Source: a virus
Lineage: Duplodnaviria; Heunggongvirae; Uroviricota; Caudoviricetes
IMG/VR virus record: IMGVR_UViG_2565956624_000001
Coordinates: 1-26,032 of that record
DNA length: 26,032 nucleotides
Reading direction: 5' to 3' (one strand)
Shown here piece by piece: positions 1-26,032 of the stretch. A program made the translations under genes and the position numbers. The notes under the pieces were generated by a model. The model had not been told where the DNA came from and searched no databases. It saw only the letters and a program-made list of their open reading frames with translations. Within the stretch, counting starts at the first letter, position 1, and the number at the start of each line of letters is the position of its first letter.

Positions 1-158
1 TCTCATATCAGGGACTTGTTCGCACCTTCCCTAAATATCCGGCATGGGTTTTTGAACTATACGCCCGCTACTTTGAATTGCTGGCACCAGGTGAAGAAGC
101 ATTAAGCATTGACGAATACGCGGAGTGTTTGGGATTTAAAGGAGACAAAGACGAATAA
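1..158 (+). CDS. 3' end of an upstream gene, product unknown (partial, 5' truncated by window edge)
   Basis: Open frame from the window edge to TAA at 156-158 (...FELYARYFELLAPGEEALSIDEYAECLGFKGDKDE*); no start inside the window. Confidence 0.3.
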   Translation, partial: SYQGLVRTFPKYPAWVFELYARYFELLAPGEEALSIDEYAECLGFKGDKDE

Positions 159-171
159 AACTAGGGGCCGG

Positions 172-501
172 ATGGCCAAATCAAACCAGAAGGTTGCAAT
201 TATGAAAAGTGATAAGTTCATAGCGTGCTGTTTTGTTGAAGTGCCTAAAGGTGATGTTTTCTGCAATTATGAATTTAAAGACAGTTTAGGCCGATCTCAT
301 GTTGTAGTTGGTAAGCGTGGAGACTGGTTATACATCACTGATGGTGACAGGATCTTCACTAAAAACCAGTTGTTCAGAATAAAGGCAGAAAATAATGAAA
401 TACCTGTTGGCAATATGGGTATTATGAATTATCGCGCTGGTTTATCGTTAAAACACGATGCGGTGAATAAAGCGCGTAGCTTACCTGGTGCTGAATTTTA
501 A
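172..501 (+). CDS. hypothetical protein
   Basis: Track ORF 109-501; in-frame ATG at 172 preceded by AGGGG. The 109 start is TTG. Start choice uncertain. Confidence 0.45.
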   Translation: MAKSNQKVAIMKSDKFIACCFVEVPKGDVFCNYEFKDSLGRSHVVVGKRGDWLYITDGDRIFTKNQLFRIKAENNEIPVGNMGIMNYRAGLSLKHDAVNKARSLPGAEF

Positions 502-524
502 TTTCTTACGAAGGAGAATAACAA

Positions 525-848
525 ATGTCTAAATTTGCCAGTGTTAAAGTTTTTCGTGGTACTTTACCGAACGAAGAAAGATTGGGACAGTACGCCGGAC
601 AACCTGGCGTATGTTTCCGTGTAGCCACTGATGACGAAGCTGGCGTCAAATGCTACCACGTATCTGAACCTCCTTTTGACGTGAAAGATCTTGATAATGC
701 AGATCACGTTAAATTTTTTATCTTAGTATCATTGAAACTTAATCCATTCCCTGGTGATGAAGTGGAATTGATTGGGGCTGAACTGGTGGCGGAATACAAA
801 ATGACTGAAGGAGAAAACGGAGGGGTTGAAATTGAGCGCATCAAATAA
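525..848 (+). CDS. hypothetical protein
   Basis: ATG at 525 with AAGGAG 8 nt upstream; 107 aa; tightly packed with neighbours. Confidence 0.6.
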   Translation: MSKFASVKVFRGTLPNEERLGQYAGQPGVCFRVATDDEAGVKCYHVSEPPFDVKDLDNADHVKFFILVSLKLNPFPGDEVELIGAELVAEYKMTEGENGGVEIERIK

Positions 849-1086
849 ACCTTACAAAATCCGGTGTAAAGGTGAATATCCTGGCTTTACGGTTGGTTGC
901 GAATACCTGGGCCACATTGGGTACGGCCCTTTCGGTGAATTAGGTATGAATACGCTGGACGACGACGGCGACAGCAGGACGCTTGATCTTGATACGGATG
1001 ACTTTGAATATATCCCGCCAGTGACTTACCGCGTAGTTGATGAGTTCATGGCTGAACATGAAGACGAGGACGATGATTATGATTGA
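832..1086 (+). CDS. hypothetical acidic protein
   Basis: Track ORF 826-1086; TTG at 832 lies 7 nt after GGAGGGG. C-terminus is strongly acidic (EHEDEDDDYD). Start uncertain. Confidence 0.4.
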   Translation: MSASNKPYKIRCKGEYPGFTVGCEYLGHIGYGPFGELGMNTLDDDGDSRTLDLDTDDFEYIPPVTYRVVDEFMAEHEDEDDDYD

Positions 1087-1276
1087 ATGTCTTATTATTG
1101 CGGTAGTTATAATTTACCTGGCTGGCGTCATTTTAATGGGCGCTTTTCAGAAAGCTGTTGATAGTGACGGCATTATTTGGTTCGAGCTAGTCTTCTGGCC
1201 TTTCATTACGATATACGCATTCAGTGACGCTATGCGTATTAACATCATGCGAGCCATTAAGGAGCGCAAGAAATGA
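1073..1276 (+). CDS. small predicted membrane protein
   Basis: Track ORF 1037-1276; in-frame ATG at 1073 and 1079. Two hydrophobic stretches (IIAVVIIYLAGVILMGAF, FELVFWPFITIYAF). Stop overlaps the next start (ATGA). Confidence 0.45.
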   Translation: MIMIECLIIAVVIIYLAGVILMGAFQKAVDSDGIIWFELVFWPFITIYAFSDAMRINIMRAIKERKK

Positions 1277-1455
1277 TTGAAGATGGCATATACGCGGCAA
1301 CAGTAGTTGACGGGTTGTTTTACCGCGTAGAAGGTGATGATATTCGCATCCGCGTTGGCTGTGGTGAGTGGGTAGAGCCAATCATTGAGACGACGCGAGA
1401 AACAATTAAAATATTTCTTGATGCTGGTGAACTGGTAAAGGTTAGCGACCTATGA
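1273..1455 (+). CDS. hypothetical small protein, paralog 1 of a tandem pair
   Basis: ATG 1273 with GGAG 9 nt upstream; 60 aa; shares an N-terminal IEDGIY motif with the next ORF. Confidence 0.5.
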   Translation: MIEDGIYAATVVDGLFYRVEGDDIRIRVGCGEWVEPIIETTRETIKIFLDAGELVKVSDL

Positions 1456-1628
1456 ACGAGATCGAAGATGGCATCTATTTGCATAAGGTATTTGACATCG
1501 CCTATTTGGTAAGAGGCGAAGAGGTGATGATAAGGAATGAAGATGTTCCTTATTGGGAATTAAGCGACATGGATCGCGAACACATGCAAACATTGCTTGA
1601 TAACGGACTGATATACAGAACTGCGTAA
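1452..1628 (+). CDS. hypothetical small protein, paralog 2 of a tandem pair
   Basis: Hand-translated ORF absent from the track (58 aa, below its cutoff): MNEIEDGIYLHKVFDIAYLVRGEEVMIRNEDVPYWELSDMDREHMQTLLDNGLIYRTA. ATG overlaps the previous stop (ATGA). Confidence 0.4.
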   Translation: MNEIEDGIYLHKVFDIAYLVRGEEVMIRNEDVPYWELSDMDREHMQTLLDNGLIYRTA

Positions 1629-1649
1629 AGCCGTATTTGTGGGGGCGGT

Positions 1650-1877
1650 ATGGAGGAAATGATTTTGCTGTCATTAATATGGCATCGGTTCGGAAGTGAA
1701 AAAGGTTACTCGCCTGCTTGCTGGCTTGATAGTAAAAGCGGAAAGGAGTATCAAAACGAGTGCGAATTTAGAAGGGAGTGGCGAGGCGGTAAGGAAGTGC
1801 AAGGATATTTTGCACCTAAACACGTCGCCGCCAAATACAAAGAATGGCTTGTTCGTTTGCTTGGCCCTTATCGTTAA
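1650..1877 (+). CDS. hypothetical protein
   Basis: Track ORF; ATG follows the upstream stop after a G-rich stretch. An overlapping alternative frame (1696-1911, GTG start) cannot be excluded. Confidence 0.35.
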   Translation: MEEMILLSLIWHRFGSEKGYSPACWLDSKSGKEYQNECEFRREWRGGKEVQGYFAPKHVAAKYKEWLVRLLGPYR

Positions 1878-1942
1878 AGCCGTATTTGTTGGTCGAAAAC
1901 AAACAGATTAAAATATTACCTAACAATGCGAAACTGTAACTA

Positions 1943-1964
1943 CCCGGCCCCGTGCCGGGTTTTT
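1943..1964 (+). terminator. intrinsic terminator immediately upstream of the holin gene (6S/tR'-like position)
   Basis: CCCGGC-CCCGT-GCCGGG hairpin followed by TTTTT. Confidence 0.6.
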
Positions 1965-1984
1965 GCTTTGTTGGAGGTAAATCT

Positions 1985-2185
1985 ATGTTCGACAGAATAC
2001 GGGCGGCGTGCGCTTATGTTACTGGGACCGTAACCGCTTTTTTCGGTGCGATAACCATAAATGACGTTGCCGTCTTCGTGGGTATCCTATCAACCATTGG
2101 CACATTTGCCGTTAATTATTACTTTAAATCACAGGAGAACAAGCGAGCGCAAGAGGAACACGACGCGCGAATGGGGAATAAGTAA
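1985..2185 (+). CDS. holin, class II / pinholin-like
   Basis: ATG 1985 with GGAGGT 6 nt upstream; 66 aa; two hydrophobic segments and a charged C-terminal tail ([19 protein letters not shown]); sits directly before the endolysin. Resembles phage 21 S-type holins from memory. Confidence 0.7.
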
Positions 2186-2186
2186 C

Positions 2187-2678
2187 ATGATTAGCCAATC
2201 GCTGAAAAACAAAATTGTTGCGGCGGCGGCTGGTGGGGCGATCGCTATTGCGGCGGTGATGATTAAGCCATTAGAGGGCGTGGAATACGATCCTTATCGT
2301 GATGTTGTTGGTGTATGGACTGTTTGCTATGGTCACACCGGAAAAGACATCATGTTGGGCAAGACTTACACGCAATCAGAATGCGATGCTTTGTTAAATA
2401 AAGATCTACACAAGACCGCAAAAGCGATTGACCCATATATCAAAGTCGAAGTATCAGATTTTACCCGCGCAGCACTTTATTCATTCGCCTATAACGTAGG
2501 CGCAACCAACTTCAAAACATCAACCTTATTAAAGCTACTCAATGACGGCAAGAAATCAGAAGCGTGCGCACAGCTTAAACGCTGGGTATACGCTGGCGGT
2601 AAGAAGTGGCAAGGCCTGGTAAACCGCCGTGATGTTGAATATGCCGTTTGCGAATGGGGGGAAACGTGGACAAGGTGA
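2187..2678 (+). CDS. SAR endolysin (T4-lysozyme-like, phage 21 R / P1 Lyz type)
   Basis: ATG 2187 two nt after the holin stop. Gly/Ala-rich N-terminal signal-anchor ([18 protein letters not shown]) followed by [23 protein letters not shown]...[11 protein letters not shown], remembered as close to phage 21 R. Confidence 0.88.
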
Positions 2679-3136
2679 AGGCGTTAATTATCGCCGCTGT
2701 TGTTTGCATCATTGCCAGCCTTACAGCCGTAACATGCCATTACCAGAGTGAGGCGACAAGGTTACAGGAAGAATTAACGACCACGCAAGGCGCACTGAAA
2801 ACAGCAAGTAACACTATTCAGCAGATGAAGGAGCGAAACGCCGAACTGTCAAAACTTGATAAGAGGTATCACGATGAGATTAAAGCTATCAGATCTGACA
2901 TTGCCGATCTGCGCACTGGCATTGATAACGGCACTATCAGGCTGCGCGTCAACGCAATACCCGTGCGAGTGTCCGACTCCGCAGGAACCGCCAGCCGCAT
3001 TGATGGAGCCACCTGCCAACTCTCTAAATCAGCTGAATCAGCTTATCTATCCCTCAGAGAACAACTAAAAACGAAAGACGCACAGATCACTGGCCTACAG
3101 GACTACATCAAAACGCAGTGCTTACGCAAAGAATAA
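2648..3136 (+). CDS. Rz-like i-spanin
   Basis: N-terminal TM ([17 protein letters not shown]) then coiled-coil periplasmic domain; overlaps the endolysin 3' end; contains the embedded Rz1 frame. Exact start (2648, 2654 or later) uncertain. Confidence 0.75.
2874..3068 (+). CDS. Rz1-like o-spanin (lipoprotein) embedded in Rz in the +1 frame
   Basis: ATG 2874 with AAGAGG 7 nt upstream; lipobox LSGC; proline-rich mature part ([18 protein letters not shown]); fully nested in Rz. Confidence 0.75.
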   Translation: MRLKLSDLTLPICALALITALSGCASTQYPCECPTPQEPPAALMEPPANSLNQLNQLIYPSENN

Positions 3137-3397
3137 CAGCGCGTGGACGTGTCGCCGTTTCCGCCAGCCAGCCATAACCGGGCCAATCCTTCCCGCGAGC
3201 GACGGCGGAATAGTCAAAAACACGTAATACCGGATCAACAGTCCCATTAACAGGTCGGCGCTACCTGGGTAGAAGAAAGCGCCCACTTTATAAAATCCCG
3301 GAAACGGTACTCACGAAGCGCCGTTTTCAGTGTTTTATATCATTCCTGGCAATGGATAAACAGGAAGTAAAAGCAAACCAGACAGGAGATTATTCTG

Positions 3398-3982
3398 ATG
3401 GCTAAGGGTAAAGGCTTAAAATTGCCTCACTTCAAGATCCCGCTCTTTGAGCATACAACCGTTTTCTTTTGCCCGACCCGCGAGATGTTTTATGAATTTT
3501 GCGAAAAGGCAGGAATTCCGATCGAACCTGATTTCGAACTGGCAGGAGGATTGACGCTTACTTGCACTGGCGAGAAAGGCGGTAACTTCTACGTGATCGC
3601 AGTATTCGACAATGAGTTAGGAACGCTGGTACATGAAGCGGCGCACACGACATTTCACGTTCTAAGTGATGTGGGCGTCGTAGCGACCACTGATCCCAGC
3701 CATCCGGCAAACGAGACTTACGCTTACATGGTAGGCCGTATCTTTGACGCATTCTTCCCCATCCTGGCGGAATCAAATGAAGCACAGGTGGCAGCAATGC
3801 AGGCCGCTGAAGTCGTAGAGAAGGCATTAGAGCAGGCAGAGAAGGCTACTGATGCAGCAGAGCAGGCAGTAGAGCAGGCAGAGGAGCCGAAAGAAGAGAA
3901 AAAACCAGCTAAGAAAGGCAAACGTAAGCCTAAAGCAAAAGATGCGTATGTGCCGCGTGTGATGAGCTTTAAACGAGGCTAA
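3398..3982 (+). CDS. HExxH-motif protein (putative zinc-metallopeptidase-like) with lysine-rich basic C-terminal tail
   Basis: ATG 3398 with AGGAG upstream; 194 aa; motif LVHEAAHTTFHV; C-terminal EQAEKATDAAEQAVEQAEEPKEEKKPAKKGKRKPKAK. Confidence 0.6.
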   Translation: MAKGKGLKLPHFKIPLFEHTTVFFCPTREMFYEFCEKAGIPIEPDFELAGGLTLTCTGEKGGNFYVIAVFDNELGTLVHEAAHTTFHVLSDVGVVATTDPSHPANETYAYMVGRIFDAFFPILAESNEAQVAAMQAAEVVEKALEQAEKATDAAEQAVEQAEEPKEEKKPAKKGKRKPKAKDAYVPRVMSFKRG

Positions 3983-3984
3983 TT

Positions 3985-4059
3985 ATGATTGACCCGCTCA
4001 TTACCCTTTCTGCCTGCGTCGCTGTATGGCTGGCGATCATGATATTCATTGAAAGCTGA
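3985..4059 (+). CDS. mini-ORF 1, hydrophobic peptide (24 aa) MIDPLITLSACVAVWLAIMIFIES
   Basis: Hand-translated; ATG with GAGG 7 nt upstream; starts 3 nt after the 3982 stop. Confidence 0.3.
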   Translation: MIDPLITLSACVAVWLAIMIFIES

Positions 4060-4069
4060 AGGTGTTCAC

Positions 4070-4150
4070 ATGAACGCATACGAAATGCTATTGCTGGTGG
4101 CTGTAGTTGTAGTCATTGCCGTTGACGTATACCGGGAGTTTAAAAAATGA
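4070..4150 (+). CDS. mini-ORF 2, hydrophobic peptide (26 aa) MNAYEMLLLVAVVVVIAVDVYREFKK
   Basis: Hand-translated; GAAGGTG upstream of the ATG; stop overlaps the next start (ATGA). Confidence 0.3.
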   Translation: MNAYEMLLLVAVVVVIAVDVYREFKK

Positions 4151-4215
4151 AATGGCTTGATTTCTTTTTCCTGATCGTTGCGATTGTTCTTACCATGACC
4201 GCGCTGACTCAATAG
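4147..4215 (+). CDS. mini-ORF 3, hydrophobic peptide (22 aa) MKWLDFFFLIVAIVLTMTALTQ
   Basis: Hand-translated; translationally coupled to mini-ORF 2. Confidence 0.3.
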   Translation: MKWLDFFFLIVAIVLTMTALTQ

Positions 4216-4223
4216 GTGAATAT

Positions 4224-4298
4224 ATGGAAACTATCGAAGCTGTATTATTCGTATGTATCGCGGCGGTTGTTATTGTGGGGTTTATTATCAATGCCTGA
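4224..4298 (+). CDS. mini-ORF 4, hydrophobic peptide (24 aa) METIEAVLFVCIAAVVIVGFIINA
   Basis: Hand-translated; AGGTGA upstream of the ATG. Confidence 0.3.
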   Translation: METIEAVLFVCIAAVVIVGFIINA

Positions 4299-4359
4299 CA
4301 GTGATTTCTTAATCATGGCTACATGCACGTTGTTAGTAGTTATCGTTTTCTTCGCATAA
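4291..4359 (+). CDS. mini-ORF 5, hydrophobic peptide (22 aa) MPDSDFLIMATCTLLVVIVFFA
   Basis: Hand-translated; start overlaps the mini-ORF 4 stop (ATGCCTGA). An internal ATG at 4315 would give a 14-aa version. Confidence 0.25.
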   Translation: MPDSDFLIMATCTLLVVIVFFA

Positions 4360-4369
4360 AGGGTAAACA

Positions 4370-4456
4370 ATGAAAGAGCTATTCGACTGGTTGGAAGTAT
4401 TAACATACTGCGCAACATTAATTGCGTGTTTATATATTCTGTGCAAATGGTTTTGA
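4370..4456 (+). CDS. mini-ORF 6, hydrophobic peptide (28 aa) MKELFDWLEVLTYCATLIACLYILCKWF
   Basis: Hand-translated; AAGGGT upstream; stop lies 11 nt before the terminase small-subunit ATG. Confidence 0.3.
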   Translation: MKELFDWLEVLTYCATLIACLYILCKWF

Positions 4457-4467
4457 GAGGTGAAATT

Positions 4468-4953
4468 ATGGCCCGCACTAAAAAGGCAAAGGCTGACGAT
4501 AAAAAGCCAGCCGCTAAAAAGGTGGGCCGTCCGCATGGTTATACCGAAGAAAAAGCATTAGAAATCTGTGAACTGGTGGCGGATGGTCAGAGTATTAATA
4601 AAATTTCGAAAATGCCTGGTATGCCTACCCGTTCCACAATCCTGAAATGGTTTAGGGATGTACCGGAATTCTCGATCATGTACGCGCGCGCGAAGGAGAT
4701 CGGCTTCGAGGTATTGGCTGATGAAATCATCGATCTGGCTGATGCAGCAGAGAACGCAGATAAAGATCAGTTGCGACGCCACCAACTAATGATTGAAACG
4801 CGCAAGTGGCTACTGGCAAAACTTCAGCCGCGCAAATACGGCGAACGCGTCACACAGGAGATCGTCGGCAACAAGGAAGAAGCGCCCGTTCAGGTTGAAG
4901 TCACGAAAGAAGAGATCGCCCGCATCGTCCAGGAAGTAGAAGACGAGGTGTGA
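4468..4953 (+). CDS. terminase small subunit
   Basis: ATG 4468 with GAGAGGTGA upstream; basic N-terminus with an HTH-like segment (GQSINKISKMPGMPTRSTILKWF); directly upstream of and overlapping the large subunit. Confidence 0.75.
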   Translation: MARTKKAKADDKKPAAKKVGRPHGYTEEKALEICELVADGQSINKISKMPGMPTRSTILKWFRDVPEFSIMYARAKEIGFEVLADEIIDLADAAENADKDQLRRHQLMIETRKWLLAKLQPRKYGERVTQEIVGNKEEAPVQVEVTKEEIARIVQEVEDEV

Positions 4954-4955
4954 TT

Positions 4956-6434
4956 ATGTTGACAATCAAAGAACGAGTTATTCAGTCCAAATGTGAAAAC
5001 GATGGCCTGTTTTTCAACCGCTATTTCTACAAGCAAGCAAACGGTACGAAGATGTTTGTCTCAGGTCATCACATAGCTATCCGCGATGCACTACAACGCG
5101 TTATTAATGGTGAGATAACCCGCCTCATCATTAACATTCCCCCAGGGTACGGTAAAACCATGATCGCTACCATCAACATGATGGCGCGGTCCCTCGCAAT
5201 AAATCCCCGCACAAGATTCCTTCACGTTTCCTATTCCAACAACCTGGCGTTACTCAATTCCTCGACTGTAAGAAACATGATCTGTACGCCTGACTATCAG
5301 GCAATGTGGCCCATGAAGATCCGCAACGATGCCAACTCGAAATCGATGTGGTGGACTGAATACGGTGGCGGCGTGTATGCAACGTCATCGCTGGGCCAGG
5401 TAACTGGGTTCCGTGCTGGGTATATGGAGCCGGGATTTAACGGCGCGTTAATCATCGACGACCCATTAAAACCCGCTGACGCTTACTCTGACGTGGTGAG
5501 AAAGCAGGTAAACACAAACTATAACGACACACTTGCTTCACGTCTGGCAGTGCAAACAACGCCTGTTATCGTCATCATGCAGCGCATCCACTACGATGAT
5601 TTGTCCGGCTACCTGTTACGAGGTGGAAGCGGTGAGAAGTGGTATCACCTTAACCTGCCAGTGAAGATCGACAATAGCGTTGACTACAGGGATTTGTACC
5701 CTGAAAACGAGTTCGCAATACCCATTCCTCACAACCTGCCTGATGGATGGCTGTGGCCTAAAAAGCACAATGACATTCATGAAGCTGGACTGAAAGCACA
5801 CAGGCGGTCATTCGAGGCCCAGTACATGCAGCGCCCGCGTAAATTCGACGAAGAGGGTGCATTGTGGACTGAAGCCATGATAACCGCAGCGCACCGGATG
5901 CAGATAACGCAGGACAAGATCCGCACGGTAATAGCTATCGACCCGGCTACAACATCATCGGAAGAATCGGACGAAACGGGGATCGTTGCATGTTCCGCTT
6001 ACGGTGGCGGTAAAAATGCTCAGTATTCTGTTGATGGCGACTACTCAGGCCGTATGTCTCCTAACGACTGGGCGCAGGCATCAATGAACGCCTACAACAT
6101 CCATGAAGCTGACGCGATAGTTATCGAAACAAACCAGGGCGGCGAAATGGCAGAGGCCACGCTACGTAACGCCGGATTCAAAGGCCGCATTGTTAAGGTG
6201 CACGCAAGCAAGGGTAAATTCGCCCGCGCCGAGCCAATATCGGCACTGTATGCACAGGGAAGGGTGGCCCACACAGGCAGCCTGTACACGCTGGAAAATC
6301 AAATGATGGAATACGTTCCAGCTACCGCTAAAAAATCACCTGACCGCCTCGACGCAATGGTATGGGGTATCACTGAATTAAGCCAGCCGCAGGCAATGGG
6401 CCTCATGTTACCTAAGCGCCTGCGCGGATTTTAA
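4956..6434 (+). CDS. terminase large subunit (ATPase/nuclease)
   Basis: Walker A-like PPGYGKT and DE-type IIDDPLK motifs; about 490 aa; position between small terminase and portal. ATG 4956 has GAGG 8 nt upstream; the track start at 4950 is GTG. Confidence 0.88.
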   Translation: MLTIKERVIQSKCENDGLFFNRYFYKQANGTKMFVSGHHIAIRDALQRVINGEITRLIINIPPGYGKTMIATINMMARSLAINPRTRFLHVSYSNNLALLNSSTVRNMICTPDYQAMWPMKIRNDANSKSMWWTEYGGGVYATSSLGQVTGFRAGYMEPGFNGALIIDDPLKPADAYSDVVRKQVNTNYNDTLASRLAVQTTPVIVIMQRIHYDDLSGYLLRGGSGEKWYHLNLPVKIDNSVDYRDLYPENEFAIPIPHNLPDGWLWPKKHNDIHEAGLKAHRRSFEAQYMQRPRKFDEEGALWTEAMITAAHRMQITQDKIRTVIAIDPATTSSEESDETGIVACSAYGGGKNAQYSVDGDYSGRMSPNDWAQASMNAYNIHEADAIVIETNQGGEMAEATLRNAGFKGRIVKVHASKGKFARAEPISALYAQGRVAHTGSLYTLENQMMEYVPATAKKSPDRLDAMVWGITELSQPQAMGLMLPKRLRGF

Positions 6435-6465
6435 AATCTGCCTCACAATCACTCACTAATTTTTC

Positions 6466-6490
6466 TATTTTTCGCGTAGCAACGCGTAAA
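6466..6490 (+). promoter_or_regulatory. conserved motif copy 1: TATTTTT-CGCGTA-GCAA-CGCGTA-AA, upstream of the portal gene
   Basis: Near-identical to the copy at 18805-18829; CGCGTA direct repeat with 10-bp centre spacing. Confidence 0.4.
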
Positions 6491-6512
6491 CATGTATTCA
6501 GGAGTAAACATT

Positions 6513-7883
6513 ATGCCATCCAATTTAGAATTGGCGGTTAATGCTGCCTTGTCACAACGCCAGGCGGCCTTTGCCCGCTATGCAGCCGCTAACCCATTCT
6601 CAATGGGTATTGATGCAAAACGTGACGCTGCGTGGAGTGAATACGGATTCAAAGAAGAAATCACCTATGAAGATCTTTACAAGCTGTATCGTCGCGGTGG
6701 TATCGCTCACGGTGCCATTGAGAAGATCATTACTACGTGCTGGCGCACCAGGCCAACGCTGATTGAAGGTACGGAAGACGAGAAAACAGAAACGGAAACG
6801 CCGTGGGAAAGAGAAATTAAAAAGCAATTTGATAATCGTTTCTGGCGCGTCATAGCTGAATGCGATCGCCGCCGCCTCATCGGTCGTTATGCGGGCCTGT
6901 TAATTCATGTCAGAGATAATAAGCCGTGGGATCAGCCAGTAACAAAAGGCGTAGGCATTGCCAAATTCACCCCTGTGTGGGCTGGTGCTCTTACGCCGAA
7001 GGACTTCGAAGAAAACCCGGATAAAGAAAACTATGGCCTGCCAACATGGTGGGAATACAAAGAACGCATTAACAGTAAGACCATTGCGAGAAAGATCCAC
7101 CCTGATCGCATATTCATATTTGGCGACTATTCTGATGATGCCATCGCTTTCCTTGAGCCTTCCTATAACGCCTTTGTGTCACTGGAGAAAGTGGAAGGCG
7201 GCAGCGGTGAGTCATTCCTGAAAAATGCCGCGCGTCAACTGGCTATCTCGTTCGATAAAGAGATTGATTTCCGTTCCCTGGCTGCAACATACGATTGCGA
7301 CGTTACAGAGCTACGCGAGAAATTCAACGAGGCAGCAGCAGAAATGAACAGGGGTAATGATGTGATGATGGCATTACAAGGGGCAAGTGTTAGCCCGCTG
7401 GTGACTGCCGTAGCCGATCCATCTGCAACCTATGACGTCAACCTGCAAACTGCCGCCGCTGGTATCGACATCCCGACGCGTATCCTGGTTGGGAATCAGC
7501 AGGGTGAACGCGCATCAACTGAAGACCTCCGCTACTTCAATAATCGCTGTATGACCCGCCGCGAGGAAATAGGAGGCGAGCTTGAAGAACTATTCCGCAA
7601 GATGGCAAATCTCCGCCTTATCGGTATGCCAGTAGACGTATCTGTACTGTGGGACGACCTTAACGCCATGACCAAAGCCGAACTACTGGAAGCGGCACAC
7701 AAAATGGCGCAAATCAATCAGGCTTGCCTGGCTACTGGTGAAGAAATATTTAGCGGTGACGAGATCCGCGAGGCTGCCGGATACGATGGCCCAGCCAGTG
7801 TAGTGGAAATGGAAGAGGAAAACGATGATGAAGGTGAAGAAAATAATCAGGCGAATACCTCCCGCCGCGATAATGCCATCTAA
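6513..7883 (+). CDS. portal protein (putative)
   Basis: 456 aa, acidic C-terminus, immediately downstream of the large terminase; ATG 6513 with AGGAG 8 nt upstream (the track start is 6492). Assignment rests mainly on synteny and size. Confidence 0.65.
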   Translation: MPSNLELAVNAALSQRQAAFARYAAANPFSMGIDAKRDAAWSEYGFKEEITYEDLYKLYRRGGIAHGAIEKIITTCWRTRPTLIEGTEDEKTETETPWEREIKKQFDNRFWRVIAECDRRRLIGRYAGLLIHVRDNKPWDQPVTKGVGIAKFTPVWAGALTPKDFEENPDKENYGLPTWWEYKERINSKTIARKIHPDRIFIFGDYSDDAIAFLEPSYNAFVSLEKVEGGSGESFLKNAARQLAISFDKEIDFRSLAATYDCDVTELREKFNEAAAEMNRGNDVMMALQGASVSPLVTAVADPSATYDVNLQTAAAGIDIPTRILVGNQQGERASTEDLRYFNNRCMTRREEIGGELEELFRKMANLRLIGMPVDVSVLWDDLNAMTKAELLEAAHKMAQINQACLATGEEIFSGDEIREAAGYDGPASVVEMEEENDDEGEENNQANTSRRDNAI

Positions 7884-8769
7884 CACCGAAGACCCGACCA
7901 TGACAGGTAAGTTACGGTCGGGAGCTATTAAGCGTTTCAAATCCTGCCTGAAGAAAATAGCCGATCCATATATCGCCATACTGGACAGAATACAATATAG
8001 CCTGGCTGTTAATAAGAAATACACCTTCCAGATTTACATGGATGAATTGCACGACATGCTGGAGGACGCCAGCGACATGATTGATGAGATATTCGAGCTA
8101 ACCGACCCGGAAAGTTTTTGGTTTTGGCAGGAATACGTGAAGGTGGCATATCAGCGCGGCACGGCACAGGAATACGCCAACCTTGCCAACCAGTCTGTTA
8201 CTTACTCAAGCGCTTATCCTGATGTATCCGCCGTGCTATCAAGTACGACTTACCGCACGCGCCTTGCCCTTGTTCGTACCCGTGTATTTGAGGAAATGCG
8301 CGGGCTAACAGCACAGATCAAGAAGGATATGGCCCGGCGATTAACCGAAGGGATGGCCCGTGGTTTAAATCCACTGGAAATAGCGCGCACATTGCAGCAG
8401 GAAACGCAATTGCCGCTATACAGGTGCAAACGTATTGCCCGAACTGAAATATGCACAGCGTTACGCACAGCGCGTATGGATGAGGCAGAAGCGGCGACAG
8501 AAGAGCTTAATCTGCGCACCATGCAAATGCACATTTCGGCATTGTCACCGACTACCAGGCTATCGCACGCGCAGCGGCACGGGAAAACATACACCATAGA
8601 TGAGCAGCGCGAATGGTGGAGCAGATCCCCAAATTCAATTAACTGCAAATGTAGCACGATTACCGTATTGGTTGACGAAGACGGTAACATATTAAACAAA
8701 CGAATATTAGATCGGGCGCAAGAAAACTATAAGGTTGCGCACGCTAAATATGGCGAAGATTGGGAGTAA
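7825..8769 (+). CDS. head morphogenesis protein, Mu F / SPP1 gp7-like
   Basis: Position after the portal; conserved-looking block (...CKRIARTEICTALRTARMDEAE...) typical of MuF-family minor head proteins from memory. Start uncertain; 7825 has GAGG upstream but overlaps the portal 3' end by 59 nt. Confidence 0.65.
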   Translation: MMKVKKIIRRIPPAAIMPSNTEDPTMTGKLRSGAIKRFKSCLKKIADPYIAILDRIQYSLAVNKKYTFQIYMDELHDMLEDASDMIDEIFELTDPESFWFWQEYVKVAYQRGTAQEYANLANQSVTYSSAYPDVSAVLSSTTYRTRLALVRTRVFEEMRGLTAQIKKDMARRLTEGMARGLNPLEIARTLQQETQLPLYRCKRIARTEICTALRTARMDEAEAATEELNLRTMQMHISALSPTTRLSHAQRHGKTYTIDEQREWWSRSPNSINCKCSTITVLVDEDGNILNKRILDRAQENYKVAHAKYGEDWE

Positions 8770-10042
8770 AACCGTGAGTAAAGAATTGATTCAGGTTAAT
8801 ACCAAATTAACCGCTAATACCATACGCCGGGAAACGTATAACGGGCGTGAACACATTGTAGTTCCGTCATATACGTTGCCCTTCAATATTGTTATGAATC
8901 GGGAATATTACCCGGAAGCTGAAATTATCGCTAATTACCAGTCGCTGGAGGGAACACTTGCCCCGTTAGGTCATCCTACCGTGGACGGTAAATTTGTTTC
9001 CGCATTTAGCCCGGAAGGATTAAACACGGGTTTTTGTGGGGCGTGGAACAGAAACGTAGAATTACGCGGCAATCGTGTTTATGTGGAAAAATGGGTGGAT
9101 GTTGAAACCGCCAGCCATTCAGAACAGGGCCGCGAATTATTGAGCCGACTGGAAGCACTGGAAAAAGGCGAAAGCAAAGATCCGATCTGGTCATCTGTTG
9201 CAGTATATCGTCAGCGTATGCCAGCTACTGAAGAAATGAAAGCCCAGGGTGCTGACAGCGTTGTCAAAATTATGTCGATTGACCATGACGCTATCTTACT
9301 TCATGAACCGCCAGCCGCATCGCCAGAGCAGGGCGTTGGCCTGATGGTTAACACTGACCAGGCGAAGCCGTTAATGGCGGTGGCAATGAAAGAAAACAGT
9401 TATCGCACGCTTGAAAGACAATTGGAAGAAGCTGCGCGTGAACTGTTCTCCGACGCAGATTATGTCTATGTTGTGGACTTCACCGATAAAGAAGTGACAA
9501 TTGCCACTAATACCGAAAGTGCTCAAGTTTGCACATATGAAAAACAGGCTGATAAAATTATTCTCAATAATGGCGAGCTTGCAACCAATGAGGAAAGTAA
9601 ATCCTGGTTCGCTCAGTTCGCTGAACACCTATCTAATCTTTTCTCCCTGAATGAAAAAATTAAGGCCAATAAATCGGAGGGTGAACCCATGCCTTTGACC
9701 AAAGAAGAACGCGCCGAACTGGTGAAAGAAATTAACGAAAGCATCACCGCTAATATGGCTAATGCAATCGCTGAAGCACTTAAACCAGTACAGGCAAGCG
9801 TAGAAGAATTACAGACCAATCAGAAAGCGATTAAAGAAGAGATCGCAGCAAACGCAGATAAAGAAGTAGCAGAAAAACGCGCCGCAGTAGCAAAAGTGCA
9901 CGGCGAAATTGTTGCTAACGCTTTAAGTGGTGAAGCGTTAGAAGCAATGTTTAAATCCCTGGGCAAAGCCGCGCCGATGGCAACCAACGCAGCAAGCGAA
10001 GGTAAAAAAGGCGAAGTACCAGACTTTAACACTTATTTCTAA
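8750..10042 (+). CDS. capsid scaffolding protein, possibly a protease-scaffold fusion
   Basis: About 430 aa between MuF and the capsid genes; C-terminal half is alanine/glutamate-rich coiled-coil-like (EELQTNQKAIKEEIAANADKEVAEKRAAVAK). N-terminal start 8735, 8750 or 8774 uncertain. Confidence 0.5.
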   Translation: MAKIGSKTVSKELIQVNTKLTANTIRRETYNGREHIVVPSYTLPFNIVMNREYYPEAEIIANYQSLEGTLAPLGHPTVDGKFVSAFSPEGLNTGFCGAWNRNVELRGNRVYVEKWVDVETASHSEQGRELLSRLEALEKGESKDPIWSSVAVYRQRMPATEEMKAQGADSVVKIMSIDHDAILLHEPPAASPEQGVGLMVNTDQAKPLMAVAMKENSYRTLERQLEEAARELFSDADYVYVVDFTDKEVTIATNTESAQVCTYEKQADKIILNNGELATNEESKSWFAQFAEHLSNLFSLNEKIKANKSEGEPMPLTKEERAELVKEINESITANMANAIAEALKPVQASVEELQTNQKAIKEEIAANADKEVAEKRAAVAKVHGEIVANALSGEALEAMFKSLGKAAPMATNAASEGKKGEVPDFNTYF

Positions 10043-10058
10043 TTAAAAGGGGATCACA

Positions 10059-10487
10059 ATGTTTCGTTTTCGTCGTGTAAATATTGATGGCAAGTCAATT
10101 ACCGAAACCTATGCAGCCAATGAGGCGGTGAAGCCCGGTGAACTGGTTAAACTGGCTGAAGGTAAATTCGCTAAAGCAGCCCTTGCAGATGTTGGCAAGG
10201 CCCAACTTTTCATCGTTAACCCAGCATTCCATGAAGGCAAAACCATTGCTGATGAAATTGCTAAAGGTGCAACCGTTGTTGCTGATTATGTGGAGCAGGG
10301 CCGTGAGTTTGCTCTTCGTGTCCCTGCCGCAGCATACAAAAAGGGGGCAGCTATCGCTTTCACGGCTACTGGCGTCAAGCTGTTTACCGAGCCACTTGAA
10401 TCAGCACCCGCAGATCCGATTGTCGCATACTGCCAGGAAGACGTAACCCTGGAAGCGGAAGACTTTATCCGCGTTCGCGTCGCTTAA
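10059..10487 (+). CDS. head structural protein (decoration or accessory capsid protein, putative)
   Basis: ATG with AAAGGGGA upstream; 142 aa; sits between scaffold and major capsid genes. Confidence 0.45.
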   Translation: MFRFRRVNIDGKSITETYAANEAVKPGELVKLAEGKFAKAALADVGKAQLFIVNPAFHEGKTIADEIAKGATVVADYVEQGREFALRVPAAAYKKGAAIAFTATGVKLFTEPLESAPADPIVAYCQEDVTLEAEDFIRVRVA

Positions 10488-10504
10488 TTTAAAAGGGGGA
10501 AAAC

Positions 10505-11569
10505 ATGTACTTTACTAAAGAAAACCTTGCTACCAACGCCCGTATGCAGGGCCATTGGAAAGAACTGTGGGCGCAACGCAATATCTTCAACGAGCAGCAC
10601 AACGCCATGATTGCAGCAAATCAGGCAAATATGACCGCTGAAATGTTGACCTGTAACGCCGTCGGCGGCTTCGCAAAAGAATTCTGGAAAGAAATAGATA
10701 ACCAGATTATCGAACTGAACACCGAAGAAATCGGTATTGAAATCGTCAACGACCTGATGGGTGTGCAAACCGTACTGCCTATCGGTAAAACGCTGAAAAT
10801 GTACAGCGTATCCGGCGACATCAACGATGAAGTCGTGATGTCTATGGATGGTCAAGCGCCGCACGGCTTTGATCACACCGAATACGGCAGCGATGGCGAC
10901 CCGATCCCGATGTTCGCGGCTGGTTATGGTGTCAACTGGCGTCTTGCTCAAGGTCTGAATACTGTAGGTATCGATCTCGCCCTGGATAGCCAACGCCTGA
11001 AACTGAAAAAATTCAATAAAGCCCGCGTACAGTTCTATCTGAACGGTAACGACAATATCGTGGTAGATGGTCATAAAGCAATGGGTATTAAAAACCACAA
11101 AAACACCCAGCAACTTAAACTGAAATCTGTCGCTAAAATCGACCTGACCACCGCGACTTTCGATAAGATTATTGAATTCTTTACCACTGGTGAGTTCGGG
11201 AAACTGGCCCGCGCCAACTTCGTAGCTAAATACGATGTAATGTGGGTATCGCCAGAAATCATGGCTAACCTGGCACGCCCACACATCGTTAATGGCGCAA
11301 TTGTTGGTAGTGTACTGGATGTTATCAAGCCGTTTGTCCCGGTTGATGATATTCGCCAGACCTATGCGCTGACTGGCAACGAATTTATCGCTTATCAGCG
11401 TAGTCGCAGCGTCATCACCCCGCTGATTGGCATGACCACTGGCGTAGTTCCGTTACCGCGCATGATGCCGACCGATAACTACAACTTCCGCATTATGTCT
11501 GCTGAGGGTCTTCAGATCACCTGTGATATGAAAGGTCGTTCAGGTGTGGTCTACGGCAGCAATACCTGA
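10505..11569 (+). CDS. major capsid protein (putative)
   Basis: ATG with AAAGGGGGAAAAC upstream; 354 aa; follows scaffold and decoration genes and is followed by a strong terminator. Assignment by synteny. Confidence 0.7.
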   Translation: MYFTKENLATNARMQGHWKELWAQRNIFNEQHNAMIAANQANMTAEMLTCNAVGGFAKEFWKEIDNQIIELNTEEIGIEIVNDLMGVQTVLPIGKTLKMYSVSGDINDEVVMSMDGQAPHGFDHTEYGSDGDPIPMFAAGYGVNWRLAQGLNTVGIDLALDSQRLKLKKFNKARVQFYLNGNDNIVVDGHKAMGIKNHKNTQQLKLKSVAKIDLTTATFDKIIEFFTTGEFGKLARANFVAKYDVMWVSPEIMANLARPHIVNGAIVGSVLDVIKPFVPVDDIRQTYALTGNEFIAYQRSRSVITPLIGMTTGVVPLPRMMPTDNYNFRIMSAEGLQITCDMKGRSGVVYGSNT

Positions 11570-11588
11570 TTGATGTGTTTCTGTAACT

Positions 11589-11617
11589 CCCCGGCGCGAT
11601 GCCGGGGATTTTTTTTG
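11589..11617 (+). terminator. intrinsic terminator after the capsid gene
   Basis: CCCCGGC-GCGAT-GCCGGGG hairpin followed by ATTTTTTTT. Confidence 0.7.
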
Positions 11618-11634
11618 TATGTGGAGAAAACAAA

Positions 11635-12021
11635 ATGGTCACTACAGAACAGGCGCGGGAATATCTTGAAAGCCAGGGTATTGACCTGCCAGACATTATC
11701 TTATCTTTGCTGGTGGAGCAGGCAAATAGCGTTAATGAATGCCTTGATGCCAACTATCCGGCCTCCACTGCAACATTGATTCAGCTTTATCTGATTGGAC
11801 TGTTAGGACTCAGCCAGGCTGATAAATACGTCTCATCGCAGACGGGTCCGAACGGTGCAAGCCAGTCATACCGCTATGTCGATTTCAACAAACGATGGAA
11901 GGCGGCCTATTCGTTGCTTTACTCACTTGATAAACATCACTGTACAGCCGAACTAATTCCAGCAGATCCAGAAAACACCGCGCACGCCGGACTGTGGATA
12001 GGTAAAAGCGGGAGGATGTAA
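11635..12021 (+). CDS. head-tail connector / head completion protein (putative)
   Basis: ATG 11635 with GGAGAAAA upstream; 128 aa; first gene after the capsid terminator. Confidence 0.45.
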   Translation: MVTTEQAREYLESQGIDLPDIILSLLVEQANSVNECLDANYPASTATLIQLYLIGLLGLSQADKYVSSQTGPNGASQSYRYVDFNKRWKAAYSLLYSLDKHHCTAELIPADPENTAHAGLWIGKSGRM

Positions 12022-12023
12022 CA

Positions 12024-12209
12024 ATGTGGAACGACCTGACATTACCGGATCCGCTATTGCCGAAACTGTTTACCCGCGTGTGGGTGAAGACAGACACCGG
12101 GCGACAGGTGGCAGCCTACCTCAATGATGCTGGTGAATGGGTAATTCTTTGCCCGCACGTAGCTAAAACCCATCCGAAAATCGTTAAATGGAGCTATGGC
12201 TATGAGTAA
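12024..12209 (+). CDS. hypothetical small virion-module protein
   Basis: ATG with GGGAGG 9 nt upstream; 61 aa. Confidence 0.45.
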   Translation: MWNDLTLPDPLLPKLFTRVWVKTDTGRQVAAYLNDAGEWVILCPHVAKTHPKIVKWSYGYE

Positions 12210-12570
12210 GATCGCGAGATTCAGCTACAAAGCGTTGGCCACCATTTACCCAGTGACGCGTGACGACTGGACAAACTCCGACGTATACGGAACGCCATAC
12301 CTGATTGATTGTGCATGGGAACGCACTGACGGAACCGCAACAGACGCAAACGGGAATGAGATTAGCAACACAATAACCGTATATACCGAACTGCTTTACA
12401 AAATGCAGCCAGTGCAGCGCCCGGAAAAAGGGTGGATGCTTGCTACTGGCGACACTACCGCTATTGCTGACCCTCTGGCGGCTGGAGCCAATTTTATAAC
12501 CGGGATCGTTGAATGGGACATGAGTATGTTTAACGACACTCCGGATTATAAGATCGTCACAGGAGGTTAA
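12202..12570 (+). CDS. head-tail joining protein (putative)
   Basis: Track ORF 12196-12570; ATG 12202 has better GGAG spacing than 12196; overlaps the upstream stop. Confidence 0.45.
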   Translation: MSKIARFSYKALATIYPVTRDDWTNSDVYGTPYLIDCAWERTDGTATDANGNEISNTITVYTELLYKMQPVQRPEKGWMLATGDTTAIADPLAAGANFITGIVEWDMSMFNDTPDYKIVTGG

Positions 12571-12572
12571 TC

Positions 12573-13046
12573 ATGCCACTGAAAGGCGTCAGACGTGTCC
12601 GTATGAAAATGACGGAAGAAATCAGGAATATAGCAGACAAAAAGACTTATGAAGTGCTATGGATTGTTGGCAATGTCGCGTCCGGCCTTGCATCTGGAAT
12701 GACGCCAGTTGATACGGGTTTTTTAATTAACAGCATGTACCAGACTGTCGAGAAAAACGGCAACGGCCTTTGCCTCAGGGTTGGATATACCGCCCGCTAT
12801 GCTGAATGGGTGCATGACATGCCAGGGACATTAATGGGACAGCCTCGCGAGCATTTCGGGAAAACCAATAACCTTTCAGATTTCGGCCCGAAACAGGTAG
12901 TTGAGTTCGGCGGCGGTACTGGTAAGGGTTACTACTGGGATCCAAACGCTGAACCTGAATTTTTGCGCAAGGCGTTCGAGGAACCAGATAATTTTAATGA
13001 GATCTGGAACACGATTAAACTTGGGTACTGGACGAAACAATCATGA
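12573..13046 (+). CDS. tail component, HK97 gp10-like (putative)
   Basis: ATG with GGAGG 7 nt upstream; 157 aa; position in the head-tail joining block. Confidence 0.45.
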   Translation: MPLKGVRRVRMKMTEEIRNIADKKTYEVLWIVGNVASGLASGMTPVDTGFLINSMYQTVEKNGNGLCLRVGYTARYAEWVHDMPGTLMGQPREHFGKTNNLSDFGPKQVVEFGGGTGKGYYWDPNAEPEFLRKAFEEPDNFNEIWNTIKLGYWTKQS

Positions 13047-13429
13047 AACGCAGCGAAGTATACGATGAAATAAGGGATTGGATTAAGTCCCACGGGTACG
13101 ACGAAGGTTATATTTTGCAGGCCCGTTTCTGGAATGAGAGATCCAATTCTAATAAAGACAGATACATTGTCATACAGCAAAACGGCGGCGCGGCGGGAGA
13201 AGAGGCGATAACCCGTGACTATTTTCGCATCCTGGTTATTTCAGCGCGTAACGATGCAAATATTAGTGAAGTGGAAGACCTCGCCGACGCAATACGTCAA
13301 AGTATGATAACCGAGTATAAAACTGATAAAATTACACACATGAAGCCAGTTGGCGCTATTCCCGCAATGCAGACGAGAGAAGGGCGCTTTATTTTTACCG
13401 TAGCTTTTCAAACCATAATATCCAGATAA
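13043..13429 (+). CDS. tail completion / tail terminator protein (putative)
   Basis: ATG overlaps the upstream stop (ATGA); 128 aa; immediately precedes the major tail protein gene. Confidence 0.45.
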   Translation: MKRSEVYDEIRDWIKSHGYDEGYILQARFWNERSNSNKDRYIVIQQNGGAAGEEAITRDYFRILVISARNDANISEVEDLADAIRQSMITEYKTDKITHMKPVGAIPAMQTREGRFIFTVAFQTIISR

Positions 13430-13442
13430 GAGGTAACTAAAC

Positions 13443-13919
13443 ATGTCTCAGACTTGCGAAAAAGGCACGTTTACAGGCCGTGACGTTGCTGTATTCTTCG
13501 CTATCGCTTGTCCAAATGCGAAGCCGGAAGCTGAAGCGTACAAAGCGTTAGGCATGATGCGTGGTAAAACACTTTCCGTTGAATGGGAAACCGCTGACGC
13601 CACCGCCGATAAATCAGCCGATTACACGAAAGAATCAATGGTTACTTACAAATCCGTTTCTTTCTCCGGCGACGGTGTGTCCCGCACTGAAGAAATCCAT
13701 AATCAGAAAGCACTGAAACGCCACGTAATTACGCCAGGTGAAACCACCGGATCACAACCTTATGTATGGCTGAAGATCGTTTCTCCTGTAGACGTAACTG
13801 AAGGCCCATTCCTTTGCACTTCCTTTAAAGAAGAAGATCCGCATGATGATGTTTCCACCTGGTCTATTGAGTGCGAAAGCGCTGGCAAGGTAACGGTAGG
13901 CGACGTTCCGCCAGCATAA
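13443..13919 (+). CDS. major tail protein (putative)
   Basis: 158 aa; followed by a strong terminator; precedes the chaperone and tape measure genes. Confidence 0.55.
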   Translation: MSQTCEKGTFTGRDVAVFFAIACPNAKPEAEAYKALGMMRGKTLSVEWETADATADKSADYTKESMVTYKSVSFSGDGVSRTEEIHNQKALKRHVITPGETTGSQPYVWLKIVSPVDVTEGPFLCTSFKEEDPHDDVSTWSIECESAGKVTVGDVPPA

Positions 13920-13937
13920 CAGCCAATATTAACAATC

Positions 13938-13962
13938 GGGGCCATTTGGCCCCTTTTCTTTT
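13938..13962 (+). terminator. intrinsic terminator after the major tail gene
   Basis: GGGGCC-ATTT-GGCCCC hairpin followed by TTTTCTTTT. Confidence 0.65.
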
Positions 13963-13974
13963 AAGGTGAATACT

Positions 13975-14673
13975 ATGATCCATGTTCGTACAGGACAATT
14001 TGCTGCCGTGGTGAACGGTAAGCGCTATGAGTTTAATCCTTGCTTTGCTGCGATGGCTAAAATCGGCAACGATAGTGAGCTTGTCGAATATTTCGCACTT
14101 ATCCACGGCGGCAAATATCCATCACGATTGCCAGCAGATCCAGACCTACGCAATCGCATTCTGGCGCGGTGTTATGGTGAAATAGTTCAGACATCAATGC
14201 ACATCCTGAAATGTTGCTCAGACGACGAAATAGGCCCGTTATTGGGCGAATGCTGGTTTACTCCTTCGGGTAAGTTAAAGTTAAAGCCCGGATTAATGCC
14301 GATCGAGGATATCATCACGCTTGCGCAGCACTGCATGTACCACGGTCTTATTGGTGATGGCCCGGAAGAAGAGTCCGGGGAAATCCCGGAAGGGGAATAT
14401 AAGCCGACTTTTAACGTCCTTGAATTCGTCTATTCTGCCGTTGCTCACCTGGGCTTGTCAGAATCGGAAGCATGGAATATGACAATGACCGGATATAGGG
14501 CCGCTGTACGCGCTAAAACGCCGCCAGACGAAAGAAACGAGAAAAGTAAGCCAAACATTCACATAAATAAACGTGCTTATGACGAGCAAATGGAGGCCGC
14601 TAAAAAGGCACTAGAAAGAATGAAAAATCGTGAGCAAGAAAAGCCCGGTAGATCCGGGCGTTTTGCTAATTGA
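13975..14673 (+). CDS. tail assembly chaperone (putative)
   Basis: Track ORF 13966-14673; ATG 13975 with AAGGTGA upstream; position between major tail and tape measure. No frameshift partner ORF is visible. Confidence 0.4.
   Translation: MIHVRTGQFAAVVNGKRYEFNPCFAAMAKIGNDSELVEYFALIHGGKYPSRLPADPDLRNRILARCYGEIVQTSMHILKCCSDDEIGPLLGECWFTPSGKLKLKPGLMPIEDIITLAQHCMYHGLIGDGPEEESGEIPEGEYKPTFNVLEFVYSAVAHLGLSESEAWNMTMTGYRAAVRAKTPPDERNEKSKPNIHINKRAYDEQMEAAKKALERMKNREQEKPGRSGRFAN
14643..14666 (-). terminator. hairpin likely terminating the minus-strand lipoprotein operon, embedded in the 3' end of the chaperone gene
   Basis: GCCCGG-TAGAT-CCGGGC stem; on the minus strand it is followed by TTTTCTT, on the plus strand by GTTTTGC. 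Confidence 0.45.
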
Positions 14674-15040
14674 AATCTTTAATTGCTGTACCTGGTGAAC
14701 TGTGTGTGATTGTATTGTATACAGACTTTGCCTTACTGCGATCTTTCCATTCTTTTAGGATGCAGTTATCAAACTTTGCGATAACCCTTGAAGGGGATAA
14801 TTCTTCAACATCCATGTAAGTAAATCCTATCGTGCTGGTTACTGAATACCATACGTGATAACTATAATTACCGTCATGCTCGATTCTTTGTGGTTCCCCC
14901 ATTATTTTATTCACTTGCTCACAAGTCATTCCAACTTGCAAATTTTTATCAGCTAACTTAACGAAATCAGTTGATCTTGCGCACCCTGTAAGAGCTAAAG
15001 CCATAACACCAATGAGAACCGCTTTGATTATTTTTTTCAT
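14666..15040 (-). CDS. lipoprotein with BamE/SmpA-OmlA-like region (moron)
   Basis: Signal peptide plus lipobox LTGC; segment LQVGMTCEQVNKIMGEP resembles the BamE-type core from memory; AAGGGG upstream of the ATG; antisense to flanking tail genes. Confidence 0.55.
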   Translation of the reverse strand: MKKIIKAVLIGVMALALTGCARSTDFVKLADKNLQVGMTCEQVNKIMGEPQRIEHDGNYSYHVWYSVTSTIGFTYMDVEELSPSRVIAKFDNCILKEWKDRSKAKSVYNTITHSSPGTAIKDFN

Positions 15041-15050
15041 GATTTACCCC

Positions 15051-15710
15051 TTAATTCCAGTTGCAAGCGTTTTTCACTTTGTCGATGTGGTTATAAAGAC
15101 CATCAATGTTAAACACTGCTTTCTCAATGTCGCCAGCTTCCGGCACTACTTCAATGATGAATTGTTTTTCGTTAACCAGTTTTTTAATCATTGGGATGGC
15201 TTTTTTGCCGTCCCATAATCCAAGAGCTTTATAATTAGTTGACCGCCACCACTCAGTAGCTACAGCTTTGTGAACGCCGATCCGGTAGTTAATATAAGTA
15301 GTGTCCCCGGCGTCAGTTACATGGTGTGACCATGCTACGAACATTTTTGTTTTATTACCCTGGCAAGCGATTGTTAATACCGGTTTATTCTTATCCTGTG
15401 CCTTCAGTGTCGGGAAAGCATCAAGACTTCCGCTGAATTGTTCTGCTTTCACAAAAAGGAATACGTTTTTTGCGTCCTGCATATCATCTTTTCTTTCAAC
15501 TACAAGCCACTGTTTACCAGCATTTTCTTTTTCTAACTGTGCATCGTATGCGGCTTGTTTTGCTTGTTGTTCTGCAAGCCATTTAGCATTTTTCTCTGCT
15601 AATGCTTGTTGCTCTTGATTGGTCACTATAGGCGCTTTTTCATTATCCTCATTGCAACCAACCAGACCCAATACCGCCGCAATCATTGCCACTTTTGCTA
15701 ACCGTTTCAT
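15051..15710 (-). CDS. lipoprotein, function unknown (moron)
   Basis: Signal peptide plus lipobox LVGC (MKRLAKVAMIAAVLGLVGCNE); 219 aa; first gene of a two-gene minus-strand operon. Confidence 0.55.
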   Translation of the reverse strand: MKRLAKVAMIAAVLGLVGCNEDNEKAPIVTNQEQQALAEKNAKWLAEQQAKQAAYDAQLEKENAGKQWLVVERKDDMQDAKNVFLFVKAEQFSGSLDAFPTLKAQDKNKPVLTIACQGNKTKMFVAWSHHVTDAGDTTYINYRIGVHKAVATEWWRSTNYKALGLWDGKKAIPMIKKLVNEKQFIIEVVPEAGDIEKAVFNIDGLYNHIDKVKNACNWN

Positions 15711-15756
15711 AACCCACCACGCTAACTTGATTTACTGACCATTCCCTTTAGCTTCC

Positions 15757-15798
15757 TTATACAAAATGGAGTCATTGAAGTAAAGCCATTTTGTATAA
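15757..15798. promoter_or_regulatory. 13-bp perfect inverted repeat in the divergent intergenic region between the lipoprotein operon and the tape measure gene
   Basis: TTATACAAAATGG (15757-15769), 16-nt spacer, CCATTTTGTATAA (15786-15798); overlaps an AT-rich -10-like TATAAAAT. Confidence 0.4.
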
Positions 15799-15837
15799 AA
15801 TAGATACACAGATCACATTTTTGCATGAGGTTAAATC

Positions 15838-18180
15838 ATGGCTACCAGTGTAGGTACAATTTATTACGAAGTTGATGCGAAAACTGGTCAACTTCTCGTT
15901 GCACAACGACAGGCAGACCAGGCCTTTGATCGTATAGAGCGCGGCGCAAAACAGGCTGACCGCCAGGTAAACACCCTGAAAACATCCATCAAGGCACTGA
16001 CCAGGGTTATCCATCTGCTAATTGCTGCGGAGGCTGTGCGCCAATTTATGGATATGGCGGAGCAAGCAAAAATGCTTCGCGTAAAAATCAAAATGCTTAC
16101 GGGCGATGCGGAGTCCGCCGGACGGGTTTTCGACGGCCTGAAAGCAATATCCAGGGAGACGGGGCAGAGCCTGAAAGATACTGGCGAATTATGGCAAGGC
16201 CTGGCTATCTCACTAAAAAACACCTCCGCTACGGAAGGGCAATTGCTTAACCTGGTTGGCACTATTCAGAAAATGGGTGCATTAGGCGGCGCGTCAGCGG
16301 AACAGATGTCTAACTCAATGCGTCAATTCCGTCAGTCTATCGACGGCGGTGTTCTTCGTGCCGAAGAATTTAACAGCCTGCTTGAAAATACGCCGACCAT
16401 CGTACAAACAATGGCCCGCCATATGGGATTATCAATGGGCCAGTTCCGCGCCGAAATGCTGGACGGCAAGATCACGGCTGAAAGGATGGTTAACGCAATA
16501 CAGGCGGCTACGCAGGAAACAAACGATAAGTTTGCTCAGTTGCCGCGCACATCCGGCATGGCTATCAATGAGCTTAAAGTAGAAATTATGGGCCTTGTTG
16601 AGCAGTTGGATGATCTTTTTGGCGTGTCAGATGGCGTTGTTTCAGCTATCGACTTGATCACGAAAGGCGTTAAAGGGCTTGGCGATGGCGCTAAATTCGC
16701 TAAAACCTGCTTCGACACACTCAAAACGGCTGGTAGCGAATTTATCGACATGTTTGATGATGTGGCTGTTAAGGCTGGAGAGGTGGCAGAGAAGATCATC
16801 GCAATGGTGACGCCAATCAAGGCGCTAATGGATGGCTATAAATGGATGAAGGAGGTAGTAGGAGAGCAAACCGACGAATATAACAGCAACTACGAGAAGA
16901 AATACGGGAAGACCGTTGGCAAGGTCATGCAACTACAGGATGATCTGACCGCAGCAATCCAGGCTACAGAAGAAGCAAGGAAAAATGAACAGAATGCTGC
17001 CAATGACGGAGCGATTACCGGATTCGACAAGCCAGTAGACAAGCCGAAAAAACAGAAAAAAGAGAAGAAATCGGAAGCTGATCGGCTTGGTGACAAAGGT
17101 ATAAGCGTTTCTGATCAGTACAACAAAGACGCCGCCGCCATGCGCAAAGCGTTGGAGAACGGCAAGGCCATTGATGCTGCATTTGCCCAGGGTAAAATCA
17201 CGCTCCTTGAGTACCGCGCCGCGCAAAAAGGGATCGGCAAGGAACTGAAAGAAGAATTAGCACAAATTCCGGTAGATGAATTGCGTGATAAATGGTCACA
17301 AATAGTAAGCCCGATGGATCAGCTAAAAGGCGAAGTTGACCCCATCCAGCAGGCGCAAAATGAATGGGCCATCCGTAAGCAAATGCTTATAGACCTGGGC
17401 GCTACTGAAGCGCAACAGAAACAGGAATTGTTAGCCTATGAGCAACAGATCCGCGATCTGAAATGGGAACAATGGCAGGCGCAAAGCGACACAAACGGCC
17501 TTATCGGTGATTGTGTTAATGGCCTTAAAGGCGGAATGAGTAATGCGCTTGTTGGCCTGTTAAACGGCACTCAATCATTGAGTGATGTTTTTGCTAACTT
17601 AGGAAGCAATATACTCGGCAATATCGGTAACAGACTCTCAGACATAGCTGCAAACTGGATAGCAGATCAGATCATGATGGAGACACAAAGCAAGGCCACG
17701 CAAACAAGTACAACAGCAAGCGCGGTAGCAGCTCAGGGAAGCATTGCTGCGGCGGCGGCCCCAGCAGCGGCGGCAACTGCGGCGTCAACTGGCGGTAGCT
17801 GGGCGGCGGCTGGTTCGGCGGCGCTCACTGCGATCATGTCGCTGGCTACGTCAATTTTCGGCGGCGGTCGCTTTAATGGTGGTAGCGTCATTGGTGGTAA
17901 TATGTACCGCGTAGGGGAACACAACAGGCCGGAGCTATTCCAGACATCTAACGGCAATCAATATATGATCCCTGGCGAGAACGGCAGAGTTATTCCGGGC
18001 CGTGATATTGGCGGCGGTGGCGGTATTAGTATGCCTGTCAGTATCAGCATTCAGACCACGAACGGATTCAGCGACGAAGACAGCCGCAGACTTGAATTAA
18101 CAATGGAACGTGTAGCCATGAAAATGATAACAAGGGAATCTCAAAGACCAGGCGGAATGTTGCAACCTCGCCGCAAATAA
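15838..18180 (+). CDS. tail tape measure protein
   Basis: 780 aa; largely helical/coiled-coil composition with a Gly/Ala-rich hydrophobic segment (AAAAPAAAATAASTGGSWAAAGSAALTAIMSLATSIFGGG); located just upstream of the gpM/L/K/I/J homologues. Confidence 0.85.
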   Translation: MATSVGTIYYEVDAKTGQLLVAQRQADQAFDRIERGAKQADRQVNTLKTSIKALTRVIHLLIAAEAVRQFMDMAEQAKMLRVKIKMLTGDAESAGRVFDGLKAISRETGQSLKDTGELWQGLAISLKNTSATEGQLLNLVGTIQKMGALGGASAEQMSNSMRQFRQSIDGGVLRAEEFNSLLENTPTIVQTMARHMGLSMGQFRAEMLDGKITAERMVNAIQAATQETNDKFAQLPRTSGMAINELKVEIMGLVEQLDDLFGVSDGVVSAIDLITKGVKGLGDGAKFAKTCFDTLKTAGSEFIDMFDDVAVKAGEVAEKIIAMVTPIKALMDGYKWMKEVVGEQTDEYNSNYEKKYGKTVGKVMQLQDDLTAAIQATEEARKNEQNAANDGAITGFDKPVDKPKKQKKEKKSEADRLGDKGISVSDQYNKDAAAMRKALENGKAIDAAFAQGKITLLEYRAAQKGIGKELKEELAQIPVDELRDKWSQIVSPMDQLKGEVDPIQQAQNEWAIRKQMLIDLGATEAQQKQELLAYEQQIRDLKWEQWQAQSDTNGLIGDCVNGLKGGMSNALVGLLNGTQSLSDVFANLGSNILGNIGNRLSDIAANWIADQIMMETQSKATQTSTTASAVAAQGSIAAAAAPAAAATAASTGGSWAAAGSAALTAIMSLATSIFGGGRFNGGSVIGGNMYRVGEHNRPELFQTSNGNQYMIPGENGRVIPGRDIGGGGGISMPVSISIQTTNGFSDEDSRRLELTMERVAMKMITRESQRPGGMLQPRRK

Positions 18181-18184
18181 ACTA

Positions 18185-18214
18185 AACCCCGGTGCAATGC
18201 CGGGGTTATTTTTC
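18185..18214. terminator. intrinsic terminator after the tape measure gene, possibly bidirectional
   Basis: AACCCCGG-TGCAATG-CCGGGGTT hairpin followed by ATTTTTC; the reverse strand is also U-rich after the stem. Confidence 0.6.
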
Positions 18215-18266
18215 GTATTTATAAACGACCATTCCGCGCGATATATCCCCTTTCGAATATCTCGAC

Positions 18267-18521
18267 TCACTTATGAGTGCCTTTCACGCCACATAACTTG
18301 TTATAGGCATGGTGCTCAACAATTAACCAAACCTTCAAATCTTCGCTAAACAGCCTCCAATCAAGATTGATATCCATTTTGTATCCGTAACCGTCGCGTA
18401 ACTTTTTGGGGTAAACTTCTTTTCTCAGAAAGGCTTTAAGTAATTCCTTACCTTTCTTGATGATCCGATCCTGTGCGTTTTTCTGTGCTTTCAGATTTCT
18501 GTCAATCGCTACCAGTTTCAT
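18267..18521 (-). CDS. small basic protein, unknown function (moron)
   Basis: Track ORF, 84 aa, lysine-rich; GGGGTGAG upstream; C-terminus ...WLIVEHHAYNKLCGVKGTHK. A RelE/YafQ-type toxin was considered but is not supported. Confidence 0.45.
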   Translation of the reverse strand: MKLVAIDRNLKAQKNAQDRIIKKGKELLKAFLRKEVYPKKLRDGYGYKMDINLDWRLFSEDLKVWLIVEHHAYNKLCGVKGTHK

Positions 18522-18538
18522 AACTCACCCCATCATCC

Positions 18539-18694
18539 TTAGTTAAGTGCCTTCAGGAAGAAGTCCCGGTATTCATCTTCTTTCGCATTCATCATGAATT
18601 GACCGTATTTGAATGCGTCGTCGAAACCCTTAACGATTGCTATTTCCACTTGTTCGAATGCGTTATTTAGCATTACTACTACATAGCGTTTCAT
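18539..18694 (-). CDS. small protein (51 aa), upstream partner of the 84-aa ORF
   Basis: Hand-translated: MKRYVVVMLNNAFEQVEIAIVKGFDDAFKYGQFMMNAKEDEYRDFFLKALN; GGAGG 8 nt upstream of the ATG; stop lies 17 nt before the next start. Confidence 0.35.
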   Translation of the reverse strand: MKRYVVVMLNNAFEQVEIAIVKGFDDAFKYGQFMMNAKEDEYRDFFLKALN

Positions 18695-18782
18695 TTTGGG
18701 CCTCCTTCGTTGGTACTACTTTCTTCTTGCTTTCTATATACATCTTGTTGCGTGCTATGTGAAGCCATTTTGTAAACTAGCT

Positions 18783-18800
18783 ATAATCATTGTGACAATG
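18783..18800 (+). promoter_or_regulatory. consensus -10 hexamer TATAAT followed by CATTGT-G-ACAATG palindrome
   Basis: TATAAT at 18783-18788 (no good -35 found); 6-bp inverted repeat around a central G at 18788-18800. Confidence 0.3.
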
Positions 18801-18804
18801 ATCT

Positions 18805-18829
18805 TATTTTTCGCGTAGAAGCGCGTAAA
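18805..18829 (+). promoter_or_regulatory. conserved motif copy 2: TATTTTT-CGCGTA-GAAG-CGCGTA-AA, upstream of the gpM-like gene
   Basis: Second copy of the same motif, 35 nt upstream of ATG 18864. Confidence 0.4.
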
Positions 18830-18863
18830 GATATATACAAAATGTAACTTGTGGGGGGGTTTT

Positions 18864-19217
18864 ATGCCGGAAGTGTTCAGATGGACGCCGCAAAGAAGCT
18901 ACAGCGTGACCAGGAAGCCAGACGTATCTGTTGTTAAGCTGGGCGATGGTTATGAGCAAAGACAGGTAAAAGGTATCAATCCATTGCTTGATAGCTACAC
19001 CCTGGTGTTTAAAGGCAGTAGCGCCGGATGTGGTGATGGTGGAAACGTAGCAATCCAGGCGGAAGCATTCTTGAGGGCGCGCGGCGCGGTCGAGGCTTTT
19101 TACTGGTCGCCGTCAATGGATAACGTGCAAAGGCTTTTTGTCTGTCGGCAATGGAGCATGACTAAAGACGGGCCTTTGTACACGCTAAACGCAACGTTTG
19201 AGCAAGTTGTTGGCTAA
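18864..19217 (+). CDS. minor tail protein, lambda gpM-like
   Basis: ATG with GGGGGGGT upstream; 117 aa; ends ...TFEQVVG, matching the lambda gpM C-terminus (EFEQVVN) from memory; synteny with the L, K, I, J homologues. Confidence 0.75.
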   Translation: MPEVFRWTPQRSYSVTRKPDVSVVKLGDGYEQRQVKGINPLLDSYTLVFKGSSAGCGDGGNVAIQAEAFLRARGAVEAFYWSPSMDNVQRLFVCRQWSMTKDGPLYTLNATFEQVVG

Positions 19218-19228
19218 TGGGGGTTGTT

Positions 19229-19414
19229 ATGTACGGGACTTGTGTAGTTGACAAAACTTACGCTTTTACATTGTTTGACGACTATGAGATCAACGACCTT
19301 ACTGTAAAAGCTGACAACGGCGATATATGGTATCTTCACGACGTTGGTGATGGGTACGTTGGGTGTAGATCCCGGGAAGGGAAGGAGGTTTTATTTTTGG
19401 TTGATGGCGTATAA
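19229..19414 (+). CDS. hypothetical small protein
   Basis: Track ORF 19217-19414; ATG 19229 with GGGGG upstream; followed by a terminator. Confidence 0.35.
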   Translation: MYGTCVVDKTYAFTLFDDYEINDLTVKADNGDIWYLHDVGDGYVGCRSREGKEVLFLVDGV

Positions 19415-19420
19415 ACACGA

Positions 19421-19448
19421 CCCCGCGCGAAGCGGGGTTATTTTTATT
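19421..19448. terminator. intrinsic terminator separating plus-strand tail genes from the minus-strand cassette
   Basis: CCCCGC-GCGAA-GCGGGG hairpin followed by TTATTTTTATT. Confidence 0.6.
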
Positions 19449-19570
19449 CTATTTCCATTAATGCTATATTTTCTGCTATCGTTTTCCAGTCCAGATCTAC
19501 AGCATGAACGCCAAATACTATCAACCACATTATTATTAGCGCCAAAACTTCTATTTTTATAATCAGTCAC

Positions 19571-19819
19571 CTATAAGTTATCACGCAGATAATTAACGCC
19601 CTTATCAGTGACGAATGAATGGTTAACCTGGTTTTCATCCGTCATGATGATGAATAACTTTTCATGTAGGTATTTCGCTTTCGGGTACAGCGTTAAACAG
19701 ACCTGGTACAGTATCCCGCGCTCAATCAGCAAATCAATAAATTCGTGTTCATGATAACCGATGAGGCGGGCGGCCTGTTTCAACGTGTACACATAATCAC
19801 CGTGATTGCGCCGCCCCAT
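19571..19819 (-). CDS. hypothetical protein, gene C of minus-strand cassette (possible helix-turn-helix)
   Basis: 82 aa; AAGGCGG upstream; segment YTLKQAARLIGYHEHEFIDLLIERGIL looks HTH-like (weak). Confidence 0.45.
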   Translation of the reverse strand: MGRRNHGDYVYTLKQAARLIGYHEHEFIDLLIERGILYQVCLTLYPKAKYLHEKLFIIMTDENQVNHSFVTDKGVNYLRDNL

Positions 19820-19828
19820 GTTGCCGCC

Positions 19829-20176
19829 TTATTTATCGAATGCTGAAAGGTTATCGATACAGAAATCTTTCGCCGCTTTTTCGTATTCGCGTTTTGCTTC
19901 TGGATCGTCAGCCGGGAAACCTTTTGCGTGTATTTCACCAGGGCAAGACTGGTCCATAGAATCTGCATAATAAGCAGTGAAGCTACCATTAATATCTTTC
20001 GGGTTCATATCTTCCACCTCATCAACTATATGTACCGGATTAGCAGCATATTTCACTGGATGGCCTAAACTACATTCAAGAATCCTGCCTTCTTCCAGGG
20101 CTACTTCTTCGCTATCAAATAATCCGAAACACTCCTTGCTACCACTTAACCACACATCAAGACTGTATTTTTTCAT
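19829..20176 (-). CDS. hypothetical protein, gene B of minus-strand cassette
   Basis: Track ORF 19829-20278; internal ATG at 20176 (MKKYSLDVWLSG...) has GAGG upstream, giving 115 aa. Confidence 0.45.
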   Translation of the reverse strand: MKKYSLDVWLSGSKECFGLFDSEEVALEEGRILECSLGHPVKYAANPVHIVDEVEDMNPKDINGSFTAYYADSMDQSCPGEIHAKGFPADDPEAKREYEKAAKDFCIDNLSAFDK

Positions 20177-20345
20177 TTTTGTTAGCCTCATATTTGACAG
20201 GTTCGATCTGGTATCCCAAAAGGCGGTCATCCTCAGCAAGTAAAAGCGCGTCAACCAATGCTTCACCCTCGTCGTCATACAGGGCGATAACCTTTTCCCT
20301 ACCGTCTGTCATGAATACCGTCAACTTCCATAGCTTTTCAGTCAT
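20157..20345 (-). CDS. hypothetical small acidic protein, gene A of minus-strand cassette
   Basis: Track ORF 20157-20465; ATG at 20345 has GGAGG 8 nt upstream (MTEKLWKLTVFMTDGREK..., 62 aa); overlaps the gene B start by 20 nt. Confidence 0.4.
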   Translation of the reverse strand: MTEKLWKLTVFMTDGREKVIALYDDEGEALVDALLLAEDDRLLGYQIEPVKYEANKNEKIQS

Positions 20346-20474
20346 AACGCACCTCCGCGCCATTTTGTTAACTATGCTTCCGTTTGAGTAAAATATACAT
20401 ATTGTAAAAACCGCGATCAATCCATTTTGGTATGATTTAGCGTGACGCAGATCACAGAATGACAAGGTGAGAAA

Positions 20475-21179
20475 ATGCGCAATATTCCGAGAGAAATGAT
20501 TATTGATTCCGTCGATGCCGGAGTCGGCGCGGTAATTGACTTGTTTGAATTAGACCTCACGCCCCTGGGTGGCGAGGTTATCCGCTTCCATTCCGGCGTG
20601 AATGGCTATTACGGCCCGGTTATCTGGAAGGGGGTGGCTTACAACAGCTACCCTATCGATGCCACTGGCTTCGAAATGAAAAACGAGGGTGTCTATTCAC
20701 GCCCGCAAATGGTTGTAGCCAACATTGGCGGCCTAATCACCGGGATGAATAACGATTTCAACGACCTGCGAGGAATGAAAGTTACACGCCGCCAGGTGGA
20801 AGTAAAATACCTGGACGCCATCAACTTCCCCAACGGCAACCCGGATGCAGATCCGTCTATCGAGGCGGTGTCTTTTTACGTCGTTGAGGCGATGAGCGAA
20901 GAAACAGCCGACCAGGTGCAATATGAGCTGTCAACGCCAATTGATGCTGACAAGGCGGTTATCCCAGGGCGCACAATCCTTGCTGACGTTTGCCAATGGC
21001 AATATCGCGGCGACGGTTGCGGATACAGTGGCGGCCCTGTAGCTACTGATAAAGACGAATCGACCAGCGATCCAAAGCTGGATAAATGCAGCCACCGCCT
21101 GAGCGGTTGCCGTTTACGTTTCCCGCGCCCGAATCCGTTACCAATTTCATGTTTCCCAGGATCGAGCAAGGTGGGTTGA
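20475..21179 (+). CDS. minor tail protein, lambda gpL-like
   Basis: Strong resemblance to remembered lambda gpL, including IDLTPLGGE, FPGR..LA..C.W.YRGD.CGYSG and the C-terminal Cys cluster (CSHRLSGC). Confidence 0.85.
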   Translation: MRNIPREMIIDSVDAGVGAVIDLFELDLTPLGGEVIRFHSGVNGYYGPVIWKGVAYNSYPIDATGFEMKNEGVYSRPQMVVANIGGLITGMNNDFNDLRGMKVTRRQVEVKYLDAINFPNGNPDADPSIEAVSFYVVEAMSEETADQVQYELSTPIDADKAVIPGRTILADVCQWQYRGDGCGYSGGPVATDKDESTSDPKLDKCSHRLSGCRLRFPRPNPLPISCFPGSSKVG

Positions 21180-21181
21180 TT

Positions 21182-21913
21182 ATGGCACTTGAAGATAAAA
21201 TGATTCGCTATGCAGCAGCCCACCCGCGCGAGGAAGTGTGCGGGCTGGTGATAGATAACGATTATTTTTACCCGTGCGCTAACGTGTCTGAAACGCCGCA
21301 CAACAGCTTTAAAATCTCGCCTGACGATTATATCAAAGCTGACGAATTGGGCGTTATAACAGCCGTTTTCCACTCTCACGTTGAAGATATTCCGGTATTG
21401 TCGGCACGGGATCGACAACAGCAGGTTATTTCCGGCCTGCCGTGGTTTTTATGTTCCGGTGGCATGGTGAGGAAATTCCGCCCGGTGGCGCACCTGTTAG
21501 GCCGTAAATTTGAACACGGGAAAACAGATTGCTACTCGCTTTTTCGTGACGCCTATCACCTTTGCGGCGTGGATCTGCCTGACTTTGAACGCCACGATGG
21601 GTGGTGGCTGCGTGGGGAAAACCTGTACATAAAAAACCTGCCATTGAACGGGTTTTTCATGGTTGATGCGCAAAGCATTCAGCCTGGTGACGTGATTATT
21701 CGCCAGCCGTTCAAGGGTGCTGACCCATGTCACGCGATGATTTACCTGGGCGATAACACTGTTTTGCATCATGACAATGCCGGACTGCTAAGCCGCCGCG
21801 AGCAAATGCGGCCCGCGTATGTTCGACAAACGCATTCAATATGGAGATCTGACAAATGCTCAAATTTAGATTTACGGGCAATCTTCGAAGATATTACGGC
21901 AAAGTGTGTTTAA
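21182..21913 (+). CDS. tail tip protein, lambda gpK-like (JAMM/MPN plus NlpC/P60 motifs)
   Basis: Resembles remembered lambda gpK: EEVCGLV, FHSHVEDIPVLSARD (H-S-H..S..D JAMM-type), TDCYSLFRDAYH (Cys/His peptidase-type). Confidence 0.85.
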   Translation: MALEDKMIRYAAAHPREEVCGLVIDNDYFYPCANVSETPHNSFKISPDDYIKADELGVITAVFHSHVEDIPVLSARDRQQQVISGLPWFLCSGGMVRKFRPVAHLLGRKFEHGKTDCYSLFRDAYHLCGVDLPDFERHDGWWLRGENLYIKNLPLNGFFMVDAQSIQPGDVIIRQPFKGADPCHAMIYLGDNTVLHHDNAGLLSRREQMRPAYVRQTHSIWRSDKCSNLDLRAIFEDITAKCV

Positions 21914-22386
21914 ACGTTGATACGCCAGCACAAGGACTTAGCCTATTGACCGCGCAGAATCAGGAGTTCAAGAAGGCTTTTTTAAATACACCTTTGCGGT
22001 TACGGATTGCCGGGAAAGATTATAACGAAAAGACGGCCCCGGCAGCGGTTAATAGTAAATACCCTGACGGAACTACCGTCATTATTGCGCCAGTAGTTGA
22101 AGGCGGTATTGCTGGGATTGGTGTTGTAGGCTGGATCCTGATTGGTGTTTCGGTGGTTAGCGTTGCGTTCTCAATCTTTATGTCCCGCAACATGAAGATA
22201 AAAACATCGGCAGAAAGCGCACAAGATAACACCATAACGAACAACACCTACACCAGCATTGAAAACAAGGTGGGCCAGGGTAGACCAGTGCCAATACTAT
22301 TAGGTGAAATGAAAATAGGTTCAAACGTCGGATCGTTAGGCATAGACACAAGCAACAATAGAGACGCCTTAGACGTTGTAAGTTAA
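21856..22386 (+). CDS. tail assembly protein, lambda gpI-like
   Basis: N-terminus aligns with remembered lambda gpI (FRFTGNLRRYYGKVCLNV vs ICLYGDLQRFGRRIDLRV); Gly-rich hydrophobic middle; conserved LLGEMKIGSNV-type C-terminal block; overlaps the gpK 3' end as in lambda. Confidence 0.8.
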   Translation: MLKFRFTGNLRRYYGKVCLNVDTPAQGLSLLTAQNQEFKKAFLNTPLRLRIAGKDYNEKTAPAAVNSKYPDGTTVIIAPVVEGGIAGIGVVGWILIGVSVVSVAFSIFMSRNMKIKTSAESAQDNTITNNTYTSIENKVGQGRPVPILLGEMKIGSNVGSLGIDTSNNRDALDVVS

Positions 22387-22399
22387 CAGGAGAAAAACC

Positions 22400-25300
22400 A
22401 TGAGTAGCGGCGGCGGCAAAGCCAAAACACCAACATTATTGAACGATAACCTGTATCACAAACAGTTTTATCGTGTTTTAGATATTCTCAGCGAAGGGCC
22501 GATATACGGTCCGGTAAACCAGAAAGCGCCATTGAATGACGTGATGCTTAATGACACTCCTGTTACTGACGCAAACGGGAATACATCAATTCCGGGGATT
22601 AGTATAGCCTGGCGCAACGGCACGGCTGACCAATCGCCGATTAATGGTTTTAACGCCATTGAGTCAACCGTTATTGTCAACGCAAAGGTAACTCACGACA
22701 CACCAATAATCAGGACTGTTTCAGATCCAAACGTTACCCGCGTCAGGTTGAATCTTGGTGTTGATGCTCTCGTTCAGTCAGATGAAAAGGGCAATCAATA
22801 TAATACATCCGTCATGTTGATGGTTGATGTTAAACCGTCATCATCTTCTACGTGGTCGCTGATTAAAGACATACACATTGGCCCTGGTAAACAAAGCGGT
22901 GAATACCTGGAAGCTCACATCATTAAAGCGCCGGATGAAAAACCGTTTGATATTCGCGTTCGTCGCATAACACCAGACAGCAACGGCGATCTATTGCGGA
23001 ATGATACGCGGTGGAGTAGTTACAGCGAAATAATAGATGATAATCTGTCTTATCCTCATACCGCTGTAGCTGGCGCCGTAATTGACCATGATCAGTATAC
23101 TGATACGCCTACCCGCACCTATCACCTTCGCGGCCTGATTGTTGATGTGCCTGACAACTACAACCCTGAAACGCGCACATATTCAGGTTTATGGCTTGGT
23201 GGATTTAAAAAGGCGTATACCAATAACCCTGCATGGCTTTTCCGGTATCTGGTTAAAAACGAGCGCTTTGGACTTGCTCGACATGCTGGTTACATTGATG
23301 TTGATGATGGCGCTTTGTACGTGCTTTCTCAATACTGCGATCAGTTGGTTGATGATGGCTATGGTGGCCTTGAACCTCGCATGACGCTTAACGCTTACAT
23401 TACGGAGCAAATGAGCGCCCGCGACCTACTGGATAACATCGCAGGTATGTTCCGTGGTATCGCGTTATGGGACGGACAACGTCTTACCGTGATGATTGAT
23501 GCGCCACAAGATCCAATCGCCACCATCACAAATGCAAACGTCGTTGATGGCGCGTTTACTCGTTCAAGTATCGCACGCGCAGAATGCTACAACGCCGTGA
23601 TCGTATCCTGGACTGACCCTGAAAACGGCTGGGAGCAATCAAAAGAATATGTCGCAGATGATAAACTAATCGCCCGTGATGGTTATAACGAAACCACGTT
23701 GGAGGCGTTCGGTTGCACTTCACGCGGGCAAGCGCACCGCGCTGGTAAATGGCTGATCGAAACAGCGAAACGCGAGCCGTCAAAATTCACATTTAAAATG
23801 GCCCGTGACGCCATTCACTTTACGCCGGGGGATATAATCGAGATCCTCGATAATAATCGCGCAGGCGCTCGTTTAGGCGGTCGCATCGTGGCGAACAATG
23901 GCAGAGCGATCACGGTCGACAAGGTTGATTCTGAATATATCGCGGCTGGCGACACCATCAGCTTACTTGATAGCGATGGTAAATTTAAAAAACACCAGAT
24001 CATCGGAGTTAACGGGAACATTATCACCCTTGCAGCCGCCCCGGCGTGGATTCGTAACGGCACTGTTTTTGCTGTATCAACCAACGCAGCAAAACCCGTT
24101 TTATGTCGAATCACCAGTGTAGCAGAAACAGAAAATAACAGCGTATACACCATCGAGGCCGCACAGCATGATCCACATAAGCAGGCCGTAGTCGATAATG
24201 GCGCAATCTTCGAGATCAATAACGACACGCTTAATCACTTCCGCGTGCCGAACATTGAAAATCTGAAGGTGTTAAACGTTGGATCTGAAACGGTTCAATG
24301 TCGCGCAACATGGGAAACACAGACGACAACGCGTCGCCTGACCTTTGAGATTCGCGTGTATAACGCCGAAGGCGCTGTAGTTAAAAGCTACGAAACCACG
24401 AATTACAGTTATGATTTTTATGGCATTGATGCTGGCAACTACTCATTAGGCATTCGTGGCAGAAATGACACGGGCATGAAGGGTGCGGAAAGCATTGTCG
24501 ATCTGGTTATTGGCGCACCAGCGGCCCCAGTTGGCGTTAATTGGGTTCCCGGTGTATTCCAGGCTACAGTTTACCCGATCAGCAGAACAACGCTCACCAC
24601 TGATACCAGTTACGAGTTTTATTACTCAGGTGAAACGCAGATCACTGATCCGGCATCAATAACCACTAAAGCACAATATACCGGGCGTGGTCATCAGTGG
24701 ACGTTTGGCGGCATGAATACAGGTCACACATATTACGTTTATGTGCGCGCGCGTAACGCTTTTGGTGTGTCTGACTTTGTGGAAGCGTCAGGTAAGCCAA
24801 CAGAAAACTTTGATGAAATTACCGATTACGTCACCAAAGACGTAATGAATTCCAAACAATTTAAAGAAATGGTTGGTGACATTAAAGATCTAGGCGACCG
24901 CACTGATCTTATCGAAAGCGCTACGAATGACCTTAAAACTGCTACTGACAACCTCAAAGCTGCAACTGATAATCTGACCAACATAACTGACGATTTAAGG
25001 ACTGAAACTGACAACCTAACCATAGAAACAGGATCAATAAAAGCTGATACTGATACGCTCAAAAAAGAAACGGAAGATCTTTATAAAAAAGTTAAGGAAA
25101 ACGCCGATGATATTGGACAGCATGAGTCGAGAATCGACTCGCTGGAGGTGTCTAGCGAAAAAGTTGGCAGCGAACTGGCGCAAGCAAAAGCAAGTCTGCA
25201 AAACGCCTCACTTGCTCTTATTAATAACTCGCTTGCACAGACTAACACTCGCGTAACTCTTACCGCTCAGTACAAGAAAGGCAGGACAGAGACGAAAGCG

Positions 25301-26032
25301 GAAATTGACCGCATTGACAACGTTATCGCTGAAGAGAAAAAAGCGACAGCGGAATCACTGGAAACCATCACGGCAGAAATGAATGTGATGGACACAAACC
25401 TTAAAGGTCAGATCTCTAATGTGCAACGCGCAGTAGCTGACGAGGCCAGCGCCCGCGCTGAAGCTATTAACGGTGTAAATGCCTCAATAAGCAATCTTGA
25501 CAAGAAAACTGACGCCAGCGTAAACCGTCTTGATCAGGCAATTGCAGACGAAACAAGTGCGCGTACTCAGGCTATCAGCGACGTGAACGCAAGTATCTCA
25601 ACACTTGACAAGAAAACTGACGCCAGCGTTAAGCGCCTCGATAATGCAATATCAGATGAAACGCAGGCAAGAAGCGACGCAATAACAGTGGTTAAAGCTG
25701 ATTTAACAACGCTTGAAAATAACACAAATGCCAGTGTTAGCCGTCTTGATCAAGCTATCGCTGATGAATCAAGCGCACGTGCTCAGGCGATATCAGGTAT
25801 CAGCGCGACGCTTGGCGGCGTTAAAAGTGAGGTTGATAAAAACAGCGACGAGATAGATCAGGCGAAAGCAAGTCTGCAAAACGCATCTCTGGCGCTTATT
25901 AATAACTCAATGGCGCAAAGCAAGATGAGCACTGTTATTGAGGCGAAATACAGGAAAGGACAAACAAAAACAAAAGCGGAAATAGCAAGGGTAGACACAG
26001 CAATCGCAGATGAGGCGAGCGCACGCGCAGAA
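22400..26032 (+). CDS. host specificity / central tail fibre protein, lambda J-like (partial, 3' end beyond window)
   Basis: ATG 22400 with AGGAGAAAAACC upstream; hand translation gives an uninterrupted frame of 1211 codons to the window end; J-like N-terminal domain, then a coiled-coil region with internal repeats. Not in the ORF track because it has no stop in the window. Confidence 0.8.
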   Translation, partial: MSSGGGKAKTPTLLNDNLYHKQFYRVLDILSEGPIYGPVNQKAPLNDVMLNDTPVTDANGNTSIPGISIAWRNGTADQSPINGFNAIESTVIVNAKVTHDTPIIRTVSDPNVTRVRLNLGVDALVQSDEKGNQYNTSVMLMVDVKPSSSSTWSLIKDIHIGPGKQSGEYLEAHIIKAPDEKPFDIRVRRITPDSNGDLLRNDTRWSSYSEIIDDNLSYPHTAVAGAVIDHDQYTDTPTRTYHLRGLIVDVPDNYNPETRTYSGLWLGGFKKAYTNNPAWLFRYLVKNERFGLARHAGYIDVDDGALYVLSQYCDQLVDDGYGGLEPRMTLNAYITEQMSARDLLDNIAGMFRGIALWDGQRLTVMIDAPQDPIATITNANVVDGAFTRSSIARAECYNAVIVSWTDPENGWEQSKEYVADDKLIARDGYNETTLEAFGCTSRGQAHRAGKWLIETAKREPSKFTFKMARDAIHFTPGDIIEILDNNRAGARLGGRIVANNGRAITVDKVDSEYIAAGDTISLLDSDGKFKKHQIIGVNGNIITLAAAPAWIRNGTVFAVSTNAAKPVLCRITSVAETENNSVYTIEAAQHDPHKQAVVDNGAIFEINNDTLNHFRVPNIENLKVLNVGSETVQCRATWETQTTTRRLTFEIRVYNAEGAVVKSYETTNYSYDFYGIDAGNYSLGIRGRNDTGMKGAESIVDLVIGAPAAPVGVNWVPGVFQATVYPISRTTLTTDTSYEFYYSGETQITDPASITTKAQYTGRGHQWTFGGMNTGHTYYVYVRARNAFGVSDFVEASGKPTENFDEITDYVTKDVMNSKQFKEMVGDIKDLGDRTDLIESATNDLKTATDNLKAATDNLTNITDDLRTETDNLTIETGSIKADTDTLKKETEDLYKKVKENADDIGQHESRIDSLEVSSEKVGSELAQAKASLQNASLALINNSLAQTNTRVTLTAQYKKGRTETKAEIDRIDNVIAEEKKATAESLETITAEMNVMDTNLKGQISNVQRAVADEASARAEAINGVNASISNLDKKTDASVNRLDQAIADETSARTQAISDVNASISTLDKKTDASVKRLDNAISDETQARSDAITVVKADLTTLENNTNASVSRLDQAIADESSARAQAISGISATLGGVKSEVDKNSDEIDQAKASLQNASLALINNSMAQSKMSTVIEAKYRKGQTKTKAEIARVDTAIADEASARAE
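25465..25790 (+). repeat. three tandem 108-bp (36-aa) repeats inside the J-like fibre gene
   Basis: Repeated peptide unit of type NASIS.LDKKTDASV.RLD.AIADE.SAR.QAIS, three times; a longer repeat (AKASLQNASLALINNS.AQ) recurs at about 25186 and 25861. Confidence 0.6.

Follow-up and report, generated by a model that had tools for sequence, protein, structure and literature searches.

The gene and its surroundings

The window analysed here, a stretch of 26,032 nucleotides of DNA from a virus of the Caudoviricetes, belongs among the temperate coliphages of the mEp021 ("mEpimmI") group, which are reportedly prevalent in the human gut. It carries a complete gene for a protein of 194 amino acids, whose parts are collected in Table 1. 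The protein is 96% identical in amino acid sequence to mEp044_72 and 93% identical to mEp021_49, whose product gp49 has the accession AXN54168, and both of these orthologues are annotated as hypothetical proteins. The 2025 description of the mEp021 group does not discuss the gene (PMC11893012), nor does the text of the mEp021 virion proteomics mention it. The gene is a regular component of these phages, being present in 7 of 7 sequenced isolates of the group and in 46 of the 46 viral contigs that we retrieved. The preliminary description of this DNA reported an open reading frame with one HEAAH, an Ala/Glu-rich segment and a basic tail, and all three features were verified; HEAAH is the single HExxH of the product and stands in the context LVHEAAHTTFHV. 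The 194-aa protein has neither a signal peptide nor a membrane segment (maximum 19-residue hydropathy 0.85).

Table 1. Positions of the gene, its upstream region and the parts of its product in the window
Feature	Positions	Strand	Basis
Intergenic region: conserved core, hairpin, variable stretch	3137..3397	+	261 nt, 5' of the gene
Shine-Dalgarno AGGAG	3384..3388	+	9 nt 5' of the ATG; read from the sequence
Complete 194-aa gene	3398..3982	+	ATG start; ORF list; annotated CDS in the mEp021 and mEp044 records
Catalytic domain, aa 1-127, minimal zincin/gluzincin-like predicted fold, PHROG 1365	3398..3778	+	Profile match and AlphaFold
HEAAH, aa 79-83; putative Zn ligands H79 and H83, putative general base E80; helix 74-91	3632..3646	+	Conserved in 129/129
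N105-E106-T-Y108-A-Y110; E106 putative third metal ligand at the start of the 'glutamate helix'	3710..3727	+	Column counts, 129 members
Acidic helix rich in Ala and Glu, aa 128-163, a continuation of the Glu helix	3779..3886	+	AlphaFold helix 104-162
Degenerate 21-bp (7-aa) tandem repeat within the AE-rich helix	3817..3883	+	TRF period 21, 3.2 copies, 78% matches
Basic tail, aa 164-194 (PKEEKKPAKKGKRKPKAKDAYVPRVMSFKRG), predicted disordered	3887..3979	+	Charge, pLDDT, dN/dS
C-terminal decapeptide VPRVMSFKRG, candidate docking motif	3950..3979	+	dN/dS 0.02

The neighbours are those already described, with lysis genes on the 5' side and a stretch of tiny ORFs on the 3' side. The upstream genes comprise a holin-like ORF, one for a lysozyme that matches Phage_lysozyme of Pfam (6e-45), and Rz (Phage_lysis, 9e-25), inside which an Rz1-like ORF is embedded. 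The tiny ORFs downstream are followed by the gene for an Sf6-type small terminase (TerS, 4e-36) and by those for TerL, the portal, a MuF-like protein and the head, and the window also has a 435-aa scaffold/protease-like candidate (phrog_760) in the canonical prohead-protease slot.

The region between Rz and the gene had been characterized as a GC-rich untranslated gap of 260 bp. Its length of 261 nt agrees with this, the GC-richness is modest (0.535 for 3100-3299 versus about 0.42-0.50 nearby), and a neutral spacer it is not: 39 distinct relatives share 92-98% identity at positions 3110-3290, while the value is 50% at 3350-3379, before the ribosome-binding site. A terminator-like hairpin with a U-tract is predicted by folding at about 3288-3340, and a terminator, TERM_6, is annotated at the homologous site in mEp021. 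The conserved gap (3137-3397) displays no codon-phase bias on either strand and has no match in Rfam, and its overall fold is unremarkable (z = -1.1). We found no plus-strand sigma-70-like promoter in 2900-4500; this, together with gaps of 3-11 nt to TerS in other clades, rules out the idea of a moron with its own promoter.

Could a gene so placed be an accessory to lysis, its product being released through the holin lesions and cutting a peptide link of the envelope, either in the peptidoglycan stem peptides or in Lpp? The gene begins 261 nt past Rz/Rz1, a distance that is nearly constant (about 270-340 nt) in the mEp021 clade, and the missing signal peptide would be as in canonical endolysins, some of which moreover carry cationic C-terminal tails. 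On the other hand, in other clades of the family discussed below the gene stands anywhere from 17 to 3900 nt from Rz and unrelated genes intervene, the link to TerS is tighter, the copies in P22 and HK620 lie far from the lysis genes, a terminator-like hairpin stands between Rz and the gene, and the protein has no similarity to cell-wall peptidase families. We regard a lysis function as the least probable of the roles considered here.

The putative catalytic domain and its family

The preliminary description did not assign the protein to a family, and this stands insofar as the family to which the protein belongs, PHROG 1365, is uncurated: its function is given as unknown, and it is without a Pfam or NCBIfam model. 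The match to phrog_1365 (E=1.7e-29) extends over aa 7-131 of the protein and positions 9-124 of the 127 in the profile, which is also matched by all of the 129 diverse members of the wider family (129/129). With E<=1e-3 as the cutoff, an exhaustive profile search over 1.84 billion representative proteins, with clusters formed at 50% identity, returned 940 clusters, and 252 remained at E<=1e-10. Members are mostly standalone proteins of 110-140 aa, and such extensions as occur are low-complexity tails. One relative of the domain, at 44% identity, is 'Orf129', found in L and ST64T, which are P22-like Salmonella phages; the family also includes 'hkcC' of HK620.

For a protein of this composition 0.02 HExxH motifs are expected by chance. 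A lone HExxH is no rarity and would be weak evidence, and it is through its conservation that the motif matters. In an alignment of 129 diverse members, mostly 20-35% identical to the query, the sole invariant columns are H79, E80, H83 and E106. Two further columns are nearly invariant, G51 (128/129) and Y110 (126/129), position 108 is F or Y in 119 of the 129, and N105 is present in 80. The spacing from H83 to the Glu is 19-20 in 115 members and 23 in the mEp021-like clade, and the signature of the family reads HExxH-(19-20 residues)-[N/G]-E-x-[F/Y]-x-Y. Judged from the alignment, the four invariant residues make up a complete gluzincin catalytic set, in which two His and the downstream Glu would be the metal ligands and the Glu after the first His the general base.

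The earlier proposal that HEAAH marks a zincin-type metallopeptidase thus gains support from an invariant Glu which lies 19-23 residues past the second His, in the next predicted helix. A third metal ligand, whose presence had been suggested as a check, has a candidate in E106, found in 129/129 members at the level of sequence and secondary structure. H87, which the wider context 'HTTFH' might suggest as a further ligand, is not conserved, the position being His in just 8/129 members, and is no candidate.

The fold predicted for the domain points in the same direction. An AlphaFold model of the domain alone (146 sequences) has a pLDDT of 91.5 and a pTM of 0.84, with strands 11-13, 21-25, 51-57 and 63-69 and helices 28-38, 44-48, 74-91 and 104-127. 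The HExxH lies on predicted helix 74-91, where the pLDDT is above 95, and E106 lies at the start of predicted helix 104-127. The zincin core has been defined by a mixed beta-sheet and a backing helix ahead of the active-site helix (PMC5512222), and the predicted topology, in which strands 21-25, 51-57 and 63-69 and helix 28-38 come before helix 74-91, matches this definition. A Foldseek search against the PDB gave no structural match.

How close does the family come to known proteases? With the single protein, searches of Pfam, NCBIfam and PDB sequences gave nothing significant, and the family is without a model in Pfam, NCBIfam or PADLOC. With the family profile, PDB sequences yielded zinc peptidases only, all of them weak matches (myroilysin 0.006, BMP1 0.4, an M35 peptidase 0.85) that align at the strand running into the HExxH helix. 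Membership was tested for three families, SprT-like, MPTase-PolyVal and M78/ImmA-IrrE.

For SprT-like proteins (PF10263), 19 of the 129 members have sub-threshold Pfam matches, the best with E 1e-4, no member rises above the gathering threshold, and the 194-aa protein has no match even at E<=10. One relative (P0195) is auto-labelled 'SprT-like' by its source database. The family profile aligned to E. coli SprT with an hhalign probability of 4.9%. Moreover, the third ligand in Spartan is a His (PMC7213743), and YggI has a Zn_ribbon_SprT where the 194-aa protein is without a Cys-rich segment. The low hhalign probability and the lack of both the third His and the Zn ribbon rule out SprT membership.

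As to the polyvalent proteases, ArdC is an anti-restriction gluzincin that carries HExxH on one helix and its Glu ligand on the next, the 'glutamate helix' (PMC7213743). In hhalign the family profile matches a 33-sequence ArdC-type MPTase-PolyVal profile with 69% probability (E 4.3e-5, 61 columns), but the match spans the beta-hairpin and the HExxH helix only, and E106 is out of register with ArdC E229. One relative (P0118) bears the automatic label of PolyVal metallopeptidase in its source database, and yet 0/129 members match MPTase-PolyVal (PF18818) at E<=0.1, whereas ArdC of R388 scores 1.2e-48. This rules out assignment to the PolyVal/ArdC family, and we keep the relationship as remote homology alone. 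As for ImmA/IrrE, Peptidase_M78 is matched by 1/129 members, with E 0.099, and the gene lies in a late operon rather than in an immunity module, with no adjoining gene for an HTH repressor substrate. With no M78 match beyond this one and no HTH repressor gene as a neighbour, we rejected membership of M78 also.

Zincin-like folds with non-peptidase chemistry exist, and one may ask whether the protein is a peptidase at all, rather than another metal-dependent hydrolase (e.g. a nuclease whose fold is zincin-like, as that of YbeY is) or a structural or regulatory factor without catalysis. The absence of a significant structural or profile match to a characterised peptidase would agree with this, as would the weak matches of 13/129 members to an HExxH-type hydroxylase model (best E 0.0077). 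However, the presence of all four catalytic residues in 129/129 members argues against a non-catalytic role, the Glu beside the first His is the general base of peptidases, and every recognisable weak match is a peptidase, the hydroxylase matches being at the level of the motif only. We consider a non-peptidase very improbable. The enzyme class is well supported, and that the protein is an active zincin-type metallopeptidase we hold to be highly probable.

The acidic helix and the basic tail

In the mEp021 clade the protein extends well beyond its domain. The AlphaFold2 model of the full protein (pLDDT 84.7) contains one continuous helix from residue 104 to residue 162 (59 residues) and a disordered tail with a pLDDT of about 54. 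The part of the helix outside the domain, aa 128-163, is 33% Ala and has a net charge of -8, with pLDDT of 95-98 up to about aa 160. The 21-bp repeat within it is an indel hot spot, giving rise to variants of 180, 183, 184, 190 and 194 aa, and the gap fraction is 0.24-0.48 at 3830-3889. Because its length varies, the AE helix fits a spacer or stalk, and this segment is evidently flexible in length. The basic tail that follows includes KKPAKKGKRKPKAK and has 13 Lys/Arg in aa 164-194, with a net charge of +10.

Over 33 unique alleles, dN/dS is 0.06 in the domain and somewhat higher in the AE helix (0.11) and the basic tail (0.10), and the final decapeptide, at 0.02, is the most constrained stretch of the protein. 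The gene and its tail are under strong purifying selection, and the basic tail is clearly functional.

Among close relatives the acidic helix and the tail are confined to the mEp021-like clade, and Orf129-type proteins end at about residue 125. Analogous extensions, a charged helix and then a Lys/Pro-rich basic end, are found in distant members with at most 35% identity in the domain (P0297, P0330, P0318, P0241, P0259 and L116). Examples of such ends are ...KAPKPSNDKGARRDRR, ...PSKPKGGKRDRS, ...ASKGKGVRRG and ...KPIKEEYVPRIARYKRG, and P0241 ends in YVPRIARYKRG, which is akin to VPRVMSFKRG. About 8 of the 129 clusters have a tail of such a type. A search for the genomic context of P0297 and P0259 (IMG/VR) and of A5 (reference genomes) found nothing, and a scan of metagenomes gave one informative locus, L116. 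The tail is an optional, recurrent and selected add-on, which can most simply be read as a tether.

To what would such a tether attach? From its charge, binding of the tail to DNA or RNA is plausible. Since the strongest constraint falls on the decapeptide and not on the lysine run, a specific docking motif is suggested, and the conservation of the decapeptide suggests a specific protein partner at least as strongly as it does DNA binding. We judge tethering to nucleic acid, to a partner, or to both to be a serious possibility that falls slightly short of an even chance. The ending ...FKRG occurs in no other protein of the window. The idea that the tail imitates the scaffold C-terminus of this phage, and so serves as a capsid-targeting signal, found no support, the 435-aa scaffold/protease-like protein ending in an acidic ...DFNTYF.

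Possible roles and known systems

At 112 related loci the family gene shares its strand with the lysis and terminase genes, and where the probes picked up Rz and TerL, the former is upstream and the latter starts 448-1936 nt downstream. Of the loci missed by the terminase probes, those inspected by eye show an unchanged gene order but other types of terminase, often with 3-6 nt (11 nt in L003-L006) from the family gene to an HTH small-terminase gene. The placement ahead of TerS recurs in at least five TerS/TerL/portal combinations as well as in the distant, tail-bearing metagenomic locus L116.

This linkage is not absolute, for there is a second slot in P22 and HK620. Here a 38%-identical paralogue lies on the late strand between ejection gene 16, accompanied by sieA or hkcB, and the mnt/tailspike region (gene 9); it is the 'hkcC' of HK620, and in the P22 RefSeq record it is an unannotated ORF of 125 aa with HECAH...NETYCY. 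Two copies of the family are present in 12 of 83 phage records. In ST160, for example, Orf129 stands ahead of Dec and gp3, and Orf64 after gp16. That a 41-kb genome should have two diverged copies, each in a region known for variable content, speaks for an accessory late protease and against a core role in assembly. The preliminary description had spoken of a slot for accessory cargo in lambdoid phages, which is roughly right as to the slot, while the mEp021 group is classed in its published description as non-lambdoid (PMC11893012).

The position next to TerS raises the possibility of a packaging helper, a DNA-tethered protease that, like SprT/Spartan, strips bound or crosslinked proteins from concatemeric DNA ahead of the terminase motor. 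That the gene lies directly 5' of TerS with five or more types of terminase, in some cases at 3-11 nt, speaks for this, as do the weak SprT-like similarity, the basic tail in the mEp021 clade and the similar K/P/A-rich arm, MARTKKAKADDKKPAAKK, with which the TerS of the window starts. Nevertheless, the terminase genes are distant from the copies in P22 and HK620, a tail is missing from most members, the third His and the Zn ribbon of SprT are absent, and within the mEp021 clade itself TerS lies anywhere from 319 to 1155 nt away from the gene, past unrelated mini-ORFs. We think a packaging function improbable, though less so than lysis.

A morphogenetic protease, processing a head, scaffold, decoration or ejection protein, would also be at home on the late strand beside the head genes, and in L, ST64T and ST160 Orf129 lies directly 5' of the Dec decoration gene. 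The sole link of the protein to prohead proteases among PHROG matches is that of its low-complexity tail to phrog_3244 ('head maturation protease'), with a non-significant E of 0.8. Against a role in morphogenesis, the position of the gene relative to the head genes varies, and the window has its own scaffold/protease-like candidate, whose C-terminus is unlike the tail. Moreover, head maturation in P22-like phages is not known to involve proteolysis, and the known prohead proteases are serine enzymes. We rejected membership of the prohead proteases, the gene being upstream of the terminase genes and the 435-aa candidate filling the canonical slot, and we consider the more general morphogenetic reading quite improbable, only a little less so than a non-peptidase.

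What, then, would an accessory late protease do? In the specific version of our best explanation it is an effector of counter-defence or host takeover, which destroys a host immune or housekeeping protein. It could act late in the producing cell, for instance on sensors of terminase, portal or capsid, or it could be packaged and injected with the DNA, a route suggested for MPTase domains in polyvalent proteins. Metallopeptidase effector roles have been proposed for phages using portal and terminase (PMC5512222), and the weak relationship to the ArdC-type MPTases, ArdC itself being anti-restriction (PMC7213743), is in line with such a role. The accessory-type slots and the two diverged paralogues (38% identity) in some 41-kb genomes are typical of conflict genes, the P22/HK620 paralogue lies just past the genes for ejection proteins 7, 20 and 16, and a basic tail could ride on DNA. 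On the opposite side, there is no match to a PADLOC or anti-defence family, the standalone domain of about 120 aa is not a polyvalent architecture, and the virion study of mEp021 lists 16 virion proteins, among which two outliers are encoded upstream of the lysis region and neither is the product of this gene. Nor is a protein of this kind known from the well-studied P22 virion. A search of the literature on Orf129, hkcC, and phage SprT-like or zincin anti-defence proteins turned up nothing relevant. Put so specifically, an effector is somewhat unlikely, and it nonetheless ranks first among the roles, followed by the packaging helper, morphogenesis, a non-peptidase and an accessory to lysis. 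The anti-repressor or anti-defence protease of the preliminary description is speculation; the gene is on the late strand, outside an immunity module, and has no PADLOC match.

Taking these considerations together, we propose that the protein would be a small zinc metallopeptidase of the cytoplasm, with the HExxH...E arrangement of gluzincins. Zn2+ would be held by two residues of the active-site helix, H79 and H83, and by E106, which stands where the following helix starts; E80 would activate the hydrolytic water as general base, and the conserved Y110, four residues past E106, may contribute to catalysis. Lying between the lysis cassette and the terminase genes, the gene would be transcribed together with the late region. 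An acidic Ala/Glu stalk or spacer of about 35 residues would prolong the Glu helix in the mEp021 clade, giving a long helix that would keep the basic, partner-specific tail away from the catalytic domain, while the disordered, Lys/Pro-rich tail, with the strictly conserved decapeptide at its end, would bind the protease to DNA as a polyanion, to a specific partner, or to both. The gene, its motifs and their conservation, the selection on the tail and the synteny are observed, and the fold is predicted; metal binding, proteolysis, DNA binding, the timing of expression and a substrate that would be a host or phage protein cut late in infection are what we infer, with an accessory role (host takeover or counter-defence) likelier than core assembly. 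At its general level the combined statement, a gluzincin-type metallopeptidase whose tail tethers it to nucleic acid and/or a partner, seems to us reasonably probable. A bolder conjecture, which we think unlikely, is that PHROG 1365 represents an unrecognised class of minimal phage 'late' proteases that head packaging operons, are duplicated in some genomes, and either neutralise host immune sensors of late proteins (terminase, portal or capsid, for example) or strip protein roadblocks from DNA ahead of packaging, with a conserved basic tail and docking peptide directing the enzyme to DNA or the packaging machinery in some clades.

The family is abundant (940 clusters) and occurs in classic phages such as P22, L, HK620 and ST64T, and it has neither a name nor a Pfam or NCBIfam model. 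A probable zinc protease is a testable hypothesis, through E80A and H79A in genetically tractable phages. If the substrate were a host defence protein or a DNA-bound protein, a proteolytic mechanism would be added to late infection by temperate phages; if the gene were dispensable without phenotype, it would be an ordinary accessory gene. The present evidence amounts to a solid improvement in annotation and no surprise, and not to a categorically new system. What is new is a family-level member of a well-known superfamily, widespread and, in the P22 RefSeq record, unannotated.

Which known systems does the protein most resemble? Its logic would be akin to that of the DNA-associated gluzincins ArdC and IrrE/CapP. 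With ArdC of plasmid R388 it shares the look of the motif (ATLAHEATHWT in ArdC, GTLVHEAAHTT here) and the situation of a mobile-element gene in which a protease is joined to a nucleic-acid-binding or basic module. However, members of PHROG 1365 have no ArdC-N domain and no polyvalent architecture, their domain is about 125 aa with 19-23 residues from the second His to the Glu where ArdC has 24 and a longer insert, and ArdC acts early in the recipient cell whereas the gene here is on the late strand. Compared with IrrE and CapP, gluzincins that respond to DNA damage, the domain is much smaller and without their extra domains. The SprT-like proteins (E. coli SprT/YggI, human Spartan, yeast Wss1) are similar in being small HExxH zincin domains, which in the eukaryotic members are paired with a DNA-binding region; in contrast to Spartan, the conserved downstream ligand is here a Glu and not a third His. 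Thermolysin-type gluzincins and minimal zincins, such as the 'zincin-like metalloprotease' of 114 aa in PDB 3e11, are also among the closest known systems. The gluzincin arrangement of ligands is common to ArdC, IrrE and PHROG 1365, and we treat PHROG 1365 as a separate uncurated family of the zincin clan (Peptidase_MA), outside the ArdC and IrrE families.

The conserved gap upstream of the metallopeptidase gene

Among 39 distinct mEp021-like loci, window positions 3110-3290, which overlap the gap between Rz and the metallopeptidase gene (3137-3397), are 92-98% identical; Rz reaches 66-90% and the metallopeptidase gene 82-96%, so that nothing else in the region is as well conserved as this gap core. 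It is restricted to the mEp021 group. We found no codon-phase bias at its variable sites on either strand and no match in an Rfam search, and its predicted RNA fold is unremarkable overall (z = -1.1). The element may have a regulatory role or act as a site on the DNA. The terminator-like hairpin between Rz and the metallopeptidase gene is homologous to 'TERM_6' of the annotated mEp021 record, and late transcription would need to read through it to reach the metallopeptidase and terminase genes.

Coordinates of the features discussed
Feature	Location	Strand	Details
Terminator-like hairpin	window ~3288-3340		GGAAACGG...CGCCGUUUUC, then U-rich tract
TerS, mechanical ORF	window 4426-4953		start GTG 4426
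435-aa protein, phrog_760 (unknown function)	window 8735-10042		between MuF-like gene and decoration and major capsid genes
Very divergent family member, 133 aa	L119 (102-kb metagenomic contig) 5917-6318		SHEAGH...SSEPFCYLLGW
Intact 125-aa family ORF of P22	L123 3489-3866, NC_002371.2 about 13849-14226	+	between sieA and orf59a/mnt

From the metallopeptidase gene into the head genes

Downstream of the metallopeptidase gene, the 'mini-ORF array' of the preliminary description corresponds to window 3986-4425, which holds only tiny ORFs before TerS. The distance from the metallopeptidase-gene stop to the TerS start ranges from 319 to 1155 nt, a wide spread among close relatives (loci L007-L052), which marks this stretch as a local hot spot where sequence is gained and lost. 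As for TerS itself, the 486-nt mEp021 annotation implies an ATG start at 4468 (MARTKKAKADDKKPAAKKVGRP...) rather than the GTG of the mechanical ORF. With that start, the real TerS N-terminus would be a Lys/Pro/Ala-rich basic arm, and this arm and the metallopeptidase tail are alike in composition.

Farther into the head-gene region, the phrog_760 protein has no match in a Pfam search; its C-terminal region is long, helical and acidic, and in this phage group the protein probably serves as the scaffold or as a protease-scaffold fusion.

Family members in other phages

The divergent member in L119 lies on a large, AT-rich, phage-like contig with no obvious terminase near the family gene, and its presence there means that the family reaches well past enterobacterial temperate phages. 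In P22, the intact ORF is a family member carrying HECAH...NETYCY, with HK620 hkcC as its orthologue; the RefSeq record has no CDS for it, and the sole features annotated at that place are the sieA promoter and the mnt terminator. Another arrangement, missing in the mEp021 group, is found in phages L, ST64T and ST160, where the family gene Orf129 directly adjoins Orf134 with zero intergenic gap (L002 3001-3794; L125 22883-23676), the latter being annotated as a head decoration protein and having, at 134 aa, the same length as phage L Dec.

Follow-up and report, generated by a model that had tools for sequence, protein, structure and literature searches.

A variable tandem array of probable membrane-peptide mini-genes next to the terminase genes of an mEp021-like coliphage

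In phage and bacterial proteomes, no part is charted as poorly as the small hydrophobic proteins, and a number of described systems resemble, in one respect or another, the locus analysed here. In the case of Escherichia coli, the small inner-membrane proteins of the Hemm/Storz class (AcrZ, MgtS, MgrB, KdpF, CydX and YohP; at most 50 aa) consist of a single hydrophobic helix; together with the 'cryptic microproteome' of Enterobacteriaceae (PMC11188072), they possess their own SD motif and ATG, are under purifying selection and are missed by standard gene callers, and they are solitary, scattered and mostly chromosomal. Tandem type I toxins (ibsA-E/sib and ldrA-D/rdl; also ShoB, DinQ and TisB) are hydrophobic membrane peptides of 18-35 aa, present as several tandem, near-identical copies, each under a promoter of its own and provided with a structured leader and an antisense RNA. 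Holins, pinholins and antiholins (phage 21 S68/S71; lambda S105/S107) are small late phage membrane proteins of 60-130 residues; one transmembrane domain (TMD) of the phage 21 pinholin is enough for hole formation, and depolarisation of the membrane is what sets off pinholin and SAR-endolysin systems. The psm-alpha operon of Staphylococcus aureus, like the multi-peptide operons for leaderless bacteriocins (aureocin A70, for instance), carries about four consecutive cistrons of 20-30 codons, with SDs of their own, on one transcript. Finally, the coat proteins of Pf3 and M13, filamentous-phage virion proteins of 44-50 aa, are short and span the membrane once; their N-tail is acidic and their C-tail basic, which implies N-out/C-in insertion by a YidC-type, pmf-assisted route.

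In this study, we analysed a 26,032-nt stretch of phage DNA (the window), in which a sequence-only reading had pointed to six same-strand mini-ORFs, each beginning with ATG and most of them accompanied by an RBS-like motif. All six were found on the plus strand at 3985-4456; they encode 22-28 aa, and each has an SD-like motif. Comparison with related genomes makes it very probable that the six are genuine protein-coding mini-genes, arrayed in the genome of a temperate coliphage of the mEp021-like (mEpimmI) type. Small phage membrane proteins are a known kind, to which such an array adds a variation. The peptides are like the E. coli small inner-membrane proteins in size and in their single hydrophobic helix, and they share with these and with the cryptic microproteome a start and ribosome-binding site of their own, one hydrophobic segment, purifying selection and absence from standard gene calls; transmembrane contacts with larger proteins are plausible for both. 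They have, however, no sequence similarity to the E. coli proteins, and stand 2-13 head to tail, as reshuffled cassettes of one phage operon. Like holins, the array peptides would be small phage membrane proteins made late, and in the case of the phage 21 pinholin, the lineage peptides hp2, A2 and L resemble its hole-forming TMD2 in having a single predicted TMD, a predicted N-out/C-in topology and a basic C-tail. Compared with holins, among which we counted the holin-like LysF1a/LysF1b of mycobacteriophages (PMC13056207), the array peptides are much shorter (22-28 aa), are not beside the endolysin, are multiple and vary in number, and match no holin or antiholin family in PHROGs, Pfam or NCBIfam. 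Unlike the near-identical copies of the tandem type I toxins, the cassettes of the array are mostly unrelated to one another, are chained and show no antisense signals. The array is also like the psm-alpha and leaderless bacteriocin operons in its succession of short cistrons with their own SDs; PSM-alpha peptides and leaderless bacteriocins are amphipathic, cationic and exported, whereas the array peptides are uniformly hydrophobic, with a low hydrophobic moment and acidic N-tails, and no exporter gene is found near the array. The Pf3 and M13 coats have no sequence relationship to the array peptides and serve only as a model of insertion.

Table 1. Features of the array and of its neighbourhood in the window, with the conservation of the six mini-genes among related loci (dN/dS refers to the named frame; other values are those of the other plus-strand frames).
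Feature	Coordinates	Strand	Description	Conservation
Lysis cassette	1985-3136	+	complete, canonical; Pfam PF16080, PF00959, PF03245, PF06085	
Class II holin	1985-2185	+	PF16080 match, E=4e-15	
Endolysin (lysozyme)	2187-2678	+	N-terminus hydrophobic, Gly/Ala-rich, SAR-like	
Rz	2648-3136	+	part of lysis cassette	
Rz1	2856-3068	+	embedded in Rz	
gp194	3398-3982	+	upstream cistron; 194 aa; invariant HExxH motif; matches phrog_1365 (unknown function)	
hp1	3985-4059	+	24 aa, MIDPLITLSACVAVWLAIMIFIES; SD motif GAGG 6 nt 5' of ATG	intact in 51/51 carrier loci; dN/dS 0.29 (0.78 and 1.21); 17 synonymous, 11 nonsynonymous alleles, P=1.6e-4
hp2	4070-4150	+	26 aa, MNAYEMLLLVAVVVVIAVDVYREFKK; C-tail basic; SD motif AAGGTG	ATG kept and no internal stop in 52/52 loci; dN/dS 0.22; P=3.9e-5
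hp3	4147-4215	+	22 aa, MKWLDFFFLIVAIVLTMTALTQ; start overlaps hp2 stop (ATGA)	ATG in 50/50 loci; dN/dS 0.12 (1.63 and 3.21); P=7.5e-4
hp4	4224-4298	+	24 aa, METIEAVLFVCIAAVVIVGFIINA; SD motif TAGGTG	intact in 31/31 carrier loci; dN/dS 0.28; P=1.5e-3
hp5	4291-4359	+	22 aa, MPDSDFLIMATCTLLVVIVFFA; 8-nt overlap with hp4 end (ATGCCTGA)	ATG in 33/37 loci, ACG in 4/37; dN/dS 0.26; P=0.06 (marginal, alone among the six)
hp6	4370-4456	+	28 aa, MKELFDWLEVLTYCATLIACLYILCKWF; stop TGA abuts/overlaps terS SD motif GAGGTG	dN/dS 0.24; P=0.027
terS	4468-4953	+	Sf6-type small terminase subunit; Pfam PF20901, E=2.9e-36; phrog_1482	
terL	4950-6434	+	GTGA overlap with terS	

Of the 485 nt from the upstream stop (3982) to the terS ATG (4468), 444 belong to the mini-ORFs, and T occupies 54% of the second codon positions in the array. 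The tight packing described earlier, with gaps of 8-11 nt and overlaps at 4147 and 4291, was confirmed: the non-overlapping gaps measure 10, 8, 10 and 11 nt, and the ATGA overlap of hp2 and hp3 suggests translational coupling. At all six ATG starts, complementarity to the anti-SD amounts to -3.7 to -6.9 kcal/mol. The chain of cistrons runs unbroken from gp194 through hp1 to hp6, terS and terL, with gaps of -8 to +11 nt. The stop of gp194, which we regard as context outside the array, lies 2 nt 5' of the hp1 ATG (TAATTATG), and this gene is found in all related loci with a readable upstream region. The location initially given, between the lysis cassette and the terminase, is right on the terS side, with terS, terL and portal directly 3' of the array, but on the other side gp194 separates the array from the lysis cassette proper; between endolysin and array lie Rz/Rz1, a 260-nt spacer, in which the GenBank record of mEp021 annotates a terminator, and gp194. 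No sigma-70-like promoter was found on the plus strand from 1412 to 6500. The array sits in a rightward late gene block and, because the gaps are small and each cistron has its own SD, it would most simply be translated from a late message common to the lysis and packaging genes.

The coding character of the interval was assessed against random sequence and against 56 related phage and prophage loci, with architecture counts made on 54 of them. The arrangement had been considered unlikely for random sequence, and indeed none of 2000 dinucleotide-preserving shuffles of the interval reached six hydrophobic mini-ORFs (they averaged 0.63 and never exceeded 4), while controls read on both strands (phage lambda, T7, four distant loci and the remainder of the window) hold at most two per 500 nt. 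Among homologous cassettes, which were compared in up to 54 loci, one match in 277 is gapped, frame-breaking indels are absent, and starts and stops are kept. In the named frames dN/dS is 0.12-0.29, as against 0.55-3.2 in the other plus-strand frames, with 123 synonymous alleles observed versus 69.6 expected (P=5e-13) and 64, 40 and 141 variable alleles at codon positions 1, 2 and 3, respectively. Frame conservation and codon-level constraint in relatives, the signs by which the sequence-only reading proposed to recognize real genes, are therefore both present, the bias to synonymous sites and third positions being confined to the named frames. Across the lineage, SD complementarity has a median of -4.4 kcal/mol at called starts versus -2.15 kcal/mol at other ATGs of the same intervals (P=5e-33), 92% of the inter-cistron gaps do not exceed 15 nt, and median coding coverage is 92%. 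The weakest of the six mini-genes is hp5.

Among the 56 relatives, phages and prophages, the corresponding interval ranges in length from 214 to 1154 nt and contains 2-13 mini-genes, taken from a pool of about 20 peptide families whose order is fixed and whose presence is variable. A single colinear order is maintained throughout the 38 architectures seen among 54 loci, and cassette breakpoints lie at shared cistron heads, ATGAAY..TACGA. Among 19 locus pairs whose terS DNA is at least 99.5% identical, only 10 share their architecture. Families are gained and lost cassette by cassette, the array of the window being one sample of the lineage-wide pool. The near-universal cassettes are hp1, hp2, hp3 and hp6, the last of which always closes the array (53 of 54 loci, and also L059 and L060). 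The idea that the peptides form a diversified family is borne out as regards their shared architecture and some paralogous families of the lineage (hp3 with H1 and H2, z 4.4-4.6; hp2 with G, M and R), but among the six peptides of the window no sequence relationship is detectable. Natural arrays of only two or three cassettes exist (L060, L026), and since these phages keep the same type of lysis cassette, most cassettes cannot be required for lysis. In searches with the concatenated peptides by tblastn, only seven mEpimmI phages matched among 50,697 phage records; a degenerate DNA pattern at the amino-acid level of hp1 matched 35 IMG/VR contigs, all of the same group, and was absent from 100,044 species-representative genomes. 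As these matches all come from one group, the peptides are, within the collections searched, restricted to the mEp021-like phage lineage. No match to a known protein family rose above noise in PHROGs, Pfam or NCBIfam, and the peptide strings do not occur in the literature searched.

The peptides of the window follow a common plan, M-x3-D/E followed by 15-18 hydrophobic residues, that is, a short and usually acidic N-tail, a hydrophobic core without interruption and a C-end that is neutral or basic; in most families the N-tails are net negative and the C-tails neutral or positive. The cores consist of 15-18 uncharged residues, with Kyte-Doolittle means of 2.2-3.4 and a summed dGapp of -0.8 to -4.3 kcal/mol. 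This core length is at the short end for a membrane span. For hp1 to hp5, the hydrophobic moment is low (0.10-0.46) and mean hydrophobicity 2.7-3.4, hp6 being the most amphipathic and least hydrophobic of the six. GxxxG or small-xxx-small motifs can be read in the sequences of several families. The likeness to single-pass membrane micro-proteins suggested at the outset is supported by these uniformly hydrophobic cores and their negative summed insertion free energy, and the peptides are probably late-expressed, N-out/C-in micro-proteins of the inner membrane that act via helix-helix contacts.

How they might do so can be proposed in outline. Being too short for co-translational targeting, the micro-proteins would insert into the inner membrane post-translationally and, given their charge distribution, in an N-out/C-in orientation, as in the YidC-type insertion of the Pf3 coat. 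Once inserted, they would act by transmembrane helix-helix association, as accessories of the late membrane programme, made beside a class II (pinholin-type) holin and a SAR-like endolysin. Since they would be produced late beside a lysis system triggered by depolarisation, they may tune holin triggering or membrane energisation, and hence the timing of lysis, with hp1, hp2, hp3 and hp6 as a core that the variable cassettes would adjust. We hold this sequence of insertion, helix association and tuning of pinholin-type lysis or energisation as our leading but tentative reading, to which we give somewhat less than an even chance. Against a lysis role, the array lies outside the lysis cassette, where a canonical holin is already present, and against a role in timing, the fast turnover of presence and absence fits conflict-type accessory genes at least equally. 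If the peptides do tune lysis or membrane potential, the holin clock would gain a new layer.

Nearly as likely as the lysis-tuning reading is interference with membrane proteins of the host or of rivals, which we consider possible, if unlikely when taken by itself. Each micro-protein would bind the membrane domain of one particular target; examples would be transporters, proteases, defence effectors bound to the membrane, and a competing phage's holin or entry machinery. This mode of action is likened to that of the E. coli regulators AcrZ, MgtS and MgrB, and an arms race would account for the variability of the repertoire. The very fast presence/absence turnover, decoupled from the terS phylogeny, speaks for such a role, as do the existence of about 20 families with one common architecture, their helix-packing motifs of the GxxxG or small-xxx-small type, the lineage restriction and the individual dispensability of most cassettes, as judged from the natural arrays of two or three; hydrophobic micro-proteins of Enterobacteriaceae have, moreover, been proposed in general as modulators of larger proteins (PMC11188072). 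On the other hand, the four near-universal cassettes, under plain purifying selection, look like a core rather than a product of conflict, any exclusion role would be confined to the lytic cycle, as no promoter for expression from the prophage was found, and neither PADLOC nor other families gave a lead to a target. A more specific and rather improbable version sees in the array a combinatorial 'library' of interference peptides with one helix each. Every cassette would then be a minimal transmembrane decoy, jamming the membrane domain of one given host defence effector, of a membrane machine of the host, or of the holin or entry apparatus of a rival prophage, and cassettes would be swapped by recombination at the shared cistron heads to track these targets. 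Targeting of host or rival membrane proteins would make the locus a new type of conflict locus, and such a library would represent a counter-defence or competition island made wholly of micro-proteins of 20-47 aa, invisible to current annotation.

Two further proposals, both quite improbable, concern the genes 3' of the array. In the first, the mini-cistrons would be a ladder of translational coupling that delivers or attenuates ribosome flow into terS and terL, with the peptides as by-products. The overlaps and short gaps, unbroken from gp194 to terL, agree with this, and so does the stop of the near-universal, always terminal hp6 abutting the terS SD motif; yet a ladder leaves unexplained the purifying selection on amino acids in all six, and the membrane-span hydrophobicity kept across about 20 mostly unrelated families, and a number of rungs that goes from 2 to 13 while terS remains unchanged fits a tuned device poorly. 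In the second proposal, which we find just as hard to accept, the peptides would help, in association with the membrane, to assemble heads or to package DNA, like T4 gp40 or the small membrane proteins P20 and P22 of PRD1. It is true that terS, terL and portal adjoin the array and that hp6 is linked to terS in nearly all genomes, but, to our knowledge, an internal membrane is absent from tailed phages of this kind, and one would not expect cassette content to vary if the role were structural or in assembly. In addition, distant phages with an Sf6-type terS lack such an array (none was found 5' of terS in four contigs with 39-47% identity), and the paper on the mEpimmI phages, which does not discuss the interval, reports virion proteomics without mention of the peptides (PMC11893012).

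The reading as type I toxin-antitoxin-like modules, in which hydrophobic toxins would each be curbed by an antisense RNA, has in its favour a tandem arrangement similar to that of ibs/sib and ldr/rdl in E. coli. Ibs, ShoB, DinQ and TisB also resemble the array peptides in size and hydrophobicity. This reading is nevertheless largely refuted and very improbable: ten peptides gave no Pfam or NCBIfam match, at any cut-off, to toxin families (Hok/Gef, Ldr, Ibs, TisB, ShoB, DinQ, Fst and others), no Rfam antitoxin RNA was found, the array holds only three weak (9/12) minus-strand promoter-like sites and no minus-strand terminator, the whole region has fewer promoter-like sites than its shuffles (5 versus a mean of 11.2), and the tight coupling and good SD motifs, without long structured leaders, are the opposite of what type I toxin mRNAs show. 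Equally remote is a non-coding interval in which T-rich DNA would give rise to spurious hydrophobic ORFs; it might be a site for pac or terminase binding, a structured RNA, or what is left of a broken gene for a multi-pass membrane protein. In its favour, T-rich intergenic DNA is prone to chance hydrophobic ORFs (PMC11188072), and the interval has a lower GC content than its flanks (40-43% versus 48-52%, with T in excess of A) and bears no RefSeq annotation; this reading appears refuted by the comparative data, since same-dinucleotide shuffles never give six, purifying selection is frame-specific, SD motifs occur at called starts only, the ATG and the stop of each cassette persist through all 38 architectures, and pS values of up to 0.36 indicate that the DNA itself is not conserved. 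Nor does the interval show any sign of the structured element that the sequence-only reading had itself raised as an alternative: its RNA fold is less stable than 94 of 100 shuffles (z=+1.46), Rfam gives no matches, and repeats do not go beyond pairs of 12-24 nt at chance level.

Two other ways of reading the frames were discarded. In MagusPhagus, a stop cuts through the extended hp5, a 47-aa ORF starting with GTG (4216-4359), and the frame of hp4 itself is the one that carries the selection signal; on the minus strand, ORFs of 77, 48 and 67 aa in the window are open in only 1 of 6, 6 of 44 and 1 of 5 homologous stretches, respectively. A low dN/dS in one antisense frame is the artefact expected from shared wobble positions.

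The locus offers a dense natural series of 2-13 mini-genes, from about 20 families and under clear purifying selection, and existing isolates differ in cassette content, so that the function of single-helix micro-proteins becomes open to simple genetics. Standard annotation misses almost all of these genes. Gene callers with a 90-nt floor and PHANOTATE calls systematically misdescribe the region. RefSeq annotates nothing at the interval, leaving up to 1.08 kb of prophage blank, and of the six peptides only hp2 occurs as an exact sequence in a collection of 15 billion proteins, where it was called once. In GenBank records, the PHANOTATE calls in the region are fused or out of frame. The array is carried by phages mEp021, mEp010, mEp013, mEp044, mEp515 and mEp554, which grow on E. 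coli K-12.

The array of six mini-ORFs (hp1 to hp6) lying between gp194, the upstream cistron, and terS, the small terminase subunit gene, consists of real genes for membrane-span-like micro-proteins, which are modular and chained into the late gene block. Direct reading of positions 3700-4800, together with an ORF listing of 20 aa or more, confirmed the plus-strand ATG mini-ORFs noticed in the sequence-only reading, whose overall interpretation is also supported. The gp194 stop lies 2 nt before the hp1 ATG, hp2 and hp3 overlap in ATGA and hp4 and hp5 in ATGCCTGA, the non-overlapping mini-ORFs are separated by 8-11 nt, the hp6 stop abuts the Shine-Dalgarno (SD) motif of terS (GAGGTG), and terS overlaps terL, the large subunit gene, resulting in a cistron chain without interruption. 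All six starts are preceded, at normal spacing, by sequence complementary to the anti-SD (-3.7 to -6.9 kcal/mol), and T occupies 54% of the second codon positions of the array, a hydrophobic-coding signature.

Window coordinates of the mini-ORFs and of neighbouring features
Feature	Position	Strand	Description
79-aa ORF	1037-1276		two hydrophobic stretches (MMSSWLNMKTRTMIMIECLIIAVVIIYLAGVILMGAF...)
Terminator-like hairpin	1942-1960		strong; 7-bp stem, 6 G-C pairs, then T run
Class II holin	1985-2185		PF16080; weak similarity to phage 21 S family
Lysozyme	2187-2678		Gly/Ala-rich hydrophobic N-terminus
Rz + embedded Rz1	2648-3136
gp194	3398-3982		194 aa
hp1	3985-4059	+	ATG ORF, 24 aa
Inverted repeat	4001-4013, 4354-4366		13 nt
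hp2	4070-4150	+	ATG ORF, 26 aa
hp3	4147-4215	+	ATG ORF, 22 aa
hp4	4224-4298	+	ATG ORF, 24 aa
hp5	4291-4359	+	ATG ORF, 22 aa
hp6	4370-4456	+	ATG ORF, 28 aa
terS	4468 (ATG)		Sf6-type
terL	4950		Sf6-type

Such an arrangement had been considered unlikely for random sequence, and indeed 2000 shuffles of this 485-nt stretch that preserve dinucleotide content never produced six hydrophobic ATG mini-ORFs (mean 0.63, maximum 4), while the same detector gave two or fewer per 500 nt on both strands of the rest of the window, whole lambda, whole T7 and four distant phage loci. Nor is there support for a structured non-coding element: the RNA fold of the array is weaker than that of 94 of 100 shuffles (z = +1.46), an Rfam search of the interval gave no match with E of 1 or less, and no meaningful direct or inverted repeats were found in it. 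The cassettes, as we call the individual mini-ORFs, diverge strongly at synonymous sites (pS up to 0.36). Conservation thus does not extend to the DNA sequence itself, which counts against a packaging signal. That the array is non-coding DNA is thus hardly credible. The inverted repeat TTACCCTTTCTGC / GCATAAAGGGTAA (92% complementary), whose arms lie 340 nt apart, flank hp1 to hp5 and pair as the outermost stem in the minimum-free-energy structure, is probably fortuitous, given that the fold as a whole is less stable than those of shuffles. Minus-strand coding (window ORFs of 77, 48 and 67 aa) was rejected because these frames are not kept open in relatives; the low dN/dS in one antisense frame is a known artefact of shared wobble positions.

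For the comparison among relatives, which gave the decisive evidence, homologous intervals were gathered from seven phages, 47 IMG/VR contigs (via terS), two more divergent relatives (via gp194) and one RefSeq prophage; they span 214-1154 nt and hold 2-13 hydrophobic mini-ORFs each. The reading frames are conserved among these relatives, as homologues of the six cassettes align at the DNA level without gaps nearly throughout (one gapped match in 277) and the named frame has a pairwise Nei-Gojobori dN/dS of 0.12-0.29, vs 0.55-3.2 for the other two plus-strand frames. Starts and stops of hp1-hp4 are kept in all homologues except for one shifted hp2 stop and one hp3 stop placed one codon earlier, and the length of hp6 differs by one codon. 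Derived alleles, counted against the consensus, are synonymous in 123 cases, where 69.6 would be expected with kappa set to 3 (P = 5e-13), the excess by cassette having P = 1.6e-4 (hp1), 3.9e-5 (hp2), 7.5e-4 (hp3), 1.5e-3 (hp4), 0.06 (hp5, the weakest selection signal) and 0.027 (hp6); variable alleles at codon positions 1, 2 and 3 number 64, 40 and 141. Over all loci, SD complementarity is stronger at called starts than at the remaining ATGs within these intervals (medians -4.4 and -2.15 kcal/mol, P = 5e-33). The distance from a stop to the next start does not exceed 15 nt in 92% of cases and has modes of -4 and +8, and the median coding fraction is 92%. These patterns of frame, SD, spacing and selection are signatures that point to translated genes whose amino-acid sequence matters. 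The hp5 start is ACG in 4 of 37 loci, these four being from IMG/VR; hp5 may be decaying in some phages, or be translated via coupling from hp4. In the most divergent relative (L059, array 4537-5085), gp194 (4001-4534) is only 56% identical to that of the window, yet hp1 and hp6 encode exactly the peptide variants that are commonest in the lineage; the array is either more conserved than its neighbour or was exchanged via recombination.

Clustering gave about 20 peptide families, which follow one colinear order throughout (I/K/O, A2, hp1, M, G, J, hp2, H1, hp3, hp4, hp5, H2, L, hp6), with variable cassette presence leading to 38 architectures in 54 loci. The hp6 cassette occurs in 53 of the 54 loci as well as in the two divergent relatives, and wherever it occurs it closes the array; hp1, hp2 and hp3 are near-universal; the set of the window is unique among the 54. 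Alignment of the hp1-to-hp2 junction (window and mEp021) with two junctions of mEp010 and mEp044, hp1-to-G and J/G-to-hp2, placed the breakpoint at the head that the hp2 and G cistrons have in common (CATGAAY..TACGA), so that cassettes are gained and lost as whole units, probably through recombination between paralogous heads. Turnover is fast: of the 19 locus pairs whose terS DNA is at least 99.5% identical, only 10 agree in architecture, and of the 247 pairs at 90-99.5% identity none does. As regards the proposal of a diversified family, a segment-wise shuffle test supported paralogy within hp3/H1/H2, hp2/M/G/R, hp4/hp4b and A2/A3 (z 4-12), but not among the six peptides of the window.

A typical family starts with M-x3-[D/E], followed by 15-18 uncharged residues and a neutral or basic end, with net charges of 0 to -2 in the N-tails and 0 to +4 in the C-tails. 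At a length of 22-28 aa, a peptide would be released from the ribosome before its hydrophobic part has emerged, and insertion would have to be post-translational. The best 15-18-residue segments of the six peptides have summed dGapp of -0.8 to -4.3 kcal/mol (scale of Hessa et al. 2005), in agreement with the single-pass membrane reading, and their low hydrophobic moment indicates membrane-span-like rather than amphipathic helices, with the exception of hp6, which resembles TMD2 of the holin used as control. The positive-inside rule and the likeness to Pf3 coat suggest an N-out/C-in insertion.

The peptides have no family match in PHROG, Pfam or NCBIfam, holins and type I toxins included. They occur in 7 of 50,697 phage records, in 35 IMG/VR contigs that belong without exception to the same group, and in none of 100,044 species-representative genomes; five of the six are absent from a 15-billion-protein collection, and distant phages with the same terS type have no array. 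The peptides are thus confined to the mEp021-like lineage. In the E. coli GF66.2 prophage (NZ_CP172145.1, L061 858-1936), the 1,079-nt homologue is wholly unannotated by RefSeq/PGAP, and the GenBank phage records (PHANOTATE or Pharokka) do include some of the cassettes, but fused or in a wrong frame, as in mEp010_80, a 67-aa call from a TTG start that begins out of frame over cassette G and continues into J. Fremin et al. reportedly compiled a catalogue of small phage gene families in 2022. Hydrophobic micro-proteins under purifying selection are a known class in Enterobacteriaceae (PMC11188072), the description of the mEpimmI group does not discuss this interval (PMC11893012), no paper in the searched literature contains the peptide strings, and the searched sources describe no comparably dense, colinear, cassette-variable array. 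What we report is a lineage-specific, largely unannotated, combinatorially variable membrane mini-gene array, residing in culturable E. coli K-12 phages, where its function is directly testable.

The late block is of a typical kind and runs holin, lysozyme, Rz/Rz1, gp194, array, terS, terL, and as no plus-strand sigma-70-like promoter was found at 1412-6500, co-transcription with the late genes would be the simplest reading. We propose that the peptides would insert in the inner membrane and act via helix-helix association. We tentatively favour the view that the peptides play an accessory part in the late membrane programme, because this phage has a class II holin together with an endolysin bearing a SAR-like N-terminus, and lysis systems of this type fire when the membrane potential falls; in phage 21 S68, moreover, a single transmembrane domain can form pinholes. 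Against this view, the array lies outside the lysis cassette, the phage already has a canonical holin, and lysis genes of the same type are found in natural phages that carry no more than 2-3 cassettes. It is possible, and nearly as likely as the favoured reading, that the peptides interfere with membrane proteins of the host or of rivals, which would agree with the rapid turnover of cassettes. A pure translational-coupling ladder, contradicted by the amino-acid-level selection, is improbable, as are packaging or assembly helpers, and type I toxin-antitoxin modules are more doubtful still.

The window region is 85-91% identical to seven mEp021-group phages, and similar prophages are present in 35 of 5,426 complete E. 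coli genomes. These phages, named mEpimmI, are Nus-dependent, non-lambdoid temperate coliphages (PMC11893012); in this regard, the hairpin that precedes the holin start by about 25 nt is positioned like a late-operon terminator that would require read-through by antitermination. The 79-aa ORF upstream of the lysis cassette, which has no Pfam match, may be a further small membrane protein of the late region. Finally, HNH endonuclease genes lie at three insertion points among relatives, gp194/array (mEp013, L007 2033-2518), endolysin/Rz (L059 2752-3273) and terS/terL (L060 5250-5753), a pattern suggestive of mobile homing endonucleases that roam among the lysis and terminase genes.

Follow-up and report, generated by a model that had tools for sequence, protein, structure and literature searches.

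In the lambda-like phages, the late operon is usually pictured as one antiterminated transcript, in which protein ratios are set only by ribosome-binding sites and coupling. Stabilising elements of the leader stem-loop/RNase E type are exemplified by the hairpin in the 5' UTR of Escherichia coli ompA and by the leader processing of phage T4 gene 32, and an AU-rich tract immediately 5' of a GC hairpin is the anatomy of RNase E sites and of 5' stabiliser hairpins. Short repeated sites on DNA are known as well, among them the TTGC-N6-TTGC direct repeats straddling a -35 that are bound by lambda CII, and the stoperators of mycobacteriophages, which number tens of sites and match the operator of the immunity region. 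The CpxR box is a tandem repeat of the form GTAAA-N(4-8)-GTAAA (PMC9603713), and the NagC/Mlc operator is a quasi-palindrome with invariant TT/AA at +/-5,6 from its centre (PMC4288165). The T4-type phages carry PeSLs, numerous mobile promoter/stem-loop cassettes equipped with a strong early promoter and a terminating stem-loop (PMC2839356). In addition, the mEpimmI group of coliphages, said to be common in the human gut, has been described recently, and Gp17 together with three nut sites, all located in the early region, has been reported for the mEp021 group (PMC11893012).

Herein, a stretch of 26,032 nucleotides from a Caudoviricetes virus (IMG/VR record IMGVR_UViG_2565956624_000001, positions 1 to 26,032), termed the window, was analysed, which is about 90% identical to the temperate coliphages mEp021/mEpimmI and harbors exactly two occurrences of the motif TATTTTTCGCGTAG-N-A-N-CGCGTAAA (sites S1 and S2, Table 1). 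Direct reading bore out the initial annotation, in which the two 25-mers had been described as differing at two positions, and a 25-mer pair with two or fewer mismatches arose in not one of 100 windows simulated with an order-2 Markov model. The match reported by a repeat finder was 35 nt long at 86% identity (6466-6500 versus 18805-18839, family D16), and homology of the two sites past this core was suggestive yet non-significant (p = 0.06-0.25). Neither fuzzy matching nor an nhmmer profile revealed a third copy, even a weak one, in the window or in the complete 54.6-kb genome of mEp021, which contains exactly two copies and nothing else within five substitutions, and no sequence resembling the motif was found in the immunity region. 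The hexamer CGCGTA, which had been considered under-represented, is in fact found 19 times on the + strand of the window against 9.5 +/- 3.1 expected (15 of them outside the motif), and 7 times on the - strand against 9.9 expected; the companion statement that only single copies occur elsewhere was right, as the window holds no further tandem pair. A string search of the literature for the motif matched cloning oligos only.

Both copies are sense-oriented relative to the downstream gene, and the assignment of these genes as structural was upheld: S1 precedes the portal gene (PF06381, phrog_146), while the gene behind S2 encodes a minor tail protein of gpM type (PF05939). From the end of the motif to the start codon, the distance is 22 nt for portal (ATG at 6513) and 34 nt for the gpM-like gene (ATG at 18864), in keeping with the 20-35 nt noted earlier. 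The portal start is supported by a ribosome-binding site (AGGAG, 8 nt upstream), and the first 10 nt of the S1 leader form part of the 35-nt repeat common to S2. At S1, the motif belongs to an invariant block of about 90 nt, which extends through the leader and the ribosome-binding site into the first ~40 nt of the portal ORF. The genome of mEp021 (L001 21493-21520) lacks the ribosome-binding-site-proximal portal ATG of the window (ATTATATTG versus ATTATGCC); its annotated portal start is an ATG located 1 nt past the motif, the record's own ribosome-binding-site feature falls inside that ORF, and the true mEp021 portal start may be a TTG.

Table 1. Features of the two motif sites and of a second repeat, with nucleotide diversity (pi) in 50 aligned genomes at S1 and 31 at S2.
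Feature	Position	Strand	pi	Description
S1 motif	6466..6490	+	0.013	TATTTTTCGCGTAGCAACGCGTAAA; in the 78-nt spacer from the large terminase stop (6434) to the portal gene
S1 core	6473..6486	+		Direct-repeat reading: CGCGTA, then CGCG of a second CGCGTA that runs to 6488; spacing 10 bp
S1 core hairpin	6473..6486	+		CGCGU-AGCA-ACGCG; -6.0 kcal/mol, z = -1.3, not exceptional
S1 leader	6491..6512	+	0.007	CATGTATTCAGGAGTAAACATT, with AGGAG ribosome-binding site; most conserved stretch of the region
Spacer directly upstream of S1			0.18	
S1 flanking genes, first and second codon positions			0.014-0.05	
S1 flanking genes, third codon positions			0.22-0.27	
TATAAT	18782..18787	+		Invariant in 31 sequences; 17 nt upstream of S2, outside the repeat
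S2 motif	18805..18829	+	0.057	TATTTTTCGCGTAGAAGCGCGTAAA; divergent intergenic region between the reverse ParE-like toxin/antitoxin pair and the gpM-like gene
S2 core	18812..18825	+		Hairpin CGCGU-AGAA-GCGCG with U.G closing pair, or direct repeat CGCGTAG / CGCGTAA
3' extension of repeat	18830..18839	+		GATATATACA at S2, CATGTATTCA at S1
Leader downstream of S2			0.15	
Spacer adjoining S2			0.23	
S2 flanking genes, third codon positions			0.29-0.32	
Second repeat, window	15778-15790, 18765-18777, 20363-20375, 20424-20433			
Second repeat, mEp021 (L001)	3747-3762, 4502-4517, 12651-12662, 12716-12729			

The conservation of the motif was examined in relatives that had been retrieved independently of it. 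All 49 contigs collected via the portal protein carry the S1 motif, which is exact in 46 and altered by one change each, in the loop or the T-tract, in the remaining three; likewise, the S2 motif is present in 30 of 30 close relatives collected via gpM, in exact form in 21 and as a variant in 9. Both copies thus occupy equivalent positions in every sampled relative, the reverse of the absence that the initial annotation had named as telling against the motif. Among gpM relatives at 67-71% identity the upstream sequences are quite different, and no motif was found in portal relatives at 59% identity or less (Midgardsormr38, ES18 and CobraSix), where the terminase-portal junction is 11 nt long or, as in ES18 and CobraSix, holds extra genes. 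A pattern scan of IMG/VR for the exact motif gave at least 80 loci, and all of those listed were of S1 or S2 type. The S2 region was detected in 35 of 5,426 complete E. coli genomes. When the usual flanks were excluded, scans of viral contigs returned scattered chance matches, apparently coding, and one member of the group, while a scan of GTDB species representatives returned chance matches only, plus one Planctomycetota MAG (JBAXUS01, ELA667; L215-L247) in which about 20 contigs each carry TTTTCGCGTANNNNCGCGTAAA; this sequence is apparently a palindromic repeat, dispersed and unrelated, whose match to the pattern is accidental.

Nucleotide diversity in both copies is as low as at first and second codon positions (Table 1), and the S2 motif forms a discrete conserved island, whereas the S1 motif is part of the longer invariant block described above. 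Judged from these alignments, the element is functional, or at least constrained by purifying selection, which is the firmest conclusion of the analysis; it is best described as a real, selected, lineage-restricted cis-element in late-gene leaders, modest and uncharacterised, orientation-specific and confined to leaders. The functional cis-element premised by the initial annotation is therefore retained.

Conservation of this kind might be ascribed to a shared leader or "linker" cassette that has no dedicated regulatory role, is copied between gene starts and is kept alike by recombination or gene conversion, an account that we consider unlikely. It draws on the location of both sites at moron/indel hot spots, on the 25/25-identical copy that a defective prophage carries in a leader otherwise unrelated to these, and on loop variants apparently exchanged between the two sites, since an S2-type loop is found at S1 in L168 and L210 and an S1-type loop at S2 in L105. 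These swapped loops suggest gene conversion between two copies 12 kb apart, which would be their simplest account. Recombination alone, however, does not account for a diversity 4- to 20-fold below that of synonymous sites and adjoining spacer, and a direct repeat whose copies lie 12 kb apart on either side of essential head genes invites deletion and should be lost unless useful. The resemblance to PeSLs, which are likewise conserved short intergenic stem-loop cassettes at junctions of gene gain, loss and swap with signs of exchange between copies, extends to the mosaic-junction location; on the other hand, the motif is present in two copies rather than many, has no terminator function, and is accompanied by a promoter-like -10 at S2 only, so a PeSL-like mobile cassette was rejected.

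Several further observations concern the mosaic setting of the two sites. Between the stop codon of the terminase and S1, about a third of the relatives have an insertion of 67 nt (L169 1053-1119; also L170-172, L179, L181, L182, L195-197, L199, L202, L206 and L212), inside which lies a perfect 19-nt palindrome, CTTCGAAAAATTTTCGAAG. At S2, which is adjoined by reverse-strand morons, L072 (read as reverse complement) has gained a gene for an HNH/AP2-type homing endonuclease about 30 nt past the motif and ahead of gpM, so that the motif precedes the HNH gene there and not gpM. In the window, two reverse-strand genes at 18267-18694 code for a protein of 51 aa (phrog_29810) and, after it, a ParE-like toxin of 84 aa (PF24732); the pair is probably a toxin/antitoxin moron that has entered between the genes for the tape measure and gpM. 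The start of the 51-aa gene is overlapped, by ATGA, by an upstream ORF of 25 codons. A CRP-like half-palindrome, TGTGA-N6-TCT(C/T)A, is situated at 18791-18806, between the invariant TATAAT and S2, with TGTGA and TCT near-invariant in 31 relatives, and its centre is about 70 bp upstream of the estimated start of the toxin/antitoxin operon, a class I position. The motif itself is unlikely to be the operator of this gene pair: its centre lies about 90 bp upstream of the start estimated for the operon's likely promoter (~18728, as read from the sequence), it is kept where the reverse genes differ (UMNK88), and S1 has no such neighbour.

A third context (S3) was disclosed by the metagenome scan in a rare CPZ-55-like defective prophage of the E. 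coli eut operon. The S3 motif, 25/25 identical to the S1 type, has an HNH endonuclease gene on one side and, on the other, an ORF of 108 aa, to which it is sense-oriented and whose ATG it precedes by 36 nt. A tail-completion protein (64% identity) and the C-terminus of the tape-measure protein (55%) are shared between this island and the window, which places S3 in a distant, degenerate relative. The homologous leader of the sister islands has lost both the CGCG repeats and the hairpin to decay, and no match to an S3-type leader was found in viral contigs. Structurally, the island is an integrase-bearing element of about 11 kb between eutB and eutA (L316 5941-17400, E. coli GCA_051322165.1; also L317 and L318), which encodes HNH, tail-completion and 728-aa tape-measure-like proteins and many ORFans, with no head genes recognised; one variant has the motif and its sister islands a decayed copy. 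CPZ-55 of K-12 presumably sits at the same eutB/eutA position.

The same bases of the motif can be read in two ways. As a direct repeat, they consist of CGCGTAR units with a 10-bp period; as an imperfect inverted repeat, a reading that was absent from the initial annotation, they form TTTTCGCGT-AGNA-RCGCGTAAA, a hairpin with a 5-bp GC stem and a 4-nt loop, or 8 bp when the flanking U.A pairs between the U tract and the A tract are counted. The S2 hairpin has a predicted stability of -6.3 kcal/mol, with the extended stem UAUUUUU/AAAGAUA present in the 77-nt fold. Such stabilities are usual for the composition (z about -1.1 to -1.3), and longer folds are no different from shuffles. In 34 distinct sequences, 98% of the cells pair and no pair is changed on both sides, figures that shuffles equal, the sequences being too similar to inform on pairing. 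Variation falls on the loop, which is the spacer between the repeats, and on the closing pair (columns 22, 24, 25 and 26 of A2): at least eight loop variants, including AGCAA, AGAAG, AGAAT, AGAAA, AGAGG and GGAAG, and a deletion were found in close relatives, the deletion removing 1 nt of loop or spacer in two contigs (L110 and L111). Three stem substitutions were observed, two of which are C-to-T changes (L109/L114; L113) that keep a G.U pair in the + strand RNA only, while the third, a G-to-A change in L253, breaks the + strand pair. Several conserved positions are left unexplained by pairing, namely the TA after each CGCG, the loop-opening UAG with G at loop position 2, and the mismatched, unpaired U just past the stem; their conservation suggests that the sequence itself is recognised, beyond its structure, and favours a protein that reads it on DNA or on RNA. 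The same is favoured by the stems, which show no difference between the two paralogues and S3. The initial annotation had offered a processing signal beside a regulator site, and the sequence data fit both a protein site on DNA and an RNA signal, and do not separate the two.

As a site on DNA, the motif would be an operator for a sequence-specific dimeric or tandem regulator, recognised either as CGCGTAR-N3-CGCGTAR or in palindromic form, TTTnCGCG-N6-CGCGnAAA. This protein would be encoded by the phage, or would be a host response regulator of OmpR/CpxR type, and would modulate the expression of portal and gpM or act on it as a roadblock. This option, one of the three offered by the initial annotation, is a serious one, but we regard it as somewhat doubtful. 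A length of 22-25 bp with 10-bp periodicity is usual for operators, the conserved non-pairing positions and the identical stems in both paralogues and the third context would follow naturally, the confinement to one phage lineage looks as if the reader protein were encoded by that lineage, and at S2 the motif stands just downstream of the invariant TATAAT, a classic position for a repressor. Against it, no candidate regulator emerged, as the small ORFs near the sites and between the Q and lysis genes gave no matches to DNA-binding domains; neither the immunity region nor any regulatory gene has a copy in its vicinity, S1 has no promoter to regulate, and the half-site spacing differs by 1 nt in L110 and L111. 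The CpxR consensus GTAAA-N5-GTAAA is matched at 9 of 10 positions by S2 (GTAGA-N5-GTAAA) and at 8 of 10 by S1 (GTAGC-N5-GTAAA) (PMC9603713), a likeness that is statistically weak, since the window contains 6 one-mismatch boxes against 2.2 expected, and the invariant CGC flanks are unexplained by the consensus. With the lambda CII and P22 C1 sites (TTGC-N6-TTGC) and the CpxR boxes, the motif shares short direct repeats one helical turn apart, but its unit is CGCGTAR instead of TTGC or GTAAA, promoter elements are absent at the required distance, and the two copies are found within a late operon and not at regulatory promoters. The NagC/Mlc operator was rejected on account of C/G at +/-5,6 in the motif, and the operator of the Rep021 repressor because the immunity region holds no similar sequence. 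Stoperators are comparable in being short conserved sites in the spacers of structural operons with orientation fixed relative to transcription, whereas the motif has just two copies in 54.6 kb and none like or near the immunity region, and repressor sites of this type were therefore set aside.

Transcription through the two sites was considered from the gene order. The protein gp37 of mEp021 matches PF03589 (Q antiterminator, Q82-type), and a Q82-type antiterminator in the group, taken with gene order and family knowledge, places both sites probably inside one long late transcript. For S1, which has no conserved promoter and directly follows the terminase ORF in the late block, the Q antiterminator likewise points to the interior of an mRNA. 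Promoter scans for sigma-70 were empty at both sites; S1 shows no conserved -10, its nearest hexamer CACAAT varying among relatives (CACAAC, CACAAA), and the TATAAT at S2 is upstream of the motif and not inside it. The latter, if a real -10, would put the motif at about +11 to +35 of a gpM transcript, though its -35 matches at only 3 of 6 positions. Intrinsic terminators were also rejected, as none was found at 6200-6700, and 18100-19000 holds none but the one already known at 18185-18207; on the + strand the T-run comes ahead of the hairpin, and on the - strand the hairpin is followed by an A-run.

The phage-specific promoter suggested by the initial annotation is accordingly not supported by these scans, and the mEp021 record has no annotation of a phage RNA polymerase. 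In a related form, the motif would be an activator site or the core of internal late promoters of the lambda CII kind, giving the portal and gpM blocks starts of their own, which we hold to be highly improbable. The 10-bp-period direct repeat does resemble CII sites, and re-initiation would be useful at S2, which follows a bidirectional terminator and a reverse gene cluster; nevertheless, neither strand has an acceptable -10 at the required distance, a + strand start would fall at or past the portal ATG, and the Q antiterminator makes internal promoters unnecessary.

The likeness to boxB hairpins, including those of the mEp021 nut sites, is that of a short GC-rich stem of 4-5 bp with a purine-rich loop, on the sense strand and in the same phage group, and the S2 loop UAGAAG resembles the UGGAAGU loop of the hairpin taken as nutR1 boxB (L001). 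The motif might on this basis be read as a boxB-like hairpin belonging to extra late-region nut sites for the N-like protein Gp17, a proposal to which we attach hardly any credence. No boxA (CGCTCTTTA-like) lies upstream, where the sequence is TTTTTCTATTTTT at S1 and GATCTTATTTTT at S2, compared with CGCTCATTAACAA and TGCTCTTTAAAAA in mEp021 at the sites taken as nutR1 and nutR2. Moreover, the loop, which is the recognition element of boxB and should be conserved, is the most variable part of the motif among close relatives, the motif is located in the late region, and the published count is of three nut sites only, in the early region (PMC11893012).

We favour, tentatively and with low confidence, an account in which the late mRNA, antiterminated through Q, contains the motif as a sense-strand stem-loop that would affect processing, stability or translation. 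The motif would thus be a cis-element that precedes portal and the gpM-type tail gene in their 5' leaders and acts in the late mRNA, where it is predicted to fold as CGCGU, a 4-nt loop and RCGCG, with the flanking U.A pairs possibly lengthening the stem. A single-stranded UAUUUUU tract, of the type cut by RNase E, would stand ahead of the stem-loop, and cleavage in this tract, or the mere presence of the stem-loop, may uncouple the downstream cistron from the RNA upstream, which is the terminase message at S1 and about 650 nt of untranslated, antisense-of-moron RNA at S2. The outcome would be a hairpin-capped leader that sets the stability or the translation level of a low-copy-number protein. 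We infer both the action as RNA and the mechanism of cleavage or stabilisation; of an RNase E site with a 5' stabiliser, the anatomy alone (UAUUUUU followed by a GC hairpin) is seen in the sequence.

The stem-loop account is favoured by the sense orientation in three of three independent contexts, 22-36 nt upstream of a start codon, by the probable location of S1 within an mRNA, and by the AU-rich tract that directly adjoins the GC hairpin on its 5' side. The pattern of change agrees with it as well, with variation at the loop and closing pair, tolerance of the 1-nt loop deletion, and preservation of G.U in two of the three stem substitutions; furthermore, the conserved block at S1 extends through the ribosome-binding site into the ORF, as a translation-initiation region would. 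Against these points stand the lack of a compensatory double change in the 34 sequences, the broken pair of L253, the small size and ordinary thermodynamics of the hairpin, the conserved positions that pairing leaves unexplained, and stems identical between the paralogues, which is not required of a purely structural hairpin. No Rfam family matched the window at the gathering threshold, and the hits around both sites were at chance level (E > 1). The leaders of ompA and T4 gene 32 are similar in that a single-stranded, AU-rich stretch is followed directly by a short GC stem-loop, a few tens of nt ahead of the ribosome-binding site; they differ from the present hairpin, which has 5 bp (8 with the U.A pairs) and exhibits sequence conservation beyond structural need.

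A dedicated trans-acting factor of the mEpimmI phages, reading the motif on DNA or in late mRNA and co-regulating two low-copy initiators of assembly, the portal and the tail-tip protein gpM, can also be envisaged, albeit as an improbable reading. Such a factor would act inside the Q-antiterminated late operon, and the copy in the defective prophage would plug one gene into the same circuit. A selected, sequence-specific element placed before just portal and gpM would imply an extra layer of control over proteins present in few copies per virion, for which RNA processing, stability, translation or a bound protein are the candidates, and the motif is a small, easily mutated target for studying the late regulation of mEpimmI phages. 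If it is merely a leader hairpin, the finding is ordinary.

A second repeat, CCATTTTGT(A/T)(A/T)A (reverse complement ACAAAATGG), is located at every junction of reverse-strand moron clusters with forward structural genes (Table 1). At three junctions of the window, hexamers resembling -35 and -10 elements come after it on the minus strand. In mEp021, the copy at 4502-4517 directly adjoins a promoter-like sequence, TTGACT-N17-TATATT, that lies downstream of the repressor gene, and the copy at 3747-3762 adjoins a similar one upstream of that gene. The second repeat looks like the mark of a family of similar promoters for morons and the early operon, which perhaps share an UP element or an operator. 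Elsewhere in the window, positions 15051-15710 (- strand) hold a moron whose 219-aa product has the VasI domain of type VI secretion (PF11319, E = 1e-15); this moron sits between the tail genes and the tape-measure gene and is unusual cargo for a temperate siphophage. Finally, the tail-fibre (gpJ-like) region contains three tandem 108-nt repeats of 74-76% identity at 25496-25791, and a 59-nt repeat pair is found at 25181 and 25859.

Follow-up and report, generated by a model that had tools for sequence, protein, structure and literature searches.

What is a pair of lipoprotein genes doing inside a phage tail module, on the strand opposite to the tail genes? The window, by which we mean the whole 26,032-nt stretch of DNA analysed here, belongs to a mEp021-like (mEpimmI) E. 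coli prophage, of a temperate siphophage group. The C-terminus of its J protein shares at most 58% identity with any phage J. Two minus-strand genes lie between its DUF6246 gene and its tape measure gene. Gene 1 (15710-15051, 219 aa) encodes a lipoprotein of the VasI/TagO family (PF11319, phrog_1848), and gene 2 (15040-14666, 124 aa) encodes one with a predicted BamE/OsmE/BLIP fold (phrog_18614). The left neighbour, on the plus strand at 13966..14673, matches PF19759 (2.2e-54) and stands where a tail assembly chaperone gene would be expected; its identity as such is positional only, and a PDB sequence search with the DUF6246 protein returned no relative. The right neighbour, also on the plus strand (15838..18180), is identified as the tape measure gene by PF20155 (1.1e-49) and phrog_1538 (2.1e-159).

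An antisense lipoprotein operon and its signals

The two genes form the antisense lipoprotein operon of the original prediction, with reading frames ending exactly where it placed them. They are separated by a 10-nt spacer (15041..15050), which reads TAA-GGGGTAAATC-ATG on the minus strand with a Shine-Dalgarno-like AAGGGG, and they share a single terminator, an operon arrangement. Both are real genes rather than chance ORFs, because their PHROG matches are strong (phrog_1848, 4.5e-58, for gene 1; phrog_18614, 8.9e-64, for gene 2), gene 1 matches the Pfam VasI family and dN/dS is low. Against diverged copies, dN/dS is 0.20-0.26 for gene 1 and 0.07 for gene 2, indicating purifying selection on both. 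The cassette is also AT-richer than its flanks, as had been noticed from the sequence: its GC content is 0.38-0.42 vs. 0.47-0.53, a foreign composition.

The N-terminus of the gene 1 product (MKRLAKVAMIAAVLGLVGC; residues 1-19, 15710-15654, minus strand) has a K/R n-region, a hydrophobic core and a lipobox, LVGC, ending in Cys19. That of the gene 2 product (MKKIIKAVLIGVMALALTGC; residues 1-20, 15040-14981, minus strand) is built in the same way, with the lipobox LTGC and Cys20. In a rule-based check for a lipobox [LVI][ASTVI][GAS]C with its cysteine at about residue 15-35, both proteins scored as lipoproteins, each with K/R within the first seven residues. The lipobox cysteine never varies among members of the 219-aa family, and in the 124-aa family only one row, an N-terminally truncated fragment, lacks it; the signal peptides and lipoboxes first read from the two products are thus conserved across homologues. 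In E. coli, a lipoprotein with a residue other than Asp at position +2 is sorted to the outer membrane by the Lol system. The +2 residues here are Asn (gene 1) and Ala (gene 2), and outer-membrane sorting is therefore predicted for both.

The left boundary of the cassette is a hairpin, GCCCGG-TAGAT-CCGGGC, found on both strands by a terminator scan at 14643..14659 (RNA dG -15.5 kcal/mol, z -2.7). On the minus strand, the hairpin and a T-run (14659-14635) make up the terminator of the cassette, which lies within the 3' end of the DUF6246 gene, as the original prediction held. The same hairpin carries a terminator annotation in mEp021, mEp554 and mEp013. It is invariant in all seven slot variants compared (7/7), and homology among the variants stops just past it, resuming at ~15731. 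Beyond that point we identified by eye a candidate sigma-70 promoter on the minus strand (15756..15784), with a -35 element TTTACT (15784-15779), a 17-nt spacer and a -10 element TATAAG (15761-15756). A consensus promoter scan made no call on it because the -10 element ends in G; in the alignment, both elements lie in columns that all slot variants conserve. A repeat search found a perfect 13-bp inverted repeat, TTATACAAAATGG-N16-CCATTTTGTATAA (15757..15798), at the right slot boundary; it overlaps the candidate promoter and is likewise kept in all variants. Folded in its entirety, the upstream region gave an RNA structure no better than that of shuffled sequences (z -0.63).

A slot with exchangeable cargo

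Comparing related phage genomes for the presence or absence of the cassette at this junction had been proposed as a check, and both states were found. In 13 distant relatives the DUF6246 gene abuts the tape measure gene, with a gap of -12 to 166 bp, whereas in all close relatives (55/55) the gap is 653-1329 bp and holds minus-strand cargo. About a dozen interchangeable cargo sets or combinations occupy the slot. VasI followed by the BamE-like protein was counted at 10 loci, VasI followed by a 106-aa protein at eight, VasI alone at two, and the BamE-like protein alone or with other partners at four. Since the two lipoproteins are found together, apart or with other partners, they are independent modules, and an obligate two-component system is ruled out by this census. 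First-position cargos (VasI and unrelated periplasmic proteins) have a near-identical RBS and first ~48 nt and diverge at the cleavage site. The slot is not for envelope proteins only, since the 106-aa protein, a frequent second-position cargo, lacks a signal peptide. A matching of cargo to the type of tape measure protein was rejected, as the same N-terminal type carries several cargos.

The cassette has the marks of a moron: it is extra DNA relative to related phages, its composition deviates and it has its own terminator. From this anatomy we are confident that the cassette is a moron acquired horizontally and that its site is a dedicated cargo slot. In the mEp021 record, gp57, gp58 and gp60 are labelled virion structural and the slot gene product gp63 (mEp021_63) is not. 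A multi-allelic slot with fixed regulatory and export signals, in gut-prevalent temperate phages of E. coli, offers a natural library of envelope-acting prophage genes.

The closest precedent for the position is HK97 gene 15, the first moron, which is flanked by the tail chaperone and tape measure genes and encodes a prophage-expressed exclusion protein; this gene is an independent transcription unit of foreign composition (PMC3594210). Unlike HK97 gene 15, the cassette runs antisense to its tail operon and sits in a multi-allelic slot. HK97 gp15, of the YebO family, is small and resides in the inner membrane, whereas the cassette encodes two outer-membrane-type lipoproteins of unrelated families.

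One part of the original prediction was not supported, namely that the cassette sits where a frameshift extension of the chaperone would normally be. We found no in-frame slippery heptamer (XXXYYYZ) in the DUF6246 gene and no alternative-frame ORF past its stop, and cargo-free relatives have no extension either; on these grounds a G/GT-type frameshift was rejected.

Two protein families

Gene 1 matches PF11319 (VasI) over residues 55-218 with 58.1 bits (gathering threshold 26.5; E = 1.2e-15), a membership absent from the first reading of the sequence, and all gene 1 homologues contain the domain. Against the NCBIfam equivalog TIGR03360 it reaches 47.4 bits, below the cut-off of 124.2. Copies of gene 1 are labelled TagO in RefSeq. 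Its setting is a prophage tail module and not a T6SS gene cluster, and no T6SS genes were found among the scanned ORFs of the window or beside related 'TagO' genes borne on MGEs. Gene 1 shares a Pfam domain with the T6SS accessory protein TagO/VasI (VC_A0118 family) but lacks its equivalog score and its T6SS neighbours, and where RefSeq calls such prophage genes 'T6SS-associated protein TagO', the name is no evidence of a T6SS.

Structure models of both lipoproteins were built from shallow alignments and are of moderate confidence (pLDDT about 70). The gene 1 model has a helix (residues 31-63) followed by a beta-sandwich (68-216) with an IalB-like fold; the helical stalk varies in length among homologues, and a cysteine pair, Cys116/Cys216, is conserved. 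A PDB sequence search with gene 1 gave no match, and a BFVD fold search with the VasI-like model returned uncharacterised phage proteins only. Scanning genome contigs with the alignment of the VasI family turned up no relative. Identity is at least 54% within the gene 1 clade and at most 35% to its next relatives, and because a profile word search of the family added no further distant relatives, the clade stands isolated, and the searches led to no donor lineage. VasI-domain genes are found repeatedly in the moron regions of further temperate phages, such as the ogr-int interval of P2-like phages.

The second product had been described as BamE-like from one segment (LQVGMTCEQVNKIMGEP, residues 34-50 of the 124-aa protein), and this description stands for the fold and falls for orthology. 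The model shows a BamE-type fold of two helices and a beta-sheet, while the Pfam BamE profile aligns to residues 33-51 only and scores 18.9 bits, below its gathering threshold of 23.2. Within the BamE/OsmE/BLIP superfamily (PF04355, PF07467, DUF3862), gene 2 is set apart by scores below the Pfam thresholds, by its own conserved cysteine pair (Cys40/Cys93), by a C-terminal tail from about residue 101, where model confidence is low, and by its narrow, prophage-borne family. A PDB sequence search again gave no match. As prophage cargo in a narrow family, gene 2 is not a housekeeping bamE. It has, judged by its model, a BamE/OsmE/BLIP-type fold, and it is not a BamE orthologue.

Possible roles in the lysogen

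The explanation that we prefer as a whole, with a probability of roughly 0.45, is a moron cassette that would provide prophage-expressed protection against phage entry. For the function by itself, our leading though still tentative proposal is that the cassette guards the lysogen envelope against incoming phages. In the repressed prophage, a promoter of its own would drive transcription of the cassette, and the two lipoproteins would act in the periplasm, each alone, as protein-binding blockers. A block after adsorption seems preferable to masking of a surface receptor; its target could be the tail-tip or tape-measure conduit, or a wall-degrading enzyme carried on the tail. The BLIP/BamE fold serves protein inhibitors, among them the T6SS immunity protein BtiO, which was recovered in the fold search. 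T4 Spackle (Sp), a phage protein of the periplasm, inhibits the tail lysozyme and so stops entry once the phage has adsorbed, the mechanism that we favour for a BLIP-fold binder. It differs in that its sequence is unrelated, it is not a lipoprotein and it comes from a lytic phage; Sp has been listed as an inhibitor of DNA injection (PMC11436027).

Another parallel is SDIC4B, from defence islands of Serratia and Enterobacteria, which has a VasI-like fold and on its own gives 10-200-fold protection against phage (bioRxiv 10.1101/2024.01.28.577318). SDIC4B and gene 1 have in common a VasI-type domain, a location outside T6SS loci and residence in mobile or variable DNA, and SDIC4B can act as a single gene. 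The likeness of SDIC4B to VasI was seen via HHpred only and SDIC4B is BrxR-associated, whereas gene 1 matches the VasI HMM directly. The link is at fold level only; no BrxR/WYL gene adjoins the cassette, whose neighbours are tail genes. Because HK97 gp15 shares the position and SDIC4B the VasI fold, a role in superinfection exclusion gains indirect support. PADLOC assigned neither protein to a defence family, and no similarity was found to the characterised exclusion proteins Cor, Llp, gp15, Imm and Sp.

Phages encode lipoproteins that exclude superinfecting phage, including Cor (phi80/N15/T1 family), T5 Llp and, shown experimentally within the mEpimmI group itself, Lpp021/Lpp010 (PMC11893012). 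FhuA is inactivated by Cor (PMC3594210, PMC11436027), and one or both slot lipoproteins, being predicted outer-membrane lipoproteins, might similarly bind an outer-membrane phage receptor on its periplasmic face and so inactivate it, in the manner of Llp and Cor with FhuA, a possibility already raised with the original prediction. We regard such receptor masking as unlikely. Neither product is related to Cor, Llp or Lpp021/Lpp010 in family, sequence or fold, and size and architecture differ as well. T5 Llp has 61 aa, as against 219 and 124 aa for the cassette products, whose build includes a stalk. The slot adjoins the tape measure gene rather than a receptor-binding gene. The exclusion lipoproteins tested in the mEpimmI group are mEp021 gp81 and mEp010 gp116, whose gene numbers lie well downstream of mEp021_63, the slot gene, and mEp013 carries both a type-C Lpp and the BamE-like gene (PMC11893012).

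Protection against bacterial attack is also improbable. The products would here be orphan immunity-like or shield proteins against T6SS effectors or bacteriocins acting in the periplasm, or modulators of a host T6SS, but the role of TagO/VasI in the T6SS is itself unknown (PMC13584744), and gene 1 falls below the equivalog cut-off. Effector genes, like those of a T6SS, were found neither among the scanned ORFs of the window nor in the surroundings of other MGE-borne 'TagO' genes, and the BLIP/BamE fold is generic, with BamE and OsmE scoring as well as BtiO in the comparison with gene 2. There is little more to be said for lysogenic conversion benefiting host fitness or virulence, whether through envelope stress (OsmE-like), serum resistance (lambda Bor-like) or host-cell interaction (IalB-like): the resemblances are at fold level only and the complete cassette is rare, occurring in 14 of 5426 complete E. 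coli genomes. Many unrelated cargos also replace one another in the slot inside a single host species, as is commoner for arms-race genes than for a trait of niche adaptation. Least probable by far is a lytic-cycle role, in spanin-like lysis or tail assembly, or a decaying, functionless passenger. The cassette does lie inside the tail module, and o-spanins too are outer-membrane lipoproteins; its genes, however, are antisense to the late operon, missing in distant relatives and open to replacement by unrelated cargo. The window has its endolysin and Rz genes elsewhere, at 2061-3136, which speaks against a spanin or lysis role, and purifying selection argues against decay.

Beyond protection of this lysogen, a more speculative extension is that VasI/TagO-domain proteins form a widespread class of MGE-borne periplasmic barriers against envelope-puncturing machines (phage tails and perhaps the T6SS), with the mEpimmI slot serving as a plug-and-play export site. 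Copies in tail-module slots of siphophages, ogr-int regions of P2-like phages, plasmid remnants and defence islands would be members of this class, and the fixed promoter, RBS, signal-peptide N-terminus and terminator would let recombination swap mature domains. If so, the T6SS accessory protein TagO would gain a testable function, the binding or gating of trans-envelope conduits. The slot places a TagO/VasI protein where single-gene phenotypes are easy to test, by phage plating or by survival of T6SS or colicin attack, and for the second family the isolated phage mEp013, with the BamE-like gene as its only slot cargo, provides an experimental system that is already at hand.

Anatomy and products of the cassette

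The window comes from E. coli and is an mEp021-like (mEpimmI) prophage or temperate siphophage. The cassette flanks are 81–86% identical to phages MagusPhagus, mEp554, mEp010, mEp044, mEp013 and mEp021, and the full 1.4-kb region shares 99.7–99.9% identity with prophages of nine complete E. coli genomes; a search of 5426 complete genomes found 80% or more of its length in 14. Two minus-strand ORFs, gene 1 (15710–15051, 219 aa) and gene 2 (15040–14666, 124 aa), lie downstream of the plus-strand tail tube (PF06199) and DUF6246 (PF19759, 2.2e-54) genes and upstream of the plus-strand tape measure gene (PF20155). Both products open with lipoprotein signal peptides, MKRLAKVAMIAAVLG-LVGC in gene 1 and MKKIIKAVLIGVMALA-LTGC in gene 2, and the lipobox and its cysteine are kept in every full-length homologue of either. 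Since only 10 nt, containing AAGGGG, separate the two genes, they form an operon, which ends at a hairpin (14643–14659) that is terminator-like on both strands (−15.5 kcal/mol, z −2.7). GC content in the cassette drops to 0.38–0.42, from 0.47–0.53 on either side of it, with a reversal of the GC skew. The original prediction of an antisense two-lipoprotein cassette in this interval was borne out by ORFs at exactly the predicted coordinates, the signal peptides, the low GC and the hairpin. The cassette is an insertion with foreign composition, its own terminator, a conserved upstream region and modular cargo. Both genes are under purifying selection, with dN/dS of 0.20–0.26 for gene 1 (against copies at dS of about 0.12) and 0.07 for gene 2 (against the mEp013 copy, dS 1.2).

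What is known of both proteins here comes from sequence and models. The gene 1 product, left without a family in the original prediction, matches Pfam VasI (PF11319) over residues 55–218 (E 1.2e-15, 58 bits against a GA of 26.5). It is already labelled in RefSeq as 'type VI secretion system-associated protein TagO'; it scores 47 bits against TIGR03360, below the 124-bit equivalog cut-off, and that name is best taken as no more than a domain-level assignment. The searches found a small, isolated family of twelve 90%-identity clusters, all at least 54% identical and all from E. coli or metagenomes. The AF2 model (pLDDT 69.7) has a disordered linker, a helix at 31–63 and a beta-sandwich at 68–216. 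Among homologues (203–224 aa in total) the helical segment differs in length and the sandwich is conserved, which fits a spacer role for the helix. Cys116 and Cys216 are invariant and line up with two paired cysteines in a VasI-domain protein from P2-like phages that is 29% identical, where the C-terminal ACNW motif aligns as well; this makes a periplasmic disulfide likely.

The gene 2 product falls below threshold for DUF7738, BamE and OsmE. Searched exhaustively with a profile, 1.84 billion representative sequences yielded just two relatives under 1e-10 and a further 27 remote hits. When the window protein and 21 hits were scanned, 18 of the 22 sequences were Pfam BamE and others DUF3192, DUF3862 or BLIP, and the AF2 core (pLDDT 85–95) is helix-helix-strand-strand-(helix)-strand-strand. 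Given these relatives and this topology, the earlier description 'BamE-like' is right for the superfamily and fold; the protein is no orthologue of BamE.

Boundaries and cargo of the slot

For the slot census, 75 IMG/VR loci gathered via DUF6246 were combined with loci from phages and E. coli. Thirteen distant relatives, whose DUF6246 is about 29–40% identical, have that gene directly next to the tape measure gene (gap −12 to 166 bp), and this arrangement, without a frameshift extension, is the ancestral state. All 55 close relatives have a gap of 653–1329 bp filled by minus-strand cargo. The cassette had been placed where a frameshift extension of the chaperone would lie; this found no support, as the window DUF6246 gene has no in-frame slippery heptamer or alternative-frame ORF and cargo-free relatives have no extension.

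In alignments, homology among cargo types stops just past the hairpin and restarts at about 15731. On the left (14630–14673), the A-run of the window DUF6246 gene is one base shorter than in relatives (GCAAG-AAAAGCCCGG vs GCAAGAAAAAGCCCGG), and translation therefore passes through the hairpin, adding 7 residues (...EKPGRSGRFAN vs ...EKAR) and overlapping gene 2 by 8 nt; the relatives' TAG stop codon is within the hairpin loop. A palindrome with a 6-bp stem, TCCGGG-GAAAT-CCCGGA, lies within the DUF6246 coding sequence (14374–14390). On the right, a perfect 13-bp inverted repeat, TTATACAAAATGG-N16-CCATTTTGTATAA (15757–15798), stands upstream of the tape measure gene in all slot variants and may be an operator or promoter element common to morons. 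The minus strand of this conserved region carries TTTACT-17 nt-TATAAG (TATAAA in most other variants), a plausible candidate sigma-70 promoter found by eye that a consensus scan did not call. GC-rich hairpins with a plus-strand T-run occur at each tube/DUF6246/tape measure junction (13938–13953, 14643–14659 and 18185–18207), which fits an antitermination-dependent late operon; the mEpimmI group is Nus-dependent (PMC11893012).

Listed promoter side first, the cargo architectures were a small 28-aa ORF followed by a 137-aa periplasmic protein (16 loci), VasI then BamE-like (10), small ORF then 35-aa TM then 2-TM protein (8), VasI then a 106-aa protein without a signal peptide (8), a second periplasmic protein in various combinations (7, two with BamE-like), VasI alone (2), and one locus each of BamE-like alone (phage mEp013), 137-aa periplasmic then TM35 then BamE-like, a 165-aa periplasmic protein and a 245-aa lipoprotein. 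VasI-type and BamE-like lipoproteins each also occur apart, which rules out an obligate pair and makes them independent modules. First-position cargos with unrelated mature sequences share an RBS and first ~48 nt (MKRLAKV...) that are almost identical in DNA, with divergence setting in at the cleavage or lipobox site (15654–15710 in the window; L009:4579–4650, L007:5001–5060 and L056, with the 245-aa lipoprotein, among comparison loci); the 245-aa lipoprotein likewise has its signal-peptide DNA in common with the BamE-like protein. The stretch that encodes the signal peptide therefore resembles a recombination arm, which suggests that exported domains are swapped by recombination within it. 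In 35 of the 55 slot variants (L006:3215–3330; also L039, L041 and L043), a conserved ORF of 28 aa on the minus strand, MKNYYRPNEHERYADFIEEMLKALKNKK, stands ahead of the cargo and has a strong Shine-Dalgarno, GAGGATAAGAAA-ATG. It varies at third codon positions, is deleted in the window (about 15711–15730) and in the M1/5 type, and might act as a leader peptide or a small regulator.

The cassette is a moron for envelope proteins at the classical moron position, a genomic phenomenon of familiar type. We found no description in the literature of the fixed-boundary slot, its combinatorial cargo, the common signal-peptide arm or VasI-domain genes recurring as prophage cargo, and the paper on the mEpimmI group does not mention the slot.

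Proposed function

In E. coli, Asn or Ala at position +2 directs lipoproteins to the outer membrane. With +2 Asn/Ala, both lipoproteins would be anchored there, facing the periplasm. They would be expressed from the repressed prophage and have disulfide-stabilised binding domains. Their role may be to protect the lysogen from the entry of incoming phages. We give such an anti-phage role a probability of roughly 0.4 and prefer it on the following grounds. HK97 gene 15, the founding moron, occupies the same chaperone/tape measure junction; the exclusion protein it encodes is expressed from the prophage, and its specificity has been mapped to the tail (PMC3594210). SDIC4B, a VasI-fold protein, confers 10–200-fold phage resistance on its own (bioRxiv 10.1101/2024.01.28.577318). 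Other temperate phages (P2-like, Pasteurella, Brucella and Labrenzia phages) repeatedly hold VasI-domain genes in their moron regions, and one such gene lies within a P2 remnant carried by an ETEC plasmid. Periplasmic protein inhibitors are commonly built on the BLIP/BamE fold. Fast allelic turnover at one site in a single host species is a pattern that conflict genes typically show.

The block would probably be periplasmic and post-adsorption. Masking of the receptor by the lipoproteins is unlikely, because the exclusion lipoproteins tested separately in the mEpimmI group, mEp021 gp81 and mEp010 gp116 (PMC11893012), are other genes, with gene numbers that put them far downstream of mEp021_63, the slot gene, and the cassette proteins have no relation to Cor or Llp. 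Conversion for fitness or virulence seems equally improbable. Slightly less credible is that the proteins modulate a T6SS or shield the cell from T6SS effectors or from bacteriocins: the T6SS link is the family name, the function of TagO itself is unknown (PMC13584744), and 'TagO' genes on mobile elements have no T6SS neighbours. A lytic-cycle role or decay is very hard to reconcile with endolysin and Rz genes elsewhere in the window and with cassette genes that are antisense, dispensable and under selection. The cassette itself is real and tractable, with a clear route to experiment.

Other antisense blocks and VasI-domain copies

Directly past the tape measure gene, behind a strong hairpin terminator after its stop codon (18185–18214), lies a second antisense moron (18267–18694, minus strand) encoding an 84-aa ParE-like toxin (PF24732, 9e-12), with a 51-aa ORF, a putative antitoxin, in front of it. 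Half-sites similar to those of the 13-bp inverted repeat (ACAAAATGG-like) return at 18374–18386, 18765–18777 and 18833–18845, in this next antisense-moron/tail-gene intergenic region (5 matches vs 1.1 expected; 5 reached in 1 of 100 shuffles). A third antisense block between tail genes (19571–20465, minus strand) encodes an 82-aa KilAC/ANT-domain protein (PF03374); its 149-aa and 102-aa ORFs gave no family match.

In P2-like phages and the plasmid P2 remnant, the VasI-domain gene lies alongside those for a hok/gef-type toxin and for a zinc-ribbon protein (L091:3273–4166, Xuanwuvirus P88_4B11, between ogr and int; L013:3695–4588; L093:5040–5606, plasmid pCss165Kan). In the phage copies the product has 297 aa, a Sec signal and three repeats that contain Cys, and these phage and plasmid copies also carry the RefSeq TagO name with no T6SS genes nearby. 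Beyond the window end, the prophage of E. coli 2017C-4173W12, integrated in abgT, has an 81-aa gene directly after J (L090:11874–12119, minus strand), at the site expected for a Cor-like gene; its product has a Sec-type signal peptide, MKKLIVACILSALSFGAFA/S, and no clear lipobox.

Follow-up and report, generated by a model that had tools for sequence, protein, structure and literature searches.

The window analysed here, a stretch of 26,032 nucleotides of viral DNA taken at its full length, is part of an Escherichia coli prophage of the mEp021/mEpimmI group. Its region 18150–18900 matches E. coli strain LP-26-E1-261 at 100% identity and the phages mEp021, mEp554 and MagusPhagus at 82–92%. Two small open reading frames, encoding proteins of 51 and 84 amino acids, are located on the minus strand in the gap between the tape-measure and gpM-like genes (Table 1). 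A previous sequence-only reading had described them as an antisense pair with a good GGAGG ribosome-binding site on the first gene and a lysine-rich product of the second. The ORF list and the PF05939 match of the gpM-like gene confirm the position and orientation, and the coordinates, the 17-nt gap between the two genes (18522–18538) and the lysine count were also found to be correct. The 84-aa protein contains 15 Lys and 5 Arg and has a pI of 9.9, and the pI of the 51-aa protein is 5.1. The counterparts in mEp021 are genes 68 (mEp021_68, 51-aa homologue) and 67 (mEp021_67, 84-aa homologue), both annotated as hypothetical.

Table 1. Coordinates of the two genes, the flanking tail genes and the candidate regulatory elements in the window.
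Feature	Position	Strand	Remarks
Tape-measure gene	15838–18180	+	Named so in relatives
Bidirectional intrinsic-terminator-like hairpin	18185–18207	both	G+C-rich; stem of 8–10 bp; fold z −2.3; terminator score on both strands
84-aa basic RelE/ParE-superfamily toxin-like gene	18267–18521	−	RefSeq WP_000779577.1, "ParE family toxin-like protein"
Weaker Shine-Dalgarno-like GGGGTGAG	18524–18531	−	In the 17-nt spacer before the toxin ATG; read from sequence
51-aa acidic protein gene	18539–18694	−	RefSeq WP_001329613.1, "hypothetical protein"; candidate non-canonical antitoxin/partner
GGAGG ribosome-binding site	18701–18705	−	6 nt ahead of the 51-aa start codon; read from sequence
Candidate promoter of the pair	18735–18763	−	TTCACA (18763–18758), 17-nt spacer, TATATA (18740–18735)
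TATAAT hexamer	18782–18787	+	Read from sequence; invariant in all 42 distinct relatives
Perfect 8+8 palindrome ATCATTGT-g-ACAATGAT	18786–18802		Specific to the sub-lineage of the window
Nearly invariant block TTTACGCGnTTCTACGCGAAAAAT (minus-strand letters)	18806–18829		Divergent intergenic region; 42-sequence alignment
Phage_min_tail (gpM-like) gene	ATG 18864 to 19217	+	PF05939, E 1e-27

Alleles of both genes were collected from 47 IMG/VR loci and from phage records, which gave 34 distinct nucleotide alleles for the 84-aa gene and 26 for the 51-aa gene. With a median pairwise dN/dS of 0.07 for the former and 0.05 for the latter, both genes are under strong purifying selection. The ribosome-binding site of the 51-aa gene is kept as GGAGG or GGGGG at the same position in relatives, and the 68-aa gene calls found elsewhere correspond to the 51-aa protein with non-conserved N-terminal extensions. 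The idea that the two ORFs arose by chance, as antisense frames of tail-gene DNA, has practically no probability and was refuted: the pair occupies an intergenic island rather than the strand opposite a tail gene, the dN/dS values are 0.05–0.07, both proteins match profile families, and confident structure models were obtained for both (see below). No point in its favour was found.

The pair has the hallmarks of a phage moron, namely an autonomous unit between conserved phage genes with a content that varies among relatives, its promoter being a candidate. The island holds 0–4 additional small genes in relatives. In mEp021 (L002, 1084–2418, minus strand) it is larger on the 3′ side of the pair by two genes, which carry T5orf172 and DUF4379/CapR treble-clef zinc-finger domains. 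These two genes look like homing-endonuclease genes, and their presence shows that the slot accepts mobile insertions. Another small gene, a 30-aa Trp-rich ORF, is present at full length just 3′ of the toxin gene in most relatives; the window retains a 13-codon remnant of it (...RGYIARNGRL*, ~18222–18260, minus strand). The 30-aa ORF and a 58-aa island gene are also found ~2 kb from a ParE_like homologue in two unrelated 140-kb phage contigs (L051 and L053), and in L003 and L006, which suggests that a set of small genes moves jointly between phage types.

Two further antisense islands are present on the minus strand of the window. One (14666–15710) is directly upstream of the tape-measure gene and encodes two proteins, both of which belong to PHROGs without assigned function. 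The larger protein (219 aa) has a type VI secretion VasI domain (PF11319, E 1e-15), and the smaller one (124 aa) matches BamE and DUF7738 weakly. The second island (19571–20465), between the gpM-like and gpL-like tail genes, encodes a ~62-aa protein (phrog_29559), a ~115-aa protein (phrog_38567) and an 82-aa protein with a KilAC/ANT antirepressor domain (PF03374, E 1e-6). Together with the pair studied here they make three separate backward-facing moron islands in the late region. A seven-G run at 18854–18860 (plus strand) forms the Shine-Dalgarno region of the gpM-like gene. Relatives that are otherwise nearly identical differ in the length of this run (5–7 nt), which may reflect either a tendency to slippage or an artefact of sequencing.

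The 84-aa protein is a full-length member of the Pfam family PF24732 (ParE_like). Its score of 45.3 bits (E 9e-12) lies above the curated gathering score of 24.4, and residues 19–75 align to positions 2–67 of the 67 profile positions. It also matches phrog_1525 (E 9e-22). The RefSeq name is already on the identical protein, and the name of PF24732 rests on homology. NCBIfam gave no match, and searches of the PDB sequences with HMMER, using either the single sequence or a profile, returned none. Comparison of the toxin profile by hhalign with E. coli YoeB was not significant (probability 1.3%). Accordingly, no sequence-level relation is detectable to YoeB, YafQ, HigB or RelE, whose antitoxins are YefM, DinJ, HigA and RelB, respectively.

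The structure of the 84-aa protein was modelled by AF2 from a 27-sequence alignment with good confidence (pLDDT 89). The model consists of an N-terminal β-hairpin, one long helix, three strands and a C-terminal helix, which corresponds to the fold of the RelE/ParE superfamily, i.e., N-terminal helix or helices packed on a 3–5-stranded antiparallel sheet. In a structure search with this model the YoeB, YafQ, HigB, RelE and ParE toxins top the lists and almost nothing else appears, with none of the matches individually strong; ParE2 ranks below the RNase-type toxins. The sequence-only reading had put forward a RelE/YafQ-like relationship as a weak hypothesis, to be judged by profile search and by fold comparison, with an unrelated fold as the outcome against it. 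It turned out to be a good guess, and RelE/ParE-superfamily homology and a predicted RelE/ParE-type fold are well supported by the profile match and the model, which together make up the toxin half of the toxin-antitoxin (TA) idea.

Nine residues, K23, L28, K40, L41, G46, R56, W65, H70 and N74, are invariant across the family, down to the Sortsnevirus and Kosakonia phage proteins that are 30–39% identical, and Y/F73 and H83 are nearly invariant. When secondary-structure elements were aligned by hand rather than superposed, K40, R56, H70 and N74 presumably stand opposite E46, R65 and H83/Y84 of YoeB. Given these putative equivalences, the conserved Lys/Arg/His set would fit RNase-type toxins better than ParE. 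The mEpimmI clade has in addition the N-terminal β-hairpin (residues 1–17) and a conserved C-terminal GVKGxHK tail, neither of which is part of the Pfam domain. The last seven residues (18270–18290, minus strand), GVKGxHK, are modelled as disordered with pLDDT of about 43. This tail hardly varies in the mEpimmI clade or in the homologues of L003, L006, L051 and L053 (the last two being the 140-kb contigs); the shorter Sortsnevirus-type members do not have it. In YoeB and HigB, C-terminal His residues are catalytic, so the GVKGxHK tail may be functional.

It has to be considered whether such a protein is still a toxin. The RelE/ParE fold of the 84-aa protein might have been domesticated and have lost its toxicity in favour of another role, e.g., RNA or ribosome binding or regulation, in which case the pair would have nothing to do with poison and antidote. 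The lack of a sequence-level match to any solved toxin, in the PDB searches and by hhalign, and the survival of the 84-aa gene without its partner (see below) are in line with such a role. Nevertheless, we regard it as improbable. Even very distant members keep the basic and His residues unchanged, at positions that by the same hand alignment presumably lie opposite Arg65 and His83/Tyr84 of YoeB, and active toxins of the RelE/ParE fold are typically basic and rich in Lys, as the 84-aa protein is.

The 51-aa protein has a single family match, phrog_29810 (E 9e-40), a PHROG without assigned function. It gave no match in Pfam or NCBIfam, and PADLOC-DB v2 models did not match either protein of the pair at E up to 10. 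Searches of the PDB sequences with the single sequence and with a profile found nothing for the 51-aa protein. The AF2 model is a compact β-β-α-β arrangement (pLDDT 90), for which neither profile nor structure comparisons found a recognised antitoxin family or fold or a DNA-binding fold; in particular it is not a ParD-like ribbon-helix-helix protein. Only E. coli phages and prophages yielded homologues, all of them ≥75% identical. The 51-aa protein is better conserved than the toxin. TA pairs usually show the reverse, the toxin being more conserved than the antitoxin. Kinship of the 51-aa protein with the ~62-aa protein of the neighbouring island was rejected (hhalign probability ≤1%). The 58-aa gene, which lies on the 3′ side in the phages with a solitary toxin gene, was likewise rejected as a relocated antitoxin, because hhalign gave ≤1% and many loci have both the 58-aa and the 51-aa gene. 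The 51-aa protein is a candidate antitoxin only.

The DNA around the pair contains several putative regulatory elements. A terminator downstream of the pair had been proposed at 18185–18214, and the hairpin listed in Table 1 bears this out, as it scores on both strands and folds well. This terminator-like element would end both the tape-measure transcript on the plus strand and the transcript of the pair on the minus strand. The upstream region was aligned for 42 distinct sequences. Both hexamers of the candidate promoter are conserved in this alignment, and the spacer varies in sequence and is constant in length, which is a typical promoter signature. TTCACA-17-TATATA was not called in a stricter consensus promoter scan, and we treat it as a candidate only. 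The divergent promoter-like region with a TATAAT, noted earlier, stood in part: the hexamer is present, but it is on the plus strand and thus points to the gpM-like gene, away from the pair, and no good −35 element was found for it. The palindrome near the pair also exists as a perfect 8+8 repeat, but it is confined to the sub-lineage of the window. Only its right arm is conserved among the 42 upstream sequences, and it was therefore rejected as a conserved operator. With a lineage-specific palindrome and a partner that has no DNA-binding fold, the conserved operator for autoregulation that is expected of a type II TA module was not found. The divergent intergenic region also has a nearly invariant block with a short CGCG...CGCG inverted repeat; this block is conserved better than the coding DNA that flanks it. 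Concealment of the toxin ribosome-binding site in mRNA structure, which would be a sign of translational coupling, was considered and rejected, as the fold is unremarkable (z 0.59). No Rfam family was found anywhere in the window.

Linkage of the two genes was examined in both directions. The 51-aa gene is immediately upstream in 43 of the 45 mEpimmI-type IMG/VR loci that have the toxin gene, and in the reverse search every IMG/VR locus with the 51-aa gene (43/43) also has the toxin gene. The gap is 16–21 nt in all 45 two-gene loci (43 from IMG/VR, MagusPhagus and mEp021) as well as in the window. The two exceptions, L019 and L022, have an intact 84-aa gene with all the invariant residues directly behind the same upstream region, from which the 51-aa gene is cleanly absent. 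The complete genome of E. coli UMNK88 contains a prophage identical to L022, and L019 is a metagenomic phage contig that has diverged from L022. Solitary toxin genes thus amount to two of 45 IMG/VR loci, and to one of about 32 complete E. coli genomes carrying the region. Between the toxin alleles of L019 and L022/UMNK88 there are 7 synonymous and 3 non-synonymous changes, which indicates that the solitary gene is still under constraint and persists in at least two lineages. In a strict type II TA module a toxin gene is not kept without its antitoxin; here the toxin gene is kept without the 51-aa gene. Another observation was made with L043, where the 51-aa gene is 100% identical in nucleotide sequence to that of the window and the toxin gene only 69% (about 67–68% in protein), i.e., the two genes recombine independently of each other.

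More distant members of PF24732 and phrog_1525 are found in Sortsnevirus and Kosakonia phages, in contigs of small same-strand phage genes (L003–L006), and in the two 140-kb phage contigs. A T7 gp0.4-like gene is present on one contig that has a distant toxin relative. The genes upstream of these distant members show no relation to the 51-aa protein or to each other. In L004 (2710–2982), L005 (2864–2980) and L102 (1266–1472) the gene directly upstream encodes a small CxxC...CxxC protein, and in the metagenomic contig L103 (1145–1432) it encodes an HTH_3/XRE-type HTH protein. These could be alternative partners of the same toxin fold. MqsA is a zinc-binding antitoxin and may be a parallel to the Cys-rich proteins, and XRE-type HTH is a classical antitoxin type. 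The XRE gene of L103 means that the family has at least one canonical-looking pair, with most members having no obvious partner. A scan of GTDB species representatives found no relatives, a metagenome scan with the distant members found only three loci, and among 1.8 billion cluster representatives a search with the single sequence found only seven matches. The family is small and is reached mainly via the Pfam and PHROG profiles.

These findings bring up a second possibility, that the 84-aa protein has a toxin fold but works alone, as a phage effector common to several kinds of phage, and that the 51-aa protein is not an essential antidote to it. Such an effector might serve host shut-off, superinfection exclusion or counter-defence, and in lysogens it would be tolerated, conditionally active or weakly expressed. 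The 51-aa protein would then modulate the effector, serve as a "safety catch" that most temperate carriers have acquired, or simply come from a neighbouring moron gene. The constrained solitary toxin genes, the unrelated neighbours of the Sortsnevirus, Kosakonia and small-gene-contig members, and the free recombination between the two genes all point this way, as does the finding that the island genes d30 and d58 accompany the toxin homologue in the unrelated 140-kb contigs and the 51-aa gene does not. However, the linkage is very tight and the position fixed in 43 of 45 loci with a gap of 16–21 nt, the 51-aa gene never occurs without the toxin gene in its 43 IMG/VR loci, and the complementary charges and the order of ribosome-binding-site strengths are typical of TA operons. 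We consider this possibility a serious one, albeit clearly short of an even chance.

The reading that we put first, at about even probability, is that the pair is a prophage moron acting like a type II TA module with a non-canonical, non-DNA-binding antitoxin. The two genes would form a bicistronic, self-contained transcription unit that an mEp021/mEpimmI-group prophage carries within its late tail operon, in antisense orientation. The 84-aa protein would more likely be a ribosome-associated mRNA endonuclease, like YoeB, YafQ, HigB and RelE, than a ParE-type gyrase poison; this preference is based on its nearest structural neighbours and on the invariant Lys40, Arg56, His70 and Asn74. The small, acidic and fully folded 51-aa protein may bind and neutralise it as an antitoxin without a DNA-binding domain, and transcription of the pair would be set by the phage or the host instead of the antitoxin. 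The likely use to the prophage would be stabilisation, or exclusion or abortive infection of other phages.

The TA-like layout proposed by the sequence-only reading is only partly upheld. Two adjacent, co-oriented small genes in one operon with a single terminator downstream, one of them a toxin homologue, are what a type II module consists of. An acidic protein is encoded upstream of a basic one at a gap of 16–21 nt, with a strong GGAGG upstream and a weaker site for the toxin, and the conserved promoter-like pattern, the purifying selection and the finding that none of the 43 IMG/VR loci with the 51-aa gene lacks the toxin gene go with it. The family-wide invariance of the basic and His residues (K23, K40, R56, H70 and N74) also speaks for this reading, and prophage-borne ParE/RelE precedents and the one distant PF24732 member behind an XRE-type HTH gene offer parallels by analogy. 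On the other hand, the 51-aa protein has neither a recognised antitoxin fold nor a DNA-binding one, and the possible operator palindrome is not conserved. Intact and constrained solitary toxin genes exist in UMNK88/L022 and L019, recombination acts on each gene of the pair separately, conservation is higher in the 51-aa protein than in the toxin, and the distant relatives have unrelated neighbours. All of these stand against a strict TA reading.

Prophage-borne TA modules of the ParE/RelE type have been documented in ParESO-CopASO (PMC8706911) and PfiAT (PMC13048266). In PaaR2-PaaA2-ParE2 of the cryptic prophage CP-933P of E. coli O157:H7, a ParE/RelE-fold toxin follows a small antitoxin that has no DNA-binding domain, and transcription is controlled by other regulators (PMC8630535). 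PaaA2-ParE2 is the closest known system: both pairs are prophage-borne and have a RelE/ParE-fold toxin preceded by a small partner without a DNA-binding domain, and PaaA2-ParE2 is a genuine module also without a conserved autoregulatory operator feature. PaaA2 is largely disordered and helical, whereas the 51-aa protein is predicted to be compact β-β-α-β. Moreover, the PaaA2 system has a third regulator gene and lies in the immunity region, while the window pair has no third gene and lies among tail genes. The 51-aa partner is not a YefM/Phd, RHH or HTH protein, unlike the antitoxins of ribosome-dependent mRNA endonucleases. In the classical ParD-ParE systems (RK2; V. cholerae, M. tuberculosis, M. 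opportunistum), the antitoxin ParD binds DNA through a ribbon-helix-helix fold and wraps the toxin with a disordered tail (PMC8251345), and neither the ParD fold nor a conserved operator is seen in the window pair.

Morons in tail-gene clusters have also been described, e.g., the tail-assembly blocker Tab (PMC10884400) and those in "The moron comes of age" (PMC3594210). The window pair resembles them as an independent small unit between late genes, with a content variable among related phages and with expression expected from the prophage. Tab and the other cited morons encode other kinds of protein, and the pair has no counterpart among the PADLOC models. The toxin gene as such is already known, being named by Pfam and by PGAP/RefSeq, and prophage-borne RelE/ParE modules are well known. 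A literature search for PF24732 and "ParE family toxin-like" found no paper mentioning the family or the 84-aa protein, and the mEpimmI paper does not discuss the two genes. What is new is the partner, the pair, and the doubt on their relationship, neither partner nor pair appearing in any paper found.

A bolder proposition, which we consider rather unlikely, can also be put forward. The RelE/ParE-fold protein would be an effector across very different phages, and the 51-aa protein would be a new kind of inhibitor, a "safety catch" that temperate mEpimmI phages acquired and that lets lysogens carry a host-shut-off toxin. As modelled, this inhibitor would be compact and fully folded (β-β-α-β), with no DNA-binding part and no disordered tail. 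If true, it would be a new antitoxin fold and would link host-takeover toxins to the origin of TA modules.

With regard to the TA-like reading that we prefer, neutralisation of the toxin by the 51-aa protein would make the latter a new, very small and fully structured type of antitoxin for RelE/ParE systems. It would also make the gap between the tape-measure and gpM-like genes of mEpimmI, a common group of gut coliphages, a slot for conflict genes. The natural toxin-only variants, such as that of E. coli UMNK88, offer a ready test of whether toxin-like genes are self-poisons. The pair would gain in importance if the 51-aa protein proved to have a new antitoxin fold, or if the toxin turned out to be an effector that many phages share.
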